Both the position numbers and the translations under genes were made by a program. The notes below the pieces were generated by a model, which did no database searches, had not been told where the DNA came from, and saw only the letters and a list, made by a program, of their open reading frames with translations. Of a stretch of 32,000 nucleotides of DNA, positions 1 through 32,000 are shown piece after piece. Where the stretch lies: positions 18,085 to 50,084 of the forward strand of contig JAZDKC010000033.1 in NCBI GenBank assembly GCA_043803465.1. The letters are read 5' to 3'. Numbering within the stretch: position 1 is the stretch's first letter; every line of letters starts with the position of its first letter. This DNA is from Candidatus Micrarchaeota archaeon (GTDB lineage: Archaea > Micrarchaeota > Micrarchaeia > Norongarragalinales > SBBD01).

Positions 1-290
1 AAAAACAAGAAGGACCATAGGATATTGAGTAAAAGCTGAACGCCGAAAAATTTCAGTCCCATCTCAGCCTGTTTGTTTTTTTCCCTGTTCCAGACCAGGT
101 AAACGGAAACGCCCATCATTAGATAAAGCGTTGTCCAGACAGGGAAGAAGACCCAGTTAGGCGGTGAGAAAGAAGGCTTGGCTAGCGCAGCGTACCAGGT
201 GGGGATGTTCGGAGAGGTAAAAATGGCCCCGATCCCGCCGGCTAGCTCGCAGCCGATTATTGAAACAAGGAGTTTTTTCCAATCCAACAT
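1..290 (-). CDS. tspO: TspO/MBR tryptophan-rich sensory protein family, N-terminal part (gene runs off the left window edge)
   Basis: Not in the ORF track because it is truncated. Reverse complement from the ATG at 290-288 reads MLDWKKLLVSIIGCELAGGIGAIFTSPNIPTWYAALAKPSFSPPNWVFFPVWTTLYLMMGVSVYLVWN...LLLNILWSFLF. The WY..L.KP.F.PP.WVF.PVWT.LY and LN.LWS.LFF blocks are TspO/MBR signatures. Confidence 0.8.
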   Translation of the reverse strand, partial: MLDWKKLLVSIIGCELAGGIGAIFTSPNIPTWYAALAKPSFSPPNWVFFPVWTTLYLMMGVSVYLVWNREKNKQAEMGLKFFGVQLLLNILWSFLF

Positions 291-390
291 ATGTTTCGCC
301 CCGAATTAATACAAACATCCGCATAATATAGCTTTGGTAGGAAGGGAACCCGCATATCCGCTTTATTAACTCGGCAACCGTACATTATCC

Positions 391-873
391 GTGAAATCCA
401 AATCCCCATTCAAAATTAGGTTATCTGTCGAGGAACTGGAATTGAGCGCGGAGGTCACCAATGTCTCGAAAGTCGAGCAGTATTTCCTTGAAAATCAGCT
501 GTTGCAGCCTTCCTTGCTGAAGCTTTCCGATGCATTGGGAAAGCAGGTGAAGTTCAACGACCTAAGGCCTGAAATTTCAATAAATTGGCTCAAGCCAAGG
601 GATGAGTACAAAAAATTGAAACCCGGCGAGAGCAGGATATTCCACAAATTGCTTCTTTCAAAAAACGAATCGTCATCATATCATGTGAACTGGTACCCTT
701 TTGATGCCAATTTGGCGCCCGGCACCTACCGCGGGATGGTCGAATGGTCGAGCAAGGCGGATCGATGGGAGGAGTTCGACACGCATAATGAGATGCAGCG
801 GATCAATGGCAAGATGAAGGGAGTGTGGCTGGGAAAGGTTTGCTCGAATAGCGCGGAACTGGTTCTTGAGTAA
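391..873 (+). CDS. hypothetical protein (160 aa, soluble, no recognisable motif)
   Basis: Clean ORF with a GTG start at 391 and TAA at 871-873. No family signature recognised by eye. Confidence 0.5.
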   Translation: MKSKSPFKIRLSVEELELSAEVTNVSKVEQYFLENQLLQPSLLKLSDALGKQVKFNDLRPEISINWLKPRDEYKKLKPGESRIFHKLLLSKNESSSYHVNWYPFDANLAPGTYRGMVEWSSKADRWEEFDTHNEMQRINGKMKGVWLGKVCSNSAELVLE

Positions 874-951
874 GCCCGGGACGCATCGGCAAATTTGGAG
901 TTAAAACATAACTATTTATACGGCTTCCAGGAATCCTATCAGAAGGGGTAA

Positions 952-1710
952 ATGATGGGGGAAGAAAAAGCGGAAAATCTTCAGGCAAAGCAGACCCTTT
1001 TTTGGGAGGTCGGCAAGAAGGGAGTTGTGATTGTTAAGTTCGCGGCCCTTCTTTTCATTTTCTGGCTTTTGCAGTTTGCCTTCCAGTACTATTTCGTTTC
1101 CGAAGGCAGCTTTGAGGATTCGGCAATCCGTGCGTCCTCTTTGGGAGGCGCTCTGCTTATTGCAATTTCCCTAATAATTGGGCCGTTGCAGTCGCTTTGG
1201 CCTAAGTACAATTACCTAAATTTCCGGAGGTCGTTTGGGGTCGGCGGTTTCTTTTTGATTATCGCCCATGCATACTCTGTTGTCATGTTCAGATTCGGAG
1301 GAAATGCGCTGAACGCGTTTGCGAACCTTAATCCGCTGCAGAGCGCACTTGCGTTCGGGTCATTGGCATATTTGCTCCTGTTCCCCTTGCTTCTGACCTC
1401 TACCGACTGGGCGATGCGGAAACTGAAGTTCAACAATTGGAAGCTGCTGCATAGGACGATCTATTTTACCTGGATACTGGCGGTTTTGCATTTCCTCATA
1501 ATCAGGCCCGGGCAGCTGATGAACATTGCGGGCTATCTGCTGCTGGCAGCTACCGCATTGGTGTTCCTGCTGCAGTTCATCGCCTATATGGTGAGGATCC
1601 GGCGTTCGAGGAGCAAATTTGCAATGCTTGCAGGCATATCCGTAATTCTATTCCTTGCAACCTGGCTTTATTTCACGTACCCGAAATATTTGAAGGTGCT
1701 GGGCTTTTAG
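952..1710 (+). CDS. ferric-reductase-type transmembrane heme-binding protein (MsrQ/YedZ-like)
   Basis: Polytopic membrane protein. It has one His in IIAHAYSVVMF and a His pair 12 residues apart in LHRTIYFTWILAVLH, the spacing of the heme b ligands in YedZ/MsrQ-type domains. No MsrP partner lies in the window. Confidence 0.6.
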   Translation: MMGEEKAENLQAKQTLFWEVGKKGVVIVKFAALLFIFWLLQFAFQYYFVSEGSFEDSAIRASSLGGALLIAISLIIGPLQSLWPKYNYLNFRRSFGVGGFFLIIAHAYSVVMFRFGGNALNAFANLNPLQSALAFGSLAYLLLFPLLLTSTDWAMRKLKFNNWKLLHRTIYFTWILAVLHFLIIRPGQLMNIAGYLLLAATALVFLLQFIAYMVRIRRSRSKFAMLAGISVILFLATWLYFTYPKYLKVLGF

Positions 1711-1713
1711 GGG

Positions 1714-2286
1714 TCAGTTCATCTTTTCGTTGATTATTATCTTCTTGGTCATGCCGTACGGGTAGGTTTTGATCACCTTTTTGTCTTCCAGCCTTTGCAG
1801 GACCCTGAAAGTCTTGACCGCGTTGAAACCGGTATTGATTGCAAGTTGCTTTTGGGTCGCTTCGCCATGCTGCTTGACCAATTGGTCGTACATTGCCTTC
1901 TCATCACCGGTAAGTAGCGTGGATATTGTGAAATTGCGCGTTTCCTTGTGTTCCTTTTCACGGAGATATTTCATAAGTATGTAGCCATTGAGCAGGAATG
2001 CGATGCCTGTAAGCAGCACGCCCAGTGCCTGTATGGACAGGACTTGGGAAAGGCCCATTTCGGGCTGCCTGTCCCTGCCGATGAATGCCCGTGTGCCGTT
2101 CTCTTCCGTGAAGGGGAGGGGGGAAGGGTATTGCATTGATGCATTGAACTGCCTTACCCGGTTATCCGGGAATATCGGCAGTATTTCATTGCGCCAAATG
2201 GCAAAATAACCGAATGTGAGGTAGGTGATCACGAGGAAGCCCCCATAAATAAGCGAGAAGTATGCGAGCCATCTCAATTCCCTCAT
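1714..2286 (-). CDS. membrane-tethered winged-helix (MarR/TrmB-like) transcriptional regulator
   Basis: Two hydrophobic helices (LAYFSLIYGGFLVITYLTFGYFAIW and VLSIQALGVLLTGIAFLLNGYILM) flank a loop of about 55 aa. A C-terminal wHTH follows (LTGDEKAMYDQLVKQHGEATQKQLAINTGFNAVKTFRVLQRLEDKKVIKTY). Divergent from the ABC operon. Confidence 0.65.
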   Translation of the reverse strand: MRELRWLAYFSLIYGGFLVITYLTFGYFAIWRNEILPIFPDNRVRQFNASMQYPSPLPFTEENGTRAFIGRDRQPEMGLSQVLSIQALGVLLTGIAFLLNGYILMKYLREKEHKETRNFTISTLLTGDEKAMYDQLVKQHGEATQKQLAINTGFNAVKTFRVLQRLEDKKVIKTYPYGMTKKIIINEKMN

Positions 2287-2336
2287 ATTTATTTCACCTT
2301 ATTTCATTTCAGCCTAAAATCATTTCAATTCATTAC

Positions 2337-2359
2337 TTATTACAGGTTATTACAGGTTA
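2337..2359. promoter_or_regulatory. tandem direct repeat TTATTACAGG x2 (+TTA) in the divergent promoter region; candidate operator
   Basis: ttattacagg at 2337-2346 and 2347-2356, followed by tta. It lies between the regulator start (2286) and the ABC ATPase start (2420). A TATA-like aaaatatatta sits at about 2379-2390, and TTTCA words repeat at 2291-2330. Confidence 0.4.
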
Positions 2360-2419
2360 ATAATATAGGTAGTTACTTAAAAATATATTAGTTGTTTTCT
2401 GGGCAGTTTGGCGGATACG

Positions 2420-3157
2420 ATGAAAGACACTCAAAAAAAGGCCGTATTGGAATTCGAAAACGTCATAAAGGAGTATCGGATAGGTGACAAGATGCTAAGG
2501 GTGCTGAAAGGCCTATCTTTTACTGTTAGGAAAGGCGAATTCGTAGTGATAATGGGCCCATCCGGAAGCGGCAAGAGCACAATGCTCCAGCTCATGGGAT
2601 GTTTGGACAAGCCTAGTTTTGGGAAAGTGCGGGTAGATGGGGAAGATGTAACTGCCGCGGGATCCAACCGGCTGGCGGATATCCGCAGGGACAAGATCGG
2701 TTTTGTATTCCAGGCATTCAACCTGCTCCCGAACTTCAGTGCATTGTATAATGTGGAACTTGCGATGTCCATTCGGGAATTGCCCCATAAGGAAAGAATC
2801 GAACGGGCAAAAAGGCTTCTTGCGCAGGTCGGGCTGTCTAATCGGGTAACCCATAAGCCGCCGGAACTTTCCGGAGGGGAAAAGCAAAGGGTGGCAATAG
2901 CGCGCGCATTGGCAAACAATCCCTCATTCCTGCTAACGGACGAGCCGACCGGCAATCTTGATTCAAAATCGGGGGAAGAGATCATGGCCCTGATAACCGG
3001 CCTTTGGAAGGAGCACGGAACCACGATTGTAATGGTCACGCACGAACCGATGGTTGCAAAATACGGGCAGAGGATATTGCACCTTATGGATGGCGCAATT
3101 GATTCGGAGGAAACTCCGTCAGGTTTATTGAAAAAATACAGTCTTAAAGCAAAATAG
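2420..3157 (+). CDS. ABC transporter ATP-binding protein, MacB/LolD/FtsE-like
   Basis: Walker A GPSGSGKST, Q-loop, signature LSGGEKQRVAIARAL, Walker B FLLTDEPTGNLD and H-loop VTHE. ATG at 2420 is preferred over the track's TTG at 2408. Confidence 0.95.
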   Translation: MKDTQKKAVLEFENVIKEYRIGDKMLRVLKGLSFTVRKGEFVVIMGPSGSGKSTMLQLMGCLDKPSFGKVRVDGEDVTAAGSNRLADIRRDKIGFVFQAFNLLPNFSALYNVELAMSIRELPHKERIERAKRLLAQVGLSNRVTHKPPELSGGEKQRVAIARALANNPSFLLTDEPTGNLDSKSGEEIMALITGLWKEHGTTIVMVTHEPMVAKYGQRILHLMDGAIDSEETPSGLLKKYSLKAK

Positions 3158-3166
3158 GTGGTTGTA

Positions 3167-4462
3167 ATGAAAGAAAGCATGGTATTTTTGGCGATTTTGC
3201 TGTTGGTTAGCGCAGCAACTGCAGACACATATAATTTGACCAATGCAGGCTACTACTCCAACGCAGGCTTTACTGTGAACAATCTGAAGCAGACGCCCGA
3301 CCGGATATACCCCGGGGATCAGGTGCATTTGACGTTCGATTTGCAGGATAATGTTCCCGGCGGGTCGCTTAACGTACAGCTGACCGCATTGGCGCCGTTC
3401 CTTCCGGCACAGACTTATTACATGGGCCAGATTTCGCAAGGCCAATCCAAGCCGGCTGTGATTGATTTCATTTTGAATCCTACCACCAAGCCTGGAAACT
3501 ATGAAATATTCCTTTATGTACTGGACGAATATGGCACGCAAGCGCAGGTCGGCAACATCCCAATTCTTGTAAATGAGGAACAAAAAGCAAATGTTTTGGT
3601 TGCGACAATAAATTCAGCAGGGGATGCAAATGCGGGCGATTCCAAGGAGATCATAGCGACTATTGAGAATACGGGGGATGTAGCCGTAACCGATGTATTG
3701 GTGCAAATACAGTACAGTTCAACAAGTTCAGTAATCCCCGTCGGAACGGACCGGATCCACTTACCCCAAATTGAAGCGAAGGGAAGCGCGGAAGCAAAAT
3801 TCACTGTTGGAATCAGTGCAAGCGCCCCGCCTGCGTTTTATCCGATTACGCTGGTGACTAACTATAACATAGATAAGGTGCCCCAAGCAGCCATTACCCA
3901 AACAGCCGCGCTTAAGGTGCTCTCGAAAACATTCCTGCTCATCACTTCGGGCGGTACAGTGGCCTCCTCGGATTCAACTGGAGGCAGTTCGCTTGCCATA
4001 ACCGTTGCAAATACGGGCGATACGGCGGTAAGGAGCGTATATGCGATCGCATCGTCGGATGATTATACCGTAACAGGAATACCCGACCAGTTCATAGGCA
4101 CTTTGAACCAGGATGACTCCTCCTCAATGTCGGTCACAATCGTGCCTAAACGGGCGGCAAACCCCGTTAACCCCAGTGCCGAGCCCGGCGCAGGGTTCCA
4201 GCAAAGCGGCGGAAAAGTGAACATCAAGGTCACTTACAAGGATGCGCTGAATATCGAGCATACGCAAATCCAGCAAATACCCGTAAGCATGAGTGCCAGC
4301 GGATTTACGGGAACGACCGGAATAGGAAGCACCCAGCGATTCGGGAGGCAACAAACAGGATTTCGGATATTCGGCATTGATTGGTGGATAATCGTAGGCG
4401 CAGCAGTGCTCCTGATTGCAGCATTCTTCGGCTACAAATGGATGAAGAGGCGTAGCAAATGA
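3167..4462 (+). CDS. secreted, C-terminally membrane-anchored protein with repeated CARDB / S-layer-like (COG1361-type) beta-sandwich domains
   Basis: Signal peptide MKESMVFLAILLLVSAATA. Repeated blocks of the CARDB type (GDSKEIIATIENTGDVAVTDVLVQI; GGSSLAITVANTGDTAVRSVYAI). C-terminal TM WWIIVGAAVLLIAAFFGY followed by KWMKRRSK. GGTGG SD 5 nt before the ATG at 3167. Sits between the ABC ATPase and the permease. Confidence 0.7.
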   Translation: MKESMVFLAILLLVSAATADTYNLTNAGYYSNAGFTVNNLKQTPDRIYPGDQVHLTFDLQDNVPGGSLNVQLTALAPFLPAQTYYMGQISQGQSKPAVIDFILNPTTKPGNYEIFLYVLDEYGTQAQVGNIPILVNEEQKANVLVATINSAGDANAGDSKEIIATIENTGDVAVTDVLVQIQYSSTSSVIPVGTDRIHLPQIEAKGSAEAKFTVGISASAPPAFYPITLVTNYNIDKVPQAAITQTAALKVLSKTFLLITSGGTVASSDSTGGSSLAITVANTGDTAVRSVYAIASSDDYTVTGIPDQFIGTLNQDDSSSMSVTIVPKRAANPVNPSAEPGAGFQQSGGKVNIKVTYKDALNIEHTQIQQIPVSMSASGFTGTTGIGSTQRFGRQQTGFRIFGIDWWIIVGAAVLLIAAFFGYKWMKRRSK

Positions 4463-5739
4463 GGTTACTTGACATCGCAGCGATGTCGCTCGCTAATATG
4501 CGCGGAAGGAAGCTGCGCTCCTGGCTAACCGTGCTCGGGATAGTGATAGCAGTCGCTTCGATCATCATCCTGCTATCATTGGCATATGGCGTTGAACAGC
4601 AGGTTTCTTCAAGGCTGAATCAGCTCGGGAACGATGTCATACAGATCACTCCGGGGAATTCGCAGGCATCCCGGGGAGGCGGAGGCGGCGTGGCAATCCG
4701 CGGCATGGGCGGCGGGGACCAGCCAGGAGGGGGTTTCGGAGGCGGTTTTGCAGGAGGGGGCGAATTCCGGTTCGGCGGCAATGAAGGGCAGCTAACCTTT
4801 ACGGACGCGGAACGCCTGAAGATTGTCGAAGGCGTCCTGGCAGTTGACCCGCGGCTGACCGGCAGGCTCAGATCGATGTTCAAGGGCTATAATGCAACCC
4901 TCAGCATAATCGGGGTGGACCCGTCGGGGTTCAAGGCGATAAACACGGCGCCGATGTACCAGGGAAAGATGCTCAATGAAAACGACAAATATTCAGTGGT
5001 TTTGGGCTATAATATTTATGCCCGCACCTTCGGCGGCCTGCCCATGATCAACAGGCAAATAAAAATCGGGGATTCATACTATACTGTAATTGGCATCATC
5101 AACTCGAGCTCCGGCTCCTTCATTACATCCGATTCTGCCGTTTACATGAACATCGATATTGCAAAGAGGGTGTTGAATGAGAGCACGAACCTGAATCAAA
5201 TCTACATTAAAGTGAGGCCTGGCCAGAACACGGATACTGTTGCCGCAAGGCTTGAAAATAAGCTGGTGGAATTGCACCGCGTAACCGCTGCCAGGGAGGA
5301 TTTCACCATCACAACCGCATCATTCATACAATCGACCGCATCGGCTGTAACTGCGACGCTGACCTTGTTCCTTGCAGGCATTGCCGCCATATCGCTGCTT
5401 GTCGGCGCAATAGGGGTTGCCAATACGATGTTCATGAGCGTCCTTGAGCGCACGAGGGAGATCGGCGTCCTTAAGGCGTTGGGAATGAAGGATGCGGAAA
5501 TCACAGCAGAATTCCTGATAGAGGCCGGATTGATCGGTGCTGCGGGCGGCATTTTCGGGATACTCTTGAGCCTGGGCGCGATTTTCGTGCTTTCGCTTTT
5601 CAATGTGGCTGCAATCGCAACGCCGGAGCTCCTTCTGGGCTCCTTGCTTTTTTCAAGCATAATAGGGGTAGTTTCCGGAGTTCTGCCTGCAAGGAATGCG
5701 GCGCATCTGCAGCCGGTGGAGGCATTAAGGTATGAGTAA
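4459..5739 (+). CDS. ABC transporter permease, FtsX/MacB family, with a glycine-rich insertion in the extracytoplasmic domain
   Basis: ATGA overlap with the upstream gene. N-terminal TM (LRSWLTVLGIVIAVASIIILLSL), a large external domain, and a C-terminal FtsX module (LAGIAAISLLVGAIGVANTMFMSVLERTREIGVLKALG...PARNAAHLQPVEALRYE). Confidence 0.9.
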   Translation: MRLLDIAAMSLANMRGRKLRSWLTVLGIVIAVASIIILLSLAYGVEQQVSSRLNQLGNDVIQITPGNSQASRGGGGGVAIRGMGGGDQPGGGFGGGFAGGGEFRFGGNEGQLTFTDAERLKIVEGVLAVDPRLTGRLRSMFKGYNATLSIIGVDPSGFKAINTAPMYQGKMLNENDKYSVVLGYNIYARTFGGLPMINRQIKIGDSYYTVIGIINSSSGSFITSDSAVYMNIDIAKRVLNESTNLNQIYIKVRPGQNTDTVAARLENKLVELHRVTAAREDFTITTASFIQSTASAVTATLTLFLAGIAAISLLVGAIGVANTMFMSVLERTREIGVLKALGMKDAEITAEFLIEAGLIGAAGGIFGILLSLGAIFVLSLFNVAAIATPELLLGSLLFSSIIGVVSGVLPARNAAHLQPVEALRYE

Positions 5740-5781
5740 AATCGGAATGTTCAGGAATGTGGGGTTACTGGGCGATTAAAT

Positions 5782-6162
5782 ATGAAAAACACCGGCTTGG
5801 TACTGTACGTCATGTTAATTGCATTGTTCGCAGCAGTTTTCATGATGGGCTGCACATCCGAAAACCAGGGCGACCGGGATAACCCTGATTTCCAGGGAAG
5901 GCAGTTTGGGAGGGGCGGGAACTTCCCGAGGGATGGCAATTTCAGCGGGAACAGGACTTTCGGCAATATGACCGAAGAACAGCGGCAGCAAATGATGCAG
6001 CAGCGGCAGCAGGAAATTATAAATGCGTGCAAAGGGAGGGCAGAAGGGGATATTTGCACTATAACTAACCCGCGCGGCAACACGGAAGGGACCTGCAAAA
6101 CGCTGAACAACCAGCTGTTATGCGAAACGCCCTTTCCAAGCGGAAGGCCGCCCTCGCCCTAG
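5782..6162 (+). CDS. small secreted protein / putative lipoprotein, Gln-rich with a 4-Cys C-terminal half
   Basis: Signal peptide ending in the lipobox-like LFAAVFMMGC. Then a low-complexity G/R/N/F region, a QQMMQQRQQ stretch, and C..C..C..C in the tail. Confidence 0.5.
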   Translation: MKNTGLVLYVMLIALFAAVFMMGCTSENQGDRDNPDFQGRQFGRGGNFPRDGNFSGNRTFGNMTEEQRQQMMQQRQQEIINACKGRAEGDICTITNPRGNTEGTCKTLNNQLLCETPFPSGRPPSP

Positions 6163-6318
6163 TTTTGAATATCCGCGCAATTCTTTCCATGCCCACGGAA
6201 TACCTTCACTTGGAGGGGGACTGGATTTAATAGGTATTGTTGCTAATAATGGCGTTGTTCGCTGAATAAATGACGGGAAATGCGATAAAAAAACCGGACA
6301 AATTTCAAAGGGGGGAAA

Positions 6319-7203
6319 GTGAATAGGCATTCCGCATATTTTTATCTGGCCCTGACCATACTGTCGTGGTCCGCGATACCGGCAACTTCGAAGATAGCCC
6401 TGGCAGAACTCGACAATTTCCAATTGCTTTTTTATACGGGCATGGTGGGGGTTGTTTCGCTGCTCATTGCCAACGCCTATGAGGGCAAATTCCGGCTGAT
6501 CAAAAAGTACGGCAAATTTGATTTTTTGATAATGTTCCTAATGGGAGCGCTCGGGATTTTCCTATACCACGTTTTCCTCTTTTACGGATACGGCAATGCG
6601 CCCGCAGGGCAGGCAAATGTCTTTAACTACCTCTGGCCGGTATTCATAGTTCTATTTTCCGCCCCCATCCTGAAGGAAAAGCTGAGCGCCGCCTCAATAA
6701 TTGCGATTTCAATCAGTTTCATCGGTGCAATGATCGCATTTACCGGCGGCAGTGGTTTTGCCGGCGAATATGCGGCCGCGTATGCATCAGCGGGCATCGC
6801 AGCCGTATGTTATGGCTTGTTTTCTGTTTTAGGCAAGAAGCTCGCGTATGACAAGACCTCCAGCATGCTGGTTTATTACATTTCATCGGCGATATTGGTA
6901 ATCCCTGCGACTTTGATGTATTCCAGCATAGTTATTCCGAAATCAATCAACACAATAGTCTCTATTTTGTTTCTAGGGGGGATCGCGAACTCAATTGCAT
7001 TCATTTTCTGGTTCAAGGCATTGGAGAAGGGCAATACCCAAAAAATTGCGAACTTGGCTTATGCAATCCCGCTACTTGCGATGGTATGGACCTACTTCCT
7101 GAATTCCGAGATGGTTTCGGCCTATTCGATAATCGGCTTATTGCTGATACTGGCCGGAATTGCGCTGCAAACAATGCGTTCGAGAAGGCTCAAAATTGCA
7201 TGA
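6319..7203 (+). CDS. EamA/DMT-family transporter (10 TM)
   Basis: Two EamA-like halves. Typical blocks are LTILSWSAIPATSKIAL and NYLWPVFIVLFSAPILKEKLS, and the second half ends in GLLLILAGIAL. Confidence 0.85.
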   Translation: MNRHSAYFYLALTILSWSAIPATSKIALAELDNFQLLFYTGMVGVVSLLIANAYEGKFRLIKKYGKFDFLIMFLMGALGIFLYHVFLFYGYGNAPAGQANVFNYLWPVFIVLFSAPILKEKLSAASIIAISISFIGAMIAFTGGSGFAGEYAAAYASAGIAAVCYGLFSVLGKKLAYDKTSSMLVYYISSAILVIPATLMYSSIVIPKSINTIVSILFLGGIANSIAFIFWFKALEKGNTQKIANLAYAIPLLAMVWTYFLNSEMVSAYSIIGLLLILAGIALQTMRSRRLKIA

Positions 7204-7282
7204 AGAAAGGCCGGGGATGGGGGTTATTAATATTCTAATGCCACGATAGGGTATACGCAACGGTAAAAATGAGGGGGCAAAA

Positions 7283-8359
7283 ATGGAGGCTGGGGGAACC
7301 GAGATTTACCTGCAGTTCACGCGATCGTTCAATCTATACCTGGCAGAGTTCTGGCGCTCGCCCCTTATTACCCCCAATGTGAAAAAATTCATGGGAGTCG
7401 GTTTGTCGGACCATATCTGCTATTATGACGGGGATACGCAATATTATTACCGGATTAAACCGGAGATGCAGGCGTTGAAAGGGCATGTGCTCTCCTTGAA
7501 GCCCGGCGATCGGAGGTATTCTGAAGGTGCAAGCAGGCTTTTCAGGGAGAAGGTAAAACGCATGCGTATCCTGATGGAACGCAATATTCCCGACAAGAAT
7601 ATCCCCCGGGTCTACAGGGAAGCAAAGAAATTGTTTGAAGAACTGTATCCATTCTATTATTTCGGCTATTTCATGGGCGGGCCCTGGAAGGCGGAGTATG
7701 GGGCAATTTGGGGCAAAAGGGCTGAAAAAACCCTGAAATTGCAATACGGCAACCGGGTTTACTCCGAAGGGCTGCTGAAGCAATTTTCAAATTTCATCGA
7801 GAATCTTTGCATGCAGAAAATTGGCGATTTATCCGCCGAACTGGACATCTCCTTATTGAAATTCCGGGAAGTGGAGGCTCTGCTGTTGAAGGATGAAGTG
7901 CCGAATATCAAGCATGTGAAGCGCAGGGAAAATGGGTATGTCCTGGTCAGGGGGAAAGTTATTGAAACGGATGATTTCCTTGCCACAATCAACCGGTTCG
8001 GATATCATTATCGGCCCAAGGAGATCGAGGAAACAATGAACCTGGAGGGCGAAATAGCCTACCTGGCGAAACCCGTCGTAGGAAAGGCGCGGGTCATCCT
8101 GAACGACAACGACCTGAAAAAATTCATGAAGGGCGAGGTGATGGTTGCGCCGATGACCCAGCCGATGTACCTCCCGCAAATGAAATTGGCGAAAGCGATC
8201 GTGACCGATGAGGGTGAAATCACCTGCCATGCCGCGATCGCATCCCGGAAGCTACGGATCCCGTGCGTGATCGGGACGAATTCCGCCAGCCAGCTGCTGA
8301 GGGACGGAGATCTAGTGGAAGTGGATGCGAAGAAGGGCTTGGTGAAAAAAATCAGCTGA
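7283..8359 (+). CDS. PEP-utilizing enzyme mobile (swivel phosphohistidine) domain protein
   Basis: The C-terminal 90 aa match the PEP-utilizers mobile domain (GEVMVAPMTQPMYLPQMKLAKAIVTDEGEITCHAAIASRKLRIPCVIGT...GDLVEVDAKKG), with the phospho-His in TCHAAIASR. The N-terminal 260 aa are not recognisable as an ATP-grasp or PEP-binding domain. GAGGGGG SD before the ATG. Confidence 0.75.
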   Translation: MEAGGTEIYLQFTRSFNLYLAEFWRSPLITPNVKKFMGVGLSDHICYYDGDTQYYYRIKPEMQALKGHVLSLKPGDRRYSEGASRLFREKVKRMRILMERNIPDKNIPRVYREAKKLFEELYPFYYFGYFMGGPWKAEYGAIWGKRAEKTLKLQYGNRVYSEGLLKQFSNFIENLCMQKIGDLSAELDISLLKFREVEALLLKDEVPNIKHVKRRENGYVLVRGKVIETDDFLATINRFGYHYRPKEIEETMNLEGEIAYLAKPVVGKARVILNDNDLKKFMKGEVMVAPMTQPMYLPQMKLAKAIVTDEGEITCHAAIASRKLRIPCVIGTNSASQLLRDGDLVEVDAKKGLVKKIS

Positions 8360-8430
8360 ATTCGAGCCCCTCTGGTAAAAGCAACTTATTCTTGCCGGTT
8401 CATTCGTAATTGAAAAATTTAATGAGCAGA

Positions 8431-11400
8431 TCAATTTTTAAGCTCCTGCCTGATCTGCCGGATTATGCCTTCCGAGTCCGACCACCAATCGCGGGAACCC
8501 ACCCGGAAAACCTTCCAGCCGCGGGATTCGAGCAGATTCTGGCGATAGACATCCCTTTCTTTCGCATCCAATAGGCCCGAATAGTTGAATTTGTCGATCT
8601 CAATCCCCAATGCATATCGATGAGGATCCTCCTTATCGAGAATTGCCAAATCAAGCGCATAGTTGGAATAGCCGACCTCCCTTCTTACGGTCAGCCCTAT
8701 TTTCGAGAGCTGCTCAAATAGCTCGTTTGCAATTTCGCTTATTTGCGCGGCTTGCATTGAGGGGGCTTTTTCATAAGCGGGCCCCCCGCCAAGCGATTTA
8801 AGGATGCCGTTGATTTCTCCCGTATTGTTCTCAGAAACCGCTTTGGCGTATTCCAGGTATTTCCTCAAATATTTTCCGCCGATATTGCTCTCTTCGGTGA
8901 TGCGGAGCTGAAGTGGGTCAATTGAACTAACCACGACGATTTTCTCCCGTGCCCTGGAAACTGCAACATTGAGCCTATGCTCCCCGCCCTCCATTGAAAG
9001 CGTGCCGAATTGGGTGAGCACCTTCCCATCCTCAATTGAAGGCGCATAGCCGATGGAAAAGATTATCATGTCCCGCTCATCCCCCTGCACATTCTCTATG
9101 TTTTTCACAAACAGCGATTGCAATTCCTCGTTCTCCACCCTTTCAAGCTCCCGTTTGTAATGCTGGTAGAATTTGTAGTCGGAAAGCGCCTTTTTCTCTA
9201 GCAGGTTCTCAATAAGGTCGCGTTGTGCGGAGTTGAAGGTGACGACGCCGATCGAAGGCGGATGCGGTTTAACGATCGTTGTTGCGATCAATTCCACGAC
9301 TTTTTCCGCTTCCAAACGGTTTTTCCTCTTTTCCCACAGGCCATGCACTTTGACATAGTCGATTGCGGGCGATTTCCTATGCAAATCAGGAGTGGTTGTT
9401 GTTTGGATTTTTCCGGAATAGAATGCAAAATTTGAAAATGCGATGAGTTCTTCGCGCTTCGATCGATAATGCCAATTCAGCAGCAATTCGGGGTATCTCC
9501 GTTTTGCAAGCTGCAGGAAGCTCTTGATCCCCGAAATCTCCTTCAATTCGGATGTTGAAAGCGAATCATCCTCTTCCTCCGAATCCTGCGCATCGAGATG
9601 GGATGAGAATAGGTCAAATGGGGGGAGCTGCTTTTCATCCCCGGCAACGCAAACCGATTTGGAGCGGTAAAGCGCCGGGATCGCATGCTCGAGTGTGCAC
9701 TGCGACGCCTCATCAAAAATTACCGCATCGAACATCCCTTTTTCCAGGGGGAAAATCGCGGAAACGGTTTCAGGGGAGCACAGCCAGACGGGAAAGACAT
9801 CCATCATGCCTTTCTCCGAAAATTCACGGAGCATTTTCCTCAGGGACCAGGGGTGTTTTGTTTTTTCGGATTGGAATTTTATCTCCTTAAGGTTCGAATA
9901 CCGTTGCGAGGAGAGGAATTCGTGCCACCTTCTTTTGGTTTCCTGGCGCGATTTCAATTTCCGCTTTTCAAGGAGTGAGCGGACTTCGGCCCTATATCGC
10001 CCATAAGTTGCGCCATCCAATTTTTTCAGCACCGGAAGTGCGCTTTCCGCATCGCCAATCCATTTCGAATAGAAGGAATGCCGGATTATCGCGATTGTTT
10101 GCGGCACGTTCTTTTCGCGCGAGAGCGTTTGCGCTGCAATTGACAGCAGCTTCCGTTCATTGTCGTTCAAATCATCCACCATCCTCTGGTAAACAGCCCC
10201 CTTTTGCTTATTCCGAAGTGAATCTTGGAGTTGGATAAGCAGATGCGCTGCGTCCTCCGAGCCTTCGGATGCGAATGAAACCAATTCGGATGAGACATCA
10301 TGATCCAAAATTCCCGCAAGCTCTTTTGCCTCCTTCTCGATTATGCCCATAAGCTTGTTGTATTCGGACATTTTTTCGATTGATTTCAATGACTTGGAGG
10401 TAAACCGGATATTTTCGCCGGCAAGCTCGCGAATCAGGTATTCGGCCGGCAATTTTGACTCCTTATTCGCAATCCGCACGCTTTCAAGGAACCTGTTGGT
10501 TTTGCGCCATTCGCCGTTGGCAAATTTCAGGAATGATTTTGAATTGTCGGGGTGCTTGCGGATTTGGTGCTCCAGCTCGAGGGATTTGGGATACGAATAG
10601 CCCTGGGATTTTAATGAGAGCGCGTGCCATTCATTGGAATTGAATATTTCCGATAGGGATTCGATCAGGCGCAGAAGTTCGCGCAAATGGATTTCCGCTT
10701 GGCGCATCTTTTCCTCAGAAAGCGACGAAAGGGCGCCATTTTGGAGCGATTTGAATGCGCCGTTGCCGTCCTTGCGCAAAAGCGGCAATATGTCGGAAAT
10801 CCGTTCCATCGCATCGGAAAATTCCTGGAAGCTGAATTTTTCCTCCAGTGCATCCAATTCTTCTGTCCTAAGCAAAGCGTCCTTGTCAAGGAGATATAGC
10901 TGCCTTAGGGTCGAACCGCATTTGAGCCGTTTATTTACCCCCAGATGGTATTCGAGAATTTGCAGGAGGATTTCTTCTGAGCGCGTTCCCTTGTCATCCA
11001 CGCTGACCTCCGGAAGCTCCTCCATGGAATTGAAATCGTCAATGTCCTTCGATGCCTTCATGAAAATGTGGGAGCGATCCTTGTTGTAGTCGTGCACAAG
11101 CGCAACCATGTCCCCCAAGCCTATGGCTGCCAGGCGGTGGTACACAACGTCCAATGCCGCACGCTTTTCGCACACCAGGAGGACCTTTTTTCCTTTTGCA
11201 ACGGAATCCGCAATAATGTTCACAATGAGCTGGGATTTTCCGGTGCCCGGAGGCCCGTGAACAGCGATGCCGCCCAATTTTTCCAATGAAAGCAGTGCGC
11301 GTTCCTGCGAACCATCGACATCGGTGACAAAAAATGCCTTCTTCCCGTGGTCTTCGGGCCGCAGCCATTCGGCCTTGTCAGAAGCCTCGCCGTTGAAGAA

Positions 11401-12228
11401 ATCAAATAGCGCGCCTTCCTTTGGGGGATTCTTGATCAGTTCCTCATAATCCGCAAGGAGGGTGGATGATGTTTGCGGGAAAAGGCCCAAAATCGCGTGT
11501 TTCCTGATTTTTATATTCGTGGATTTGATGCGGTTGGATTTTGGCTCATACTGCATTACCGCCTCCTCAAGCGCATCCTTATTTTCGAACTTCATCCCGA
11601 GCTCTTCGCATTTTGCAATTGAGCTGAATAAATAGCCATCCTTGCCCTCATCAATCTCAAAATCATAATTTGGATCAAATTTGACGCGGTTGAATTTCTG
11701 GTATGCGATGATGAATGTCTTGTTCAGGATGGGCTCGCGCTCCTCGTCTGGTATCGCAGTAAATTCCAATTTTTTGTAATCCTTCTTGATCAGTACTGGA
11801 AACAGCACCAGGGGGCATTTGTAATGCGTGCCATCCCCGAATTCTCCTTCAACAAAGGGGTATCCGATGTAAACATCATAATTTCCCGTTTCCTTTTCTA
11901 TGAAATCCGCCTCCCGCTGCAGATGCGAGAGCCTGTAGGATGCGGTCATGTCGTCCTCATTTGGCGTTATCACCCTTACCAGGCGCAGGGGTTTTCGGGC
12001 AACAATTTTATCCGTGAGCCTTTGCGCCTCTGCCTTGCTCTCATTGAACAATTCGTAAAGGTCGAAGTGCAGCCGCATGCTCAGGCGTGAAAGGTGCAGG
12101 GAGCGGTTTGTCTTGCTCACATCGGTGAGCTGGTCGCGCAATACCTCGAGCACTTTGGGCACGGATACCTTCTGGTTGGCCGAGGGGTCCGACAATGCGC
12201 CCATTAGTTTGGTGTATTCGCTATCCAT
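8431..12228 (-). CDS. large SF1 (Upf1/DNA2-like, AAA_11/AAA_12) helicase with a DUF4011-like N-terminus and a C-terminal Vsr/DUF559-like (PD-(D/E)xK) endonuclease domain
   Basis: Walker A GPPGTGKSQ; Walker B/motif II VIFDEASQC; VAGDEKQLPP; NWHYRSKREELIAFSNFAFYSGK; VQGDERDMIIFS; RLNVAVSRAREKIVVVSS. C-terminus YALDLAILDKEDPHRYALGIEIDKFNY...RGWKVFRVGSRDWW resembles DUF559/REase_MTES_1575. A helical insertion of about 430 aa lies between Walker A and B. Confidence 0.9.
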   Translation of the reverse strand: MDSEYTKLMGALSDPSANQKVSVPKVLEVLRDQLTDVSKTNRSLHLSRLSMRLHFDLYELFNESKAEAQRLTDKIVARKPLRLVRVITPNEDDMTASYRLSHLQREADFIEKETGNYDVYIGYPFVEGEFGDGTHYKCPLVLFPVLIKKDYKKLEFTAIPDEEREPILNKTFIIAYQKFNRVKFDPNYDFEIDEGKDGYLFSSIAKCEELGMKFENKDALEEAVMQYEPKSNRIKSTNIKIRKHAILGLFPQTSSTLLADYEELIKNPPKEGALFDFFNGEASDKAEWLRPEDHGKKAFFVTDVDGSQERALLSLEKLGGIAVHGPPGTGKSQLIVNIIADSVAKGKKVLLVCEKRAALDVVYHRLAAIGLGDMVALVHDYNKDRSHIFMKASKDIDDFNSMEELPEVSVDDKGTRSEEILLQILEYHLGVNKRLKCGSTLRQLYLLDKDALLRTEELDALEEKFSFQEFSDAMERISDILPLLRKDGNGAFKSLQNGALSSLSEEKMRQAEIHLRELLRLIESLSEIFNSNEWHALSLKSQGYSYPKSLELEHQIRKHPDNSKSFLKFANGEWRKTNRFLESVRIANKESKLPAEYLIRELAGENIRFTSKSLKSIEKMSEYNKLMGIIEKEAKELAGILDHDVSSELVSFASEGSEDAAHLLIQLQDSLRNKQKGAVYQRMVDDLNDNERKLLSIAAQTLSREKNVPQTIAIIRHSFYSKWIGDAESALPVLKKLDGATYGRYRAEVRSLLEKRKLKSRQETKRRWHEFLSSQRYSNLKEIKFQSEKTKHPWSLRKMLREFSEKGMMDVFPVWLCSPETVSAIFPLEKGMFDAVIFDEASQCTLEHAIPALYRSKSVCVAGDEKQLPPFDLFSSHLDAQDSEEEDDSLSTSELKEISGIKSFLQLAKRRYPELLLNWHYRSKREELIAFSNFAFYSGKIQTTTTPDLHRKSPAIDYVKVHGLWEKRKNRLEAEKVVELIATTIVKPHPPSIGVVTFNSAQRDLIENLLEKKALSDYKFYQHYKRELERVENEELQSLFVKNIENVQGDERDMIIFSIGYAPSIEDGKVLTQFGTLSMEGGEHRLNVAVSRAREKIVVVSSIDPLQLRITEESNIGGKYLRKYLEYAKAVSENNTGEINGILKSLGGGPAYEKAPSMQAAQISEIANELFEQLSKIGLTVRREVGYSNYALDLAILDKEDPHRYALGIEIDKFNYSGLLDAKERDVYRQNLLESRGWKVFRVGSRDWWSDSEGIIRQIRQELKN

Positions 12229-12431
12229 GAACTGCCCACTTTGACAAAATGGGCGTTAAAGGAATATAAATGGTTCGTTTAAATCAGGAAAAAATAATTA
12301 CGGATTTAAGCGAGCGTTAGAAGGGTTTGCGAAAGGCCGCACGGTCACCAACTTCGGGAAGTCATCTGCTAGAAACAGATTGCGATAGCCTTAAATAGGG
12401 GGCAAAATTAACCCTTTAAAGGTGATGGTCA

Positions 12432-12845
12432 ATGGGATCTCCGGATTTCTTGGTTCCTTGGGTGTTGTTGGGAATATGGTTCGCGCTATTCAACTGGCTC
12501 GGAACAGGCACAATGCTCGAGAAATGGGGTAAAAAGAAGGGTTTTGACAAGCTGATAAAGAAAGAAAGCAGCAAACTATTCATGCTTCAGGCGCTCAACG
12601 CGTTCGTGGAGGCATTCTTCATTTACCTGATCTTCATCATGACCGCGATGGTTGGCTTGTATAACAGCTACTCATTCTGGCTGTTCTATGCGCTCCTCGG
12701 AGTGGTGGTGCAGATTCCGGTGAGGGTGGGAATGGCCTTGACAATGAACCTGCCTGAAAGGTTCCTCCTAGGGGACATGGTCGGGGGGATCTTCAAGTAC
12801 GTCGTTGGCGGCTGGATACTGCTGCAATTCCCGGTCGCATTCTGA
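12432..12845 (+). CDS. small integral membrane protein, hypothetical (4 predicted TM)
   Basis: AGGTGAT SD 6 nt upstream of the ATG. Hydrophobic segments are present throughout. No family recognised. Confidence 0.5.
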   Translation: MGSPDFLVPWVLLGIWFALFNWLGTGTMLEKWGKKKGFDKLIKKESSKLFMLQALNAFVEAFFIYLIFIMTAMVGLYNSYSFWLFYALLGVVVQIPVRVGMALTMNLPERFLLGDMVGGIFKYVVGGWILLQFPVAF

Positions 12846-12871
12846 TTTCTTTTTTTCCTTTTTATTTTTTT
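12846..12871 (+). terminator. oligo-T tract (archaeal-type terminator)
   Basis: tttctttttttcctttttattttttt begins immediately after the TGA at 12843-12845. Confidence 0.45.
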
Positions 12872-12925
12872 ACGCCTAAATGGCATCAGATTGTTTAATA
12901 TATTTCCCCAATCACAAATTAGAGT

Positions 12926-13450
12926 ATGATGGATTATTCCCGGCTAAATATGCGGAGGAGTAGCGGTGCAACACGCTTTTGGCAGAGGCATCCCCTGCTG
13001 AAAAGGGCCATTGTAATAACAACAATCCTGTCCGTTCTCCCGGGATTGAACTTCCGCTGGAAAAATGGCGGCGCAGCGATCAATGCATCCCATCCGATCG
13101 ATTCGGGAAGGCGCTTTTCAATAACGCTTTCGAAGGATTTCCTTAGGCGGATCGATTCCCTCGGCACGAGGTATGGCATTTCGAGGGAGGCCGCCACCTA
13201 CGCCCTCTCATTGCCTCCCGATTCAATACCGAAGTTCAGGGAGGAGATTACGCCCCGAAGGAATGCCCATTCGGGCCAGCATTACCACTATAATGACACA
13301 AATTGGATCGTTCAGCCCCGAAATAGCTGCGATATGGCCGGAGTATTGCTTATGCTCGAGGATCTGGAAAAGCCCCACGGCGTAGAAGTGGATTTCCTAA
13401 AAGGGGCCATAAGGACTTTGGCAAAGGAACGCAGATCAGAGGAGCGCTAG
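12926..13450 (+). CDS. hypothetical protein with a possible ribbon-helix-helix-like segment
   Basis: The segment RRFSITLSKDFLRRIDSLGTRYGISREAA resembles a CopG/RHH strand-helix-helix. The rest is unassigned. The 3' end overlaps convergent alaS by 4 nt. Confidence 0.4.
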   Translation: MMDYSRLNMRRSSGATRFWQRHPLLKRAIVITTILSVLPGLNFRWKNGGAAINASHPIDSGRRFSITLSKDFLRRIDSLGTRYGISREAATYALSLPPDSIPKFREEITPRRNAHSGQHYHYNDTNWIVQPRNSCDMAGVLLMLEDLEKPHGVEVDFLKGAIRTLAKERRSEER

Positions 13451-16107
13451 AGGATTTTGCCCCTTGCAAAGCTCTTGTTGCCGCCGCCTTTCGCATTCTT
13501 CTTCTTCAACAGCTCCAACGCGTTCTCACAGCTCTTCTCGTTTACTGCAGAAACAACAAAACCGCCGTTGTTGACCAAAATGGCGGCCATTCCATCACTT
13601 CCGGCAATTTCAAGCGCGAGTTTTTCCAACAGCGGCGGGGAAAGCGACACCTTTGCATCCACAAGCTTCTTGCCATTCGCTTTCGCTTCATTAACCAGCT
13701 TATGGGAGAGTGCATCGGCAACATCCTCGTGCGCCTGCTCCAATTTCTTTCCGCGCTCCTTCCATTCCTCGAAGAAGCGTTTGACAGTTGCGGGAAGTTG
13801 TTCCTCCTGCACCCGAAGCTCATCACTTGCCTGCCTTAGTATCTCCTCCCTTTGCTGTATCCATTTTATCGCTTGCAGGCCTGCATTGTACCTGATGCGC
13901 ACTACGCCGTCCTGGATCTGCTCGCAGCCAACAATCTTGATGATTCCGACCTGCCCGCTATTATCGCAATGCAAGCCTCCGCATGCTTCCACATCAACGC
14001 CCTCATACTCTACAACCCGGAGTATGTTCCCAATTGCACCGCCTCCTTGGTATAGGCGGAAACCAAACTTCTTCTCAGCTGCACCCCTGTCCATGAAGTT
14101 GATGATTACGCGAACATTATCGAGGACATGATTGTTCGCGATTTTTTCAATCTGGTTCAGCTGCCCTATTGAGGGCTTTTCATAATGCGTGATATCCAGG
14201 TGTGCCCCCTCCTCCTCCTTCTTTGCGCCCGCCTGCCAGATGTGCTTGCCTAGCACTTCCCTGCAGCCCGCTATCATGATGTGAGTGGAAGAATGATGCC
14301 TCCGCAATGCCATGCGCCTTTCCGGATCAACCTTTACCTCGCATTGATCGCCCACTTTAAGTTTGGAAGGATCGCTTACGGTATGCAAAACAATGTCATC
14401 CATCTTTTGCGCATCAATAACTTTTGCTTGGCCGATGGATCCTAAGTCCGCAGCCTGGCCGCCGCCTTCGGGATAAATGATAGTGCGGTCAAGCACCACT
14501 TTGTTGCCAAAAATTGCCAAAACCTTGGATTTGTCGGTTAATTTATTTGCATCGTCGTAGTATGCAAGTTTCGTCTTGGGCAGTTTGGCGAATTTGGGAT
14601 CGTCGAGGAGCGGCTCCTTTTTCGCTTTCTCCACCATGATGTGCCTTTCCGTGATCTTTCGGTAATAATCAGCAGGAATTTTGGCCTCGATTTTCATTTC
14701 TGCTGCGACTTTTTCCAGGATTTCCGGGGTGACGCCATGCGATTCATACAATAGCCGGAGTTTGTCCGCATTCATTTCGCCTTTCTTTATGATTTCCGAC
14801 GCCATCCCGGATGCCTTCCCCTTGGTTTCGTTGTATTTTTGCCTCTCGATTCCAAGTATTTTCTGGATGCCCGCAAGGTTTTCGGAAAGTTCGGGGAATA
14901 GCGGCCTATACCCCTTTGCCTGAAGGTTCATTATATCGAAAATGTCGAACCCGAAGTTATATTCGTCCATGAAGCCAAAAGCCCTGCGCAAAAGGATCCG
15001 CAGATTGTACCCGCCGGCGGAATTGGACGGAAGTGCGCCATCCGAAAGCGCGAACAGCATGGTCCTTGAGTGATCCGCTATGGCATATATTGCCTGAAGG
15101 GGAGAGATGCTCTTTTCCAGCTCTTGAAGGCTTATGCCCAGGCTCTTTGCAATATTTTCCTTCTCCTCCCTGAGGTTGTGCACCTCCTCGATGTTCAATT
15201 TGGATGCAAGCCGCGCATACCTCCCAAACAGGTTGGAATCGATTTCGAAGTCCGCTTTTTTCCTCATGAACGAGATCTCTTCCGGAAATACGGAATCGAA
15301 TGCAGTCGGTGTGCGGTTGTAGAACCATTGCAGGCGCTCCAAACCCCAGCCCACATCGATCACGCGCGTATTCAGCTCCTCGAATTTGCCATTTTCAGTT
15401 GCCCTGAACTGCATGAAGACGCTGTTTACCAGCTCCAGGCCCCCGGAAAAGCTCTCGATAGAGGGGCCGAAGGCGGAGAAGTCGGGCATGTGCCACAGGT
15501 CCTCCCCGTAGGAAATCTCATTTTTTGGGATGCCCATTACCTGCGTCAATAATTTATAATTCAAATCAATGCATTCGTCCTTCCAATATCCTCCGCTTTT
15601 CCCCTTTTCCTTGAATGCATGCTGCCCCGCCATCGTGAAGCAGCTCAGGTGCCTTCCGGTTATGCCTACATTCGCAATGTCGACGAAACGAAGGCAGGGC
15701 TGCGGAACCATCAGGGGATTTGCGGGGTATTCGAAGACGACCTTCCCCTTCTCCAAACGCTGGAAATCCACAATGCTGGCAATGGTGAAATATAGGTCAT
15801 CCCTCCACCGGCTAATCACGGGGTACCTGGCCAAAATTTCATGGCCGTTCTTCTTCCAGAAATCAGAAAATTTCTTCCAGAATTGAATGTAATTGAGATG
15901 CTCGGAGGCAGGTTTGGGCTTGTTGAAGAAGGTGTAATCATTATGGGCGGAGTCGCCGCAATTGCCGGTTTCAGCTGCAGACCAGAACGCCTTCCCGCAG
16001 TATCTGCACTTCCTGCGCGAGAACCCCTCCTTCCTGAAAAGATCCACTTCGTAGTATTTCTTATAGTCCTGCTCGAATTCCCTGACCAGGTTCTCTTTCG
16101 AAAGCAT
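13447..16107 (-). CDS. alaS: alanine--tRNA ligase (archaeal type)
   Basis: Archaeal AlaRS N-terminus (RRKCRYCGKAFWS). Class II core. Editing domain HxxxH (HHSSTH) and CxxxH (CGGLHC) motifs. C-terminal DHHA1-like tail. ATG at 16107 (MLSKENL...) is preferred over the track's TTG at 16128. Confidence 0.95.
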   Translation of the reverse strand: MLSKENLVREFEQDYKKYYEVDLFRKEGFSRRKCRYCGKAFWSAAETGNCGDSAHNDYTFFNKPKPASEHLNYIQFWKKFSDFWKKNGHEILARYPVISRWRDDLYFTIASIVDFQRLEKGKVVFEYPANPLMVPQPCLRFVDIANVGITGRHLSCFTMAGQHAFKEKGKSGGYWKDECIDLNYKLLTQVMGIPKNEISYGEDLWHMPDFSAFGPSIESFSGGLELVNSVFMQFRATENGKFEELNTRVIDVGWGLERLQWFYNRTPTAFDSVFPEEISFMRKKADFEIDSNLFGRYARLASKLNIEEVHNLREEKENIAKSLGISLQELEKSISPLQAIYAIADHSRTMLFALSDGALPSNSAGGYNLRILLRRAFGFMDEYNFGFDIFDIMNLQAKGYRPLFPELSENLAGIQKILGIERQKYNETKGKASGMASEIIKKGEMNADKLRLLYESHGVTPEILEKVAAEMKIEAKIPADYYRKITERHIMVEKAKKEPLLDDPKFAKLPKTKLAYYDDANKLTDKSKVLAIFGNKVVLDRTIIYPEGGGQAADLGSIGQAKVIDAQKMDDIVLHTVSDPSKLKVGDQCEVKVDPERRMALRRHHSSTHIMIAGCREVLGKHIWQAGAKKEEEGAHLDITHYEKPSIGQLNQIEKIANNHVLDNVRVIINFMDRGAAEKKFGFRLYQGGGAIGNILRVVEYEGVDVEACGGLHCDNSGQVGIIKIVGCEQIQDGVVRIRYNAGLQAIKWIQQREEILRQASDELRVQEEQLPATVKRFFEEWKERGKKLEQAHEDVADALSHKLVNEAKANGKKLVDAKVSLSPPLLEKLALEIAGSDGMAAILVNNGGFVVSAVNEKSCENALELLKKKNAKGGGNKSFARGKIL

Positions 16108-16175
16108 AAACAGCCCAAATAATAACAAATAGAAGGAATATAAATTAATTCACAGAAGTATTAATAGAGTGCTTT

Positions 16176-17882
16176 ATGCCCGGCTCCAAGTACCCATATA
16201 TGCCGAAGAACGAGCTTGACCGCGAAATCTCAAAAGCCAGGGGCCTTTATTTAAATAACCTGAAACTTTCTCAGGGGAAATCCGTTAAGGCCCTTTTCGA
16301 TAGAATCGAGACCGGCACCAGAATGATGCACCAATACGGTATTGCGGACCGTGATGCCCTTCATTCCATGCTGTACCGGGCTTTGCCATCTAGAATCGTA
16401 AAGACCCTGCCCCTCGAGGCGCCTGCGGTAGATTTGATCAATAATTATTCTGCCTGGGTCACACGACCCCATGTAAAACGCGAGGTTGGAAATATTGAGG
16501 ACTATATTGAAAGCGTTCGGAATAGCCATTTGGGTATCCTATCCCTGAGGATGTTCGATAGATTCGCCAAATTGGACCAGATACGCAGGAATTCGTCAAA
16601 ACCGATACACACGCTTCCAGAGGCAGCGAACATAGGGAAGGAAATATTGAACACTCATTCGCTAATAGCTCGTTTTCTGGGTTATGAAAACCTCCGGGAG
16701 GATATGACAAACCTCGCTTTGGAAGCGACCGCACCCAAATTATTATCCGGAATCAACAATATTGTCGACAATGAGTTCAAGAAAAACAAGGACGGGGTAA
16801 ACGCCACATTCGCCATATTGCATAAGTTCGATCCATCCGGGAGCTTGGCATCATCGTTCATCAGGAAAAAAAGTGCGGCAAGCGTATTGGAAAAGTTGGT
16901 AAGGAGGCTGACGGAAAAAATTTCCGAATTGGACAAGAAAGCCAATGAACTCGAAGAAGAGAGAAAAATAGGCACTCGCCCGAAACAGCAAATAGCGAAT
17001 AATCTAAGGGACGTTAGAAACTTAAAACGGAAACTTGAGGAAAGGAGGCGTAGCATCCCATCCTTGCGAAGCCTTCCGGAATGGGCCGAAAAAATGATCC
17101 GGGATCCCGAATCCTTTTTTGATCTCGTGGCTATACGGTTTGTTTTAAATTCAAAAAAGAATGATGATTGTTTCAAATTAGCAGACGTAATAAAGGACAA
17201 CTTAGGGGAAAAGAACGTTAGAATCCAACACGACTATATAAGCAACCCCAAACCCAACAACTATCAGTCGCTCCATTTGAAGGTAAAATTGCCGGGGGGT
17301 GCCGTGGAATTCCAAATTAGGACTTTCGATATGGATCGCAGGGCAAGTGAGGGCTCCGAACAGATGCATGCGATATATAAAAGCAAATCGAAAAATTTGC
17401 CGCCTTCATTGATTGCTTCGTTGCTGTTTTTAAGGAAGGCGCTTAAGGAACGCAAGCCCCTCGATCACGCAGCCCAATTCTACTATGAATCCGAACTTGG
17501 GGTTCATGATGCGAACATAGGCAGGAAGTTGTACATTCCTGAGGGCGCCACCTATGCGGATTATCTTGTCAAACACCATTTGCTCCCCAATGTGAAAAGG
17601 ATCAGAACGGTCTCCGTTCAGAGAATTGGACCGGCGGATAGGTCGGAGGAGCTAGTAGTTCCCATTTACAGCAGGGTGCAAGATGGCGACATACTCCTTG
17701 GACCCCGTGAAATCGGGTATACGGACAAACCTGAAATCAGATTATTGGCATTTTCAAGTCTTCCGAGCACACATGCGGCGATAACAGAGGCCCATCCCCA
17801 CTTGAACAAATTTGAACTTAGGACCATACTATACGAATACCGGCGGAAATTCAAAAGAACACATGCGGATTTTCCACTTTGA
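16176..17882 (+). CDS. RelA/SpoT-homologue (RSH) nucleotidyltransferase: alarmone-synthetase fold with a TGS-like C-terminal domain and an unassigned N-terminal domain
   Basis: RxKxxxSxxxK (R230-K240: RKKSAASVLEK). D..AIR (FFDLVAIRFVL, D316). HDYISNPKPNNYQSLHLKV. EFQIRTFDMDRRASEGSEQMHAIYKS. Then LYIPEGATYADYLVKHH...VQDGDILL resembling a TGS domain. No HD hydrolase doublet was seen in residues 1-225. Confidence 0.8.
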   Translation: MPGSKYPYMPKNELDREISKARGLYLNNLKLSQGKSVKALFDRIETGTRMMHQYGIADRDALHSMLYRALPSRIVKTLPLEAPAVDLINNYSAWVTRPHVKREVGNIEDYIESVRNSHLGILSLRMFDRFAKLDQIRRNSSKPIHTLPEAANIGKEILNTHSLIARFLGYENLREDMTNLALEATAPKLLSGINNIVDNEFKKNKDGVNATFAILHKFDPSGSLASSFIRKKSAASVLEKLVRRLTEKISELDKKANELEEERKIGTRPKQQIANNLRDVRNLKRKLEERRRSIPSLRSLPEWAEKMIRDPESFFDLVAIRFVLNSKKNDDCFKLADVIKDNLGEKNVRIQHDYISNPKPNNYQSLHLKVKLPGGAVEFQIRTFDMDRRASEGSEQMHAIYKSKSKNLPPSLIASLLFLRKALKERKPLDHAAQFYYESELGVHDANIGRKLYIPEGATYADYLVKHHLLPNVKRIRTVSVQRIGPADRSEELVVPIYSRVQDGDILLGPREIGYTDKPEIRLLAFSSLPSTHAAITEAHPHLNKFELRTILYEYRRKFKRTHADFPL

Positions 17883-17891
17883 AAATTATTT

Positions 17892-18024
17892 CGTTTGCCT
17901 CTACCCCCCTATTCCGAATCAGATCTTGAAAACATAATCTACAACACCTATATGGGGGCACATCCCCCCTACTCGTGTTGCCTCTACCCCCCTATTCCGA
18001 ATCAGATTTTGAACACGTAGTCCA
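17892..18024 (-). repeat. direct duplication (period 83 bp) of the GGR gene 3' end plus its 3' flank
   Basis: 17896-17924 equals 17979-18007 exactly (29 nt: last codon, TGA and 23 nt of flank). The preceding codons differ only at third positions: copy in gene GAC TAC GTG TTC AAA ATC TGA, downstream copy GAT TAT GTT TTC AAG ATC TGA. Both read DYVFKI*. Confidence 0.9.
17943..17993 (-). repeat. two-tier hairpin element plus C-rich tail, copy 1 (homologous to 28675-28724)
   Basis: The plus strand reads aacac-cta-ta(t)ggggg-cacatc-ccccc-ta-ctc-gtgtt, then gcctctacccccct. It aligns at about 80% identity with the hydrogenase-locus element. Confidence 0.8.
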
Positions 18025-19177
18025 TATCCCCGTATTTTTCAAGTAATTTGCCCATTCCGATCCGACGGCCGACCCCGACCCCCAGTTCTGAGAGCCAATT
18101 CGGCATCAGGCGGTAAAGCCGGTGGAGCAGGTAATGCAATTTGAGGGTTTCGCCGTGCTGGAGCTGCCATGCTGATTCATAATCGAGTTCCTTCCCTTCA
18201 ATTAAATATTCGGCTGTCCCCTTGGCAGCCACTTTTGCGCATTTGGCGCCGAAATTCACCCCCCCTCCGCTCGTTGCCTTCACCTGTCCGGCTGCATCCC
18301 CAACGAGGAGAGCATAGGAGTTGCCGAATCGCTTCTGGGTGTGCTTCCGATACCTCAAGGGAATCATGTGATGAAACTCAAATGTTTTATGGCTGCCTTT
18401 AATGATATTAGCTAGGTAAGGGTTCTCGAGTGCGGCCCTTTTGGCATTTTCAATTTTATTGATTTCCGTGGTTGCAACACCGATCCGGATCCTCTCGTCC
18501 GAAATGGGAATCGTCCAAGCAAAAAAATTCCGGTAATGCGACTGGTCCAGGATCAGGTCTACAATATCCTTTTCGGGCACATCCGCCTTCGAATATTCGG
18601 CCTGGTAGCAAATTACGCAATCAGACAGCTTGATGGGGGGGAATCCGAGCTTTCTGGCCGTGAGGGAGGCGTTCCCGTCGCAGCCTATGATGACGTTTGA
18701 TGAAAAAGCGCCGTCATCGGTTGTTTGCACGTTGATTTTCTGGTTTACTTCGAACCCCCTGACGCGGGTGTTCAAATGCAGGTTTGCGCCCGCAGCAACA
18801 GCCTCATCCGCAGCCCTTTCATCAAAGGATTGGCGCGGAAGCACAACCGCTTGGACCGCGGATGATTTGACCTTCAATTCCTCCTTGCCTGCAATGATCC
18901 GGGCACCCCTGATCTCATTCAAAATCAGGTCCGCATAATTGACTCCGGTAAAATCCATCCCGTGCTTGGAAAATATGCCCCCGCACTTGCCGAACTTGCC
19001 TACCCTTGAATCCTCTTCCAGCAGGTCGACCTCTATCCCCCTCTTGACCAGCTCTTTAGCTGTAATCGAGCCTACTGCGCTTGCGCCTATTACGATTGCA
19101 TGTTTTTCCATCAAAATACCCAAATTGCGCGTTATATTGTGTTTGAGCCCCCGTTGCCCCGCTTTTAATACTGCCAC
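18002..19177 (-). CDS. geranylgeranyl reductase family FAD-dependent oxidoreductase (digeranylgeranylglycerophospholipid reductase-like)
   Basis: N-terminal dinucleotide fold HAIVIGASAVGSITAKELVKRGIEVDLLEE. GCDG. The GGR-typical LVGDAAGQVKATSGGGV. The real start is probably the ATG at 19111 (MEKHAIVIG...); the track start at 19177 is a GTG. Confidence 0.85.
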   Translation of the reverse strand: MAVLKAGQRGLKHNITRNLGILMEKHAIVIGASAVGSITAKELVKRGIEVDLLEEDSRVGKFGKCGGIFSKHGMDFTGVNYADLILNEIRGARIIAGKEELKVKSSAVQAVVLPRQSFDERAADEAVAAGANLHLNTRVRGFEVNQKINVQTTDDGAFSSNVIIGCDGNASLTARKLGFPPIKLSDCVICYQAEYSKADVPEKDIVDLILDQSHYRNFFAWTIPISDERIRIGVATTEINKIENAKRAALENPYLANIIKGSHKTFEFHHMIPLRYRKHTQKRFGNSYALLVGDAAGQVKATSGGGVNFGAKCAKVAAKGTAEYLIEGKELDYESAWQLQHGETLKLHYLLHRLYRLMPNWLSELGVGVGRRIGMGKLLEKYGDMDYVFKI

Positions 19178-19264
19178 ATCATAGTTTTGTTCACTTTAGG
19201 TAAACAAATAACTTTAAAATACTCCTTATTCTATGAATGTAAAATAACTTGCGGGGATTAAAAT

Positions 19265-19555
19265 ATGGATGCGATCGGGGCGATTCAGGCCGTAGTTGGC
19301 ATAGCGTTATTCCTGGCTGCGGGCTACTCGTGTTCGCTTGTGTTCTTTAAGAAAAATGAGGCGGATTTGATTGAGCGCATTGTTTACAGCCTGACGTTTT
19401 CGGTAACAATTCCGCCACTCGCAATTTTCTTCCTCAATTTCCTCCTTCGCCTTCCGATCAACGCGCTTACGGTATACTTTGTTTATCTCGCGGTCTCCGG
19501 GGCGGGTTATGCTTACCATATGATTTATGGGGAAGGAAAGGCGCACAAAGGCTGA
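19265..19555 (+). CDS. small membrane protein (3 TM), hypothetical
   Basis: Three hydrophobic helices. The stop at 19553-19555 lies 6 nt before the presenilin-homologue ATG, so the two are probably co-transcribed. Confidence 0.45.
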   Translation: MDAIGAIQAVVGIALFLAAGYSCSLVFFKKNEADLIERIVYSLTFSVTIPPLAIFFLNFLLRLPINALTVYFVYLAVSGAGYAYHMIYGEGKAHKG

Positions 19556-19561
19556 TTGTCT

Positions 19562-20425
19562 ATGAGAGTCGGTTCCTTTTTCATGCTTTTGTCCTTCATC
19601 AATGTGCAGTTATTCGCGCTGATCATCGGATGGCTATTTGTGATCATGCAGGTTACGGTGACGGAAAATCCGGCAGATATAGGGAATTCGGCCAGTTTTT
19701 TCATAACGATACTGATTGCCGCAGCGGCCATCCTGCTTGTCTTAAAGTACTACAAGGGCAAAATGCTATTTTTATTGCTGGAGCTCGCGCTGATATTCAT
19801 CTCATTTAGCATTTTCTTTGGATTGTTTCCAATAGGCGATTGGGCGCTTTCCGGCGGGGCCATTGCAGTGATACTAAGGCTCCTATTTCCCGCCTACCGC
19901 AATATTTACCTCTTATTTGCTTCGGGGATTGTGGGCGCCCTGCTCGGAGCTTCGTTGGATATCGTCCCCGCAGCCATATTGGCGATGCTTCTTGCGGTAT
20001 ACGATGTGATTGCGGTCTTTTACACAAAGCACATGGTTACGCTGGCAAAGGAGCTGCATGAGCGCGAGGCGGGCTTTAGCATCACATTCCCGATGGATTT
20101 CAAGGCGCAGGTTGTTGTCCCAAAGGATCAAACAGAAAAAATGAAAAAGCTCTACAAGGTCGTCAGGAAGGAAGCTGTTGAATTGGGGACGGGCGACCTT
20201 GCAATTCCCGCCATGCTGGTCGCATCAGCGCTCCATGTCCCGGGCTTCATGGTTCCCACATTCTGGCATGCGATGTTCACAATGCTCGGAGCGACTTTCG
20301 GGATGACCTTGCTGTTCTATTTCATTGAAAAGAAGAAAGGATATTGGCCTGCTTTGCCGCCCATTGTTTTCTTTGCGCTCCTTGCGCTCGTTCTCTATCA
20401 TTTCGGGCCGATAAAATTAGGGTAA
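19562..20425 (+). CDS. presenilin / signal-peptide-peptidase homologue (A22-family GxGD intramembrane aspartyl protease)
   Basis: YD motif (LLAVYDVIAVFY), GxGD motif (LGTGDLAIPAML) and PAL motif (YWPALPP), in the canonical order within a polytopic membrane protein of about 287 aa. Confidence 0.85.
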   Translation: MRVGSFFMLLSFINVQLFALIIGWLFVIMQVTVTENPADIGNSASFFITILIAAAAILLVLKYYKGKMLFLLLELALIFISFSIFFGLFPIGDWALSGGAIAVILRLLFPAYRNIYLLFASGIVGALLGASLDIVPAAILAMLLAVYDVIAVFYTKHMVTLAKELHEREAGFSITFPMDFKAQVVVPKDQTEKMKKLYKVVRKEAVELGTGDLAIPAMLVASALHVPGFMVPTFWHAMFTMLGATFGMTLLFYFIEKKKGYWPALPPIVFFALLALVLYHFGPIKLG

Positions 20426-20481
20426 AGCGAAATTTGCCCCAATGGCACTGGTTTTTGGATCCTCTGATTTTGCAAAAGCCA

Positions 20482-21297
20482 TTATTTTCCAATCGCTTTT
20501 TGAAATGCGCTTGGCAGGCTATCCGCAAGATCATCAGCATCGAAATGCACGCCCTTTTCCCTCTTCAATAAATCGCCCGCATACCCGTTCAGGAATATTG
20601 CGGATTTGGCGGCAAGAAAAATGTTATTTTTGCACGCCAGGGCGGCGGTTAATCCGGCGAGTGTATCCCCGGTTCCCCCTTTGGTCATGCCCTCATTCCC
20701 GGTCTCATTCAGTTCAAGAACTTTTCCATCTGAGACAAGGTCCGCTTCCGGATGCTTCAGGAGGATGACGCAATTGTATTTCTTGGCCATTTCGAATGCT
20801 GCCCGCTGATTGCCGGATTTGCCAAAAAGCGATATGAACTCCAAAACATGCGGGGTGATGCATACGTTCCAGTTCAGAAGCTTCTTGTCGACCATATGGA
20901 GCGCCCCGGCATCAAGCACGAATTTCTTATGCCGATTGAATTTTTTCAAAAGTGAGTTGACCAAACGCTTGTTTTCGGCATTGATTTCCATCCCATTCCC
21001 CATCAGGACGCAATTGGATTTTTCAATGGCAAATTCAAGCTCCTTTTTTTCGATTGCAATAAACGTATTCTTTTGGGCTTTCAGGAAACGAAGGAGCTGC
21101 ATATTCGCCTTTTCCGGCGAGAAAAAATAAACAAGGTCCACGAATCTGCTTGCCGATTTGATAGCCAATAACGGGGCGCCATGGTACTTCCTTGAGCCTC
21201 CGATAATCGTGAGGACGCCGTTTTGGCCCTTATGCGACTTCTCCGGAGGCACATACAGCTTTGAGAGTATATTTGCGTCTATTTTGCCGATTTTCAT
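20482..21297 (-). CDS. nnrD: ADP/ATP-dependent NAD(P)H-hydrate dehydratase (YjeF C-terminal / carbohydrate-kinase family)
   Basis: HKGQNGVLTIIGGSRKYHGAPLLA near the N-terminus and GGTGDTLAGLTAAL near the C-terminus are YjeF_C hallmarks. Confidence 0.9.
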   Translation of the reverse strand: MKIGKIDANILSKLYVPPEKSHKGQNGVLTIIGGSRKYHGAPLLAIKSASRFVDLVYFFSPEKANMQLLRFLKAQKNTFIAIEKKELEFAIEKSNCVLMGNGMEINAENKRLVNSLLKKFNRHKKFVLDAGALHMVDKKLLNWNVCITPHVLEFISLFGKSGNQRAAFEMAKKYNCVILLKHPEADLVSDGKVLELNETGNEGMTKGGTGDTLAGLTAALACKNNIFLAAKSAIFLNGYAGDLLKREKGVHFDADDLADSLPSAFQKAIGK

Positions 21298-21324
21298 AAA
21301 AAGAGAAAGAAAAAGCGCTTAAAT

Positions 21325-21348
21325 AAGATGTTGTTTGAGGCACATCTT
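21325..21348 (-). terminator. small hairpin between the copA stop and the nnrD start
   Basis: aagatgt-(10 nt)-acatctt, a 7-bp stem. Its function (attenuation or processing) is unknown. Confidence 0.25.
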
Positions 21349-21356
21349 CCTACTTA

Positions 21357-23555
21357 TCAAAGCTTGGTCAATTTCAAGGAGAGCGCATTCATTACAACGG
21401 AAACTGAGCTCATAGCCATGGCAGCACCGGCAATTGCAGGCGAGAGGAGCCATCCCGTGGAGGAGTAAAACACACCGGCAGCAACGGGTATCCCCACTAT
21501 GTTGTATGCCAAAGCCCAAAACAGCCCCTGCTTGATTTTTGAAAGCGTCTTCCTTCCCAATAACAGCGACCTGGGCACGTCCTCGACATTATTTTTCATA
21601 AGCACGATGCTTCCGCTTTCCATTGCAATATCCGTTCCACTCGCCATGGCAATGCCCACATCGGCCTGCGCCAAAGCGGGCGCATCATTGATGCCATCGC
21701 CCACCATTGCGACCACTTTGCCAGCGTTCTGAAGCGCCTTGATTTTTTCTGCCTTTCCTGGGGGGAGTACGTTCGCGATTACCTTTCCGATGCCCGCATC
21801 CCTCGCTATTGCCCTCGCAGTCCTTTCATTGTCTCCCGTCAGCAAAATCGATTCTATTCCCATCCGCCTTAATCTTTCAACTGCCCTTCTTGCATTGGGT
21901 TTTATCTCGTCCCTAACTGCGATGGCCCCCAGCGCCTTTAGCCTTCCTTCCCTGCCCCCGAAAAGCACCATTGCGGTCTTTCCCCCCTCCTCAAGTGCTT
22001 CCAGCTTGCTGATTTTGCCTTTCATCAGATTCGGCGAGCCCATGAAATAATCCTTGCCATCCAATTTCCCGCCAACGCCCTTGCCTGGCACCGCTTTGAA
22101 TCCCACGATTCGTGTAATGCCTATCTTTTCCGCAACTGCTTTTTCAACAATCGCTTCTGCCAAAGGATGCTCGCTTGGCTTTTCCAATGACGCGGCAAGA
22201 TGCAAAATCTCTCTTTCTTTCAAATTCCCAAGCCGGATAATGTCCGTAACAACCGGCTTTCCTTGCGTAATGGTGCCTGTTTTGTCGAATACGATCGCAT
22301 TGATTTTCCCGGTCCGCTCGAACGCTTCTGGGTTCTTGATCAATATCCCTTTTTCAGCGCCCATTCCGGTCCCCACCATTATTGCAGTAGGAGTGGCCAA
22401 GCCCAACGCACACGGGCAAGCAATCACAAGGACGGAAACCCCCGCAAGAAGCGCGAAATGGAACGGCTGGCCCAAAAGCAACCAAACCCCAAAGGTAATT
22501 ATCGCGATTACAATAACCGCAGGAACAAAAATCGCAGAAATTTCATCGGCAAAACGCTGAATCGGCGCCCTGCTTCCCTGCGCTTCCTCGACTATTTCCA
22601 TAATCTGTGCCAGAACGGTGTCCTTCCCGACTTTTTCAGCTTTGAAGGTGATTGTGCCGTGCTTGTTGATTGTTGCACAAAACACCTTTGAACCTTTTGT
22701 TTTTTCAACTGGCATGGATTCGCCGGTGAGCATTGATTCGTCAACGGTTGAATCCCCATTTACAACAATGCCATCGACCGGGATTTTTCCCCCCGGCCTC
22801 ACCCTCATCAGGTCACCAACAACAACTTCCTCAATTGGTATTGCCACCTCTTTCCCGTGCCGAATGACCTCCGCGGTTTTAGGCGTCAAACTCATCAGCT
22901 TCTTTATTGCCTCGCTCGCCTTCCCTTTGGTAAATGCCTCCAAATACTTCCCTAGCAGGACGAAAGAGATCAATACGGCTCCAATCTCAAAATACTGCTC
23001 CTGCACGTAACCAAAAAGCGCCACAACTGAATATATGTAGGCAACGGATGTGCCCATTGCAATAAGCGTATCCATGTTTGCGGTTTTAGCCTTCAGCGCA
23101 GAAATGGCGCCATCATAGAATTGCCGTCCTGCCCAGAACTGGACCGGAGAGGCTAAAATGAACAAGATCAACTTCTGATTTTGCCATTCCATCCCAAACA
23201 TCCCAACCAAAAATGCGGGAATTGCAAGTGCGAATGAGACCAGTGCCTTTTTCTTCAGGAGCGCATATTCCTCCTTCCGGAGCATTTCCGCATGGTTGTT
23301 GGATCCGCCATGCAATTTTCCTTGTTCGCATGGCTTTAACAGATCTTCTTTAGGAATTGCCCTATACCCTTGCGCTGCAACCGCTGCCATCAGGTCGTTT
23401 ATCGTTACTTTTTTTTCATCGTATTCCACATCCGCCTTCTCAGCGGCATAATTCACATTTGCTTCCAGAACGCCGGGGGTCTTCTTCAGTGCTTTGGCTA
23501 TGCGCAGGCTGCAAGTGGCGCAATGCATCCCAATAATTTCGAATTTTGTCTTCAT
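21357..23555 (-). CDS. copA: copper-translocating P1B-type ATPase
   Basis: N-terminal HMA domain [16 protein letters not shown] motif ([11 protein letters not shown]). DKTGTIT phosphorylation site. [10 protein letters not shown] hinge. Confidence 0.95.
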
Positions 23556-23561
23556 TTTGTT

Positions 23562-24476
23562 TCACCCAACTAAAACCGCAGCTGATTTTGGGCCGTAAAT
23601 CATTATGAGGAGCGTGATTAAGTGCGCGATTAATGACACGGCTATAAAACCAGATATCCCTGGCCTTTCCGCCTTGAAGCCCATATTTTCCTTGTGGATC
23701 ATGTAGCCCAGGCCGAACATGATTAGCATGAAACTTCCCAGCAGGAACACGAGGAATATTTTCAAGTTGTCGAAAATCATCATCACCGAAAGCATTGCAC
23801 CCATTGTCCCTGCCATCAAGCCGCCCATCAGCCCCTCTAAGATGCCCATTACTCCGCAGCAATAGCCCATATATGCGCCAGCTGCCATTCCAATCAGCAT
23901 CCCGTAGACGCTTCCCAGGAACATGCCGTTTGTCGCCCCGATAATTGCGCCTGCCAAAAACCCCGCGGACATCCCTATGGTCATGCCGACCATCATCCCG
24001 TTCATGTGCGTGAACGAATCCCGGTATGCTTCGACCTGCCAGGCAACTGCAATAATCACCGTGCAAGAAAGTAGTGAAAGGGATGCGTAATAAGTGTTAC
24101 CCGGGGATAAAATTCCAATCAAATTCATTAGCACGGTCGAGGCAGAAAGGAGCAAAAACGAATAAATCAATAATTCGAAACCCTTTGCCTCCACCTTGTA
24201 ATTTTCTCTGTTGAAAATTACGCCGTAAACGAAATTATTAAGTCGCTGCTTTCCTTTTCCACTTCTAGGCACGCGTTCAAAGGATGTTGAATAGCCCATC
24301 TCCTCAAGTTCCTTAGCCATATCTTCCATCTTGCCGGCCTCACCGTCCAATCTCGCCCGCTTCTGCTGGAAATCAGCAGCTTCCAGCTTGACACCGTGCT
24401 TTGCGGCAATTTTTTCCACCAGCCGTTCGCAGGCTTCGCAATTCAACTCTTTGATATAGACGTCCTTTTCAACCAT
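23562..24476 (-). CDS. HMA-domain (CxxC) protein fused to a polytopic Gly/Met-rich membrane domain; putative copper-handling membrane protein
   Basis: N-terminus IKELNCEACERLVEKIAAKHGV is HMA-like with CxxC. The protein has about 6-7 TM helices. These include MNGMMVGMTIGMSAGFLAGAIIGATNGMFLGSVYGMLIGMAAGAYMGYCCGVMGILEGLMGGLMAGTMGAMLSVMM. It lies 7 nt upstream of copA in the same operon. Confidence 0.7.
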   Translation of the reverse strand: MVEKDVYIKELNCEACERLVEKIAAKHGVKLEAADFQQKRARLDGEAGKMEDMAKELEEMGYSTSFERVPRSGKGKQRLNNFVYGVIFNRENYKVEAKGFELLIYSFLLLSASTVLMNLIGILSPGNTYYASLSLLSCTVIIAVAWQVEAYRDSFTHMNGMMVGMTIGMSAGFLAGAIIGATNGMFLGSVYGMLIGMAAGAYMGYCCGVMGILEGLMGGLMAGTMGAMLSVMMIFDNLKIFLVFLLGSFMLIMFGLGYMIHKENMGFKAERPGISGFIAVSLIAHLITLLIMIYGPKSAAVLVG

Positions 24477-24497
24477 CTTACCACCTATAAAACCTTT

Positions 24498-24710
24498 TCA
24501 AACGATGCTTTCCACTTTATAGCCGCCTTCCTTCTCTATTGCTTTCACTATTAACTGTTCCGTTGCAGGCGCCTCGAATTCCACAATAGCGACTTGCTTG
24601 CTGAAATCCGCTGTTACTGCCTTCACCCCCTTTACTTCCTTGACATTTTCCGATATCAGATAGTTGCAGCTCTTGCAGTGCATACCTTTAACAAAAAACG
24701 CCTTTTTCAT
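24498..24710 (-). CDS. copZ: copper chaperone, single HMA domain
   Basis: 70 aa, GMHCKSCNYLI metal-binding loop, ferredoxin-like length. Confidence 0.9.
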   Translation of the reverse strand: MKKAFFVKGMHCKSCNYLISENVKEVKGVKAVTADFSKQVAIVEFEAPATEQLIVKAIEKEGGYKVESIV

Positions 24711-24752
24711 ATTATATCACCTATAGCGACCCTTCAATCCATCATTTCGCAT

Positions 24753-25181
24753 CTAATCTGCGTAAAGCACTCCCCGGAACATGTTCATCCCGCACCTGTA
24801 TGTGTATTGGCCTTTCTGGGGTGTGAATTGCGCCTCCACCGTTTCGCCGCTCCTTGAAACAAGGCTAATTCCAAAATCCGGCATTACTAGCTGCCTTCCG
24901 CAACCAGCTGCCGGTTCGGCTGAAAATTTGAGCTTAACGGGAATTCCGGCTTTGACCCGCACAACTTGCTTATCGTACTCCCCAGTAGATAACGCCTTAA
25001 TTTCGATGACTTGCACTGATTCTGGCGCCCTTGAAACCTCTCCACTCCCCAGACTTAGAGTTGGCTGCAATTTGGCCTCGCTCACCACTTCTTCCTTGGG
25101 TGCGGTTATTTGCGCAAATAAAGCCAGTCCCAAAACCCCCGAAATCGCCACTGCGAATAACAGGAGCATGGTCCTATCCAT
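24753..25181 (-). CDS. secreted or membrane-anchored cupredoxin-like domain protein
   Basis: N-terminal signal anchor LLLFAVAISGVLGLALFA. The C-terminal block VRVKAGIPVKLKFSAEPAAGCGRQLVMPDFGI...GQYTYRCGMNMFRGVLY matches the cupredoxin_1-type fold (C...C.M.M ligands). First gene of the cop operon. Confidence 0.7.
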   Translation of the reverse strand: MDRTMLLLFAVAISGVLGLALFAQITAPKEEVVSEAKLQPTLSLGSGEVSRAPESVQVIEIKALSTGEYDKQVVRVKAGIPVKLKFSAEPAAGCGRQLVMPDFGISLVSRSGETVEAQFTPQKGQYTYRCGMNMFRGVLYAD

Positions 25182-25273
25182 ATTCCCACCTGGAATTATC
25201 GTAATTTATTGCAACCTAATTTACAGCATGGTTGGAATAAGATTCGATATTCGATCCATATAGAAGCTTATGG

Positions 25274-25366
25274 TTGAAACAATATATATAAATTCTTGAA
25301 ACAATCAACAGTATTGTTTCAAAAAGGTGAAACTTGAGGGTTGTTTGTTTCAATCAATTGAAACAG
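25274..25366. promoter_or_regulatory. operator/promoter region with six TTGAAACA-type half sites forming two palindromes
   Basis: TTGAAACAAT at 25274-25283 and 25296-25305. ATTGTTTCAA at 25313-25322, forming palindrome 25296-25322 with a 7-nt spacer. TTGTTTCAAT at 25345-25354 plus ATTGAAACA at 25357-25365, forming the second palindrome. TATA-like atatatataaatt at 25282-25294. The region lies between the divergent cop operon and the regulator gene. Confidence 0.55.
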
Positions 25367-25387
25367 TAATAATAGGCGGGTGGGATT

Positions 25388-25876
25388 ATGGCATCAAATA
25401 AAAGGACCTCGTTTGCAATATTACTTATTGCGTTATTCGCACTCTTAATATTCCTGACAGTATTCTCATTCCAGGCGCCGGAGAATTCAGCACTCTCCTC
25501 GTTCTACCACTTGCTATTTGGATTCCATGTAGAGCTGATGCTGCTGCTGGCCATGGTGGGCGTCATTGTGGGTGCAGCAGTATTTTACCTCCTTAGCGAA
25601 AAGGTTGAAAAGAAGGGGCTGGAAGCGAAGGCAGTTGCAGAGCTCGTGCTCAGGTTCATGGACAAGGATGAACGGCTTGTCATAAAGGAACTGCTTCGGA
25701 ACAACGGGAAAATCATGCAGGTTGAAATCTCGAGGTTCGAGGGGATGACGCGGCTGAAGGCGCATCGGATCGTGGGAAAGCTGGAATCAATGGGGATTAT
25801 CGACGTGCAGAAATCCGGAAAAATGAAAATCATCCATCTAAAGGAGGAGCTCAAGAAGTCGTTGCTCGAAAAATAA
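25388..25876 (+). CDS. membrane-tethered winged-helix transcriptional regulator (putative cop operon regulator)
   Basis: Two N-terminal TM helices (FAILLIALFALLIFLTVF; LMLLLAMVGVIVGAAVFYLL) and a C-terminal wHTH (DKDERLVIKELLRNNGKIMQVEISRFEGMTRLKAHRIVGKLESMGIIDVQK). GGTGG SD. Same architecture as 1714-2286. Confidence 0.65.
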   Translation: MASNKRTSFAILLIALFALLIFLTVFSFQAPENSALSSFYHLLFGFHVELMLLLAMVGVIVGAAVFYLLSEKVEKKGLEAKAVAELVLRFMDKDERLVIKELLRNNGKIMQVEISRFEGMTRLKAHRIVGKLESMGIIDVQKSGKMKIIHLKEELKKSLLEK

Positions 25877-25916
25877 TTAAAAATAAATAAACACCGTTCA
25901 ATCAGCAATACCGCCC

Positions 25917-25988
25917 TTAGCAGCAGCCGCAGCATCCGGAGTGCTTTTTGCCTTTCTTTCCCTTCTTCGCAACAGCTTTTTTCTTCAT
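25917..25988 (-). CDS. small ORF (23 aa) MKKKAVAKKGKKGKKHSGCCGCC: Lys-rich with a C-terminal CCGCC cluster
   Basis: Not in the track, which has a length cut-off. GAGGTG (26000-25995) lies exactly 6 nt before the ATG (25988-25986). TAA at 25919-25917. A T-rich run follows on the minus strand. The upstream duplicated gene end shows the ORF once sat 18 nt after the FNR-like gene stop. Confidence 0.45.
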   Translation of the reverse strand: MKKKAVAKKGKKGKKHSGCCGCC

Positions 25989-26001
25989 ATTTTTCACCTC
26001 T

Positions 26002-26138
26002 TTTATTCGCCACGGCTCAATATGCATCATTTCCGGCTTGAAACCTTACGTCTGCGACGGGGGATAAACCCCCTCGACCAGACTGGTCGTCCCCTTTATT
26101 CACCACGGCTCAATATGCATCATTTCCGGCTTGAAACC
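26002..26138 (-). repeat. direct duplication (period 93 bp) of the FNR-like gene 3' end, with hairpin-containing spacer
   Basis: 26010-26045 equals 26103-26138 exactly (36 nt). The stop TGA (26100-26102, plus-strand tca) is CGA in the downstream copy (26007-26009, plus-strand tcg). The spacer 26046-26094 carries GGGGG-ataaa-CCCCC (26059-26073) and the palindrome cgaccag-a-ctggtcg (26075-26089). Confidence 0.9.
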
Positions 26139-26846
26139 AACCTGCGGCAGGATGGTTTTCACATCCTCAACCATCTTAGGGTTTCCGCAGATGAAAACAT
26201 CCGTTTCTTCCGGATGCTCGAATGGGTAGGCCGGGAAGAAATCATGGAAAATCGCGACCCTGCTGTTCCAATCTTCCCTTCCGGCATCCGTTATTGTGGG
26301 CTCGAGCTTGAAATTGGGGTATTTTTTTGCGAGTTCCTCCAGTTCATCCTTGAAAATGTACACGTCCGGGTTCTTGAAGCCGAAGAAAAGGGAAATGGGG
26401 ATTATCGAACCATCGTTGAGCAATGCGCGAATATGGCTGATCAGGGGTGCGACGCCCGTGCCCGTGCAAACAAACATCAGCCTCTTTGGGTTGGGAATCA
26501 TGGTAAACACGCCAAAAGGTCCCCGAATATTGATTATTGAGCCCACATTGCAGCAATCCTTCAAATGGTGCGTGAATCCGGGCGTGTCTAGGAGGCGGAT
26601 GGAAAATTCCAAATACCCTGCTTGAAACGGTGCCGAAGCGATCGAATAAGAGGACCATTTCAGGAGATCGGGGTTGCCCCTCAGGGGAAAATCATCCATT
26701 GAGAGCTGGCAGAACTGGCCTGCCTTGTACTGGAAATCGATGCCTTTGGGGATCTTGAGCTTGTAGATGCGGGAGTGCGGTTCCGGGGAGACGCGCTTGT
26801 CGACGTAATCCCGCATCTCGAGCACTTCGGCCTTGAATTCCAGCAT
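26100..26846 (-). CDS. FNR-like FAD/NAD(P)-binding oxidoreductase (ferredoxin-NADP reductase / hydrogenase gamma-subunit-like, no Fe-S cysteine motif)
   Basis: FAD-binding YKAGQFCQL...SYSIASAP. NAD(P) motif MFVCTGTGVAPLISHI. C-terminus ICGNPKMVEDV. ATG at 26846 is preferred over the track's TTG at 26873. Confidence 0.85.
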   Translation of the reverse strand: MLEFKAEVLEMRDYVDKRVSPEPHSRIYKLKIPKGIDFQYKAGQFCQLSMDDFPLRGNPDLLKWSSYSIASAPFQAGYLEFSIRLLDTPGFTHHLKDCCNVGSIINIRGPFGVFTMIPNPKRLMFVCTGTGVAPLISHIRALLNDGSIIPISLFFGFKNPDVYIFKDELEELAKKYPNFKLEPTITDAGREDWNSRVAIFHDFFPAYPFEHPEETDVFICGNPKMVEDVKTILPQVGFKPEMMHIEPW

Positions 26847-26930
26847 AATAAAATCGGATGTATTACCCTGCAACCATTTAAAAAAATGACGTTGAGAAGG
26901 ATAGTAAAGGCAAAATGCAATTGATGCATC

Positions 26931-27317
26931 ATGATGATGAATAAAATATTAGTATTCGGCAATCCCCTGGTCCCTGAAGACAGCACACCAATCAAAATTC
27001 TTCCTAAGCTGCAAAAGGCGTTCCCGGGCATCGAGTTCAAAGAGCTCGATGCAGCAGAACAGGTGGAAGATGAGGGGAAAAACCTGGTAATAATTGATTC
27101 TGTTTCTGGCATAAATAAAATAGAAGTGATTGAAGACCTGAATTCCATCCAGCTCCAAAAAATATACTCGATGCACGATTTTGATTTGGGGATTACATTG
27201 AAGCTGCTAAAGAAGATGGGCAGGATTGATTCGGTAATGATTTTCGGCGTTCCGCTGAAGTATCCGGAAAGGGAAGCGTATAGGGAATTATGCGAAAAAA
27301 TCAGAAAGCTTTCTTAA
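26931..27317 (+). CDS. [NiFe]-hydrogenase maturation endopeptidase (HycI/HybD family)
   Basis: ILVFGNPLVPEDS, LVIIDSV and SMHDFDL give the Asp/Asp/His metal-ligand pattern. The length (128 aa) is typical of hydrogenase C-terminal processing proteases. Confidence 0.8.
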   Translation: MMMNKILVFGNPLVPEDSTPIKILPKLQKAFPGIEFKELDAAEQVEDEGKNLVIIDSVSGINKIEVIEDLNSIQLQKIYSMHDFDLGITLKLLKKMGRIDSVMIFGVPLKYPEREAYRELCEKIRKLS

Positions 27318-27326
27318 ACCTCGGGT

Positions 27327-28604
27327 TTACTTCCACTTGACTTTCAAGAAATGCGTCGCGCAGCTCATGCAGGGGTCGTATGCGCGGATCAGCTTCTCGA
27401 TCTCGAATTCGAGCTCCTCCTTTGGCTTGTGGAGGTTCTCCTCCACCAGCTTCTTGATGTCGAAGCCCATGTTCACCTGGTTCTGCGCAGTCGGAATTAC
27501 GAGCTCGACCTCCTTGATCTTGCCGTATTCATCCACCTCGACGTGATAAAACAGGGTGCCGCGGGGCGCTTCAATGGCAGCAACTCCGATGCCCTGCTGC
27601 GGCTTCACTTGCACTGGCGTTTCTTGTTTGAAATCCGTTGTCTCAAGCAACTCGACTGCATGGTCAATACTATGCAATGTTTCAATTGTCTGAGCGAGAT
27701 TGTTCTTGTAAATATCGTTCGTAGGGAAAACGGAAATGAAACTTGAGGCATCCCTTTTCGTATCCTTGTGGAGCGCATCCTTTTTGAGGTTCATCCGTGG
27801 AAGCGAGCCCACCATGTATTCCTTCCCCCTGAACTGGAATCCAACGGAAGTGGAGTACGGAATCACAACCCTCTGCAAATGCCATAAATAATGCGATTTG
27901 GACACCGGAATGCCCTCGGAGTTGATTATCTCGTCGCCCAAATAGCTGAAATCCTTGTTACCGGAGCAAACATACCTCGTATCCCGCTTGAATGTGAAGT
28001 CGCAATCCTTGTAGATTTGCATCAAATCAAAAAGCGGCTCCCTTGCTGCCTTTAATTCGGCAATAACTTGTTTTGTTTTTTCCTTGCCTGGAATTTGCGC
28101 GTGCCCGCCAACAATTGGAAAGGTCGCATGAATTGATTTTCCCGCAACAAGCTTGCTCAAATTGTTGCCAGCCGCCTTAACCTGGAATGCCTGGTCCACC
28201 AGCTCATGATGGTCGTCAACGAATTCAAGAATTGAGTCCTTCCGAAACACATCCGGAAGCGAAAAAAGGTACAGGTGCATGGCATGATCCCGGACATACA
28301 TGCCGTGCGCAGTAAGCTTCCGGAGGATGCGGGTTTGATCCGAAACCTCCACCTTCAATGCGTTTTCAACAGCCTCTGTGCAGCAAAGGAGGTGGGCGAT
28401 GCTGCAAGTGCCGCAAATGCGCGAGACTATCTGGGGGACATTCAATGCGGGCTTGCCCCGGACAGCCTGTGCGTAAAAACGTTTTTGCTCGGTGATTTTG
28501 AGTTCGACATCCTGGACTTCATCGCCCCTGACCTTCAGGCTTAGGGACGCATGGCCCTCTATTTTGCTTATTGCCTCCAAATCAATGTCGAAGTCTTGAT
28601 GCAT
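27327..28604 (-). CDS. [NiFe]-hydrogenase large (catalytic) subunit, group 3-like
   Basis: N-terminal KIEGH and RICGTCSIAH (RxCGxCxxxH). C-terminal DPCMSCATH followed by a short cleavable tail FLKVKWK. ATG at 28604 (MHQDFDIDLEAISKIEGH). The track's 25-codon N-terminal extension runs through the duplicated region and is probably not translated. Confidence 0.92.
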   Translation of the reverse strand: MHQDFDIDLEAISKIEGHASLSLKVRGDEVQDVELKITEQKRFYAQAVRGKPALNVPQIVSRICGTCSIAHLLCCTEAVENALKVEVSDQTRILRKLTAHGMYVRDHAMHLYLFSLPDVFRKDSILEFVDDHHELVDQAFQVKAAGNNLSKLVAGKSIHATFPIVGGHAQIPGKEKTKQVIAELKAAREPLFDLMQIYKDCDFTFKRDTRYVCSGNKDFSYLGDEIINSEGIPVSKSHYLWHLQRVVIPYSTSVGFQFRGKEYMVGSLPRMNLKKDALHKDTKRDASSFISVFPTNDIYKNNLAQTIETLHSIDHAVELLETTDFKQETPVQVKPQQGIGVAAIEAPRGTLFYHVEVDEYGKIKEVELVIPTAQNQVNMGFDIKKLVEENLHKPKEELEFEIEKLIRAYDPCMSCATHFLKVKWK

Positions 28605-28608
28605 GGAA

Positions 28609-28737
28609 TCACGCTTGCGGTTTAACCCCAAACTCCGCCAAATATTTGTCGAGTACTTGTAAAAATTTCGCCTTGACACCTCTAGGGAGGATATCCTCCC
28701 TACGCGTGTCGCCCCTACCCTCCTTAATTTGATTCAT
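28609..28737 (-). CDS. 42-codon ORF created by the duplication: MNQIKEGRGDTRREDILPRGVKAKFLQVLDKYLAEFGVKPQA (new gene or pseudogene remnant of the small-subunit C-terminus)
   Basis: The ATG overlaps the small-subunit TAA as TAATG (28739-28735). The frame is open to the TGA at 28611-28609, which sits 4 nt before the large-subunit ATG. The last 20 codons re-encode the small-subunit tail. Confidence 0.3.
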   Translation of the reverse strand: MNQIKEGRGDTRREDILPRGVKAKFLQVLDKYLAEFGVKPQA

Positions 28738-28792
28738 TATTTCACACCGAATTCCACCAAATACTTGTCGAGTACTTGTAAAAATTTCGCCT
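28621..28792 (-). repeat. direct duplication (period 119 bp) of the hydrogenase small-subunit 3' end
   Basis: 28646-28673 equals 28765-28792 exactly (28 nt) and similarity continues to the stop. The 17 shared codons show 5 synonymous third-position differences and 1 replacement (V to A). Confidence 0.9.
28675..28724 (-). repeat. two-tier hairpin element plus C-rich tail, copy 2 (homologous to 17943-17993)
   Basis: gacac-ctc-tagggaggat|atcctcccta-cgc-gtgtc. This is a perfect 20-bp palindrome (28683-28702) inside 5-bp outer arms with a 3x3 internal loop, followed by gcccctaccctcct. Confidence 0.85.
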
Positions 28793-29216
28793 CATCCAGG
28801 GGGCAGCCCGGAACCATGTCCTCAACAGTTATTATTTGCGGAATTGAAAGCACTTTATCAAGCTGGTGGAATTTATCCACTAAAAATTGGATTTCCTTCC
28901 TGGTTTCCTCGTTGAAGAAGTTTCGCTGCCCTGCGGGAAGGCCAGTGCATGCGCAGCTTCCTATTGCCACCACTTTTTTTGAATTCGCCCGTATTTCAAG
29001 GACCTTCTGCCTGTCCTTTTCCGATGAGACCGCACCCTCTATGAACGCGACATCGATGTCCTTCAATTCGTTCTTCGTCTTCAGGATCCTTGCGTACTTG
29101 AAATCGATCTGCTGCACCCATTCCTTGTAGTGGTCATTCATCATCTCAACAAAAATTATGGAGGAATCCTCGCAGCAGCTGAACGAGAAAAGGCCTACCT
29201 TCAATTTATTCCCCAT
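28737..29216 (-). CDS. [NiFe]-hydrogenase small subunit (short, NuoB-like, proximal [4Fe-4S] only)
   Basis: The four cluster cysteines sit in the NuoB/HoxY pattern: FSCCEDS, GSCACTG and VPGCPL. The protein is 159 aa. Confidence 0.85.
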   Translation of the reverse strand: MGNKLKVGLFSFSCCEDSSIIFVEMMNDHYKEWVQQIDFKYARILKTKNELKDIDVAFIEGAVSSEKDRQKVLEIRANSKKVVAIGSCACTGLPAGQRNFFNEETRKEIQFLVDKFHQLDKVLSIPQIITVEDMVPGCPLDEAKFLQVLDKYLVEFGVK

Positions 29217-29333
29217 ATCCTAGATCACTGATTTGAGACGCGAAAAACGCAAAACTCACAACGTATAAAGCCGCAGACTTTTTTAACCTTCTTGAATTAA
29301 CCATCACGTGGGTTGGAAGCACCGGTGATTTGG

Positions 29334-30272
29334 ATGGATGAGGGGAAGGGCATTTTATTCGCATTTATCGCCGCGGTCGTCAGCGGCATTTCCGTGTTCG
29401 TCAACGGTTTTGCGGTGAAGGGATTCGAGCCCATTGCGTTTGCCGCATTGAAGGGCGCGGCAGTTGCAATAATGCTTATTGCCGCCATCTTCATGTTCAA
29501 GGAAAGGGAAAAATTGCTTAAATTGCCACCTTCACAATGGGGATGGCTGGCGTTGATCGGCATAGTCGGCGGAAGTGTGCCGTTTGTCCTATTTTTCCAG
29601 GGTTTGAGCATGATACCTGCAATAAAAGGCTCGTTCCTATTCAGGCTTCTATTCATATTTTCAGCGATATTCGCAATGCTGATTTTGAAGGAAAGGCTTT
29701 CAAAAAAGGCCGCATTAGGCGCAGGAATTGCCCTATTTGGGAATGCATTGCTTTTAGGGAATGAAAATATCCTTTCTTTCGGGGCGGGAGAGGCATTGGT
29801 CTTGGCAGCAACTGCAATTTGGGGTTTTGAGTACGTGCTCTCAAAATGGGTCATCAACTCCAGGCACATCGAACCTAGATTAGTAGGATTTGGAAGGATG
29901 TTCTTTGGAATGCTGGCGATTTTCGCATATTTGGCAGCAATTGGAAAACTTTCCACTATTTCCACGCTTTCCTTTGTTCATTGGGAATGGGTTGCCATCA
30001 CATCCATTTTCCTATTCTTTTTCGTTTCAAGCTGGTATGTTTCATTGAAATACGCAAAAGCTACTGTTGCTACGGCCATCCTGACCCTCGGCGGGCCCAT
30101 ATCTGCAGCACTCAATTACTTTTTCCTGGGGAAGGCGCCGACAATAATGGATGGGGCGGGGCTTTTGCTGATCACATTGGGCATTTTTGCCATTGTGGGC
30201 TACGGGCAGATGGCCAGGCTGCCGGAAAGCGCGATTAATGAGCTCAGGAAGTTGAATGCATGGAAGGCGTAG
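29334..30272 (+). CDS. EamA/DMT-family transporter
   Basis: Ten hydrophobic helices in two EamA-like halves (e.g. FRLLFIFSAIFAMLILKERLSKKAALGAGIALFGNALLL). ATG at 29334 is preferred over the track's TTG at 29313. Confidence 0.8.
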   Translation: MDEGKGILFAFIAAVVSGISVFVNGFAVKGFEPIAFAALKGAAVAIMLIAAIFMFKEREKLLKLPPSQWGWLALIGIVGGSVPFVLFFQGLSMIPAIKGSFLFRLLFIFSAIFAMLILKERLSKKAALGAGIALFGNALLLGNENILSFGAGEALVLAATAIWGFEYVLSKWVINSRHIEPRLVGFGRMFFGMLAIFAYLAAIGKLSTISTLSFVHWEWVAITSIFLFFFVSSWYVSLKYAKATVATAILTLGGPISAALNYFFLGKAPTIMDGAGLLLITLGIFAIVGYGQMARLPESAINELRKLNAWKA

Positions 30273-31009
30273 AGCTTGCTGCGAGGTTCGGGAGCATCAC
30301 CAACAATCTCAAGTACTGCGGACCATCGGATTTTCAGACCAAATTCGCGAAATATCTCGGGGAAAAAAATGAACCGAACAGGCAGGCACTCGAGGGGGCG
30401 GTTTCAGGATTTGAAGCGCAGTACCCGTATCTGAAATTGATAGCAGATTCAAATCATTTGCGCCCATTTGATTACACAGTTGCTGAGGCATTCTGGCTGG
30501 GGAATGAATTGCTGGAGAACGTCAGCAGGGATCGGATTGCGCAAACAATAATGCAGGGTCTGACCGGTTTAGGGAAAATGCACATCGAACGTGCAGAAAA
30601 ATTGGCTAAAAACCTGCCCGAAAGGATTGTTCCGCATCATTCGTTCCACGTATACTACATCAAATTCATCACTGGAAGGGTGAAATGGACGCCTGGAAAT
30701 GCGGACAAATGCAGGGTCCCGTTTGGGAAAATCGTCGAGCTTGAGAGGACCGGGGATGCCGCGACCGCTCTATATTCCCCAATAGTTGTTGAGAATGGAA
30801 AATTCGTGTTCGGAAAAAAAATTGATGCTACGATTGGTTTGAAGGTGGGAAAAATTCGGCTGCCGGAGGATGTTTCCGTTGGGGACTGGGTCGCGTTCCA
30901 TTGGGATGCTGCAGTATGGAAATTGGCGGATAGGGAAAGGGCCAACCTGGAAAAAAATACAAAAAGAAACCTGGATGCGATAAATAATGGATGTATCGCA
31001 GCCCCGTGA
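30260..31009 (+). CDS. conserved hypothetical protein with a HypC/HupF-like C-terminal domain
   Basis: The N-terminus ARFGSITNNLKYCGP resembles an uncharacterised family I recall but cannot verify. The C-terminal part KCRVPFGKIVEL...VSVGDWVAFHWDAAVWKLADRERANL parallels HypC (MCxxxPGxV...GDWVLVHVGFA...EA). It overlaps the upstream gene by 13 nt. Confidence 0.5.
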   Translation: MEGVELAARFGSITNNLKYCGPSDFQTKFAKYLGEKNEPNRQALEGAVSGFEAQYPYLKLIADSNHLRPFDYTVAEAFWLGNELLENVSRDRIAQTIMQGLTGLGKMHIERAEKLAKNLPERIVPHHSFHVYYIKFITGRVKWTPGNADKCRVPFGKIVELERTGDAATALYSPIVVENGKFVFGKKIDATIGLKVGKIRLPEDVSVGDWVAFHWDAAVWKLADRERANLEKNTKRNLDAINNGCIAAP

Positions 31010-31103
31010 GGACTTCCTGAATGCTGTGCGCCCTCCAATTCGCGGGTTAATGCTACAACTGTCTTGAGGTTTCCTCCGGCCCTACGGGTTTATTGGAAAA
31101 AGC

Positions 31104-32000
31104 CTACGGCCCCTTCCTTTTCTTCCGCTTGCCTTTCATGAACTTTGCGTATGCTACGTAGCCCACGACTATGAGCACGGCGACGAGCAATATCCAGAAC
31201 GTGTTATCCAATTTGGATGCACGCATCCTGCTCCTGACCTTCACAAGCAGCTCGTTCGTCCTTGCCCTCGCATCCTCAATGACCGATCTTGCATTGCTAT
31301 CCTGCTCCTTTTCCAATAGGTCGATTGACTGCTCGACCATATTCTCGATTTCTGTTGTGTCCTCTCCGGACTGCTTGATCTCGTCGATTTGCGGCTCTAT
31401 CTCGTTCACCACGGAAAGCACCGCAAAACCTATTGGGCCAAGCGAGCCTCTCTTCAATTTCCTCAGGGTCTTGAACTGATATTGCGCTGAGGTAGTGCAT
31501 AGGCCGTTCGCGCAACTCTTCACGTAATACTGATAAACTGTATTTGGAAGGAGCGAACTAAGCGATAATCCGTGTGAAAGCTGAAGTGAGGCATCGTATT
31601 TTTCGAGAGTCATCGTTGTTTTCCCATATTTTGCGTAGGAATCGGAAGGTATGTCGGCGATCCAGGTGATTACTGCCGATGTCTGCGTTATGCTCGTTGC
31701 TTTCACCTGGGTGATTATCGGCGCGTTGTAAGCGGGGCCGACGGAAGCGGATGGAGATGGAATAATTGTCGATGTGGGAGTGAGGGTGTAAGTAATCGTA
31801 ACCGTCGGGGTCGAGGTAATTGTGGGGGTCGGAGTCGGCGTCTGGGTGGGTGTTGCGGAAGGCGTCGGAGTCGGCGTCTGGGTGGGTGTTGCGGAAGGCG
31901 TCGGAGTCGGTGTAGGCGTCGGCGTAAGGGTTATTGTGGGGCTGGGCGTAGGCGTGATCGTAGCAGTAGGGCTCGGCGAAGGCCAGGGGGTCGGCGAAAC
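31104..32000 (-). CDS. surface protein, partial (5' end beyond window): Pro/Thr-rich linker, FN3-like domain, coiled segment, C-terminal TM anchor
   Basis: The frame stays open upstream of the track's GTG (31706) to the window edge, reading ...TPTPTPSATPTQTPTPTPSATPTQTPTPTPTITSTPTVTI.... The FN3-like block is ITQTSAVITWIADIPSDSYAKYGKT...LSSLLPNTVYQYYVKS. The C-terminal anchor is FWILLVAVLIVVGYVAYA plus KFMKGKRKKRKGP. Confidence 0.7.
   Translation of the reverse strand, partial: VSPTPWPSPSPTATITPTPSPTITLTPTPTPTPTPSATPTQTPTPTPSATPTQTPTPTPTITSTPTVTITYTLTPTSTIIPSPSASVGPAYNAPIITQVKATSITQTSAVITWIADIPSDSYAKYGKTTMTLEKYDASLQLSHGLSLSSLLPNTVYQYYVKSCANGLCTTSAQYQFKTLRKLKRGSLGPIGFAVLSVVNEIEPQIDEIKQSGEDTTEIENMVEQSIDLLEKEQDSNARSVIEDARARTNELLVKVRSRMRASKLDNTFWILLVAVLIVVGYVAYAKFMKGKRKKRKGP
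31831..31910 (-). repeat. 36-bp in-frame tandem repeat (2.2 copies) encoding TPTPTPSATPTQ
   Basis: ggagtcggcgtctgggtgggtgttgcggaaggcgtc at 31831-31866 is repeated exactly at 31867-31902, with a partial third copy at 31903-31910. Confidence 0.85.

Follow-up and report, generated by a model that had tools for sequence, protein, structure and literature searches.

The window, by which we mean the whole stretch of 32,000 nucleotides of Candidatus Micrarchaeota DNA analysed here, carries, according to Pfam, genes for an Oxidored_q6 small subunit and a NiFeSe large subunit of a hydrogenase, an FAD/NAD-binding subunit and an FAD-dependent reductase, along with housekeeping, transport and defence-like genes. 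The small-subunit protein has a 100% identical counterpart in a Candidatus Micrarchaeota MAG. Two clear copies of a short repeat, the family of which we name E, lie at the hydrogenase and reductase (GGR) loci, where the initial annotation had placed them, and both are described here on the minus strand, which is the sense of the neighbouring genes. They have in common a 27-mer of that strand, GGTAGRGGCRACACGNGTAGGGRGGAT, which occurs twice in the window and in none of 100 shuffles.

At the hydrogenase locus, the element ends in a two-tier hairpin at 28675-28710 (minus strand; GACAC-GCG-TAGGGAGG-ATAT-CCTCCCTA-GAG-GTGTC). Ahead of it stand a G-box, GGGTAGGGGC, at 28711-28720, with columns that are invariant or near-invariant among 40 copies, and, at 28721-28739, an AT-rich 5′ arm of 16 bases, tgaatcaaattaagga, shortened as judged from the sequence and the arm consensus, together with a TAA (28737-28739). 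The hairpin folds with −23.4 kcal/mol (z = −4.16; none of 200 shuffles was as stable), and R1, the covariance model of the family, matches at 28673-28744(−) with 75.5 bits. The TAA now ends the [NiFe]-hydrogenase small-subunit gene (28737-29216; Pfam Oxidored_q6), whose working tail, T1 (28740-28792, minus strand, encoding AKFLQVLDKYLVEFGVK), reads directly into it. On the other side, the 3′ end of the hairpin, plus-strand coordinate 28675, is a sharp junction with a duplicated fragment: one base further begins a displaced tail, T2 (28609-28673, minus strand, encoding AKFLQVLDKYLAEFGVKPQA*), in which 28673-28621 repeats T1 with 89% identity (28740-28792 versus 28621-28673; direct repeat D4). 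The two differ by five synonymous changes and one non-synonymous change, and T2 goes three codons (PQA) beyond T1 before its stop; small-subunit homologues end in ...EFEVIPKA or ...EFEIIPKA, which resembles the displaced tail. Only 4 nt lie between the T2 stop and the real ATG of the large subunit (28604-28602), the ORF of which, called at 450 aa, is extended by the relic and should measure 425 aa. Being placed between the small- and large-subunit genes, this E copy is inside an operon. At the same junction, a relative with an 84% identical small subunit (L001) lacks the element and has one tail.

The core of the GGR-locus copy (17943-17989, minus strand) comprises a hairpin at 17943-17979 (AACAC...GTGTT; −23.5 kcal/mol, z = −4.18, again unequalled in 200 shuffles) and a G-box at 17980-17989, and is matched by R1 at 17941-18013(−) with 67.8 bits. 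Positions 17990-18022 (minus strand) hold a short arm, ttcggaataggg (17990-18001), and the working tail and stop (DYVFKI*, 18002-18022) of the FAD-dependent, geranylgeranyl-reductase-like gene. Beyond the hairpin follows a second unit of tail, arm and truncated core (17895-17939, minus strand), with a weak R1 match at 17880-17930(−) (17.4 bits): the displaced DYVFKI* (17919-17939) has four synonymous differences from the working tail, the arm is repeated at 17907-17918, and the second core, which had previously escaped notice, stops after 12 nt (GGGTAGAGGCAA, 17895-17906). The duplication as a whole (17978-18031 versus 17895-17948) is 85% identical. Both hairpins have the 5-bp outer stem, 3×3 internal loop and G/C inner stem first proposed for them, and each lies between the stop of a minus-strand gene and a duplicated tail.

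Two weaker sites had been put forward as relatives of these copies. The first (26046-26094, minus strand; repeat D6) is an insert that separates the working tail of the FAD/NAD-binding subunit gene (26095-26138) from a displaced tail (26002-26045, minus strand) with 98% identity, the single difference being CGA for the TGA stop; the relative L001 has one tail here too. The displaced tail is followed by a ribosome-binding site and the ATG of a 23-codon ORF. The duplicated tail and the two-tier G5/C5 fold of the insert speak for the proposed relationship, but the family model matches only its GGGGG-loop-CCCCC part (6.6 bits), just as it recognises the G5-loop-C5 core, and nothing beyond, of a hairpin at the GGR-gene tail of L001; BLAST searches with this hairpin and with the insert found further copies of neither. 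The insert is therefore analogous to E in architecture, is not homologous to it in sequence, and stands outside the family. The other site (31063-31088) had been a weak candidate from the start and is not upheld: R1 does not match it, its fold is no more stable than that of shuffles (z = +0.96), and it has no flanking duplication.

In a complete E element, a G-box (GGGTAGRGGC) is followed by a two-tier hairpin with the consensus RACAC-GNG-TAGGGG-loop-CCCCTA-GAG-GTGTY, and a 20-nt AT-rich arm, ATTCGCAAAnnTAAnTAAAG, may stand 5′ of both; the element measures 46-70 nt and contains no ORF. The arm is conserved in at least a dozen unrelated loci and almost never occurs without a core, while in the remaining copies it is shortened or absent. 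We derived from both window copies a 23-mer pattern with 20 fixed bases, GGGTAGNGGCNACACGNGTAGGG, and searched one genome per species (185,579 species, 596 Gb), obtaining 38 exact matches in 36 loci of at least nine genomes, compared with about one match expected by chance (our own arithmetic for 20 fixed bases and two strands). All 38 belong to metagenome-assembled genomes (MAGs) of Micrarchaeota or Norongarragalinales or to unclassified archaeal MAGs, with about 15 of them in one Hainich groundwater genome. A scan of metagenome contigs returned mostly the Hainich H43 contigs again, plus a few new ones, and a scan of viral contigs returned no match to the pattern. The covariance-model scan suggested in the initial annotation was carried out with R1, built from an alignment of 40 copies, and revealed about 54 distinct copies, diverged and truncated ones included, in 308 kb of fetched DNA. 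Rfam 15 gave no match in the window at the gathering score, and at a permissive threshold the best sub-threshold scores (about 16 bits) were to unrelated miRNA models. A full-text literature search gave no description of such an element in Micrarchaeota, and among the titles listed by broader searches none was relevant.

Strong covariation supports the view that the hairpin is under selection on structure. Standard pairs make up 94.6% of cells in the alignment of 40 copies, a share that falls to 43-57% when the partner column is slid, and 51 double-sided changes are observed versus 14.9 in shuffles, none of 500 shuffles reaching as many. The exchange of gacac/gtgtc for aacac/gtgtt between the window copies, from which selection on structure had initially been argued, recurs throughout the family: the outer-stem pair is G-C in 32 copies, A-U in seven and unpaired in one, with no one-sided change. 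The top three inner-stem pairs are free to change yet stay paired, and perfect palindromes are frequent among the inner stems. Pair 43:65, at the foot of this stem, is U.G in 13 copies, and U.G pairs occur on the sense strand only; because on the opposite strand each would be a C.A mismatch, it is the sense strand, as RNA or single-stranded DNA, that is under constraint. The terminal loop is very variable, reaching about 70 nt in one copy (L008), while G42-T43-A44-G45 is invariant in all 40 copies, this GTAG continuing into the inner stem.

The most unusual property of E is what adjoins it. In about 30 of the 40 copies (about 75%), the sequence beginning 0-5 nt past GGTGTY repeats DNA from the 5′ side of the element, over 14-99 nt (about 115 nt in L024) and with an identity that grades continuously from 100% to 75%; the upstream copy ends 0-54 nt ahead of the core. 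What is secure is that the foot of the outer stem forms the fixed 3′ joint of E, to which a duplicate of 5′-side DNA is attached. The initial annotation had recognized duplicated gene tails, and we now find that the duplicate as a rule reproduces the sequence adjoining E on its 5′ side, whatever its kind: the 3′ tail of a protein gene, usually with its stop, the 5′ head of a gene on the opposite strand (L007, L017, L021, L026, L031 and L052) or the end of a tRNA gene (L008, L013, L015, L023, L002/L036 and L011). Its start at the stem base is likewise new. Tails, heads and tRNA ends are all one-sided in the same way, the intact gene lying 5′ of E in about 32 cases and 3′ of it in one (L011, an intact tRNA); the 5′-side gene stays whole, and the second copy is a relic. 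By a rough count, the gene contexts are convergent (16), divergent (12), co-directional with E sense (nine) and co-directional with E antisense (one), and roughly one copy in three runs antisense to the gene with the duplicated end. Where E adjoins the 5′ end of a tRNA, in our own reading, a TATA-like box stands between the two, about 27 nt upstream of the tRNA. Full-length elements are bordered directly on both sides by duplicated sequence at L025, L026 and L024, and identical duplications surround a single element at what appear to be new sites (L029, L015, L036, L022 and L011). Two simple accounts of the duplicates were tried and rejected: read-through translation of the displaced tail, for which the spacings between copies (119, 83, 93 and 76 nt) keep no consistent frame, and replication slippage, for which, again in our own reading, the 3′ end of E has no microhomology with the bases before the upstream copy.

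Some loci hold arrays of such units. The largest, L030, comprises five tails encoding DYKxWVDxYLAKPLLKK* with four different E variants between them; tails 1-4 have identical unit boundaries, and the distances between tails roughly track their order. Arrays of two or three units occur at L003, L022, L023, L028, L032, L008 and the GGR locus of the window. At L024, four copies of a hydrogenase large-subunit tail form two allele pairs, i.e. two allele lineages, and between them lie an E variant, a pair of small ORFs and a full E. These two ORFs are toxin-antitoxin-like in size and arrangement and have no Pfam match.

A non-autonomous mobile element was the first of the readings offered in the initial annotation, and dozens of copies at unrelated loci, empty orthologous sites and identical sub-variants at different loci bear this out. 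The comparison with relatives that had been proposed found empty sites in L001, at the two window sites mentioned above, and at five further loci (L019, L003, L033, L035 and L032), whose orthologous sites in other species have one gene end and no element; all E data are MAG contigs from different species, so that filled and empty sites are compared between species. One insertion occurred without duplication and replaced 11 nt (L019 566). Identical loop variants are found at separate loci of one genome (L017 = L034; L011 = L014 = L028), one E is nested within another (L036), and the elements of L018 and L030 have an internal insert of about 50 nt in common. At L005, E and 48 adjacent nt lie in the T-loop of a tRNA-Asn, and taking out 94 nt gives back a canonical tRNA; no clear bulge-helix-bulge was found in the fold of this locus. 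On these grounds we consider it secure that E is a lineage-specific, non-autonomous, structure-dependent and non-coding mobile element of Micrarchaeia. No partner enzyme (transposase, integrase, Rep or reverse transcriptase) is among the Pfam matches of the 23 window ORFs, and none is among the 25 PHROG families listed of the 36 matched by 150 neighbouring ORFs.

The relics have diverged in a coding-like manner, a further feature that the initial annotation did not contain. In 23 curated in-frame pairs of working copy and relic, 92 codon changes are synonymous versus 24 non-synonymous, and codon position 3 holds 104 of the 138 nucleotide differences; typical examples are AGG versus CGC for arginine (L006), CTC versus TTA for leucine, and the stops TAG versus TAA (both L001). 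The synonymous fraction of 0.79 compares with 0.54 in simulations in which the working copy accepted synonymous changes only and the relic drifted, none of 400 simulations reaching 0.79, and with 0.15 when both copies drifted. Polarising the changes by an orthologue from another species (hydrogenase tail, L019 and L035; at least five changes, in our own reading) placed exclusively synonymous changes on the relic branch. The displaced fragments are thus not simply decaying in place, and such divergence implies that most of it arose when each copy still belonged to a working gene, i.e. in different lineages. Gene conversion between the copies as the cause of the synonymous bias is rejected by argument, because it would erase synonymous and non-synonymous differences alike. 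Comparison of T1 and T2 with orthologues from other species did not, in our own reading, single out either as consistently foreign, the species being too distant.

For the spread of E we prefer a two-step copying of flanks, a model in which we place about half of our confidence. The element would first land in one of the very short intergenic spacers, and one such landing, without duplication, is indeed seen (L019 566). The unit made of the 5′ flank and E would then be copied from an element-bearing allele into homologous alleles, element-free or element-bearing, of the same or a related lineage, DNA transfer between cells being an assumption of the model. In the resolution of this copy, the 5′ side would be settled by homology, and the base of the hairpin would be joined non-homologously to an upstream point in the recipient, putatively by a cutting or joining enzyme that acts at the stem base and is not encoded nearby. 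The model would explain together why the native gene end is displaced, why the duplicates are one-sided, why the copies differ mainly at synonymous sites (as donor and recipient alleles would) and why units of gene end plus E form arrays, as well as why native sequence continues past the relic, as where T2 runs into PQA*, the ending seen in homologues. Counting against it are the identical duplications at apparent new sites, which a transposase making long staggered cuts would be expected to give directly, and the fact that the window and the PHROG families listed for neighbouring ORFs yielded no candidate enzyme, as does the comparison with orthologues, in which neither copy stood out as consistently foreign; L011, with its intact tRNA on the 3′ side, fits only awkwardly. 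L011 does fit directly if E moves by cut- or copy-and-paste transposition, through a trans-acting enzyme with long and variable staggered cuts, a real possibility that we nevertheless regard with some doubt. The flank copies would then be target-site duplications that diverged later by homologous recombination with diverged element-free alleles, and the arrays would result from unequal crossing-over, which the boundaries common to tails 1-4 of L030 suit well. Duplicated sequence abutting full-length elements on both sides (L025, L026 and L024), the continuous range of identity between the copies (100% to 75%) and the same loop variants at different loci (L017/L034; L011/L014/L028) also speak for transposition. 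Against it, the bias of about 32:1 towards a gene end on the 5′ side is left unexplained, the two ends (ATTCG... and ...GGTGTY) do not form inverted repeats, and the 92:24 synonymous bias needs a second process, namely the later recombination; moreover, with the exception of the IS1634 group, we know of no prokaryotic transposase giving duplications of 14 to >100 nt. We therefore keep to the two-step copying as our preferred model, and both processes may operate.

Other readings explain less. The strong conservation of the structure, with U.G pairs on the sense strand only, the nine sense versus one antisense elements in co-directional gene pairs, and the TATA-like box that lies between E and tRNA 5′ ends could all be expected if E were a module useful to the host (an mRNA 3′ stabiliser, a protein-binding site or a promoter/insulator cassette) that is selected and passively recombined. 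This is improbable, given that related species lack copies at the orthologous sites, that copies interrupt a tRNA T-loop, nest in one another and occur truncated, that no terminator-like T-run or Rfam family match was found, and that passive recombination does not produce copies at unrelated loci. It is more improbable still that E is a folded recombination site like attC and that the units of gene end plus E are cassettes which a tyrosine recombinase moves in the manner of integrons: the two-tiered hairpin, unpaired at its centre, with a terminal loop that varies greatly (about 70 nt in L008) and a crossover-like junction at its 3′ end, and the arrays of units recall such a system, but the GTTRRRY / RYYYAAC core and the extrahelical bases are missing, neither the window nor the PHROG families listed for neighbouring ORFs include an integrase, the copies are dispersed beside housekeeping genes instead of forming one array at attI, the supposed cassettes are gene fragments and not ORFs, and no common secondary-site motif is apparent at the junction partners. 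Every sequence does come from a MAG, which would be the one reason to blame chance similarity or metagenome assembly; we dismiss this almost entirely, as the same architecture recurs in MAGs of several studies (judged by isolate and contig names), the H43 contigs have the same length in the ENA primary assembly and in the GenBank MAG, the motif has no match in shuffles of the window, and the covariation exceeds that of all 500 shuffles. A bolder suggestion, which we offer tentatively and hold to be rather unlikely, is that E might be the cis site of a new hairpin-anchored, one-ended DNA mobilisation system in DPANN archaea, at which a putative structure-specific nickase or joining enzyme would act on the stem base, as at an oriT- or ori-like site, so that gene ends would be copied along with the element between lineages of Micrarchaeia.

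Little is known about the mobile DNA of DPANN archaea, whose genomes are tiny and densely packed with genes. Against this background, E is an abundant and structure-constrained element that remodels gene ends, operon junctions and tRNA genes yet does not destroy them. To our knowledge, its signature (the joint placed exactly at the stem base, the long copies of one flank and the relics with their coding-like divergence) fits no described transposition chemistry, and it points either to a new enzyme activity or to frequent allele exchange between lineages; it may thus indicate a novel route for the movement and exchange of DNA in small genomes, and arrays of relics could record past alleles. 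If the tentative cis-site reading were true, gene ends would be ‘homing’ without any protein encoded by the element, and the arrays would contain dated fossils of earlier alleles. In practical terms, the relics extend ORFs or create false ones, and E is a useful lineage marker.

The comparison of E with known systems gives several partial likenesses. The initial annotation had also considered a terminator module, and an intrinsic terminator is rejected: on neither strand is the hairpin followed by a T-run, neither copy overlaps a terminator-like site, and the place of the hydrogenase copy inside an operon is a further argument against it. The archaeal bulge-helix-bulge motif, found at exon-intron junctions, has two 3-nt bulges on opposite strands with a 4-bp helix between them; as the 3×3 internal loop of E is symmetric, E is not such a motif. 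Like E, attC is a two-tier hairpin, conserved in structure and variable in sequence, which lies just 3′ of coding sequence and has a variable terminal loop and a junction at its 3′ end; an integron attC is nonetheless rejected, as E, with its outer stem of RACAC/GTGTY, comes without the core-site consensus, extrahelical bases, attI and ORF cassettes, and the window has no integrase domain. Palindrome elements derived from IS200/IS605, and IS91/ISCR, resemble E in their asymmetric ends and in a hairpin at a defined end, and ISCR co-mobilises variable adjacent DNA; these elements, however, depend on HUH enzymes and insert, leaving no duplication, beside a specific short target, and for E no target motif and no HUH enzyme were seen.

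With miniature inverted-repeat elements (MITEs), E has in common that it is small, non-autonomous and multi-copy, is flanked by direct repeats of target DNA and can fold as a hairpin. A classical MITE is rejected all the same: E has no terminal inverted repeats (it begins with ATTCGCA... and ends with ...GGTGTY, the palindrome being internal), and its duplications are strongly one-sided and variable (14 to >100 nt), compared with the fixed 2-10 nt of MITEs. A related autonomous insertion sequence with E ends was found neither in the window nor in the PHROG families listed for the 150 neighbouring ORFs. Retroposons of the SINE type, which move by target-primed reverse transcription, would match the precise 3′ end with a stem-loop, the variable 5′ extent and the duplications of variable length; E differs in that about a third of its copies are antisense to the affected gene and that the fragments scanned contain no reverse transcriptase, and we know of no SINE-type element in prokaryotes.

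The REP/REPIN-RAYT system comes close in form, since its repeats are likewise non-coding, extragenic, multi-copy and lineage-specific and consist of a short GC-rich imperfect palindrome after a conserved GTAG. Bacterial REPs, however, do not duplicate their flanks, typically form inverted doublets and accompany a single RAYT (Y1 HUH) gene, whereas E has long one-sided flank duplications, an additional G-box and outer stem, and an archaeal host; no inverted doublets at REPIN spacing were seen among the E copies, and the fragments examined yielded no RAYT-like gene.

In the layout of the affected genes, E recalls the mobile ORFs of fungal mitochondria, in which a gene is followed by a foreign C-terminus, the mobile ORF and the native C-terminus, the two ends being diverged in DNA and conserved in protein (PMC3630166). 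Such ORFs are found in atp6 of Allomyces and in atp6, atp9, cox2 and nad3 of Glomus, and have been read as lateral acquisitions (PMC3630166). The order of gene, new tail, mobile element and displaced native tail is the same at the E loci, which gives the two-step model a precedent for elements that bring a replacement gene end with them. The fungal ORFs, however, encode their own homing endonuclease in about 1 kb, whereas E has 46-70 nt and no ORF, also affects gene heads and tRNA ends, and forms arrays. E is a new variant among the small non-autonomous repeats, one with an unusual insertion signature.

An element E copy, belonging to the Micrarchaeia repeat family that combines an optional AT-rich 5' arm, a G-box and a two-tier hairpin core, interrupts, together with a further 48 nt, the T-loop of a gene for tRNA-Asn(GTT) in MAG PPR_0039 (locus L005, ~418-520, plus strand). 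ARAGORN detected this tRNA only once 94 nt had been taken out, and the termini of the insert are able to pair, GACACCUCCAGG with CCUGGAGGU. This tRNA gene is either a pseudogene or the carrier of an unusual intron.

The conserved E 5' arm (ATTCGCAAATCTAATTA; L032 3205-3232) aligns to a native gene tail at L030 ~1600-1625, the comparison of these two MAG loci revealing a species that has the aligned tail and lacks the element at that site. The two compared tails end in YSQI and YSSLI, each followed by a stop, and the gene is putatively deoxyhypusine-synthase-like. The arm may be a fragment of the end of this gene carried by the family, or the converse may hold. Two E copies from one genome (L018 2816-2933 and L030 7590-7696) share a homologous internal insert of ~50 nt, which sits between GGCG and ACACG and contains a second GTAGAGGC; they constitute a longer E sub-family. 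In L036 (~5040-5130), the hairpin of one E copy is interrupted by another.

At the end of the GGR-like (FAD-dependent, geranylgeranyl-reductase-like) gene of the relative L001, the tail is likewise duplicated (17301-17402; MDYVFKL versus MEHVFKL, both before a stop) around a G5/C5 hairpin that differs from E and falls outside the family. Because the doubling surrounds a non-E hairpin, either this gene end was struck independently in L001 and the window, or the L001 element has decayed. In the window, the GGR-like gene is convergent with a plus-strand gene (16176-17882) for a 568-aa protein with a RelA/SpoT nucleotidyltransferase domain; only 13 nt separate the stop codon of this plus-strand gene from the truncated copy of E.

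Elsewhere in the window, a conserved 23-codon ORF, preceded by a strong ribosome-binding site, lies 3' of the FAD/NAD-binding subunit gene (25917-25988, minus strand; L001 13874-13945, plus strand). Its product (MKKKAVAKKGKKGKKHSGCCGCC in the window, MKKKAAEKKQKKGKKHAGCCGCC in L001, each ending at a stop) looks like a lysine-rich, cysteine-tailed microprotein. In a 1265-aa protein (8431-12228, minus strand), helicase domains of superfamily 1 (AAA_11, AAA_12) occur together with DUF4011, and the C-terminus carries a restriction-endonuclease-like MTES_1575 domain; the protein resembles a defence-like or DNA-repair nuclease-helicase. Near the window's end, imperfect tandem repeats of 6/12/18/24-nt periodicity (GTCGGAGTCGGCGT...) occupy 31774-31955; in the initial annotation, the gene close to this end was called a surface protein.

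Gene callers can be misled by relic tails. The mechanical hydrogenase large-subunit ORF of the window (27327-28679, minus strand; 450 aa) runs upstream across T2, the relic small-subunit tail, and begins at a GTG within the E hairpin; the true start is the ATG at 28604-28602 (minus strand), giving 425 aa, the same as in L001. In MAG H43-bin164_1 (L024 3940-5160), the large-subunit tail, ending in DPCMSCATHFLKVKWK and a stop, occurs four times as two allele pairs. Between the copies lie an E variant, ~0.8 kb with two small ORFs, and one full E, and a coreless E arm motif is found at 4866-4885. The small ORFs (92 and 88 aa) have no Pfam match; they overlap, in an arrangement resembling that of toxin-antitoxin pairs.

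Follow-up and report, generated by a model that had tools for sequence, protein, structure and literature searches.

Duplicated gene ends around small structured inserts in a Micrarchaeota archaeon: a candidate mobile element at a hydrogenase operon junction

REPs are recognised by a 5' GTAG and are associated with a RAYT transposase. Together with most MITEs they generate no target duplication or one of 2-10 bp, and REPs and MITEs occur in tens to hundreds of copies. Other systems act at the ends of genes. The tail of icd is replaced by prophage e14 or phage 21, and small GC hairpins are tolerated in or beside coding sequence near a stop codon in the case of the yeast mitochondrial GC clusters ('byps') and the coding gap of T4 gene 60, both of which require the ribosome to bypass from a take-off codon to a matching landing codon. 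Long direct repeats of variable length, 8-514 bp, are known for IS1634 and IS1549, and the IS1634 family has been reported preferentially among Euryarchaeota (PMC2266710). In rhs genes the C-terminus is displaced and the old 3' end survives downstream (PMC2935791).

The locus described here, in a stretch of 32,000 nucleotides from a Candidatus Micrarchaeota archaeon (the window), resembles each of these systems in part. Like REPs, BIMEs and MITEs, the inserts are short GC-rich non-coding hairpin repeats lying just after stop codons, with GTAG 5' of the stem, conserved ends and a variable interior, but the duplications around them are long, no RAYT or Y1 transposase was seen and ~180 kb of DNA from the clade yielded only four family copies. 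The direct repeats are, as for IS1634 and IS1549, far above the usual 2-14 bp and variable from copy to copy (27-55 nt here, 8-514 bp there), whereas those elements are autonomous, 1.5-2 kb long and have a DDE transposase and terminal inverted repeats. The inserts described here are 36-255 nt long and non-coding, with asymmetric ends and a G-box on one side only, and no IS1634-family DDE transposase was found in the window or the fetched loci. As at rhs and icd, a new 3' end takes over, the old one lies downstream and starts with a short homology, and the two tails differ as alleles do. However, rhs and icd involve kilobase cassettes or prophages with integrases and give the protein a new tip, whereas the units described here measure 76-294 nt, leave the protein tail nearly unchanged and affect housekeeping genes. 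An att-site element of the e14/icd type was rejected, as there is no integrase and no element gene or remnant between the repeats, only non-coding inserts of 36-255 nt. The byps and the gene 60 gap share with this locus a small GC hairpin at the edge of a coding sequence next to a stop codon, but the gene here is complete without bypassing and there is no sign of hopping. The process seen here is recurrent and lineage-specific and is a variation on known kinds of element, namely MITE/REP-like repeats, IS1634-like long duplications and C-terminal displacement. No described equivalent was found in the literature on Micrarchaeota and archaea, and the hairpin elements between duplicated gene ends look like a hitherto undescribed kind of small mobile element.

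The hydrogenase small/large subunit junction

The junction lies in a group 3-like [NiFe]-hydrogenase operon in which Pfam places Oxidored_q6 first and NiFeSe_Hases second, with a maturation protease and an FAD/NAD-binding gamma subunit nearby. Its features are as follows.

28737..29216, minus strand: [NiFe]-hydrogenase small subunit, 159 aa (Pfam Oxidored_q6, E=3.9e-18)
28740..28792, minus strand: tail copy A of the 53-nt repeat, within the gene (repeat search and codon comparison)
28739-28674, minus strand: insert between the copies, 66 nt, with TAA, an in-frame TGA, a AAGGAGGGTAGGGGCGA box and a 36-nt hairpin
28734..28739, minus strand: tandem in-frame stops TAA-TGA, of which the TAA ends the small-subunit ORF
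28674..28736, minus strand: element e1, consisting of the 5' extension TGAATCAAATTA, the G-box AAGGAGGGTAGGGGC (~28711-28725) and a stem-closed hairpin
28675..28710, minus strand: hairpin of 36 nt (GACACGCGTAGGGAGGATATCCTCCCTAGAGGTGTC), GACAC-GCG-TAGGGAGG-ATAT-CCTCCCTA-GAG-GTGTC
28621..28673, minus strand: tail copy B, displaced, probably ancestral, directly adjoining the hairpin
28602..28620, minus strand: native small/large junction, CCG CAA GCG TGA TTCC ATG, with a GTGAT Shine-Dalgarno-like motif overlapping the stop
28609..28737, minus strand: ORF42, 42 codons (MNQIKEGRGDTRREDILPRGVKAKFLQVLDKYLAEFGVKPQA), whose ATG overlaps the small-subunit stop (TAATG) and which stops 4 nt ahead of the large-subunit ATG
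27327..28604, minus strand: [NiFe]-hydrogenase large subunit, 425 aa (MHQDFDIDLEAISKIEGH...; Pfam NiFeSe_Hases), 88% identical to the orthologue at locus L001

A preliminary description of this junction had reported a 119-bp duplication and insertion carrying a TAATG-coupled ORF of 42 codons. Both are real, the first being the 53-nt repeat plus the 66-nt insert on the minus strand and the second being present at 28609-28737, and all the factual statements made in that description hold. The two tail copies form a direct repeat of 53 nt, identical at 47 of 53 positions and with a start-to-start spacing (period) of 119, and no comparable repeat was found in shuffled windows. The 3' end of the small-subunit gene, GCG AAA TTT TTA CAA GTA CTC GAC AAG TAT TTG GTG GAA TTC GGT GTG AAA TAA, now gives a protein ending ...VEFGVK-TAA, three codons short of the displaced tail. 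Copy B runs on as ...AAA TAT TTG GCG GAG TTT GGG GTT AAA CCG CAA GCG TGA TTCC ATG, so that its protein would end ...AEFGVKPQA-TGA (28611-28609)-TTCC-ATG. Over the 17 shared codons, five synonymous third-position changes and one replacement (V/A) were counted, exactly as claimed earlier. Positions 28792-28765 of copy A form a 28-nt block identical to copy B and all six differences fall in 28764-28740. The repeat thus opens with 28 identical nt, and its last 25 nt are variable (~24% diverged).

The hairpin of e1, whose presence between the two structural genes had also been pointed out, is built of a 5-bp stem, a 3x3 internal loop, an 8-bp stem and a loop of 4 nt. Its folding energy in a 61-nt context is -23.4 kcal/mol (z = -3.8), and none of 200 shuffles was equally stable. 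No T-run follows it, so it is unlike an intrinsic terminator, and no terminator-like site was found.

All four orthologous junctions (loci L001, L002, L004 and L005) have a single tail and a small-large spacer of 12-63 nt, and the insert is absent. The orthologous gene order is EamA, DUF6390, small subunit, large subunit, protease (on the opposite strand) and gamma, and synteny is conserved in L001, L002 and L004. The GTGAT Shine-Dalgarno-like motif stands ~5 nt before the ATG in copy B and in three of the four orthologous junctions (L001, L004 and L005; L002 has GTGGT). When the orthologous small-subunit C-termini were aligned, as had been proposed, they extended 0-9 residues beyond EFGV, some of them ending ...IPKA, close to the ...KPQA of copy B. 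Because of the motif and these C-terminal extensions, copy B is taken to be the native junction, in agreement with the earlier proposal. Copy B also matches the closest relative at four of the six variable sites, and its extension resembles those of the orthologues. Since the orthologous C-termini vary by 0-9 residues, a truncation by three codons is within natural variation. Homologues of the small subunit are 56-84% identical. The closest come from Candidatus Micrarchaeota MAGs, the best being 84% identical, and therefore the protein database holds no strain-level relative. Exact-protein look-ups with the small subunit and with ORF42 returned nothing on record. In a check for phylogenetic discontinuity, which cannot discriminate, the closest relative was L001 on both sides of the junction.

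Recurrence of the duplications and the family of inserts

The hydrogenase duplication belongs to a class that recurs: the 32 kb window contains three such events and relatives another three. The preliminary description was accurate for this junction, but the duplication is not singular to it. The further events in the window were found by a window-wide repeat scan and those in relatives by way of fetched orthologous regions. The more distant relatives L014-L017 and L018 (20 kb) gave no further events.

18002-19111, minus strand: FAD-dependent oxidoreductase gene, with the second event at its 3' end
17895..18031, minus strand: FAD-gene event, with copy 1 at ~18022-17978 (stop, spacer, G-box), hairpin e2 at ~17977-17940 and copy 2 at 17939-17895, followed by a second G-box
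17940-18004, minus strand: element e2 of the FAD gene
26100-26873, minus strand: hydrogenase gamma (FAD/NAD-binding) gene, with the third event at its 3' end
26002..26138, minus strand: gamma event, with 44-nt copies at 26138-26095 and 26045-26002 and a 49-nt G5/C5 hairpin insert at 26094-26046
L008 (GCA_041305345.1, NCBI) and L009 (an independent Logan assembly): tail-hairpin-tail at the same FAD gene, identical in structure
L010, L011 and L012 (GCA_964357685.1 and two ENA replicate assemblies): duplicated head of the FAD gene, the opening 53 nt of which stand on both sides of a 112-nt multi-hairpin insert
L013 (GCA_053535475.1): Carb_kinase tail present twice, 294 nt apart, around a structured insert of ~255 nt
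L013, 14628-14715: intergenic copy of the element family, 88 nt

The direct repeats of the six events measure 53, about 45, 44, 27, about 39 and 53 nt (overall range 27-55 nt) and enclose non-coding inserts of 36-255 nt. The inserts of all three window events fold with ~-23 kcal/mol. At the FAD gene, two copies of DYVFKI-TGA-TTCGGAAT-AGGGGGGTAGAGGCAA surround a 38-nt hairpin; the orthologues of this gene end ...GDMDYVFKI/L and L012 is without an insert at the FAD tail. At the gamma gene the copies are identical at 43 of 44 positions, the one difference being TGA to CGA, and the insert is absent from the orthologous loci L001 and L002. Similarity among the tails of the different genes was not significant (p=0.14). 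An extension of the duplication into the hairpin (EDMVP vs EDILP in the protein alignment) was likewise not significant in any of the three window events.

The earlier account had described the hairpin-containing insert correctly but missed that it belongs to a repeat family. Elements e1 and e2 are ~77% identical (47 of 61 aligned positions, for elements of 62 and 63 nt), and none of 2000 shuffles aligned as well (p<0.0005). The alignment begins at the TGA of the TAA-TGA pair, which is thus the first triplet homologous to the FAD-gene element. A covariance model built on e1 and e2 recovered both (90 and 88 bits) and picked up candidates in L013. The 5' G-box of the family is AGGRGGGWAGRGGC. 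The pattern GGRGGGWAGRGGCRAC matches exactly at position 6687 of L013, right after the Carb_kinase stop codon, where we estimate from the information content of the pattern that ~0.001 matches would be expected. Each of the four family copies has the 5' G-box, a hairpin domain closed as a whole by a 5-bp stem, and an interior of 0 to ~200 nt. The closing stem co-varies over the four, being GACAC/GTGTC, AACAC/GTGTT and, twice, GACCC/GGGTC. Both L013 copies, the duplicated and the non-duplicated one, share the 3' end GGGTCATT, which is therefore a defined terminus. Judged by these alignments, the 66-nt insert is a copy of a structured repeat family and not anonymous filler. A long flanking duplication is present at e1, at e2 and at L013-6686. 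The intergenic copy at L013 14628-14715 has no long one, with a possible 8/9-nt match seen by eye. The segment duplicated at the FAD gene takes in the G-box that belongs to the element itself. When the inserts of the gamma gene, L008 and L010 were compared with e1 and e2, only the pair e1 and e4 was weakly significant (p=0.004), and otherwise the G5/C5 hairpin architecture is all that they share.

As for MITEs, homologous copies stand at unrelated loci and orthologous sites differ by presence and absence of the element (small/large junction, FAD tail and gamma tail). The terminal inverted repeats and cognate transposase of a MITE were not found in the window and sampled loci. Nothing clear in the way of terminal inverted repeats was seen beyond the 5-bp closing stem, and the ORFs of the window and the fetched loci contain no transposase, integrase or reverse transcriptase domain. 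A search of genome, metagenome and viral collections with the 20-nt hairpin core returned only two unrelated terminator-like palindromes, a scan of viral contigs with two G-box patterns gave no match, and Rfam gave no match at E<=1 in 27000-30000 of the window or in 6000-15500 of L013.

Several known structures were compared and rejected. Integron attC sites have R''/R' cores with the consensus RYYYAAC ... GTTRRRY at the hairpin foot, where these hairpins have GACAC/GTGTC, AACAC/GTGTT and GACCC/GGGTC instead. For an archaeal bulge-helix-bulge intron (two 3-nt bulges on either side of a 4-bp helix, placed so as to excise exactly one repeat unit) only chance-level G-U-rich candidates were obtained, and none in two of the events. 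A diversity-generating retroelement, in which mismatches are restricted to adenines of one copy, does not fit either, with only two of the six differences involving A and no reverse transcriptase in the window or sampled loci.

Taken across all events, the copies differ in the manner seen at the hydrogenase. Over the six events 23 codons are changed between copies and 17 of these changes are synonymous or stop-preserving (P<1e-5), against a mean of 4.5 and a maximum of 14 under random placement in 1e5 simulations. In L013 each of the three final codons differs, as does the stop, and still the two copies both encode NKL-stop. The earlier view that the tails differ by divergence as coding sequence and not by decay is thus borne out. 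The differences are also confined to one part of the repeat in four mosaic events, in which identity blocks of 28 (hydrogenase), 29 (L013), 30 (FAD tail) and 29 nt (L010) adjoin the insert and the distal part shows near-saturated synonymous divergence. At the hydrogenase and in L013 this block forms the left part of copy 2, whereas the FAD gene and L010 have it as the right part of copy 1. At the gamma gene 36 identical nt adjoin the insert and the lone difference is the stop codon of copy 2. Decay in place of a non-coding duplicate cannot give such a pattern; a pair of alleles can, if each evolved as a functional gene in its own lineage. The preliminary description had offered two sources for the coding-type pattern, diverged alleles or translation of both copies. 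The first can account for it; the second is unneeded, because a recombination mosaic explains the synonymous pattern together with the identity block beside the insert better than translation of both copies does.

Origin of the duplications

The explanation that we favour, with no more than moderate confidence, is that the 119-bp unit was left by a small mobile element, non-coding and structured, which made a long target duplication and later underwent a one-sided exchange with a diverged lineage. A non-autonomous element of ~63 nt, with its 5' G-box, hairpin domain and 5-bp closing stem, would have entered the small-subunit gene at its extreme 3' end and duplicated the last 53 nt of its target. 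The upstream copy, together with the TAA/TGA at the edge of the element, would reseal the small-subunit ORF three codons short, while the downstream copy would retain the native Shine-Dalgarno motif and the stop-start junction of the large subunit, and for this reason both genes could survive an insertion into a 4-nt spacer. With a TGA-TTCC-ATG spacer and a Shine-Dalgarno motif inside the upstream gene, only a duplication of tens of bases keeps both genes working, which would explain why the events lie at gene ends and starts. The copies would be identical at birth, a young state that is nearly preserved at the gamma gene. Later, or as the element spread between lineages, homologous recombination with a diverged lineage free of the element may have replaced one flank, the exchange being halted by the heterologous insert ~30 nt short of it. 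A stop at that distance would leave the perfect 28-nt block beside the insert and the allele-like block distal to it.

This history draws on the recurrence of the events, the element family, the insert-free orthologous sites, the coding-type divergence, the identity blocks, the precedent of IS1634/IS1549 and the coupled ORFs, each expected by chance at ~4%. Other results count against it. Neither the window nor the fetched loci encode a transposase, integrase or reverse transcriptase and clear terminal inverted repeats are absent; the G-box within the duplicated segment of the FAD gene is not predicted by simple target duplication; the copy at L013 14628-14715 is without a long flanking duplication; and the gamma, L008 and L010 inserts are not demonstrably homologous to e1 and e2. 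Recombination between alleles so diverged at synonymous sites is expected to be rare. Public collections gave no further copy of the hairpin core, and the nearest small subunit in the protein database is 84% identical.

The absence of a transposase, the weak ends, the G-box inside a duplication and the unduplicated L013 copy give substantial weight to an origin that involves no transposition, although we consider it rather unlikely overall. Here a fragment or small circle carrying the gene tail together with the element would have come in from a diverged lineage. It would have integrated by Campbell-type recombination in the identical 28-nt block, or else by homology at one end and illegitimate joining at the other, and the resident tail would have been pushed downstream as in rhs or as with e14 at icd. 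The concept is documented for rhs (PMC2935791). Import would account for tails that differ like alleles and for the abrupt change from identity block to recoded block, and it predicts a crossover inside a perfectly matching block of 28-36 nt. The intergenic family member without a duplication, which indicates that duplication is not obligatory, is in its favour, as is the FAD-gene repeat unit, which contains part of the element as a crossover inside tail plus G-box would give. On the other hand, import requires circles or fragments of only 76-294 nt and leaves the first duplication at a new gene unexplained. The copies at the gamma gene are near-identical, and the nucleotide-precise 3' end GGGTCATT of the duplicated and the non-duplicated L013 copies indicates a defined mobile terminus and not a random fragment end.

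A more speculative generalisation, which we regard as unlikely, is that this Micrarchaeota clade of DPANN archaea carries a hitherto undescribed class of tiny (~60-250 nt) transposase-free structured elements, which settle at gene termini as one unit with a gene end and integrate and excise through host homologous recombination with the borrowed gene end as homology arm. Such elements might home on orthologous genes between diverged lineages and swap tails as they do so.

A further suggestion, improbable in our view, leaves the origin by insertion unchanged and holds that the arrangement has been kept for a function. The hairpin would set the small:large ratio through mRNA processing, stability or attenuation, and ORF42 would act as a relay which unwinds it and delivers ribosomes to the large-subunit start. 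ORF42 spans the whole distance from the small-subunit stop, on which it starts, to 4 nt ahead of the large-subunit ATG. When the insert was shuffled, the chance of an equivalent coupled ORF (ATG start <=12 nt from the small-subunit stop, in the frame of copy B) was 0.04. The head duplication of the L010 type similarly creates a 54-aa upstream ORF that is open across the 112-nt insert and has its TGA stop directly before the real ATG, 3 nt ahead of the real start, which in 4% of trials arose by chance (open through 112 nt, stop <=12 nt from the real start). At the gamma gene the sole change in the duplicate, TGA to CGA, opens the stop, so that the displaced tail runs on in frame into a conserved small-peptide gene downstream. 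Against a function, there are only two or three cases, the hydrogenase case was selected because of its ORF, and ORF42 has no homologue on record. The FAD and Carb_kinase tails moreover face convergent genes, so that a relay is unneeded there. 

ORF42 is probably a by-product. Under the favoured history it may nevertheless have been kept open because translational coupling is preserved if a ribosome crosses the hairpin and stops just 4 nt short of the large-subunit ATG. The reading frames are suggestive of insertions inside operons being tolerated where ribosomes could cross the hairpin and stop beside the next start codon.

An artefact of assembly, scaffolding or polishing that joined two strain haplotypes at the hairpin is highly improbable. 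The copies do differ like alleles, no independent assembly of the exact contig is on record, and L012 has an N-gap inside its insert, a sign that such regions are hard to assemble. However, the unique 66-nt insert has the repeat on each side, and therefore any molecule with the insert carries the repeat twice. The window contains no N, and the variable block is ~24% diverged, which is too high for co-assembled strains. Two of the three events in relatives were found in independent assemblies, with the same type of structure (L008/L009 from NCBI and Logan; L010/L011 from NCBI and ENA replicate samples).

The least probable origin, which we would give hardly any weight, is replication slippage at a hairpin that was already there, yielding a local tandem duplication whose copies then diverged in place. 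In its favour, hairpins stall replication and the gamma copies are near-identical. Against it, one hairpin is present and not two, the repeat does not extend into it, and the insert has homologues 10 kb away and in another genome. Divergence in place also predicts ~40% synonymous-type changes (our own estimate), with changes spread over the non-coding copy, where 17/23 and perfect identity blocks were observed.

Consequences for compact operons and for annotation

If the favoured history is true, a very compact genome, with 4-nt spacers and a Shine-Dalgarno motif inside the upstream gene, tolerates insertions at its gene junctions, the long target duplication keeping the end of the upstream gene and the start context of the downstream gene intact. 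It would also define a small repeat family new to Micrarchaeota, and the duplicated tails would be a built-in record of recombination between diverged lineages. For the hydrogenase itself, a hairpin of a predicted -23 kcal/mol between the structural genes could change their expression ratio.

Events of this kind can be mistaken for misassemblies, and they create spurious ORFs, here ORF42, the 54-aa upstream ORF and an extended large subunit of 450 aa. The last of these, read from a GTG start, is an artefact of the duplication; the ATG at 28604-28602 gives the 425-aa protein that matches the orthologues.

Orientation of the RelA/SpoT-like gene

The gene examined for orientation was the following.
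16176-17882, (+), RelA/SpoT-like gene of the window

It was compared with its counterparts at L008 11237-12724, L012 1592-3103 and L014 11245-12987. In the window and in the further sampled loci L014 to L017, the gene and the adjacent FAD oxidoreductase and AlaRS genes lie on opposite strands, whereas in L008, L012 and L013, the last being the locus with a Carb_kinase tail duplication, it is co-directional with both. This difference in orientation indicates the inversion of a single gene within the clade. One inversion breakpoint in the window falls together with the tail-duplication region of e2 (17883-18001), the family copy at the 3' end of the FAD oxidoreductase gene.

Recurrence of the 12-mer and assembly of the inserts

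At the 5' edge of e1, the structured element at the hydrogenase small/large subunit junction, lies the 12-mer AATCAAATTAAG (window 28725-28736). The same string is present in the closest relative in the spacer following the gamma gene (L001, around 7835-7846, a region that L008 also represents), and the native Carb_kinase tail in L013, AATAAATTATAGAGGA, resembles it. The recurrence could be due to chance in AT-rich sequence, with about 0.1 occurrences expected by our own estimate, or the 12-mer could be a remnant of flanking sequence that the element took along.

The multi-hairpin insert of the head duplication in the FAD gene is interrupted at L012 322-331 by a scaffold gap of 10 N. No gap is found at this site in L010 and L011. 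Such inserts evidently break short-read assemblies.

Open reading frames and neighbouring genes

The duplications give rise to misleading long ORFs in the window. These ORFs are listed here together with two genes.
27327-28679, (-), spurious 450-aa ORF with a GTG start, an extension of the large subunit reading through tail copy B, the displaced small-subunit tail
25941-26540, (+), spurious 199-aa antisense ORF spanning the gamma-tail duplication
25917-25988, (-), small conserved peptide gene immediately 3' of the hydrogenase gamma subunit gene
8431-12228, (-), 1265-aa protein with DUF4011, AAA_11/AAA_12 helicase and MTES_1575 restriction-endonuclease-like domains

Within the 199-aa ORF the peptide YSPRLNMHHFRLET occurs twice. 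The small gene encodes 23 aa, rich in lysine and with a C-terminal CCGCC (MKKKAVAKKGKKGKKHSGCCGCC), and counterpart ORFs ending in GCCGCC likewise lie 3' of the gamma gene in the orthologous loci L001 and L002. The peptide may be hydrogenase-linked and is a candidate for metal binding.

The closest relative carries an extra 248-aa gene between the hydrogenase large subunit and maturation protease genes (L008 5682-6428, (+)), absent from the window and L002; its product gave no Pfam match. The gene for the 1265-aa protein keeps its synteny in GCA_041305345.1, and its product is a candidate nuclease-helicase of defence or repair. Finally, the translation of a short ORF at 31820-31915 (+) contains SESASGWVLRKA twice in tandem, suggesting that the DNA close to the right edge of the window is tandemly repeated.
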